Shown: positions 1-14,831 of the stretch, one piece after another | How positions within the stretch are numbered: the first letter of the stretch is position 1 | How the letters are laid out: each line of letters opens with the position of its first letter | Source: a virus | Virus genome (UHGV): UHGV-0322133 | Reading direction: 5' to 3' (one strand) | Length of the DNA: 14,831 nt | Notes under the pieces: generated by a model | The model's input: the letters and a program-made list of their open reading frames with translations, nothing else | Told to the model about the DNA's origin: nothing | The model's database searches: none | Position numbers and translations under genes: made by a program

Positions 1-898
<898 letters not shown>

Positions 899-902
<4 letters not shown>

Positions 903-1075
903 TTCCTCGCACGATGTCTTAGCCACCGGATATCCCACAGGTGAGCCGTGTAGTTGAAGGTTTTTACGTCAGATTCTTTTGGGATTGGCTTGCGTTTGTT
1001 TCTGGAGCGTTTCGTTGGAAGGTATTTGCAGTTTTCACAGATTATGTCGGTGATACTTCGTCGCTGTCGTCTCAT
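899..1075 (-). CDS. ninE: NinE-like protein (58 aa)
   Basis: Below the ORF-track cutoff. Translation [58 protein letters not shown]; RBS ACAGGAGA; start overlaps ninB stop (ATGA); matches recalled lambdoid NinE. Confidence 0.6.
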
Positions 1076-1482
1076 TCGTATCTCCTGTCGGTAAATCTGA
1101 CACCCTGACCAATAGCCCAGGCTGTTGTGTACTCGATCAGACTTGCCATACGCTTCACGCTCATCTGTGCGCTACTCTCCCGAATGTTGACGAATTCGCC
1201 TTCAAGGCCGCGCAAAACATCAGCTTCCTGTTTTGTTGCCACTGCATGACCGCTGATCAACAAAACCTTCCATTGTTCCGGTTTTAACCATTTGCCGCAC
1301 CATTGAACCTGACGTGCGATATCCGCCAGCATCGCGTGAAATTTTGCGTTCTGGTCAAGGTTGCGCTTGTAGTCAGTAATGCGGATCGTGACTGGCTTGT
1401 CTTTATCGAGAGGAGTTGCGAGGATGGCGTTGATTGCGGCTTGCTGTTGTTGCTTAGTTCGGAGGAATATTGTTTGCTTCAC
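1072..1482 (-). CDS. ninB: NinB recombination protein
   Basis: 136-aa product resembles lambda NinB ([35 protein letters not shown]); GTG start preceded by AAGGAG. Confidence 0.85.
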
Positions 1483-1493
1483 TGAACACTCCT

Positions 1494-1679
1494 TTATTTT
1501 TTATGCCTGTAACCCCATTCTTCCAGCAACCTTGCGGCGTACCACCCAAGAAACAAAGGAAAGAACATTACAATGAGATATTCCCCGCCACGTTCAATGT
1601 TCGAAATTGACCAGATTACGATGTAACCAGTGCAGAATAGGAATATTACAAACCCCAAAAAGCTACTTCGTCGATTCAT
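1494..1679 (-). CDS. small membrane protein, two predicted TM helices (61 aa)
   Basis: Internal ATG of ORF 1494..1727 preceded by GAAGGAG; MNRRSSFLGFVIFLFCTGYIVIWSI...LIVMFFPLFLGWYAARLL; 2 nt downstream of previous gene stop. Confidence 0.5.
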   Translation of the reverse strand: MNRRSSFLGFVIFLFCTGYIVIWSISNIERGGEYLIVMFFPLFLGWYAARLLEEWGYRHKK

Positions 1680-1681
1680 GC

Positions 1682-1951
1682 TCACTCCTTCACTTTGACT
1701 CCAGCAGCGCGAATCAGTCCTTCGCATTCACTAATTGCGTCGTTATAACCAAATGTGACCCCATCCTCGAAATCGGTAGAAAATGCCTCACGCTCTCTTT
1801 TTCCAGGACACTCAATCTCGATAGCTGCTCGCGATGCCTGCCATGCCTCCCATGCAATCTCGACCTTGATGTGCATAATCTTCATCACGTCACTTGAAAC
1901 GTGATATTTGTTTTTAAACCATTCTTCAAACTGCTTTCTTGATTCGTCCAT
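1682..1951 (-). CDS. hypothetical soluble protein (89 aa)
   Basis: ORF with GAGGG RBS; tightly packed between two small membrane-protein genes; no family recognised. Confidence 0.55.
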   Translation of the reverse strand: MDESRKQFEEWFKNKYHVSSDVMKIMHIKVEIAWEAWQASRAAIEIECPGKREREAFSTDFEDGVTFGYNDAISECEGLIRAAGVKVKE

Positions 1952-1968
1952 CGATACTTACCCTCAGT

Positions 1969-2175
1969 TCAACTCACAAAACGCCACGCCATTTTTGCTA
2001 CGACAACAGGCATAACACCGATAATCACCCAGACAAATGCAGCGCCAAACAACGTATACCATGGGTCTTTGCCGTCATTCACAAGACGAATGTAGCTATG
2101 CAGAACAATAAAAAACGTCAGAAGAATCCATCCAACGCCAACGCATTTGAATGCGACGAGCATAAACTCAGCCAC
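1969..2175 (-). CDS. small membrane protein, two predicted TM helices (68 aa)
   Basis: GTG start preceded by GGGAGAGAG; hydrophobic stretches LVAFKCVGVGWILLTFFIVL and LFGAAFVWVIIGVMPVVVA. Confidence 0.5.
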   Translation of the reverse strand: MAEFMLVAFKCVGVGWILLTFFIVLHSYIRLVNDGKDPWYTLFGAAFVWVIIGVMPVVVAKMAWRFVS

Positions 2176-2189
2176 GATTTACTCTCTCC

Positions 2190-2222
2190 CAAATAAAAAG
2201 GCCTGCGATTACCAGCAGGCCT
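2190..2222 (-). terminator. rho-independent terminator after the helicase gene (tR2 analogue by position)
   Basis: 8-bp stem AGGCCTGC/GCAGGCCT (2199..2222) followed on the minus strand by TTTTTATTT. Confidence 0.5.
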
Positions 2223-2250
2223 GTTATTAGCTCAGTGATGTAGATGGTCA

Positions 2251-3687
2251 TCAGAATCCTCCTTTCTTCTTGGACTGCGGTTCCTCGCGTTCACGGCGGC
2301 GCATTTCAGCAGACTGTTGGTCTGTATCATAAATAGCGCCATTTGCCTGAATGCAATACACCGTGCCGGTATTGCCATGACGATTGAGACGAAGGATTAG
2401 TTCGGTTTCACCAGGTGGAACACTGTCATCAAAAGCACCTTCACGATGGATCCCCACCCAATAATCGCAATCCTGTTCAATCTGCCCTGTATCTCGCGAG
2501 TCACTTGGTAATGGGCGCTTATTGGTTCGGCTTTCCAGTGCGCGGTTAAGCTGCGTCAGAAGCACAACAACGCAATCAAGCTCTTTGGCAAGGTTCTTCA
2601 GTCCTTTGGTGATCATGCCGTAAGCAAGGTCGTTGCGATCGGCCTTCTCAGCGGTCATTAGTGTCAGGTAATCGACCAGAATCATGCCAACACATCCTTT
2701 TTCTCGCTTGATTCGACGACTTTCGCTGACGATTTGAGCCAGAGATAATCCCGGCGTGTCGTCGATGTAAAGCAGGTCGATTTCACTCAAGCGATTGGCT
2801 GTTTCGATCGCCCTGTTGAAGTCACCATCGTAATCACCCTGATAGCCGTCATCAGCGTCATTTGTCGCCGGAAGGTAAAAAATATTCGGGTTAACACCTG
2901 ACTTCTGTCCTACCAGTTTTTCCAGTATCTGGTCACCGGGCATTTCAAGGCTGAACATCAGAGCGGGCTTTTTCTCATGCACTGCGCAGTTGATTGCCAT
3001 CTGGCTGTATAGCGTCGTTTTCCCCATCTTAGGGCGAGCGCCAATGACAAACAGAGAGCCTTTCACCAGACCTTTCGGTGACAGCATCCTGTCCAGCGAT
3101 GGGATCCCTGTGCTCATTCCCCGTTGTTCGCCTGATGGGTCAAATCGCTTCTCAAGGTCGCTAACCCAGTCTTCCATGACCTCACCAAATGAACGAAGGC
3201 CGCGACGCGATCCGGTTTTTGCATGGTCTGTCAGTTGCGTGAAAATCGACTGAATAGCTTCGTACTTCTGCGTTGCAGTCATTCCGTTGCGGGAATAGAG
3301 CAATTCCGTCGCTTCAGTCATGCGGTTGATGGCGTAGCGTTCCATTGCGGTTTCACGAACCTGCATTGCATAGGCAACGATGTTTGCGGCGCTTGGCGTG
3401 TTCTTTGCGATCTCAGCGATATAAGCAAAACCGCCAACAGACGCCGTTAACGATTTACGCTCCAATTCATCGAAAAGCGTCAGGCCATCTACTGGCTTTT
3501 GCTCCCGGTGCATTCTGGTTATTTCTTCGAAAAGGATTTTGTGTGGCCGGCTGTAAAATGAGTCAGGCTTCAGCATCGCCAGAACTTTCTGGACGCGCTC
3601 ACTGCTGTCATCATCCAGAAGCAATCCACCAATCACCGCCTGCTCTGCCTCGATGCTATGGGGCGGCGCATAAAAATTATCGGTCAT
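2251..3687 (-). CDS. replicative DNA helicase, DnaB family (P22 gene 12-like)
   Basis: N-terminal DnaB signature MTDNFYAPPHSIEAEQAVIGGLLLD; Walker A GARPKMGKT; RBS GAGGGTG at internal ATG of ORF 2251..3702. Confidence 0.9.
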   Translation of the reverse strand: MTDNFYAPPHSIEAEQAVIGGLLLDDDSSERVQKVLAMLKPDSFYSRPHKILFEEITRMHREQKPVDGLTLFDELERKSLTASVGGFAYIAEIAKNTPSAANIVAYAMQVRETAMERYAINRMTEATELLYSRNGMTATQKYEAIQSIFTQLTDHAKTGSRRGLRSFGEVMEDWVSDLEKRFDPSGEQRGMSTGIPSLDRMLSPKGLVKGSLFVIGARPKMGKTTLYSQMAINCAVHEKKPALMFSLEMPGDQILEKLVGQKSGVNPNIFYLPATNDADDGYQGDYDGDFNRAIETANRLSEIDLLYIDDTPGLSLAQIVSESRRIKREKGCVGMILVDYLTLMTAEKADRNDLAYGMITKGLKNLAKELDCVVVLLTQLNRALESRTNKRPLPSDSRDTGQIEQDCDYWVGIHREGAFDDSVPPGETELILRLNRHGNTGTVYCIQANGAIYDTDQQSAEMRRREREEPQSKKKGGF

Positions 3688-4567
3688 CGTGTTCACCCTC
3701 ACGAACTTTCAGGTAGGTATTATCGTTAAGCAGGAAATCAAATCCCTTTTTGTGCCAGACAGTTCCGCGTTGATGGTTTGGGCGCTCTTCGAACATCCAT
3801 CGACAATTTTCGCCTACGTAGCTCAAATAATTTCTCCAGTCCTGCATCGAGAACCCATGCCCGTCAAGCTGGCGGGTTATCACTCCGGCTTTGCGCCAGA
3901 ACGTTCGGATCTGGTTTTTACGCTTGTCATTCAGTGCGCGGATTCTTGGAGCTTCAGGAAGGATTTCGTGGTAAGCATCGACAACATCCTGACAGCTAAC
4001 GGAAGGTTTTTTCTTGTCAGACTTTTTGTCTGCTGTGGCACTCTCTAATACGTCAGTATTAGAGATATTATTTATATTATTGTTTATGGACAACTGTTGG
4101 ACAACCGCTGGACAATCTCCGCTGAGAGCCGTGCCATTACTGGTGTTTGCGTTGGACAACCGTTGGACAACCGTTGGACAATTTTTTGACTGAAAATCGT
4201 CATATTTAACGATTGTAAACAGGCTAAATTTCTTCCCCATCGCGCAAATATTAAGCATCCCTTTCGACTCAAAAGTCCGTAATAAGCTCCGAACTTTGTT
4301 GTCGGGGATGAATGTTTCTCTGACCAGCGACGGGCGTCCAGTTATCATCTGACCGCGATCAACAGTTATCGGACCGATATCCGTATTGACGACAGTAGAT
4401 TCGTGATTAGCCTTGAGGATTAAGTGAAGCCAAAGATGTACTGCCTGAGAGTCCTTATAGAGCCTGCTGTCCATAAACTGGCGGTGTATAGAGACATACC
4501 CCATACTGGATGCCTCCTGATGTTGTACAGGGTTATGCCTGTAATCAGCTAACTTAACGACGCCCAT
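3677..4567 (-). CDS. replication initiation protein, lambda O / P22 gene 18 analogue
   Basis: Sits directly upstream of and overlapping the helicase gene; central part of the coding sequence contains the iteron array. Alternative start at 4504 (AGGAGG RBS) is equally plausible. Confidence 0.75.
   Translation of the reverse strand: MGVVKLADYRHNPVQHQEASSMGYVSIHRQFMDSRLYKDSQAVHLWLHLILKANHESTVVNTDIGPITVDRGQMITGRPSLVRETFIPDNKVRSLLRTFESKGMLNICAMGKKFSLFTIVKYDDFQSKNCPTVVQRLSNANTSNGTALSGDCPAVVQQLSINNNINNISNTDVLESATADKKSDKKKPSVSCQDVVDAYHEILPEAPRIRALNDKRKNQIRTFWRKAGVITRQLDGHGFSMQDWRNYLSYVGENCRWMFEERPNHQRGTVWHKKGFDFLLNDNTYLKVREGEHDDR
4086..4186. repeat. origin-of-replication iterons inside the initiator gene
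   Basis: Five or more copies of TGGACAAC(N)G in two clusters (4086..4118 and 4149..4186), flanked by AT-rich sequence at 4040..4085 and 4180..4210; ori-lambda-like arrangement. Confidence 0.7.
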
Positions 4568-4749
4568 GTTTCACTCCTGCTTTGGCTAGTCTGTAAACAC
4601 CAACAAGGCGCTCTGCGAACGCCCTGTTATTTGCTGCGGCTACCACTAATCACTCAGGTGAATCAGGGTGTCGAATCTCTTCTTTTTCCTGGTATTTCTT
4701 ACGACGTTTTGTCATAATTACTCCTGTGGATTGATCCAGTCTTTCTACA

Positions 4750-5028
4750 TCAGGCCTCGAAGAATTCGCCGTTCTTCGGGGCTTTTTCTTTTGTCAGCAT
4801 TCTGGCTACTTTCTTAGCCAGTTCCGCCAACTCCTCGTCTTCAACACCCCATTCAAGAACAGCCAGAAGCATTCCCATTTTGGGGATGAAGCTATCTTTC
4901 CATCGCGAAATTTGCGATTCATTAATCCCTAACGCGTCGGCAACCTTTCGCTGACCACGTACAGCAATTCGATTCAGGATGTTGCTTGTAATTGCATTCG
5001 CTTTCTTGCGAGTACTTGTAAGTTGCAT
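4750..5028 (-). CDS. cII: CII transcriptional activator
   Basis: Product MQLTSTRKK...ESQISRWK...MLLAVLEWGV resembles lambda CII; RBS AAGGAAA at internal ATG of ORF 4750..5088. Confidence 0.85.
   Translation of the reverse strand: MQLTSTRKKANAITSNILNRIAVRGQRKVADALGINESQISRWKDSFIPKMGMLLAVLEWGVEDEELAELAKKVARMLTKEKAPKNGEFFEA
4755..4792 (+). terminator. rho-independent terminator antisense to the 3' end of cII (oop-RNA-like)
   Basis: 10-bp stem CCTCGAAGAA/TTCTTCGGGG with 7-nt loop followed by CTTTTTCTTTT on the plus strand; no U-run on the minus strand. Confidence 0.55.
4982..4995 (+). promoter_or_regulatory. candidate CII-binding site of a PRE-like promoter
   Basis: TTGC-N6-TTGC (TTGCTTGTAATTGC) just inside the 5' end of cII, oriented toward cI. 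Confidence 0.4.
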
Positions 5029-5107
5029 ATGTAAGTATTTCCTTAGATAACAATTGATTGAATGTATGCAAATAAATGCATACACCATAGGTGTGGTTTA
5101 ATTTGAT

Positions 5108-5139
5108 GCCCTTTTTCAGGGCTGGGATGTGTAAGAGCG
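5108..5139 (-). promoter_or_regulatory. nutR (boxA and boxB) N-utilisation site
   Basis: Minus-strand reading CGCTCTTAC (boxA, 5131..5139) and GCCCTGAAAAAGGGC (boxB, 5108..5122) between cro and cII. Confidence 0.8.
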
Positions 5140-5147
5140 GGAATGTC

Positions 5148-6500
<1,353 letters not shown>

Positions 6501-6550
6501 TCCCCACCTCAATCTCGATAACCAAAAAACAAACTATTTTCCGTTTAAAA

Positions 6551-6618
6551 ACAACGGAGTTTGTTTTTCACGCCTCTTTTTACAATATTTCTTGTTTACA
6601 ACATACAATCTTTCTTGT
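6551..6618. promoter_or_regulatory. OL operators (three ACAA-N6-TTGT sites) with PL
   Basis: Sites at 6551..6564, 6582..6595, 6605..6618; TTTACA -35-like hexamer at 6595..6600 oriented toward N. Confidence 0.6.
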
Positions 6619-6662
6619 AATTTTAAGCCATCAGCAGGACGCGCTAACCACCATGAAGGTGA

Positions 6663-6693
6663 TGCTCTTAAAAATTAAGCCCTGAAGAAGGGC
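6663..6693 (+). promoter_or_regulatory. nutL (boxA and boxB)
   Basis: TGCTCTTAA followed by GCCCTGAAGAAGGGC hairpin (6679..6693), as in lambda nutL. Confidence 0.8.
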
Positions 6694-6865
6694 AGCATTC
6701 AAAGCAGAAGGCTTTGGGGTGTGGTGAAGGGTTCATGGATGGGAATATGTCGCACGTAAAGCGGCGAGGCCTGCGGAACTATTGCCGAATTGAAGTCGGC
6801 CGAAGCAGGTCGAAATGGGTCTCCCACCTACCACACCACCAAAGCTAACTGACAGGAGAATCAAG

Positions 6866-7198
6866 ATGGATGCACAAACACGACGCCGCGAACGTCGCGC
6901 AGAGAAACAGGCTCAATGGAAAGCAGCAAATCCCCTGTTGGTTGGGGTAAGCGCAAAACCAGTTAACCGCCCTATTCTCTCGCTGAATCGCAAACCGAAA
7001 TCACGAGTAGAAAGCGCACTGAATCCGATAGACCTTACAGTACTGGCTGAATACCACGAACAGATTGAAAGCAACCTGCAACGTATTGAGCGCAAGAATC
7101 AGCGCACATGGTACAGCAAGCCACGCAGTGAAATGGGTGTGACTTGTTCAGGCCGCCAGAAACAACGCGGAAAATCAATTCCAGCTTATTACGATTGA
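6866..7198 (+). CDS. N: N antitermination protein, lambda type
   Basis: MDAQTRRRERRAEKQAQWKAANPLLVGVSAKPVNRPILSLNRKPKSRVESALNPIDLTVLAEYH matches recalled lambda N including the arginine-rich motif; RBS ACAGGAGA. Confidence 0.9.
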   Translation: MDAQTRRRERRAEKQAQWKAANPLLVGVSAKPVNRPILSLNRKPKSRVESALNPIDLTVLAEYHEQIESNLQRIERKNQRTWYSKPRSEMGVTCSGRQKQRGKSIPAYYD

Positions 7199-7203
7199 GG
7201 TTA

Positions 7204-7473
7204 ATGATGAAGTTCAAATTGAACGATGAAGTTAAATGGTCAAGCTCATCAAACGGTGTAACGAAGGTAAAAATCGGGTTTATCGTCGAGGTGATTCCTC
7301 CTGGTGTCAACGTAAAAAAATTCGAACTAGGCCGTCTGCTAGATGCACCTGGCCTTCCGAGGAAAGAAGAGAGCTATATAGTTTGTGTAGCTCCAAGACC
7401 CGGATCTCGTGCCAAGCCAAAATATTACTGGCCGCGAGTTAATAACCTGCGTCACTTACACGATGACAAATAG
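7204..7473 (+). CDS. hypothetical protein (89 aa)
   Basis: ATGATG start 5 nt after N stop with GAGG RBS; no family recognised. Confidence 0.55.
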   Translation: MMKFKLNDEVKWSSSSNGVTKVKIGFIVEVIPPGVNVKKFELGRLLDAPGLPRKEESYIVCVAPRPGSRAKPKYYWPRVNNLRHLHDDK

Positions 7474-7528
7474 AAGTGAATATCATTGTTTTACTTTTTC
7501 GCAGCAAACCACTTATTTGAGGTGAGAT

Positions 7529-7852
7529 ATGGAAGCATTAGTAGTAGAGCGAAGCGAGGATGGCTACTGGACGCACCCAGAATACGCCAACCTGTTTGGG
7601 GATAGAGAGGTAATTTCAGCTGATGAGTTCAGATCTTTCTGCAAGCAGCATGGCATTGAATCATCAATTGTTGAAATGGAAAACGACAACAATCAAACGG
7701 TAATTGACGCGTATTTTGAAGATGGGAATCCAAACATCAGTGGATGGGAGCCAAGCATGCCAGATGGAGAAGGATGGTTTGTCGGTTCGATTCACGATAC
7801 AGAAGACGGTCCGATCTGCGTTTGGTTCAGGAATGTAGATAAGGCAGAATAG
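7529..7852 (+). CDS. hypothetical strongly acidic protein (107 aa)
   Basis: RBS GAGGTGAGAT; by my count about 24 Asp/Glu against about 6 Lys/Arg. Confidence 0.6.
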   Translation: MEALVVERSEDGYWTHPEYANLFGDREVISADEFRSFCKQHGIESSIVEMENDNNQTVIDAYFEDGNPNISGWEPSMPDGEGWFVGSIHDTEDGPICVWFRNVDKAE

Positions 7853-7986
7853 TCGGCCTTTATTTTTGGCATAAACAACAGAATAAACACAGCACTGTGT
7901 ATTCATTCCAACGAGTGAATACACGGAGCAATGTCGCTCGTAACTAAACAGGAGCCGACTTGTTCTGATTATTGGAAATCTTCTTT

Positions 7987-8012
7987 GCCCTCCGATGTGA
8001 GGGCCTTTTTAT
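7987..8012 (+). terminator. candidate rho-independent terminator upstream of cIII
   Basis: Stem GCCCTC/GAGGGC with 6-nt loop followed by CTTTTTA. Confidence 0.4.
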
Positions 8013-8076
8013 ATGCATAACAATAACGCTTCACTCGAGGCGTTTTCGTTATGCAATCAAATATAAGGAGTTACCC

Positions 8077-8211
8077 ATGATGCACTTTCAGCTCGCGGGT
8101 AGCGGCGTCATGTCCGCTTTCTACCCGCACGAATCTGAATTATCACGCCGAGTTAAACAATTAATCAGAGCAGCAAAGAAACAACTGGAGGCGTTATGCG
8201 CAATGAAATAG
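8077..8211 (+). CDS. cIII: CIII-like protein (FtsH inhibitor that stabilises CII), 44 aa
   Basis: MMHFQLAGSGVMSAFYPHESELSRRVKQLIRAAKKQLEAL resembles lambda CIII core (AGWPVAGCPSESLLERITRKL); RBS AAGGAG; internal start of ORF 7972..8211. Confidence 0.7.
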   Translation: MMHFQLAGSGVMSAFYPHESELSRRVKQLIRAAKKQLEALCAMK

Positions 8212-8348
8212 CCATCAATCACCAGATGCTTCGTGCTGCACAAAACAAAGCAGTAATAGCCAGATTTATTGGTGATTCAAAAATGTGGCTTGAAGCAAAT
8301 AAAGCGATGAAATCAGCTATCAACCTTCCGTGGTATCGCAGGAAATGA
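8196..8348 (+). CDS. kil: Kil-like host cell-division inhibitor (50 aa)
   Basis: Below the ORF-track cutoff. MRNEIAINHQMLRAAQNKAVIARFIGDSKMW...; IAxFIGDxKM motif as recalled for lambda Kil; RBS GGAGG; immediately after cIII. Confidence 0.6.
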   Translation: MRNEIAINHQMLRAAQNKAVIARFIGDSKMWLEANKAMKSAINLPWYRRK

Positions 8349-8429
8349 GTTTTACAGATAACTGGTCAGACGAAGAATTCATTCGTCAGATGAACAAAAT
8401 GCTCAATCAGCACAAAGAGAAGGAGAAAG

Positions 8430-8741
8430 ATGATGATTCTGACTCTGAATGATAAGCGTGAAATATCGCAAATAATCGCAAGTTTTACTGATGAAGATTA
8501 CGAGCGAATCAACAGTGAAGTTGATCGCCTCTGCAAACGTTGCGACCCAATAAGCGAAATGCTTCGCTCATATAAACCAGATGAACACACTAAGGACGCT
8601 ATCGACTGGCTGGAAGATGATGACTGTAACTATCAGGAAAAAGCCGCTGAATGGTTCTGGGATGCAATAACCGAAAGAGTTAAGGCTGAATATGCCTTCG
8701 CAATATTCAAACGCAGACACATTTTTGGAGAAGCAGCATGA
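8430..8741 (+). CDS. hypothetical acidic protein at the gam position (103 aa)
   Basis: RBS AAGGAG; stop overlaps recT start (ATGA); acidic, no family recognised. Confidence 0.6.
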   Translation: MMILTLNDKREISQIIASFTDEDYERINSEVDRLCKRCDPISEMLRSYKPDEHTKDAIDWLEDDDCNYQEKAAEWFWDAITERVKAEYAFAIFKRRHIFGEAA

Positions 8742-9649
8742 GCAATATCGTTGAATTCGTTAAACAGCAGGAGCAGTTATTCTGCGGAGCATTGACTGAA
8801 CAGACGGTGACATGGGCTAAGGAAAGCCAGTTTGCAATTCAGTATTTCCAGAAAAACGATTACCTGGCTAAAACAGCACTGGCAAACCCAACCAGCGCAC
8901 AGAACGCCATCATCAATGTTGCGGCGATCGGTATCACCTTAAACCCGGCTAGCAAACTGGCTTATCTGGTTCCGCGCGACGGCATGGTGTGCCTTGATAT
9001 CAGTTATATGGGATTGCTCCATATTGCAATGGAGTCTGGTGTTATCTCATGGGGTCAGGCAAAACTTGTTCATGCTAACGATACCTATGAGTCAAACGGG
9101 CTTGATAAAGCACCAACCCATAAATACAACGCCTTCGGTGATCGTGGTGATATCGTTGGCGTTTACTGCACAGTTAAGACGCCAGCAGGTGATTATCTAA
9201 CGGAAGAGATGAGTCTGGCTGAAATTGAGGCTGTAAGGAAAACAAGCAAGGCGGCATTCAGCGATAAAGGACCATGGGTAAATCACTGGAATGAGATGGC
9301 GCGAAAGACGGTCGTAAAGCGTGCAAGCAAGTATTGGCCTAAGGCATCACGTCTTGATAGTGCTATTCACGTACTAAACGAAGAAGAAGGTGTGTGGACT
9401 GAACCAGTTATGCCGCACAAATCAGAGGAATATATCCGCGAAGATGAACGGAAACGCCAGCAGGAAATTATGGAAAAAGCACAACTTCTTTGTGATGAAA
9501 TGGCTCAGGCAGAAAACATGGATGATTTGAAGCGATATTTTGCAGAAGCATATCGCCTGACATCTGGAATGAAATTGCAGCAGAACGTACAAGCCATTTA
9601 CATAGAATGCAAAGCGAAACTGGAGGTTGCCAGTGAGCAAACTATATGA
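8738..9649 (+). CDS. recT: RecT-family single-strand annealing recombinase
   Basis: GPWVNHWNEMARKTVVKRASKYWP matches RecT core (GPWVTHWEEMAKKTAIRRLFKYLP in Rac RecT as recalled). Confidence 0.85.
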   Translation: MSNIVEFVKQQEQLFCGALTEQTVTWAKESQFAIQYFQKNDYLAKTALANPTSAQNAIINVAAIGITLNPASKLAYLVPRDGMVCLDISYMGLLHIAMESGVISWGQAKLVHANDTYESNGLDKAPTHKYNAFGDRGDIVGVYCTVKTPAGDYLTEEMSLAEIEAVRKTSKAAFSDKGPWVNHWNEMARKTVVKRASKYWPKASRLDSAIHVLNEEEGVWTEPVMPHKSEEYIREDERKRQQEIMEKAQLLCDEMAQAENMDDLKRYFAEAYRLTSGMKLQQNVQAIYIECKAKLEVASEQTI

Positions 9650-10115
9650 AATAGCCAATGAATACGCAAAATTGATGGATTCAGATTTAGAGCCAGAGAT
9701 GATTGCTGACACAATAGAAGGCATGGAAGGAGAATTTACCGATAAAATAGAGCAACTTCTTGCCATTATTAAAAATGAATCTGGTTATGCTGAACGCCTC
9801 AAGGACGAGGCAAAGTCACTAAATGAGCGAGCCGCAGTAATTCAAAATAAGATTGACAGCATTATGGCGTATATAGCGTCATCGCTTGAAATGGTTGGCA
9901 AGAAAAAGATTCGAGCAGGTATTCACCAGGTAACAATCCGCAAACCGTCAGAAACTGTAGAAATCATCGACTCAAGCGCCCTTCCTCCTGAATACGTTGA
10001 GTTTGAAACGACAATTAAAGCCGACAAACTGGCAATCAAACACCAACTAAAAGCAGGAATAAATATCCCCGGTGCTCAACTCAAAGTTGGGAAACCTTCA
10101 CTTCTTATCAAATAA
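9633..10115 (+). CDS. Gp157-like protein (siphovirus Gp157 family), recombination-module partner
   Basis: GTG start 6 nt after GGAGG (track start 9627 is TTG); VSKLYEIANEYAKLMD N-terminus and predicted coiled coil; directly follows recT. Confidence 0.6.
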   Translation: MSKLYEIANEYAKLMDSDLEPEMIADTIEGMEGEFTDKIEQLLAIIKNESGYAERLKDEAKSLNERAAVIQNKIDSIMAYIASSLEMVGKKKIRAGIHQVTIRKPSETVEIIDSSALPPEYVEFETTIKADKLAIKHQLKAGINIPGAQLKVGKPSLLIK

Positions 10116-10126
10116 CGGTATCGCCT

Positions 10127-10441
10127 ATGAAAAAGACTCCATGGGAGAAATGGGAAGTCGATTTCTTGCGCGAAGTGGCGGCGACAATGCCAGTTGAAGT
10201 TATCGCTGAAAAACTGGAAAGGACTGAAAAAGCAGTAATGGCGAAAGCAACAAGGATTGGCGCTGACATTGTTAGCCGACTTCGTGGAAGACGATGGACA
10301 AGAGCCGAAGTATCACTTTTCGGTAAGTTCTCCGCAGAAGAAATAGCAATTGCAACCTGCCGATCAATTTATTCAGTAAGAGCTATGCGATACAAGCTAA
10401 AAAAACTCGATGAAGAAAGAGCAGGCATACGAATAAATTAA
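10127..10441 (+). CDS. hypothetical protein with two internal W-x3-E...helix repeats (104 aa)
   Basis: Segments [26 protein letters not shown] and [24 protein letters not shown] look like a tandem duplication of a small helical motif. Confidence 0.6.
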
Positions 10442-10457
10442 CAAAGAGGAATTAATC

Positions 10458-10622
10458 ATGAGAGGACTTGCATACAATCCCGGCATTCTTCCGGCAGAAA
10501 TGATTATTCGCCAACGCGTAAAGCCAATGCCATCGAGAGAGGAATTGCTTAAAAGAAAGAGTTTCGGTTCTGTTAATGACAACAAATATCTGAATGCGAT
10601 GTGGCGGAGTGGGAAGAAATGA
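10458..10622 (+). CDS. small hypothetical protein (54 aa)
   Basis: Below the ORF-track cutoff. RBS AAGAGGA; stop overlaps next start (ATGA). Confidence 0.4.
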
Positions 10623-11038
10623 AGCAAATGACACTAATTGAGATGGATGGATTTCTGAAAGGTAAATGCATCCCACGAGATTTAAAGGTTAACGAAACAA
10701 ACGCTGAATATCTGGTGCGTAAATTTGCTGAAGCGGAGGCCAAGTGCGCGGCGCTGGCAGCGGAGAATGAGCTGGCTCGTAAAGCAGTTCAGGCATTCTG
10801 CGATGTTGTTGGCGACAACACAGAGGTTATCTGCGAGGAGGTTGGGAGAGATGGCGTTCTGGTTATTTTGGAGGCCATGAAGGCAACAGGAAATATGCCT
10901 GCCACCGATGCTTTCCTGGCTGAAGTACGGGCGCAGGGGGTAGAGATGATGCGCGAACATCCATCAATCAAACTTTGCTCTTTGACGCACATATGTGACG
11001 AGTTAGCCGCCCAGATTCGCAAAGGAGGCAACCAGTGA
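10619..11038 (+). CDS. hypothetical protein (139 aa)
   Basis: ATG at 10619 translationally coupled to the preceding small ORF; internal start of ORF 10601..11038. Confidence 0.6.
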
Positions 11039-11679
11039 GCAACCGTTTTTACATGATGTGCTCGCGTGAAACTGTGGGTAATAACGCTTCATTCCATTGC
11101 CATAACGGCAATGGTTACAGTTCTAATATCGATCGCGCTCATGTTTACACGCTGGAAGAAGCCCAAAAAGCCTGGAATTGTGGTCGAGATATCGATCAGC
11201 CTGTTTGCGCTGATAGCGTGGATGCAATGGCTGTGTGGCACGTTGATTGCCAGTACATCCCTACAGAAAGCCTGATTGAGCCAGATTGTACTGCGTATGT
11301 GGCCTACAAAAAAGGTAGCTGGAACGGCAACGATGTTTACTGGCTTCAACATGGTGGATTGCCAACAGATGACTTCAGTAAAGCGACCATCTTTAGCGTC
11401 GCCAACAAAAACGAACCAGGAATAGTTTGGTTGCCATTTTCCATTGCTGATGCAGCAAAGCGCCGGACGTTCAATATCAATAACTTTAACCGCAGAACAA
11501 TGGTTCAGGGCGCAGGTTTGGTCATGCCTGACTGGTTGAAAGAGCAGAACAGAAGAAAGAAGTCGCGAAGCGGGAAGGTGCGTTGGAATTGTCCGCATTG
11601 CGGAAAAATAACTTGGCAGTACAGCCCATATGATTTTGAAGGCTGTAGTGATTACAACTGTGAAGGATGGCGAGAATGA
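11035..11679 (+). CDS. hypothetical Cys/His-rich protein with C-terminal CxxC zinc-ribbon-like motif (214 aa)
   Basis: GTG start 6 nt after GGAGG, overlapping the previous stop; ...RWNCPHCGKITWQYSPYDFEGCSDYNCEGW. Confidence 0.6.
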   Translation: MSNRFYMMCSRETVGNNASFHCHNGNGYSSNIDRAHVYTLEEAQKAWNCGRDIDQPVCADSVDAMAVWHVDCQYIPTESLIEPDCTAYVAYKKGSWNGNDVYWLQHGGLPTDDFSKATIFSVANKNEPGIVWLPFSIADAAKRRTFNINNFNRRTMVQGAGLVMPDWLKEQNRRKKSRSGKVRWNCPHCGKITWQYSPYDFEGCSDYNCEGWRE

Positions 11680-12371
11680 CAATTGACTATCAGGTACTGC
11701 GTGAGGCGGCAGAACGTGCAATGCCGGCAATGGAACGCCTGTTAATGTTGCCAGCTGATGATGACTTGTTAAGTGAACAGGAACTTAAAGATTACGGTGT
11801 GGATATTGATGCGCTCAACGCCTTCAAATTTCTGACCGGACCAGAAACCGTGCTGGCACTGCTGGATGAACGGGAAAGAAACCTGCAATACATCAAAAGC
11901 CGCGATCAGGAGAACGAGGATATTGCGCTAACGGTAGGGAAGCTGCGCGTTGAGCTTGAAGCAGCAAAATCAAAACTCAACGAGCAGCGTGAGTATTACG
12001 AAGGTGTTATCTCGGATGGAAGTAAGCGTATTGCTGAACTGGAGAAAAGCGAAGAGCAACTCATTAACGAGCGTGACCATGCTGAGTCTGCTTTAGCTGA
12101 TATGTACTTTGCAGCAACCGGGGATAGGCCGGAGTGGAGTAACTGGTTCGGCTTTTCAAATGCCGTAGATGCCGTGGTTGACAGAATTGCTGATTTAGAA
12201 GCTAAACAGCCATCACCAGTAGTACCGGAAGGACTGGTTAAAGCAGTGTGCTTCTATGAACAGGTTAAGCGTGAAAATCCGCCAGTCGAAACCGGAGCAT
12301 GGAAAGACGCTGTTGACTGGGTTCTCGAAGAGGCTTGTCAGGCTGTAAACATTGGCATCAAAGGAGAGTGA
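11676..12371 (+). CDS. hypothetical coiled-coil protein (231 aa; possibly Ead/Ea22-like)
   Basis: ATG overlapping the previous stop (ATGA); central heptad-like region KLRVELEAAKSKLNEQREYYEG. Confidence 0.6.
   Translation: MTIDYQVLREAAERAMPAMERLLMLPADDDLLSEQELKDYGVDIDALNAFKFLTGPETVLALLDERERNLQYIKSRDQENEDIALTVGKLRVELEAAKSKLNEQREYYEGVISDGSKRIAELEKSEEQLINERDHAESALADMYFAATGDRPEWSNWFGFSNAVDAVVDRIADLEAKQPSPVVPEGLVKAVCFYEQVKRENPPVETGAWKDAVDWVLEEACQAVNIGIKGE
12355..12371 (+). repeat. 17-bp direct repeat GCATCAAAGGAGAGTGA, copy 1 (gene-junction linker)
   Basis: Identical to 12849..12865; spans the last codons of one gene and the RBS of the next. Confidence 0.8.
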
Positions 12372-12373
12372 GA

Positions 12374-12865
12374 ATGCAAATTTCACCGGTTACTCTTCGT
12401 GTTGCGAAGGCGTTTATATCCAGACATCACCGACACAATAAACCACCTGTTGGGCATAAATTCAGCATTGGTCTGAGAAATGATGCCGGAGAATTGATAG
12501 GTGTGGCGACAGCTGGTAGACCTGTTGCACGACATTTGGACGATGGATTAACACTTGAAGTAAATCGCACATGTACCACAGGAGAACGCAACGCTAACAG
12601 CGCGCTTTATGGTGCTGTCTGGCGGGCAGCAAAAGCTATGGGTTATCAACGTTGTATTACGTACACCCAGGCAGATGAATCAGGAGCATCTCTTCGCGCA
12701 GCTGGTTTTGTTCGTGTGAAAGAGCTTCCTCCAAGAAAAAGCTGGGCGGAATCAAGCGTCGCCCTGCGGAGTAAACGCGATCCGGTCGGAAACGGTGGTG
12801 TTCCTCGTGTGCTTTGGGAAATCAGGAGAATGAGTACCACTGGCATTCGCATCAAAGGAGAGTGA
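12374..12865 (+). CDS. hypothetical protein, possibly GNAT-like fold (163 aa)
   Basis: RBS AAAGGAG at internal ATG of ORF 12335..12865; bracketed by the 17-bp direct repeat. Confidence 0.6.
   Translation: MQISPVTLRVAKAFISRHHRHNKPPVGHKFSIGLRNDAGELIGVATAGRPVARHLDDGLTLEVNRTCTTGERNANSALYGAVWRAAKAMGYQRCITYTQADESGASLRAAGFVRVKELPPRKSWAESSVALRSKRDPVGNGGVPRVLWEIRRMSTTGIRIKGE
12849..12865 (+). repeat. 17-bp direct repeat GCATCAAAGGAGAGTGA, copy 2
   Basis: Identical to 12355..12371; extended match CATT(G/C)GCATCAAAGGAGAGTGA. Confidence 0.8.
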
Positions 12866-12866
12866 T

Positions 12867-13064
12867 ATGGATAAAAACACCACTGCTTACTGGAATCTGT
12901 CACTTGATACCGAATGCCCCAAATGCGGTCACAATTTCGATCTGCTTTGTGACGCTGATTTCTGGGAGTTTTCTGGAGCTAAACAGGCATGTGAAGAAAT
13001 AAAAGGTTACGAAACATGCTGTCCAGAATGTAACCATGAATTTAAAACAGATTTCGTGTATTGA
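12867..13064 (+). CDS. small zinc-ribbon protein (65 aa)
   Basis: CPKCGHN ... CCPECNH pairs of CxxC; RBS AAAGGAGAGTGAT. Confidence 0.6.
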   Translation: MDKNTTAYWNLSLDTECPKCGHNFDLLCDADFWEFSGAKQACEEIKGYETCCPECNHEFKTDFVY

Positions 13065-13074
13065 GGCATAACAA

Positions 13075-13707
13075 ATGACCACTATTACCAGAGAACAGGC
13101 GCAGAAAATTATTGAAGCAGCCGATGAGGTTATTAGTGCGCTTGCCGGAACTAACGAGGATGTTCACCCTGGTAGCGATAACATGCTACGTCTGTGGGAT
13201 GACCTGAATGACCGTTACGCGCCCCCGGAAGTTGTGCGTGAGCTGGCACGAATTGCACTGGCATCACTGGAAGCAGAGCCTGTAAGCCAAACTTACAACT
13301 TGCCAGAATTAATCGAAGGCATGGAGGTTTCCATTGATGTAAGCACTTGTGATGCGGATTTAGGTAATCGCTATTTCGGTACCGTAACCGAGGCGTTAGA
13401 ACTTGATACAGCCAAGAATGGTTACATCCTCCTAGTTCAGGACGCAGAGCCAAACTTCGATATAAATGGCAACTCTCCGGTAATTCCGGATGGTTGGATA
13501 AGCTGTAGTGAGCGAATGCCGAAAAAGAATCAGAACGTACTTATTTCGGTGAATTTCGATAGTGATCTGGTTGAGCCGCTAATATGCTCCGCACGCTATA
13601 CCGGAAGTACCTTTCGGCGAGGACAAGCAACGATTAAGCCGGGTAATGGTATTGAGCAGGCAACTCACTGGATGCCGCTACCGGAACCGCCGCAGGAGGT
13701 AAAATGA
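13075..13707 (+). CDS. hypothetical protein with C-terminal DUF551-like domain (210 aa)
   Basis: C-terminal segment WISCSERMPKKNQNVLI...ATHWMPLPEPP resembles DUF551 as recalled. Confidence 0.6.
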   Translation: MTTITREQAQKIIEAADEVISALAGTNEDVHPGSDNMLRLWDDLNDRYAPPEVVRELARIALASLEAEPVSQTYNLPELIEGMEVSIDVSTCDADLGNRYFGTVTEALELDTAKNGYILLVQDAEPNFDINGNSPVIPDGWISCSERMPKKNQNVLISVNFDSDLVEPLICSARYTGSTFRRGQATIKPGNGIEQATHWMPLPEPPQEVK

Positions 13708-13964
13708 TGGATGTAAAAGAGAAGGTTTTGCAGGTGATGCGTTCCCGTGCTGCCCTGCAAGAGAAAGCTCTCGGCGGGGAATATCCATTCACGATAGCAA
13801 CCTGGAATCTGCGGTTGGCAATGGAGAAGGAATTTCCTGATGAAGAATGGCGTTCGGCAGATTTGCGCAAAATTCTTATGGAGCTGGCTAAAGACGGAGC
13901 AGTATCCAAAGATACCTATGCCAGCCGGATTGGTCAGGCGGTATGGAGACTGGAGGTGCGGTAA
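13704..13964 (+). CDS. hypothetical protein (86 aa)
   Basis: RBS GGAGGTAAA; start overlaps the previous stop (ATGA). Confidence 0.6.
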   Translation: MMDVKEKVLQVMRSRAALQEKALGGEYPFTIATWNLRLAMEKEFPDEEWRSADLRKILMELAKDGAVSKDTYASRIGQAVWRLEVR

Positions 13965-14003
13965 TGGCTAACCTGCAACTTGCCGTCAAAGGTGAATAAC
14001 AAT

Positions 14004-14030
14004 CCTCGCACTCGCGGGGATTTCTTTTAT
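14004..14030 (+). terminator. candidate rho-independent terminator, first of a tandem pair
   Basis: Stem CCTCGC/GCGGGG (one G-U pair) followed by ATTTCTTTTA. Confidence 0.4.
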
Positions 14031-14034
14031 CTGA

Positions 14035-14059
14035 ACTCGCTACGGCGAGTTTTGTTTTA
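14035..14059 (+). terminator. rho-independent terminator
   Basis: Stem ACTCGC/GCGAGT with loop TACG followed by TTTGTTTTA. Confidence 0.55.
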
Positions 14060-14070
14060 TGGAGATGATT

Positions 14071-14370
14071 ATGGCCTGTTCAACATTCAACCCTTTAACG
14101 TTACAGAAATACCAGCCAGACCCTGAAGATTTATGCTCACTGTGTGGAGTAAATCATGGTAAAGCCGCCATGATCGAATGTAAGGACAAAATCCACATTT
14201 GCCTTAATTGCGTTGATGTCCTCGTTGATATCAAAAATGAGAGAGAAGATAAAAAGCGTAACGAGGCTATTCGCGCATTAGATTCATGGATGCGAGATGG
14301 GTATAGTGCTGCGCAAATTTATGACTTAGCAATATCAAAAGGCGAAATACCAGGTGTGCGAATCGAATAA
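14071..14370 (+). CDS. hypothetical protein with CxxC...CxxC motif (99 aa)
   Basis: GGAG RBS 6 nt upstream of the ATG at 14071; CSLCGVNHG...CLNCVD. Confidence 0.5.
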   Translation: MACSTFNPLTLQKYQPDPEDLCSLCGVNHGKAAMIECKDKIHICLNCVDVLVDIKNEREDKKRNEAIRALDSWMRDGYSAAQIYDLAISKGEIPGVRIE

Positions 14371-14405
14371 GAAGCGCACTCAAGCATCTTTTGGAGAAAT
14401 CACTA

Positions 14406-14573
14406 ATGCACTTCCGAGTCACAGGTGAATGGAATGGAGAACCATTCAACAGAGTTATCGAAGCAGAGAACATCAACGACTGCTATGACCACTGGATGAT
14501 ATGGGCGCAGATAGCACATGCAGACGTAACCAATATTTGTATTGAAGAACTGAAAGAACACCAAGCCGCCTGA
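14406..14573 (+). CDS. small hypothetical protein (55 aa)
   Basis: RBS GGAGAAA before internal ATG of ORF 14391..14573; followed by a terminator. Confidence 0.4.
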   Translation: MHFRVTGEWNGEPFNRVIEAENINDCYDHWMIWAQIAHADVTNICIEELKEHQAA

Positions 14574-14588
14574 TGGCGGTTTTTTATT
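14565..14588 (+). terminator. rho-independent terminator
   Basis: Stem GCCGCC/GGCGGT with loop TGAT (containing the stop codon) followed by TTTTTTATT. Confidence 0.55.
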
Positions 14589-14630
14589 GCCTGATTTGCA
14601 GGTTCGATTCCCTATTCGGAGATAGCACTC

Positions 14631-14831
14631 ATGCAACACGAACTACAACCTGATTCACTGGTTGATTTGAAATTCATCATGGCTGATACTGGCTTCGGTA
14701 AAACCTTCATCTATGACCGGATTAAGTCCGGCGACCTGCCAAAAGCCAAAGTTATCCACGGGCGAGCAAGATGGTTATATCGTGACCATTGTGAATTCAA
14801 AAATAAGCTCTTAAGCCGCGCCAATGGGTAA
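14631..14831 (+). CDS. AlpA/Xis-family small DNA-binding protein (putative excisionase or regulator)
   Basis: 66-aa product with HTH-like segment LVDLKFIMADTGFGKTFIYDRIKSGDLPKA; RBS GGAGA; sits at the int-proximal end of the PL operon. Confidence 0.55.
   Translation: MQHELQPDSLVDLKFIMADTGFGKTFIYDRIKSGDLPKAKVIHGRARWLYRDHCEFKNKLLSRANG

Follow-up and report, generated by a model that had tools for sequence, protein, structure and literature searches.

What do the two small genes between N and cIII in this lambdoid early region do, and do they belong together? The window, i.e. the whole stretch of 14,831 nt analysed here (virus genome UHGV-0322133), carries the early region of a lambdoid phage or prophage, with cI at 5467-6099 (+ strand). 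A nutL boxB hairpin (GCCCTGAAGAAGGGC, 6679-6693, + strand), found by sequence reading and hairpin detection, lies upstream of the gene for the antitermination protein N (110 aa, 6866-7198, + strand; Pfam N36, E 1.6e-26; PHROG 271). From the positions of boxB and N, the PL operon runs rightward in the window. Downstream of N follow orfA (7204-7473, + strand), encoding a basic small beta-barrel protein of 89 aa (PHROG 11941), and orfB (7529-7852, + strand), encoding a polyanionic alpha/beta protein of 107 aa (PHROG 1372). The next genes are cIII (8077-8211, + strand; Pfam PF08134, E 2e-30), which forms the right border of the accessory slot, and then kil (8196-8348); orfA and orfB are hence the sole genes between N and cIII. 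A first-pass annotation had placed two unrecognised genes immediately after N, and had taken the second, strongly acidic product for a candidate DNA mimic acting against restriction or other defence systems. Both genes were confirmed at these positions.

The borders of the slot were located by blastn against lambda. Window positions 6629-7122 align to 1312-1791 of lambda (L007), a segment whose annotation includes 'Nutl' (1361-1377). Homology stops at 7122, inside the 3' end of N, and is back at 7849, which corresponds to the last base of lambda ral (window 7849-8014 aligns to L007 2808-2972, with ral ending at L007 2808). Since lambda homology is lost across 7123-7848 (+ strand), this mosaic block, made up of the N tail, orfA and orfB, substitutes the lambda N tail, the tL1 region and ral. 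The earlier argument that the genes occupy an accessory site as in lambda was thus borne out, and the accessory region defined by Silas et al. (see below) agrees with it. The last approximately 25 codons of N, from 7123 onwards, belong to the block together with orfA. The tail ...RGKSIPAYYD is common to lambda-type, P22-type and a third arginine-rich-motif type of N allele preceding orfA relatives, and this shared tail in front of orfA (window 7123-7198) points to a recombination junction inside the 3' end of N. The N alleles in L013, L015, L016, L031 and L032 likewise end alike in ...QKQRGKSIPAYYD when orfA comes next.

No intrinsic-terminator-like hairpin was detected from N up to 7987. The first such site downstream of PL, a hairpin (GCCCTCCGATGTGAGGGC) with a U-run (CTTTTTAT), lies at 7987-8004 (+ strand). 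We infer from this arrangement that orfA and orfB would be part of the immediate-early PL transcript, together with N. The spacer behind orfB is 95% identical to the post-ral segment of lambda and, over 7853-8068, strongly structured (fold z-score -6.8 versus shuffled controls). Further hairpins in this spacer are a 14-bp one at about 7895-7926 and another at 8025-8044. Lambda ea10 is missing between the spacer and cIII, and an Rfam scan of the whole window returned no family.

The product of orfA has a pI of 9.88. Its gene has an ATG-ATG start 5 nt past the N stop codon, with a GAGG Shine-Dalgarno sequence 4 nt upstream; orfA is translationally coupled to N. Residues 1-87 match the 88-position profile of PHROG 11941 (E 1.4e-45). 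The databases hold 30 homologues, down to about 55% identity, in which a C-terminal PGSRAKPKYYWPR motif is invariant; 44 loci were found in IMG/VR, and tblastn against 50,697 phage records gave no match. Among 27 distinct homologous DNA sequences, differences fall on codon positions 1, 2 and 3 in the proportion 319/296/745, and relatives at 83-88% identity show synonymous and non-synonymous changes at about 2:1. This pattern indicates that orfA is a real, intact gene that evolves as coding sequence under purifying selection. In the AF2 model (mean pLDDT 86) the protein folds into a small five-stranded beta-barrel of SH3/Tudor-like appearance.

For both proteins, Pfam scans gave no family at E ≤ 1, NCBIfam scans gave nothing, PADLOC defence models gave no match at E ≤ 0.01, and single-sequence and profile searches of the PDB gave no meaningful match. 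The PHROGs matched by both are 'unknown function' families. orfA is thereby a member of a catalogued but unstudied family, and for this gene the label 'unrecognised' stood. In relatives of at least 83% identity, orfA begins 5-8 nt past N, whose allele varies, and the next gene is Ral, DUF7685 or another one in place of orfB; relatives at 60-68% identity sit behind unrelated genes. Among 50 complete E. coli RefSeq genomes carrying orfA, the gene (L001 7375-7644) mostly has no annotated feature; in NZ_OZ040950, for example, the stretch from N to the orfB homologue, with the orfA match in it, is left without annotation. Conserved, selected, coupled to N and mostly missing from RefSeq, orfA represents a small but concrete annotation gap.

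The more interesting of the two genes is orfB, which already has a published phenotype. Its product contains 24 D+E and 6 K+R (net charge -18, pI 4.11), exactly the composition that had been counted by eye as about 24 against about 6. The gene is preceded by the Shine-Dalgarno sequence GAGGTGA. From cI onward, no plausible + strand gene with a product longer than 50 aa encodes a more acidic protein than orfB (-0.168 charge per residue); several neighbouring proteins also have a pI of 4.3-4.7. It matches PHROG 1372 with E 5.7e-44 and is 98.1% identical to mEp213 gp45 (AFM76385.1; JQ182733 30271-30588), with 106 of the 107 residues covered and the differences V28A, S36Y and E107A. In the supplements of Silas et al. 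(bioRxiv 10.1101/2023.04.06.535777), a peptide search showed AFM76385.1 to be UDP0184/orf184, one of 200 synthesised accessory genes. orfB can thus be equated, with high confidence, with the orf184 accessory protein of the ral accessory region, and is an already known gene with a trigger phenotype; 'unrecognised' did not hold for it.

According to the accessible part of that preprint (bioRxiv 10.1101/2023.04.06.535777), orf184 and ral were assigned to one accessory region, and the annotation comment for orf184 is '???', i.e. the authors had checked and found nothing meaningful. Expression of orf184 activates gop-beta-cII, a toxin-antitoxin-like abortive infection system of a P4-type satellite in ECOR59, and leads to cell death. 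The effect was rebuilt with gop-beta-cII cloned in a lab strain, and transposon insertions suppressing the killing fell in gop and beta. This triggering, shown for the 98%-identical mEp213 allele, is the sole phenotype that the accessible text reports for orf184. Plaquing was raised by Ocr, Ral and ArdA, by IpII and by six novel genes; in the accessible text and figure legends, orf184 is not named as sensitising the host. The companion paper in Nat Commun lacks orf184 in its text and peptide motifs of orfB and orfA in its supplements.

The genetic context in mEp213 bears on the question whether the two genes belong together. There the orfB allele lies behind a second N gene, which is truncated, and a 74-aa gene other than orfA. 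By blastn, the sequence common to the window and mEp213 comprises orfB and its upstream spacer from 7496, and not orfA. As orfA relatives precede other genes and mEp213 orfB follows a different gene, the two are independent: nothing observed ties the function of orfA to that of orfB, and they are two independent accessory cassettes. The mEp213 record (L002) is annotated with two tandem N genes, 1453-1785 and 2938-3210, of which the second is shorter and stands directly before the gene pair ending in orf184.

The orfB family is large. Searching 1.84 billion cluster representatives with a profile recovered 1009 proteins at E ≤ 1e-3, of which 501 reach E ≤ 1e-10. At the level of 50% identity, the family numbers about 1000 clusters, in proteobacterial phages. 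All hosts of the 80 phage records with an orfB homologue are Proteobacteria, with genera including Burkholderia, Pseudomonas, Escherichia, Erwinia, Vibrio, Klebsiella and Yersinia. In nearly all phage records listed, the homologue is called 'hypothetical'. Within E. coli, 41 of the 5426 complete genomes searched contain a close allele. Acidity is kept throughout: 148 representative domains have a mean pI of 4.29 and a mean net charge of -13.9, and 97% have a pI below 5. Within the window, no further orfB-like or orfA-like domain was found. The P1-like phage D6 has an orfB homologue adjoining ppp.

The domain is also highly modular. Among the 150 best representatives of the family, 79 are at least 150 aa long, with the domain at either end and very diverse partners. 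The 77 partner segments are mostly unique and mostly of unassigned function. Above Pfam thresholds, Lar is fused to the domain in two cases confirmed individually (three in the summary), and further fusions involve Tad2-like, Rv2179c-like exoribonuclease (2), DHHA1 and KTSC domains; the Lar, Tad2-like, DHHA1 and Rv2179c-like fusions are continuous ORFs. A dominant informative partner was sought by clustering, and the largest cluster (17 of 77 segments) turned out to be an uninformative module of about 100 aa with no known function. This module forms the C-terminus of PHROGs 9434, 6628, 11504, 3956 and 9763, and is present in P0078, P0081, P0121, P0125, P0180, P0205 and others. Because the partners are so diverse, the Lar and Tad2 fusions may merely reflect a general shuffling of accessory modules.

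The AF2 model of orfB (mean pLDDT 86) is a compact alpha/beta domain, and no structural relative was found in the PDB. The most conserved residues (R8, W14, H16, W73, P75, W83, F84, I88, P95, W99 and R101) are buried in the model, where they set the fold. The only positions both conserved and exposed are the tip of a hairpin (D90-T91-E92-D93-G94), P17 and G80. Family, sequence and structure searches returned no match to an enzyme family or fold. With no enzyme match, buried conserved residues, an exposed hairpin tip and acidity retained across the family, binding is favoured over catalysis. We hold with moderate to low confidence that the protein works by binding, rather than by catalysis or by imitating DNA, in the manner of Ocr, towards type I restriction enzymes.

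Taken together, we propose that orfA and orfB are two independent accessory cassettes in the N-cIII region of a lambdoid prophage, which would be transcribed from PL with N. The protein encoded by orfB, the orf184 protein, would bind a host protein stoichiometrically, either a defence component or a component of a host process, and block it for the benefit of the phage. Contact would be made through the acidic surface and the conserved, exposed HDTEDG tip of the beta-hairpin. The gop-beta-cII system would sense either the orfB protein or else its effect. The separate orfA would be a nucleic-acid- or protein-binding accessory factor coupled to N. This reading as a whole has, in our estimate, about an even chance of being correct. 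Concerning the mode of sensing, gop-beta-cII is reported to restrict lambda and P1 (PMC9122126), and searches of the phage collection detected no orfB homologue in either phage. Since both are restricted and yet lack such a homologue, orf184 is not the sole trigger of gop-beta-cII; hence, sensing of an effect fits at least as well as direct recognition. A link to counter-defence comes from the Lar, Tad2-like, DHHA1 and Rv2179c-like fusions and from the neighbours of the gene in distant phages, which are Lar, exonucleases and methyltransferases. In the accessible part of the report, the screens of Silas et al. give no sensitising phenotype for orf184, so that a counter-defence role for the protein amounts to guilt by association.

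How else could the data be read? One view is that the orfB domain serves a process internal to the phage or to host takeover, such as recombination, replication or early regulation, and that gop-beta-cII toxicity reflects incidental sensing. We consider this rather unlikely. It would fit the location of distant homologues among recombination, exonuclease and ea/nin-type early genes. Of the 150 best representatives, about every second one joins the domain to Ead/Ea22-like coiled coils or other unknown early-gene modules, again in keeping with such a role, and the accessible text of Silas et al. reports no counter-defence phenotype for orf184. However, the gene is dispensable and patchy, as the count in E. 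coli genomes shows; one accessory region contains either this gene or ral, and the fusions of its domain include bona fide counter-defence domains.

On another view, the orfB/orf184 domain would be a polyanionic inhibitor or docking module of new fold for one conserved proteobacterial defence or nucleic-acid-handling protein (not type I restriction), gop-beta-cII-like systems would guard that target, and the approximately 1000 clusters together with the Lar, Tad2 and nuclease fusions would form one widespread counter-defence family. Such a unified picture is, as we judge it, unlikely to hold. A further reading sees in the domain a docking adaptor for one conserved proteobacterial host protein, the fusions delivering effectors (Lar, Tad2-like, nucleases, phosphoesterase) and the stand-alone protein acting as a competitive blocker. 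This would fit a domain that can stand first or last in multi-domain proteins, that joins many unrelated partners, and whose core and hairpin are very conserved across phages of Burkholderia, Pseudomonas, Vibrio and enterobacteria. Many of the partners lack a recognisable effector function, though, and neighbouring accessory genes can fuse without functional coupling, which makes the adaptor quite improbable.

Mimicry of DNA, the function first suggested for this protein, would place it, Ocr/ArdA-like, in the DNA-binding groove of type I (or type III/BREX) enzymes, protecting unmodified phage DNA. The family-wide acidity speaks for such a role, as do the exact position of orfB in the ral slot, the existence of Lar-fused relatives and an expression that would be early, ahead of the first terminator-like site. 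The geometry of the model does not. CA, CB and side-chain tip atoms were taken from the deposited AF2 model of ORF184, which passed a geometry check. In this monomer the 23 carboxylates are isotropic, with a mean resultant length of 0.17 compared to a null of 0.16 +/- 0.07. The best rigid fit to B-DNA phosphates, made with straight 14-bp DNA and predicted side chains and without a positive control, placed 7-8 of the 23 carboxylates within 3 A, equal to the 7.4 +/- 0.7 of random exposed sets; mimicry by an oligomer falls beyond the reach of this monomer fit. Neither in sequence nor in fold does orfB resemble a known mimic family such as Ocr, ArdA, Arn or Gam, and no solved or viral-predicted structure resembles it except those of its own family. 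Ronin is triggered by both Ocr and ArdA, which are DNA mimics, and EcoR22I by Ocr (bioRxiv 10.1101/2023.04.06.535777); unlike Ocr, orf184 is not listed among the triggers of Ronin or EcoR22I in the accessible part of that report, nor among the sensitisers. We therefore regard DNA mimicry as very unlikely for orfB. Acidity proved a sound lead in so far as it is a trait of the whole family, in which Lar and Tad2-like fusions occur, and it did not lead to mimicry. Overall, the interpretation of the first-pass annotation is partly supported, and the evidence leans against DNA mimicry and anti-restriction.

For orfA, a role as cofactor of N antitermination, in which a Tudor/KOW-like barrel touches RNA polymerase, NusG/S10 or nut RNA, has only a slim chance of being right. 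Neither Pfam (E ≤ 1) nor a PDB profile search found a KOW motif or a methyl-lysine-reader signature in orfA. In lambda, the PL operon is established to be repressed in the lysogen. A view of orfA and orfB as defence genes was rejected, given the lack of a PADLOC match and the location in the PL operon.

The orfB family is a reasonable target for partner finding, being large, of conserved acidity, unlike solved structures and repeatedly fused to counter-defence domains. Since the 98%-identical orf184 protein triggers gop-beta-cII, a phage or prophage with this window should be aborted in hosts with a P4-type satellite encoding gop-beta-cII.

Other parts of the window hold further accessory candidates. 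Where lambda has rex, just behind cI, the window contains an ORF at 6093-6500 that encodes 135 aa, or 158 aa if an upstream ATG is used, with a hydrophobic, signal-like N-terminus and no Pfam or PADLOC match; it may be a moron expressed in the lysogen. A basic protein of 163 aa encoded at 12374-12862 matches the Mom family weakly (E 1e-4); its 22.4 bits fall short of the cut-off of 27.1. The protein may represent a DNA-modification-type function in the same operon. An Ead_Ea22-like protein is encoded at 11667-12371, and a DUF551 protein at 13075-13707. The latter has a long N-terminal segment without a family match, i.e. a variable module joined to a short conserved domain, as in fused orfB relatives.

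How do the two genes compare with known systems? For practical purposes orf184 (mEp213 gp45) is the same protein as orfB, in the same region downstream of N; the two differ in what precedes them, a truncated second N and the 74-aa gene in mEp213, and orfA in the window. Lambda Ral (PF11058), an anti-restriction modulator, occupies the same slot, and the right-hand junction coincides with the stop codon of ral and orfB. However, Ral has no sequence relation to orfA or orfB (no Pfam match, E ≤ 1), and they are positional analogues only. According to the accessible text of Silas et al. (bioRxiv 10.1101/2023.04.06.535777), Ral allosterically hyperactivates a type I methyltransferase without cell death, whereas orf184 triggers gop-beta-cII. 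Ocr (T7 gp0.3) and ArdA are, like orfB, small, strongly acidic (pI about 4) and early-expressed, but neither matches it in sequence or fold, and no phosphate-like array is detectable in the orfB monomer model. The barrel of orfA is reminiscent of SH3-like, Tudor, PWWP and KOW barrels, albeit at an identity of 11-21% only and with no Pfam match; its C-terminal PGSRAKPKYYWPR extension is specific to PHROG 11941 as compared to SH3-like barrels. In architecture, the orfB family is akin to the DUF551 and Ead-Ea22 early proteins, in which a short conserved domain is likewise shuffled onto variable coiled-coil or other modules, although their domain differs from that of orfB and gives no profile match.

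Follow-up and report, generated by a model that had tools for sequence, protein, structure and literature searches.

An ea/exo-xis accessory array in a P22-like Escherichia coli prophage and its predicted Mom-type GNAT

What kind of genes fill the stretch between the recombination module and xis in this prophage, and can functions be predicted for any of them? In the window analysed here (the whole stretch of 14,831 nucleotides from virus genome UHGV-0322133), an earlier note had placed about ten small genes at positions 10127-14370. This proved correct: the two ends of the interval coincide with the start of g1 and the g10 stop, and the interval is occupied by ten open reading frames (ORFs), g1 to g10, all on the plus strand, with RecT and Gp157 upstream and a TorI/Xis-like gene downstream. 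Near-identical genes in PGAP and phage annotations served to refine the gene boundaries. Each of the ten genes matches a recurrent PHROG family (E-values from 1e-23 to 1e-119), and no family support was found for minus-strand ORFs. Nine genes are tightly packed, either overlapping by 4 nt or separated by at most 16 nt. Four junctions are formed by ATGA/GTGA overlaps (e.g., ATGA at g2-g3 and at g8-g9), and five spacers measure 1-16 nt. The translational coupling proposed for the block agrees with the packing of g1-g9; g10 is set off by a gap of 106 nt with two terminator-like hairpins (14001-14052, plus strand; nine pairs at 14001-14022 and eight pairs at 14033-14052, a T-run following each), so that coupling is not continuous across all ten genes.

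The prophage is of the P22-like, Kapi1/HK620 type of E. coli, and the block is a known kind of region, i.e., an ea/exo-xis accessory array that is ordinary and highly shuffled. Upstream on the same strand lie cI, N, cIII, Kil, RecT, and Gp157, and Cro, CII, and DnaB are divergent from the block. One promoter-like site was detected in the region, against 8.0 +/- 3.3 in shuffled sequences. Very probably, the block is the accessory part at the distal end of a PL-type, N-antiterminated early-left operon in a P22-like/lambdoid E. coli prophage, and is made up of independent single-gene cassettes that do not form a pathway. In a lysogen, g1-g10 would be silent; upon infection or induction they would be co-transcribed from PL, with translational coupling probably linking g1-g9 and, as lambda biology suggests, N-modified polymerase reading through the hairpins between g9 and g10.

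The P22 abc/ea region and the exo-xis regions of lambda and Stx phages occupy the corresponding place, with the recombination genes on one side and xis/int on the other, and the P22 and lambda regions likewise consist of small, tightly packed, non-essential-looking genes on the early-left operon strand, in agreement with the lambdoid early-accessory slot that had been proposed. Among otherwise near-identical phages, recT-gp157-g1-g2 and g11-xis are constant and g3-g10 are variable; the best coverage is at most 49% of the region in phage records, and at most 61% of a wider searched stretch (8400-14831) in E. coli genomes. The same mosaicism, with portable DUF551/Ea22 modules, has been described for exo-xis regions (PMC10834534). 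Counterparts in P22 exist for g2 (orf56), g3 (EaE), g5 (EaD/Ea22), and g8 (EaA), whereas g4, g6, g7, g9, and g10 have none in P22 or lambda, and P22 Abc2, EaC, EaF, EaG, and EaI are missing from the block. The recombination module differs as well, being RecT and Gp157 (Mu Gam-like) here and Erf/Abc1/Abc2 or Exo/Bet/Gam in P22/lambda.

As comparison of the loci shows, gene content turns over via recombination at short conserved boundary sequences, in which the C-terminal codons of one gene (...GI[RK]IKGE, then stop) are combined with a ribosome-binding site for the gene that follows. On the plus strand, a 22-nt linker of this kind is present as a direct repeat with copies 494 nt apart (two matches in the window against zero expected): CATTGGCATCAAAGGAGAGTGA at 12350-12371, the 3' end of g5, bears the Shine-Dalgarno sequence of g6, and CATTCGCATCAAAGGAGAGTGA at 12844-12865, the 3' end of g6, bears that of g7. 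In about 38 viral loci, g6 has the 17-mer core of the linker on either side, and loci that lack g6 have a single copy. Such a cassette, 494 bp long and with one copy of the 22-nt linker at each end, is g6, whose insertion point here lies between an Ea22-type gene and g7. The genes next to g6 change in almost every phage: the place after it is taken by at least ten different genes, and 42 of 80 loci contain none of the other window genes.

At the constant end of the block, g1 (10127-10441; 104 aa, pI 10.0) matches phrog_11492 (4.6e-23) and phrog_323, 'transcriptional regulator, D5-like' (2.8e-20). In family alignment A3, g1 has two copies of a repeat unit, W-T-x-x-E-[LV]...EIA..T.RS..SV..R, of which 152-aa relatives with Pfam Sigma70_r4_2 have three, and the NarL C-terminal domain is matched with an E-value of 0.005. 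By these profile and motif matches, g1 is a tandem HTH (sigma-70 region 4/LuxR-like) protein, which is predicted to bind DNA; it corresponds to the internally duplicated helical protein seen before, the repeat being evident in the family alignment and not significant in a self-alignment of g1. P22 Abc1, historically called 'anti-RecBCD 1', occupies the same slot right after the recombination genes, and its C-terminal half has a single repeat motif of the HTH type in common with g1, W-[ST]-x-x-E...[EN][IV]A..[IL].GRS (hhalign, E 8e-4, probability 24%). No similarity between g1 and Abc1 was found by BLAST, and g1 differs from Abc1 in having two repeats and no Abc2 partner. In phage Gally, a protein identical to g1 is annotated as 'Anti-RecBCD protein 1, similar to P22 Abc1', and Abc1 has been reported as the trigger of a P4-encoded abortive-infection locus (bioRxiv 10.1101/2023.04.06.535777).

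The next gene, g2 (10458-10622; 54 aa), belongs to DUF2737 (PF10930; 5.1e-29, 100 bits; cut-off 25), shares 72% identity with P22 orf56, and was found in all related phages compared. Its neighbour g3 (10619-11038; 139 aa; phrog_614, 6.8e-50) is 42% identical to P22 EaE over 76 aa, and a single profile, phrog_368, matches g3 with positions 111-239 and g5 with positions 2-144; in sequence, g3 thus resembles EaE and the C-terminal part of some Ea22-type proteins. The coiled-coil protein of the earlier note is g5 (11676-12371; 231 aa), an Ead/Ea22 family member (PF13935; 1.4e-34, 120 bits; cut-off 27) with 42% identity to P22 EaD over 123 aa, ending in the linker (...NIGIKGE, then stop). It has the N-terminal and central region in common with lambda Ea22, which lies in the same genomic region, whereas the solved C-terminal domain of lambda Ea22 is unrelated to that of g5; no match to g5 was obtained among PDB sequences, this structure included. 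Like the C-terminal domains of Ea22 proteins (PMC10834534), g5 is acidic, and it may, as an oligomer, modulate the choice between lysis and lysogeny in the manner of Ea22.

Two Cys-rich, zinc-ribbon-like proteins had been noticed in the block, namely g7 and g10, and a third zinc ribbon is present at the C-terminus of g4. In the conserved protein g4 (11035-11679; 214 aa), a beta-rich N-terminal body is followed by a basic linker and the 4-Cys ribbon; its predicted model (pLDDT 94) has no fold match among solved structures. The acidic g7 (12867-13064; 65 aa, seven Cys; phrog_4173, 8.8e-28) has two CPxCxHxF knuckles with an internal duplication (z = 5.7), and its matches to zinc-ribbon Pfam families are all sub-threshold. 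The C4 zinc finger of g10 (14071-14370; 99 aa; phrog_3680, 1.5e-67) resembles the ClpX N-terminal zinc-binding domain in sequence; its C-x2-C-x(n)-C-x2-C pattern aligns residue for residue (CSxCG...IC..CVD). Three independent libraries give this match, weakly and always below threshold: zf-C4_ClpX (15.9 bits, under the cut-off of 27), NCBIfam ClpX (E 0.002-0.003, residues 23-69), and 2ds7, a structure of the ClpX zinc-binding domain (E 0.05), in which the Cys residues are spaced identically. Unlike ClpX, g10 lacks an AAA+ module and has an unrelated helical tail. All three proteins may bind zinc and target host proteins or nucleic acids.

The DUF551-like protein is g8 (13075-13707; 210 aa; phrog_60, 2.9e-55), in which a shared N-terminal module (...ARIALASLEAEP) and a middle segment precede a C-terminal DUF551 (PF04448, residues 140-207; 3.3e-21, 76 bits; cut-off 22). 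It is 38% identical to the P22 EaA C-terminus, the ARIALASL segment matching too, and in related loci its N-terminal module is joined to other C-terminal domains. The conserved phage protein g9 (13704-13964; 86 aa) matches phrog_2814 over its full length (3.1e-51), and nothing in Pfam, NCBIfam, or PDB.

Among the ten genes, only g6 (12374-12865; 163 aa, pI 10.9) allows an enzymatic fold to be predicted, a GNAT fold nearest that of Mu Mom; this 'mini-Mom' had been overlooked in the earlier note. Mu Mom N6-carbamoylmethylates adenine in dsDNA in a reaction that depends on Gly-tRNA(Gly), and its gene is late, tightly controlled, and regulated by the small zinc-finger protein Com. g6 belongs to NF045478 (NCBIfam XF1762; 6.2e-61, 204 bits; cut-off 50) and to phrog_1384, 'Mom-like' (1e-42), which Mu Mom matches as well (7.8e-84); against Pfam Mom it scores 22.7 bits, under the cut-off of 27.1, which was counted against a Mom-type reading. 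Its AF2 model has a GNAT fold (pLDDT 84.7), and the best PDB match is 8BV8, Mu Mom (Foldseek, E 6.6e-8, TMq 0.70). In alignment A5, Mom residues H58, R111, S124, and W181, shown by experiment to be important (PMC13219725, PMC7261163), do not vary within the g6 family, and neither do N121 and E150; relative to Mom, R151 is deleted, Y59 is replaced by R and Y159 by L. The HTH-like insertion of Mom (residues 175-209), which was modelled as a DNA-binding element and without which activity is abolished (PMC13219725), is missing from g6 and replaced by a short conserved loop. The very basic g6 has the fold and PHROG of Mom, and differs from it in length (Mom has 231-241 aa) and in setting, as it lies in an early operon without a Com-like regulator whereas mom lies at the late-region end. 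Copies of g6 in E. coli and Mycobacterium prophages are 55% identical, as would be expected if the substrate were universal. Next to diverse g6 homologs, no Pfam family is met more often than DNA methyltransferase, although the association is weak, a raw count of four among 148 neighbour clusters; in phi1026b, a DNA methyltransferase gene is directly downstream of the g6 homolog. From profiles and the model, g6 is predicted to be a Mom-type GNAT with a nucleic-acid acceptor, most likely adenine in phage DNA. It would transfer an acyl or aminoacyl group onto this acceptor, and the modification would shield progeny DNA from restriction.

A possible, if doubtful, alternative is that g6 is an ordinary acetyl-CoA-dependent GNAT with a host-takeover or toxin function and not one in DNA modification, acting on a host protein, a polyamine, an antibiotic-like small molecule, or the aminoacyl-tRNA amino group that TacT/AtaT toxins acetylate. 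Hundreds of acetyl-CoA GNATs match the g6 model at E < 1e-3, slightly behind Mom (4e-7 versus 7e-8 by Foldseek), and with scores this nearly equal the acceptor could be RNA, protein, or a small molecule; the profiles, however, group g6 with Mom and with no acetyltransferase Pfam family. The 'acetyltransferase' label of the Mycobacterium prophage copies and the loss of R151 and of the DNA-binding insertion agree with an ordinary GNAT, and Mom, too, binds acetyl-CoA in vitro (PMC7261163), yet in the g6 family the canonical pyrophosphate-binding CoA loop R/Q-x-x-G-x-G/A is replaced by R-N-A-N-S, of the Mom type R-N-x-x-S and aligned with R-N-S-E-S of Mom (A5), and the invariant R111 is kept among Mom homologs and not across GNATs (PMC7261163). 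Host takeover would agree with early expression of g6, but a conserved antitoxin-like partner was not found beside it.

Improbable, next to the Mom-type reading of g6 as a cassette of its own, is a multi-gene system, with g6 and g7 as a Mom/Com-like enzyme-regulator pair or g4 and g5 as a complex. The spacing invites it (1 nt between g6 and g7, an overlap of 4 nt between g4 and g5), as do the control of Mu mom by the zinc-finger protein Com and the Ead/Ea22-like gene often annotated beside g4, plasmids included. However, of 80 viral loci only one has g7 directly after g6, a slot that is filled by at least ten unrelated genes, and where g6 is missing g7 directly follows Ea22, as in phage 611R6; Com falls into PHROGs 13819 and 6417 and g7 into 4173; the neighbours of g6 homologs comprise 226 proteins in 169 clusters; and Kapi1 carries g6 without g4, g5, and g7. 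It is less probable still, to the point of being hardly credible, that g2, g7, g9, and g10 are chance ORFs in spacer DNA. They are short (54-99 aa) and the ORF list is mechanical, with opposite-strand overlaps such as a 213-aa antisense ORF at 11089-11730, but antisense ORFs lack family support, whereas these four match recurrent PHROGs full-length (E 1e-28 to 1e-67), appear as annotated genes in independent records of phages and E. coli, include one gene above the Pfam DUF2737 threshold, and lie in ATGA-overlap packing typical of real operons.

Profile annotation placed none of g1-g10 in a structural or housekeeping family, which leaves the accessory character of the block standing. That none could be confidently assigned was too strong a statement, as g2, g5, and g8 lie above Pfam thresholds and g6 above that of XF1762, these families being uncharacterised. 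Anti-defence or host-takeover roles are a candidate reading suggested by the position of the block; PADLOC gave no matches, and the g1, g2, g4, g6, g7, and g8 peptides are absent from the supplements of two published accessory-gene screens. Confidence in the predicted roles decreases from g6 to g1 and g5, and then to g4, g7, and g10. The members most worth testing are g6, as a stripped-down relative of Mu Mom, and g4, with its zinc ribbon and unmatched fold.

The block at 10127-14370 (+) opens exactly at the first base of g1 and closes with the g10 stop codon, and all ten genes lie on the + strand, each in a recurrent PHROG family (E 1e-23 to 1e-119). It is preceded on this strand by genes for a cI-type repressor (5467-6099; Peptidase_S24 and HTH_3), N (6815-7198; N36 motif), cIII (7972-8211), Kil (8196-8348), RecT (8738-9649), and a Gp157/Mu-Gam-like protein (9642-10115), and is followed by g11 (14406-14573, +; 55 aa; phrog_676, E 2.3e-38) and a TorI/Xis-like gene (14631 to the window end, +). 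Cro, CII, the replication protein, and the DnaB helicase are encoded divergently on the - strand of the window. Recombination genes and N upstream, a Xis/TorI-like gene downstream, and a single strand throughout are the layout of a lambdoid early-left accessory region, and the gene order around the block agrees with the annotation of the near-identical MP1 prophage. Gene starts were adjusted to independent annotations of near-identical genes. No family support was found for opposite-strand ORFs of the block; one of these, a 213-aa ORF (11089-11730, -) antisense to nearly all of g4, has no PHROG match and is thus probably a shadow ORF. Elsewhere in the window, a 158-aa ORF (6024-6500, +) overlapping the cI 3' end and a 107-aa ORF (7529-7852, +) between N and cIII have no Pfam match. 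In lambdoid phages, immunity-N-cIII positions often house superinfection-exclusion or defence genes.

The earlier note described the block as a run of coupled small genes, and this description is borne out by coordinates, strand, family matches, and packing. The coupling, which had been extended to about ten genes, holds through g9: ATGA/GTGA overlaps are present at g2/g3, g3/g4, g4/g5, and g8/g9, and the remaining junctions as far as g9 have spacers of 1-16 nt. It does not hold between g9 and g10, where a 106-nt gap contains two terminator-like hairpins with T-runs (14001-14022 and 14033-14052, +). With a strong terminator-like hairpin (GCCGCC...GGCGG TTTTTT; 14563-14582, +) between g11 and xis, these divide the genes into the blocks g1-g9, g10-g11, and xis; an Rfam scan of the whole window, hairpins included, matched no family. 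Sigma-70-like promoter matches are depleted across 9600-14831 (1 vs. 8.0 +/- 3.3 from shuffles), which would agree with a single long transcription unit. Taken together with the terminator-like hairpins, the depletion would also be indirectly in line with the predicted early N-dependent transcription.

In DNA searches, pieces of the region were found at 93-97% identity in hundreds of phage records and approximately 4,000 E. coli genomes, the region being covered to at most 49% by any one phage record, and the wider searched stretch (8400-14831) to at most 61% by any E. coli genome. Lederbergvirus-type podophages and prophages give the best partial matches, e.g., Kapi1 in E. coli MP1, vB_EcoP-611R6, Gally, Louie, and IME10/HK620-like phages, while g4-g5 are also matched in P1-like phage-plasmids. 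When the window proteins were mapped on six loci, a constant frame of recT-gp157-g1-g2 and g11-xis enclosed the variable genes g3-g10; the g11-xis right flank, in which g11 lies outside 10127-14370 and is part of the same array, is shared by five of these six loci. Such variable content between kept flanks is characteristic of lambdoid early-left accessory regions. Compared with P22, g2 corresponds to orf56 (72% identity), g3, g5, and g8 are EaE-like, EaD-like, and EaA-like, respectively, and g4, g6, g7, g9, and g10 have no counterpart. Exo-xis regions are described as mosaic in the same way, with portable C-terminal domains, DUF551 among them, attached to Ea22 N-terminal and coiled-coil modules (PMC10834534). 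As an ea/exo-xis accessory region, the block is of a known and ordinary kind; what is new is the specific set of genes it combines. Arrays of its kind have long been known from P22, lambda, and Stx phages. As a mosaic of known cassettes, the region as a whole matters little; what makes the finding worthwhile is a pair of candidate families, namely, the Mom-like g6 ("mini-Mom") and the orphan-fold g4. An anti-defence role for the block is suggested by its position; none of the ten proteins was matched by the PADLOC-DB component HMMs, and the supplements of two published screens of accessory genes contain no g1, g2, g4, g6, g7, or g8 peptides.

Several of the remaining genes belong to established families. 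The g2 product (10458-10622) is a DUF2737 protein (PF10930; 100.4 bits vs. a gathering score of 25), and g5 (11676-12371) is an Ead/Ea22 protein (PF13935; 120.1 bits vs. 27) whose C-terminal domain is unrelated to that of lambda Ea22 and matches phrog_26213 instead; g5 found no PDB sequence at E <= 5, the solved lambda Ea22 C-terminal domain included. In g8 (13075-13707), residues 140-207 form a DUF551 domain (PF04448; 76.3 bits vs. a gathering score of 22), and the N-terminal module (...ARIALASLEAEP) precedes different C-terminal domains in related loci. For g9 (13704-13964), a conserved phage protein with a PHROG family, there are no further leads. PDB searches with the single sequences of g1, g4, g5, g6, g8, and g9 were empty, as was the search with the g6 profile.

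The g1 product (10127-10441; 104 aa, pI 10.0) belongs to a small family of 51 clusters from Enterobacteriaceae, in the alignment of which an HTH-type unit is present as two copies in g1 and as three in relatives of 152 aa with Pfam Sigma70_r4_2. Its first repeat resembles the NarL DNA-binding domain (E 0.005). The g1 repeat is visible in the family alignment only; half-against-half self-alignment was not significant for g1, g3 (10619-11038), and g4, and was significant for g7 only. The g1 gene occupies the abc1 slot of P22. An identity with P22 Abc1 (gp35) was considered but not adopted: blastp found no similarity, and the profile match of the g1 family is weak and confined to a single repeat (hhalign, E 8e-4, probability 24%).

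Both of the zinc-ribbon proteins listed by the earlier note are present, but the count becomes three zinc-ribbon elements because the g4 C-terminus is a third. In g7 (12867-13064; 65 aa), a CPxCxHxF zinc knuckle is duplicated (z = 5.7 vs. shuffles). The label "Lar-like restriction alleviation", which was considered for g7 from the annotation of phage Louie, was discarded, as it sits there on a g8/EaA-type gene; no Pfam Lar match was obtained. The C4 finger of g10 (14071-14370) shares its spacing and several residues with the ClpX zinc-binding domain; its ClpX-like matches are sub-threshold (PF06689, 15.9 bits vs. a gathering score of 27) yet concordant across Pfam, NCBIfam, and the PDB.

A word search groups the g4 family (g4 at 11035-11679) into 147 clusters, and a full profile search retrieves 899 representatives; nearly all members are 200-220 aa long, and no recognisable extra domain was found in longer relatives. 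Four invariant Cys residues mark the C-terminal ribbon, which is accompanied by a basic linker. Within the N-terminal body (11035-11420; residues 4-45 and 87-127), a unit of the form [FY]Y......G.N..[FY][HW]....G...[ST]....A..[YF][TS] can be seen twice by eye, and also in the distant homologs P0314 and P0318; the half-against-half alignment was not significant. Among 5,426 complete E. coli genomes, 271 carry g4, which lies on plasmids in 175 of 281 places, i.e., more often than in chromosomal prophages, and usually adjoins an Ead/Ea22-like gene. The plasmids listed are approximately 90-100 kb (e.g., NZ_CP172147.1 and NZ_CP009168.1), and phage-collection matches to approximately 11025-14000 include the P1 and SJ46 phage-plasmids; ea-type cassettes therefore move between P22-like prophages and P1-like plasmids. 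In E. coli, g4 is common on both. As a confidently modelled family without a structural or functional relative, g4 is a useful lead, and its predicted structure may represent a new protein fold.

The earlier note had passed over g6 (12374-12865; 163 aa, pI 10.9), which is here assigned to the XF1762 family. It scores 204.4 bits against NCBIfam XF1762 (NF045478; cut-off 50, E 6.2e-61), and near-identical genes carry the PGAP label "XF1762 family protein"; the family name was not mentioned in the literature searched. At 90% identity, this family splits into more than 5,600 clusters, nearly all of 150-165 aa and with approximately 40 invariant positions among sampled members, and it is found in temperate phages that infect Proteobacteria, Actinobacteria, and Cyanobacteria. 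A link with the DNA-modification protein Mom of phage Mu rests on the PHROG match, the fold, and a family alignment. The g6 product matches phrog_1384, "Mom-like DNA modification protein", at 1e-42 (Mu Mom itself, 7.8e-84). Against Pfam Mom (PF25680) it reaches 22.7 bits, under the gathering score of 27.1, and a precomputed PF25680 match is present on many XF1762 members. The fold modelled by AF2 is that of a GNAT (pLDDT 84.7), and the best solved structure found for it by Foldseek is Mu Mom (8bv8_B; E 6.6e-8, TMq 0.70). Seven XF1762 proteins, drawn from E. coli, Pectobacterium, Burkholderia, Mycobacterium, and others, were aligned with Mom; Mom H58, R111, S124, and W181 are among the invariant columns and correspond to g6 H19, R65, S76, and W124. 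Mutagenesis has shown Mom R111 and S124 to be essential and H58 and W181 to be important (PMC13219725; PMC7261163, in which residue numbers are 10 lower). The usual CoA pyrophosphate loop is replaced in g6 by R-N-A-N-S, aligned with R-N-S-E-S of Mom. With hhalign, the narrow g6 alignment gave a probability of only 4% against Mom alone.

The g6 product differs from Mom in several respects. The essential R151 of Mom falls in a 4-residue deletion of g6, the important Y59 is replaced by an invariant R in XF1762, and the important Y159 by L. Also lacking is the HTH-like insertion of Mom (approximately 175-209), where the alignment has gaps of 12 and 17 columns; within the 245-position phrog_1384 profile, the g6 match runs no further than 159, against 218 for Mom, and residues 120-144 of the g6 model form a conserved loop (W124, D136, P137, G139, and G141) of low confidence. 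In Mom, deletion of this insertion, which has been modelled as a DNA-binding element, abolishes momylation (PMC13219725). In addition, g6 lies in an early-left operon without a Com-like activator and would not be expressed late. Because it departs from Mom in the insertion, R151, and Com/late regulation, g6 is filed as XF1762, a short sister form, and not as Mom itself; it is nevertheless predicted to keep a Mom-like catalytic core.

The surroundings of g6 indicate how it travels. A 22-nt linker, CATT[G/C]GCATCAAAGGAGAGTGA, is found at the 3' ends of g5 and g6 (12350-12371 and 12844-12865, +; 494 nt apart) as a direct repeat bracketing g6, with two matches in the window vs. none expected, and also provides the Shine-Dalgarno sequence of the next gene. 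Its 17-mer core (GCATCAAAGGAGAGTGA) lies on both sides of the g6 homolog in approximately 38 viral loci, whereas the g6-less loci 611R6, Gally, and E. coli 317 have one copy, at the end of an Ea22-type gene. The gene 5' of g6 nearly always ends in ...GI[RK]IKGE-stop or a variant of it, whatever its body, while at least 10 unrelated kinds of genes follow g6, and 42 of 80 g6 loci contain no other window gene. The g6 gene is a plug-in cassette, and the linker pattern makes the window resemble the 611R6 arrangement (Ea22, then g7) with g6 inserted at the linker. A Com-like role of g7 in regulating g6 was also considered and rejected: g7 and Com belong to different PHROGs, and of 80 loci, a single one has g7 after g6. 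The variety of followers and the 611R6-like insertion rule out a Mom/Com-like g6-g7 pairing, and no conserved partner of g6 was found in diverse phages, in which 226 neighbours fall into 169 clusters. More generally, a conserved 17-24-nt boundary sequence encoding ...IKGE-stop ends many unrelated ea-region genes (compared loci L002, L004, L006-L085, and L087), and the termini of g1 (...AGIRIN-stop) and g10 (...PGVRIE-stop) are degenerate versions of it. The linker-bounded g6 cassette is a clean example of single-gene swapping in lambdoid phages.

Tentatively, and short of an even chance, g6 is predicted to transfer an acyl or aminoacyl group to nucleic acid, most likely as a protective modification of phage DNA. 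This reading draws on the Mom core match, the basic charge, the identity across phyla, and an association with methyltransferases. Copies from E. coli and Mycobacterium prophages are 55% identical, which would be compatible with a universal substrate, and for the neighbours of diverse g6 homologs, the most frequent Pfam family is DNA methyltransferase, although the association is modest. A somewhat unlikely alternative is that g6 works as an ordinary acetyl-CoA GNAT, with a protein, a small molecule, or tRNA as its target; generic GNATs score close behind Mu Mom for the g6 model, and set against this are the replaced CoA loop and the invariant R111 shared with Mom. Homologs of XF1762 are 55-72% identical across phyla, as seen in Burkholderia phage phi1026b (L090), Mycobacterium prophage prophi68-1 (L091), and Pectobacterium phage ZF40 (L092). 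In phi1026b (45361-47105), the XF1762 gene overlaps the start of an adjoining DNA methyltransferase gene; in ZF40, it is placed late, after the lysis genes, much as mom is in Mu; and in M. abscessus prophages, an HNH endonuclease gene lies downstream.

The mechanism of Mom, by which DNA is hypermodified in a tRNA-dependent reaction, was not solved until 2026, and then for the long form with the HTH-like insertion. The XF1762 family to which g6 belongs is a much larger and extremely conserved short form that keeps key catalytic residues, and g6 is now directly testable because the Mom reaction has been reconstituted. A further-reaching reading, considered rather unlikely, is that g6 is an active enzyme that uses the Mom core (H, R, S, W) without the insertion to mark DNA or a conserved RNA with a group derived from an acyl or aminoacyl donor and, separately, that g4 is a new fold. 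If active, g6 would represent a widespread, hitherto unrecognised kind of phage nucleic-acid modification that travels on a plug-in cassette of 0.5 kb.

Follow-up and report, generated by a model that had tools for sequence, protein, structure and literature searches.

In the viral DNA analyzed here (UHGV virus genome UHGV-0322133; its 14,831 nt are referred to as the window), a single gene is bracketed at both of its junctions by the same short sequence. The preliminary description had seen in this either a partial duplication or a gene cassette that was acquired or swapped when phages recombined at a conserved linker, and the question is which process the repeats record. A search of the window for the 17-mer GCATCAAAGGAGAGTGA returned exact copies at 12355-12371 and 12849-12865 (+ strand), spaced 494 bp apart. 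These were the sole two matches in the window with up to 3 mismatches allowed, and none of 200 dinucleotide-preserving shuffles contained two matches (mean 0.06). Extended leftward, the repeat reads CATT[G/C]GCATCAAAGGAGAGTGA (repeat family D3; 21 of 22 positions identical) and is the longest dispersed direct repeat of the window, apart from the ori iteron array. Both copies cover the final codons of the upstream gene (..IKGE) with its TGA stop, and both contain AAGGAG 6-7 nt 5' of the following ATG (12374 and 12867). Exactly one open reading frame, encoding a 163-aa protein of the XF1762 family (12374-12865, + strand), lies between them. Thus, the perfect repeat at both junctions, its coverage of the IKGE codons and of the ribosome-binding site of the next gene, and the single enclosed gene were all as first described. 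Note that the program-made list of reading frames gives a TTG start at 12335; ATG 12374 was preferred because it has a Shine-Dalgarno (SD) sequence.

The 17-mer belongs to a longer linker of ~24-31 nt, (GCT)GGCATTCGCATCAAAGGAGAGTGA followed by N and ATG, which holds the codons for the peptide tail GIRIKGE* with their stop, together with the SD sequence and the start codon of the following gene. Within it, AAGGAG is read in frame as K-G-E (AAA GGA GAG). The right copy in the window (12842-12865, + strand; GGCATTCGCATCAAAGGAGAGTGA) is the canonical form, linker A; it supplies the XF1762 gene with its last codons, ..GIRIKGE*, and contains the SD sequence for ATG 12867. The left copy (12348-12371, + strand; AACATTGGCATCAAAGGAGAGTGA) is a variant, A', encoding ..NIGIKGE* at the 3' end of an Ea22-like gene, and its AAGGAG at 12361-12366 serves ATG 12374. 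This NIGIKGE variant occurred 12 times in related loci, where it was followed by at least 7 different genes.

The exact 24-mer of linker A also forms the 3' end of ea22 in phage lambda (NC_001416 29847-29870) and of hkaG in phage HK620 (2794-2817, at the hkaG/hkaF junction); it was absent from P22 in a search with up to 5 mismatches. At least 120 IMG/VR contigs contain the exact 17-mer, which in the related loci consistently closes an open reading frame, with a start codon 1-3 nt further on. Since the IMG/VR loci were picked by the exact 17-mer, conservation figures drawn from them are biased. A sample of 60 Ea22 genes fetched through their N-terminal part, unbiased for the 17-mer, corrects this for ea22 genes only: 39 of the 60 ended in the exact 17-mer, 17 in recognizable variants and 4 in unrelated sequence. 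[quoted passage not shown] It was also carried by non-Ea22 genes, namely XF1762, an HNH_3/AP2 protein, a holin-like membrane protein and several proteins without Pfam match; the enclosed XF1762 gene has acquired a copy of the ea22 3' end. Genome-wide frequency of the repeat had been regarded as an argument against a cassette. In the window the repeat is confined to its two copies; across lambdoid phages it is indeed very frequent, but always at gene junctions of a single type, as would be expected of a linker. The taxonomic range of the matches in genome contigs was largely uninformative, as most non-enterobacterial matches look like contamination with phage lambda.

We analyzed the sequences on either side of the linker in the related viral contigs. 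The 17-mer coincided with mosaic breakpoints in well over 100 of them. Upstream of it stood protein ends of 15 clusters and downstream of it 22 genes, paired in 57 combinations; many of the 15 clusters are Ea22-family alleles with different C-terminal domains, so that to speak of 15 unrelated protein families sharing the tail would be too strong. At the nucleotide level, 17 left and 24 right contexts occurred in 70 combinations. Homology broke off sharply: different partners shared exact identity over just 7-11 nt (maximum 16) leftward of the 17-mer and over ~4 nt (T/GATG) rightward. A second junction in the window behaves in the same way. Linker B (11019-11038, + strand; GCAAAGGAGGCAACCAGTGA) spans a GTGA stop/start overlap between the genes at 10601-11038 and 11035-11679. 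Its exact copies numbered 120 and were spread over 112 of the 201 related loci, with 19 left and 19 right contexts in 49 combinations, and lies, with 1 mismatch, at the hkaH/hkaG junction of HK620.

Cassette-less relatives with a single repeat copy, a comparison called for in the preliminary description, were found. E. coli KFu019 carries one linker copy between the same two flanks. Window positions 12209-12371 aligned with 2482-2644 of the KFu019 locus (L121) and 12844-13094 with 2623-2873, so that the alignments of the two flanks overlap solely on one linker copy and the junction is the precise hybrid expected. The flanks are only 92.6-96% identical to the window, indicating no recent descent of KFu019 from this particular prophage. 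A second locus (L056) represents the empty site for a related arrangement, U1-XF1762-D1. When a synthetic empty site was compared with E. coli genomes, matches to the right flank only began at query positions 280-290 and matches to the left flank only stopped at 305-306, with the linker at 285-301. The exact arrangement of the window was absent from the complete E. coli genomes searched, which yielded no near-isogenic pair with and without the cassette.

The gene to the left of the cassette (11667-12371, + strand) encodes a 234-aa Ead/Ea22-like protein (Pfam PF13935, E 1.4e-34), composed of a coiled-coil N-terminal part and a C-terminal module that closes in linker A'. Its PHROG matches are split accordingly between residues 4-183 and 146-234. 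The C-terminal module (12209-12371, + strand) is a mosaic block in its own right. It is at ~12209 that KFu019, many prophages and the ~56-61 kb plasmids start to be homologous to the window (matches begin at query 210-232), and window positions 12211-12870 aligned with 2501-3160 of locus L122. This ~160-nt module was always found to the left of XF1762, which had at least 5 different right-hand neighbors. For some exchanges the crossover could sit in such longer flanking homology, for example that of XF1762 together with the Ea22 module. To the right of the cassette follows a 65-aa zinc-ribbon-like protein with CxxC..CxxC (12867-13064, + strand; phrog_4173). In two related loci (L031 and L114) its gene follows another upstream gene across the same linker, and in KFu019 it stands directly after the Ea22-type C-terminal module.

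We next turn to the enclosed protein. It scored 204.7 bits with the NCBIfam equivalog model NF045478 over residues 3-136 (cutoff 50), consistent with the RefSeq name of its homologs, 'XF1762 family protein'; the family comprises 3,313 clusters at 50% identity, and a text search of the literature for the name 'XF1762' found nothing. The preliminary description had called the protein possibly GNAT-like, and this proved correct. Its predicted structure displays the mixed beta-sheet and the beta4-alpha3 and beta5-alpha4 core of the GNAT fold, with phage Mu Mom as the nearest solved structure. The family core ends in ..RVLWEIR, and most homologs stop 2-3 residues later or have other tails; among the best 150 of the 3,313 clusters, matches mostly end by residue ~155. 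Residues ~153-163 (..STTGIRIKGE) are derived from the linker and form an unstructured extension (pLDDT below 50). The linker-encoded tail is foreign to the XF1762 fold.

The relation to Mom is supported by fold comparison, which placed Mom (PDB 8BV8) at or near the top, and not at the sequence level. The XF1762 family profile did not find 8BV8 among PDB sequences, and hhalign paired the family-invariant R65 (EVNR) with R111 of Mom (ELNR) weakly (E 0.021, probability 2%). R111 and S124 are the essential, catalytic residues of Mom (PMC13219725); in the same weak alignment S124 is paired with L78, two residues from the near-invariant S76. The Pfam Mom model PF25680 scored 22.4 bits over profile positions 3-124 of 202, below its gathering cutoff of 27.1, and some ~85% identical homologs have a precomputed PF25680 hit, which makes this a borderline case. 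Mom modifies adenine in dsDNA in a Gly-tRNA-dependent manner and has an essential HTH-like insertion (residues ~175-209) (PMC13219725). Compared with Mom (Silva et al. 2026, PMC13219725), the enclosed protein is ~11% identical and shorter (163 versus 241 aa), with the HTH-like insertion at most shortened; its gene is without a com-like regulator and lies in the early-left operon, whereas the Mom-type position is late. The locus draws attention to the XF1762 family as a widespread, uncharacterized relative of the DNA-hypermodifying Mom that, among prophages and phage-plasmids of E. coli, moves in cassette form.

[quoted passage not shown] Cassette-less variants and mosaic breakpoints both favor this first option of the preliminary description. 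Linker copies in co-resident phages or prophages would recombine homologously, and whole genes would be swapped, inserted or deleted because the sequences on either side vary between phages; reading frames and translation initiation would be left undisturbed. With the Ea22-like and the XF1762 gene each ending in a linker copy, XF1762 is a cassette bracketed by direct repeats, which recombination between the two copies could also delete; the events themselves may have been insertions or deletions. The positions of the breakpoints, together with the minimal pairing segment of Red-beta, point to a crossover within the linker itself. Red-beta needs a segment of 23-27 bp where RecA needs 31-34 bp, and recombinases of the RecT type make efficient use of homology that is short or diverged (PMC3945230). 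The linker, at ~24-31 nt, matches the Red-beta-type value. The most plausible catalyst would be the annealing recombinase of the phage itself, a RecT-family protein encoded in the same early-left operon (8738-9649, + strand; Pfam PF03837, E 3e-32).

A different possibility is that the linker is conserved mainly as a translation signal (strong SD sequence and stop-start coupling), as a functional ..IRIKGE '+GE' peptide, or as both, and that recombination is incidental. AAGGAG stands 6-7 nt before the next start at both copies, and the linker region shows less structure than its shuffled counterparts, which fits an accessible ribosome-binding site. The '+GE' end has been reported as conserved in all Ea22 proteins (PMC7093339). 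Distant variants (AGIKVKGE, VKVSIKGN) keep the peptide pattern [IV]-x-[IV]-K-G-E and a purine-rich SD sequence with other nucleotides, suggesting that conservation may in part be due to selection for translation or for the peptide rather than for recombination. However, a translation signal needs ~6 nt, not 24-28 nt that are identical at synonymous sites across unrelated C-terminal domains. A peptide function is difficult to reconcile with the tail of the XF1762 protein, which is disordered and outside the fold. The same nucleotides on non-Ea22 genes (XF1762, HNH/AP2, holin-like) require identity by descent, spread by recombination. Selection of this kind would explain how the linker is maintained but not how it spread and, being compatible with recombination at the linker, is unlikely, if conceivable, as the main reason for its conservation.

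Exchange at the linker also has to be weighed against the Hendrix model, in which joints arise by illegitimate (non-homologous) recombination and selection retains those that leave genes intact. Here, the shared tail would reflect descent of ea22 plus one ancient fusion to XF1762, with later shuffling through longer homologies elsewhere. The constant presence of the same Ea22 C-terminal module to the left of XF1762 fits this scheme, as do other breakpoints of the locus that are intragenic and without linker (e.g., ~12209) and the many mosaic joints reported without conserved boundary sequences (PMC3233612). Yet there are 57-70 left/right combinations around one island of 24-31 nt, with homology lost within ~10 nt, whereas random joints would not keep regenerating one junction sequence. 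At the empty site, the junction is a precise hybrid with one linker copy. We regard this scheme as improbable.

Two further origins have next to no likelihood. The first is a site for a dedicated site-specific recombinase, such as an integron attC-like site, or a classical moron, flanked by a promoter and a terminator of its own. The locus does resemble in function an array of exchangeable single-gene cassettes, but the defining features of such elements were looked for and were lacking. Neither strand of the linker shows a potential for hairpins or inverted repeats, both being less structured than shuffles (z +0.55 to +1.19), and no integron integrase was found among the annotated proteins of the window. 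No promoter-like or terminator-like site flanks the cassette; the sole terminator-like match lies inside the reading frame (12394-12410), within chance expectation. Base composition showed no anomaly (GC 0.47-0.50 in the cassette, 0.44-0.50 in the flanks), and an Rfam search of the window for structured RNA elements gave zero matches. The second is a duplication that arose locally (partial or tandem) or was left at its target site by a transposable element. It would account for two direct copies 494 bp apart around a single gene, but the DNA between them is one intact gene of a large independent family with tail-less members elsewhere, the repeat is single at well over 100 other junctions as well as in lambda and HK620 (which effectively refutes a local duplication and leaves that option of the preliminary description unsupported), the window has neither transposase nor terminal inverted repeats, and 17-22 bp is too long for a typical target-site duplication.

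Whether mosaic joints arise by homologous recombination at boundary sequences or by illegitimate recombination and selection has been debated. The dozens of partner combinations, the exact empty site and an island of the size of the pairing segment support the boundary-sequence model for the exo-xis region. More tentatively, and with the balance of probability against the proposal as a whole, linkers A (ea22 3' end) and B (ea22 5' junction) could be position-specific connectors that make the exo-xis region an integrase-free cassette array. Their identity would then be kept by second-order selection for evolvability, since lineages that carry the linkers would exchange accessory genes more easily by means of the annealing recombinases they encode, with '+GE' as the in-frame footprint. 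As a corollary, XF1762 could be an early-expressed, Mom-like nucleic-acid-modifying GNAT that is traded as an anti-restriction cassette.

How does the linker compare with known systems? It recalls integron cassettes (attC x attI) in that single promoterless genes, served by an upstream promoter, are exchanged at a recurring junction element. Unlike these, it has no attC hairpin, integron integrase or site-specific chemistry; it does not belong to that system, and exchange would be homologous. The enzymology would be provided by the relaxed recombination of phage Rad52-like recombinases: Red-beta, RecT and Erf act on homologies that are short or diverged and make phage-prophage mosaics (Martinsohn 2008, PMC2327257; De Paepe 2014, PMC3945230), and a RecT is encoded in the window. 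Those studies concerned homologies of hundreds of bp with internal stretches of identity, in contrast to the isolated island of ~24-31 bp found here.

All Ea22 proteins have been described to end in K/R-G-E despite unrelated C-terminal domains, a feature whose significance was stated to be unknown (Dydecka et al. 2020, PMC7093339). At the protein level this is the feature seen here, where it corresponds to the codon reading AAA GGA GAG; the nucleotide-level linker of ~24-31 nt occurs on non-Ea22 genes too. K-G-E being the SD sequence and linker read in frame, also on non-Ea22 genes, points to an explanation at the DNA or RNA level rather than at the protein level. The '+GE' motif would thus gain a simple explanation, which is the modest new point of this analysis. 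Text searches of the literature for the linker peptide or nucleotide motif found no paper.

The kind of feature is already known and the picture of lambdoid mosaicism is unchanged. The modular theory (Susskind & Botstein 1978; Clark et al. 2001, on HK620) holds that lambdoid phages have conserved boundary sequences at gene borders, which are flanked by non-homologous genes in different phages and were proposed as sites of homologous recombination that reassort modules (PMC3233612, PMC2327257, PMC3528268). The linker is a short conserved sequence at a gene border, spanning stop, SD sequence and next start; its flanks are unrelated and mosaic breakpoints coincide with it; it is common to related phages including the classical lambdoid phages lambda and HK620; and variants exist with and without a module between two copies (KFu019 L121 and L056). 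Like those boundary sequences, it is shared by a subset of related phages. Here, in addition, the linker closes the ea22 reading frame as its 3' end, and one accessory gene stands between two linker copies.

The 17-mer GCATCAAAGGAGAGTGA occurs exactly, on the plus strand, at 12355-12371 and 12849-12865. These were the only two matches across the 14.8-kb window with up to 3 mismatches allowed, and none of 200 dinucleotide-preserving shuffles of the window contained two matches. The repeat can be extended to CATT[G/C]GCATCAAAGGAGAGTGA, with 21 of 22 positions identical between the copies. The left copy carries the C-terminal codons ..NIGIKGE* and the TGA of an Ead/Ea22-like gene (PF13935), and the right copy those (..TGIRIKGE*) and the TGA of the XF1762 gene, the single ORF between the copies (12374-12865; 163 aa). 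AAGGAG lies within each copy, 6-7 nt 5' of the following ATG (12374 and 12867). Thus, the preliminary description of exact repeats that bracket one ORF and span the end codons of one gene and the ribosome binding site of the next was accurate. We refer to this junction sequence as linker A. Right after the right copy follow the genes for a 65-aa zinc-ribbon-like protein and a DUF551 protein.

The window comes from a lambdoid E. coli prophage, of which it covers the immunity and early-left region. The minus strand encodes a DnaB-like helicase and an O-like protein, with ori iterons inside the gene for the latter; the plus strand encodes CI repressor (5467-6099), N (6815-7198), RecT (8738-9649) and Gp157, after which come small 'ea' genes. 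Note that the iterons (TGGACAACCGT-type, 11 bp, two groups at 4087-4193) fall within the minus-strand ORF 3677-4567, immediately upstream of the helicase gene, and are most likely a lambdoid replication origin inside the O-like initiator gene. The linker A locus is the exo-xis region, known for its high mosaicism. Consistent with this, the exact arrangement of the window was found in 0 of 5,426 complete E. coli genomes and parts of it in 1,181. None of the 5,426 covered window 9000-14831 to ≥80%, and only one complete genome covered 12000-13250 to ≥80%, with two extra genes after XF1762. The junction between XF1762 and the zinc-ribbon gene therefore appears rare.

At least 120 viral contigs of IMG/VR contained the exact 17-mer. 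Among the matches listed, most contigs had one copy, several had two copies 494 bp apart (the cassette of the window) and one had two copies 843 bp apart, enclosing another cassette; the 17-mer consistently formed an ORF end, with a start codon 1-3 nt later. Clustering of the flanking proteins in these listed matches gave 15 kinds of upstream C-terminus and 22 kinds of downstream gene in 57 combinations, and nucleotide-level clustering of a larger locus set gave 17 x 24 contexts in 70 combinations. Exact identity between different partners ended 7-11 nt (maximum 16; ..GCTGGCATTC) to the left of the 17-mer and ~4 nt (T/GATG) to its right. Thus, the element is an island of ~24-31 nt, (GCT)GGC ATT CGC ATC AAA GGA GAG TGA N ATG.

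Lambda ea22 (NC_001416, 29847-29870) and the Ea22-like HK620 gene hkaG (2794-2817) both end in an exact 24-mer of this island, which is absent from P22. The 24-mer also matched assemblies of Streptomyces, Bacillus, Streptococcus, Prevotella, Shewanella, Pseudomonas and others (loci L127-L164), where the carriers were ~1-kb low-coverage contigs or contigs of ~48.4-48.5 kb, which suggests contamination with phage-lambda DNA rather than real occurrence. Genuine hosts appear to be Escherichia, Shimwellia and Phytobacter only. After the ea22 linker, lambda (NC_001416, ~29830-29847) has GATCGGTTTTGTAAAAGATAACGC where related phages have TATGAGCAGGAATACGGGTTTGTAAAAGATAACGC (L126, which is lambda, L035 and L062 versus L019, L043, L088 and L120); judging from these sequences, lambda seems to have undergone a small deletion that took the start of the gene normally 3' of ea22.

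Reading all different upstream proteins as unrelated proved incorrect. Many are Ea22-family alleles, with unrelated C-terminal domains attached to a shared coiled-coil core, as described for Ea22 (PMC10834534; PMC7093339). Truly unrelated carriers of the linker are XF1762, an HNH_3/AP2 protein, a holin-like membrane protein and others without a Pfam match. As a check for bias, we fetched 80 loci via the N-terminal part of Ea22 rather than via the linker. The gene end was readable in 60: 39 ended in the exact 17-mer, 17 in recognisable variants (e.g. GIRIKGGE*, ADIRIKGE* with synonymous CGT, AGIKVKGE*) and only 4 in an unrelated gene end. Thus, linker A terminates ea22 almost universally. Dydecka et al. 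described a '+GE' tripeptide at the C-terminus of every Ea22 protein and reported its significance as unknown (PMC7093339). Our results suggest that the Ea22 K-G-E is AAA GGA GAG, the Shine-Dalgarno sequence of the next gene read in frame within the linker, a modest new insight into where the motif comes from.

In related loci, an unbiased k-mer scan turned up a second linker, connector B (GCAAAGGAGGCAACCAGTGA), which in the window lies at 11019-11038, exactly at the junction of genes 10601-11038 and 11035-11679, with a GTGA stop/start overlap. It is also found at the HK620 hkaH/hkaG junction, and 120 exact copies were present in 112 of 201 related loci (19 x 19 contexts, 49 combinations). Connector B usually lies 5' of ea22, so the typical ea22 gene has connector B on its 5' side and linker A on its 3' side. 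An 84%-identical variant of connector B (GGAGGTTGCCAGTGAGCAA) is located at 9622-9640, at the RecT/Gp157 junction.

We searched complete E. coli genomes with a synthetic cassette-less query consisting of the left flank, one repeat and the right flank. Strain KFu019 (L121) matched without a break across the synthetic junction: there, the 65-aa gene of the window comes directly after the gene for a 119-aa protein that shares the C-terminal module of the window's Ea22-like protein. Window 12209-12371 corresponds to L121 2482-2644 and window 12844-13094 to L121 2623-2873, the two alignments sharing only one 22-bp linker copy. In a three-way alignment, the KFu019 junction was the exact hybrid expected of a crossover within the 17-mer. 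Across the E. coli genomes, matches to the right flank only started at 280-290 of the query and matches to the left flank only stopped at 305-306, with the linker at 285-301. A matching empty site for the commoner arrangement Ea22-XF1762-D1 (D1 being one type of downstream gene) was found in locus L056. Thus, cassette-less relatives with the same flanks, proposed earlier as the thing to look for, do exist. Note that at 1469-1485 of L121 a linker variant, GCATCAAAGGAGAGGAG, has lost its stop codon, so that the upstream ORF continues through the junction; this is linker decay or gene fusion, and two similar cases occurred in other loci.

At least five different genes occur to the right of XF1762. 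On its left is always the same ~160-nt Ea22 C-terminal module, which elsewhere precedes at least seven other genes. The cassette, with both linkers and the ~160-nt module, also resides on ~56-61 kb E. coli plasmids (e.g. p07_3337-3, L122, NZ_CP074935.1, 2215-3160), which are probably phage-plasmids. There the upstream Ea22-like gene is degraded: one annotated pseudogene and a remnant lacking annotation are left of it. In strain E423 a frameshift affects XF1762 itself.

The 163-aa protein belongs to NCBIfam NF045478 ('XF1762 family'; 204.7 bits, cutoff 50), a family of 3,313 clusters at 50% identity of which we found no mention in the literature searched, and to phrog_1384 ('Mom-like DNA modification protein'). 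Mom itself moves glycine from Gly-tRNA onto N6 of adenine in DNA, for which it depends on R111, S124 and an HTH-like insertion (PMC13219725). The Pfam Mom score of the 163-aa protein was below the cutoff, and its family-invariant R65 (EVNR) stood opposite Mom R111 (ELNR) only in a weak hhalign alignment. In that alignment Mom S124 faced L78, two residues away from the near-invariant S76, and of the HTH-like insertion the protein has at most a shortened counterpart. We therefore call it a predicted Mom-related GNAT, not a Mom, in line with the GNAT-like pattern suspected initially. The family core ends in ..RVLWEIR at about residue 151, and most homologs end 2-3 residues further. The E. coli ea-region version has the extra tail ..MSTTGIRIKGE. 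In a confident AlphaFold model (pLDDT 83, pTM 0.76), pLDDT fell below 50 only at residues 155-163. The repeat-encoded tail is thus an appendage, which fits acquisition of an ea22-type 3' end by this gene. In prophages of Klebsiella, Salmonella and Enterobacter, some homologs (P0006, P0021, P0033, P0034) have different yet related tails (AAGIKVEVK, AAGIQVIEGEDGE, TTAGIKLQIEGE), hinting that other enterobacterial lambdoid phages may have their own linker versions.

The best-supported explanation of these data is that a conserved boundary sequence serves as the site of homologous recombination by which cassettes are exchanged. Linker copies would allow homologous recombination to swap genes. Because stop, Shine-Dalgarno sequence and start all lie in linker A, every gene that ends in it could be joined to every gene that begins behind it with translation undisturbed, and two direct copies would make XF1762 deletable. 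The minimal segment for efficient pairing is 23-27 bp for Red-beta and 31-34 bp for RecA, and RecT-type recombinases produce mosaics where homology is short or diverged (PMC3945230). The length of linker A fits the Red-beta segment, and a RecT gene lies in the same operon, 2.7 kb upstream of the linker. Part of the conservation of the linker is probably due to selection on translation or the peptide, as distant variants retain the pattern with changed nucleotides, but such selection cannot explain 24 or more identical nucleotides on unrelated genes. Illegitimate recombination followed by selection cannot easily account for the same junction being regenerated 57-70 times. Tests of further readings gave no support to local duplication, the other option raised at the outset, nor to a transposon target-site duplication, an attC-like site, a moron or a structured RNA.

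In conclusion, the repeat-bracketed cassette is real, and its initial interpretation as exchange at a conserved linker was essentially right, given the 57-70 partner combinations and the empty sites with one copy. The XF1762 family is a lead to pursue. The cassette itself is a well-documented case of an already known type of feature: exchange at linker A would follow the model that Susskind & Botstein (1978) and Clark et al. (2001) put forward for boundary sequences in lambdoid phages, as recounted in later papers (PMC3233612, PMC2327257, PMC3528268).
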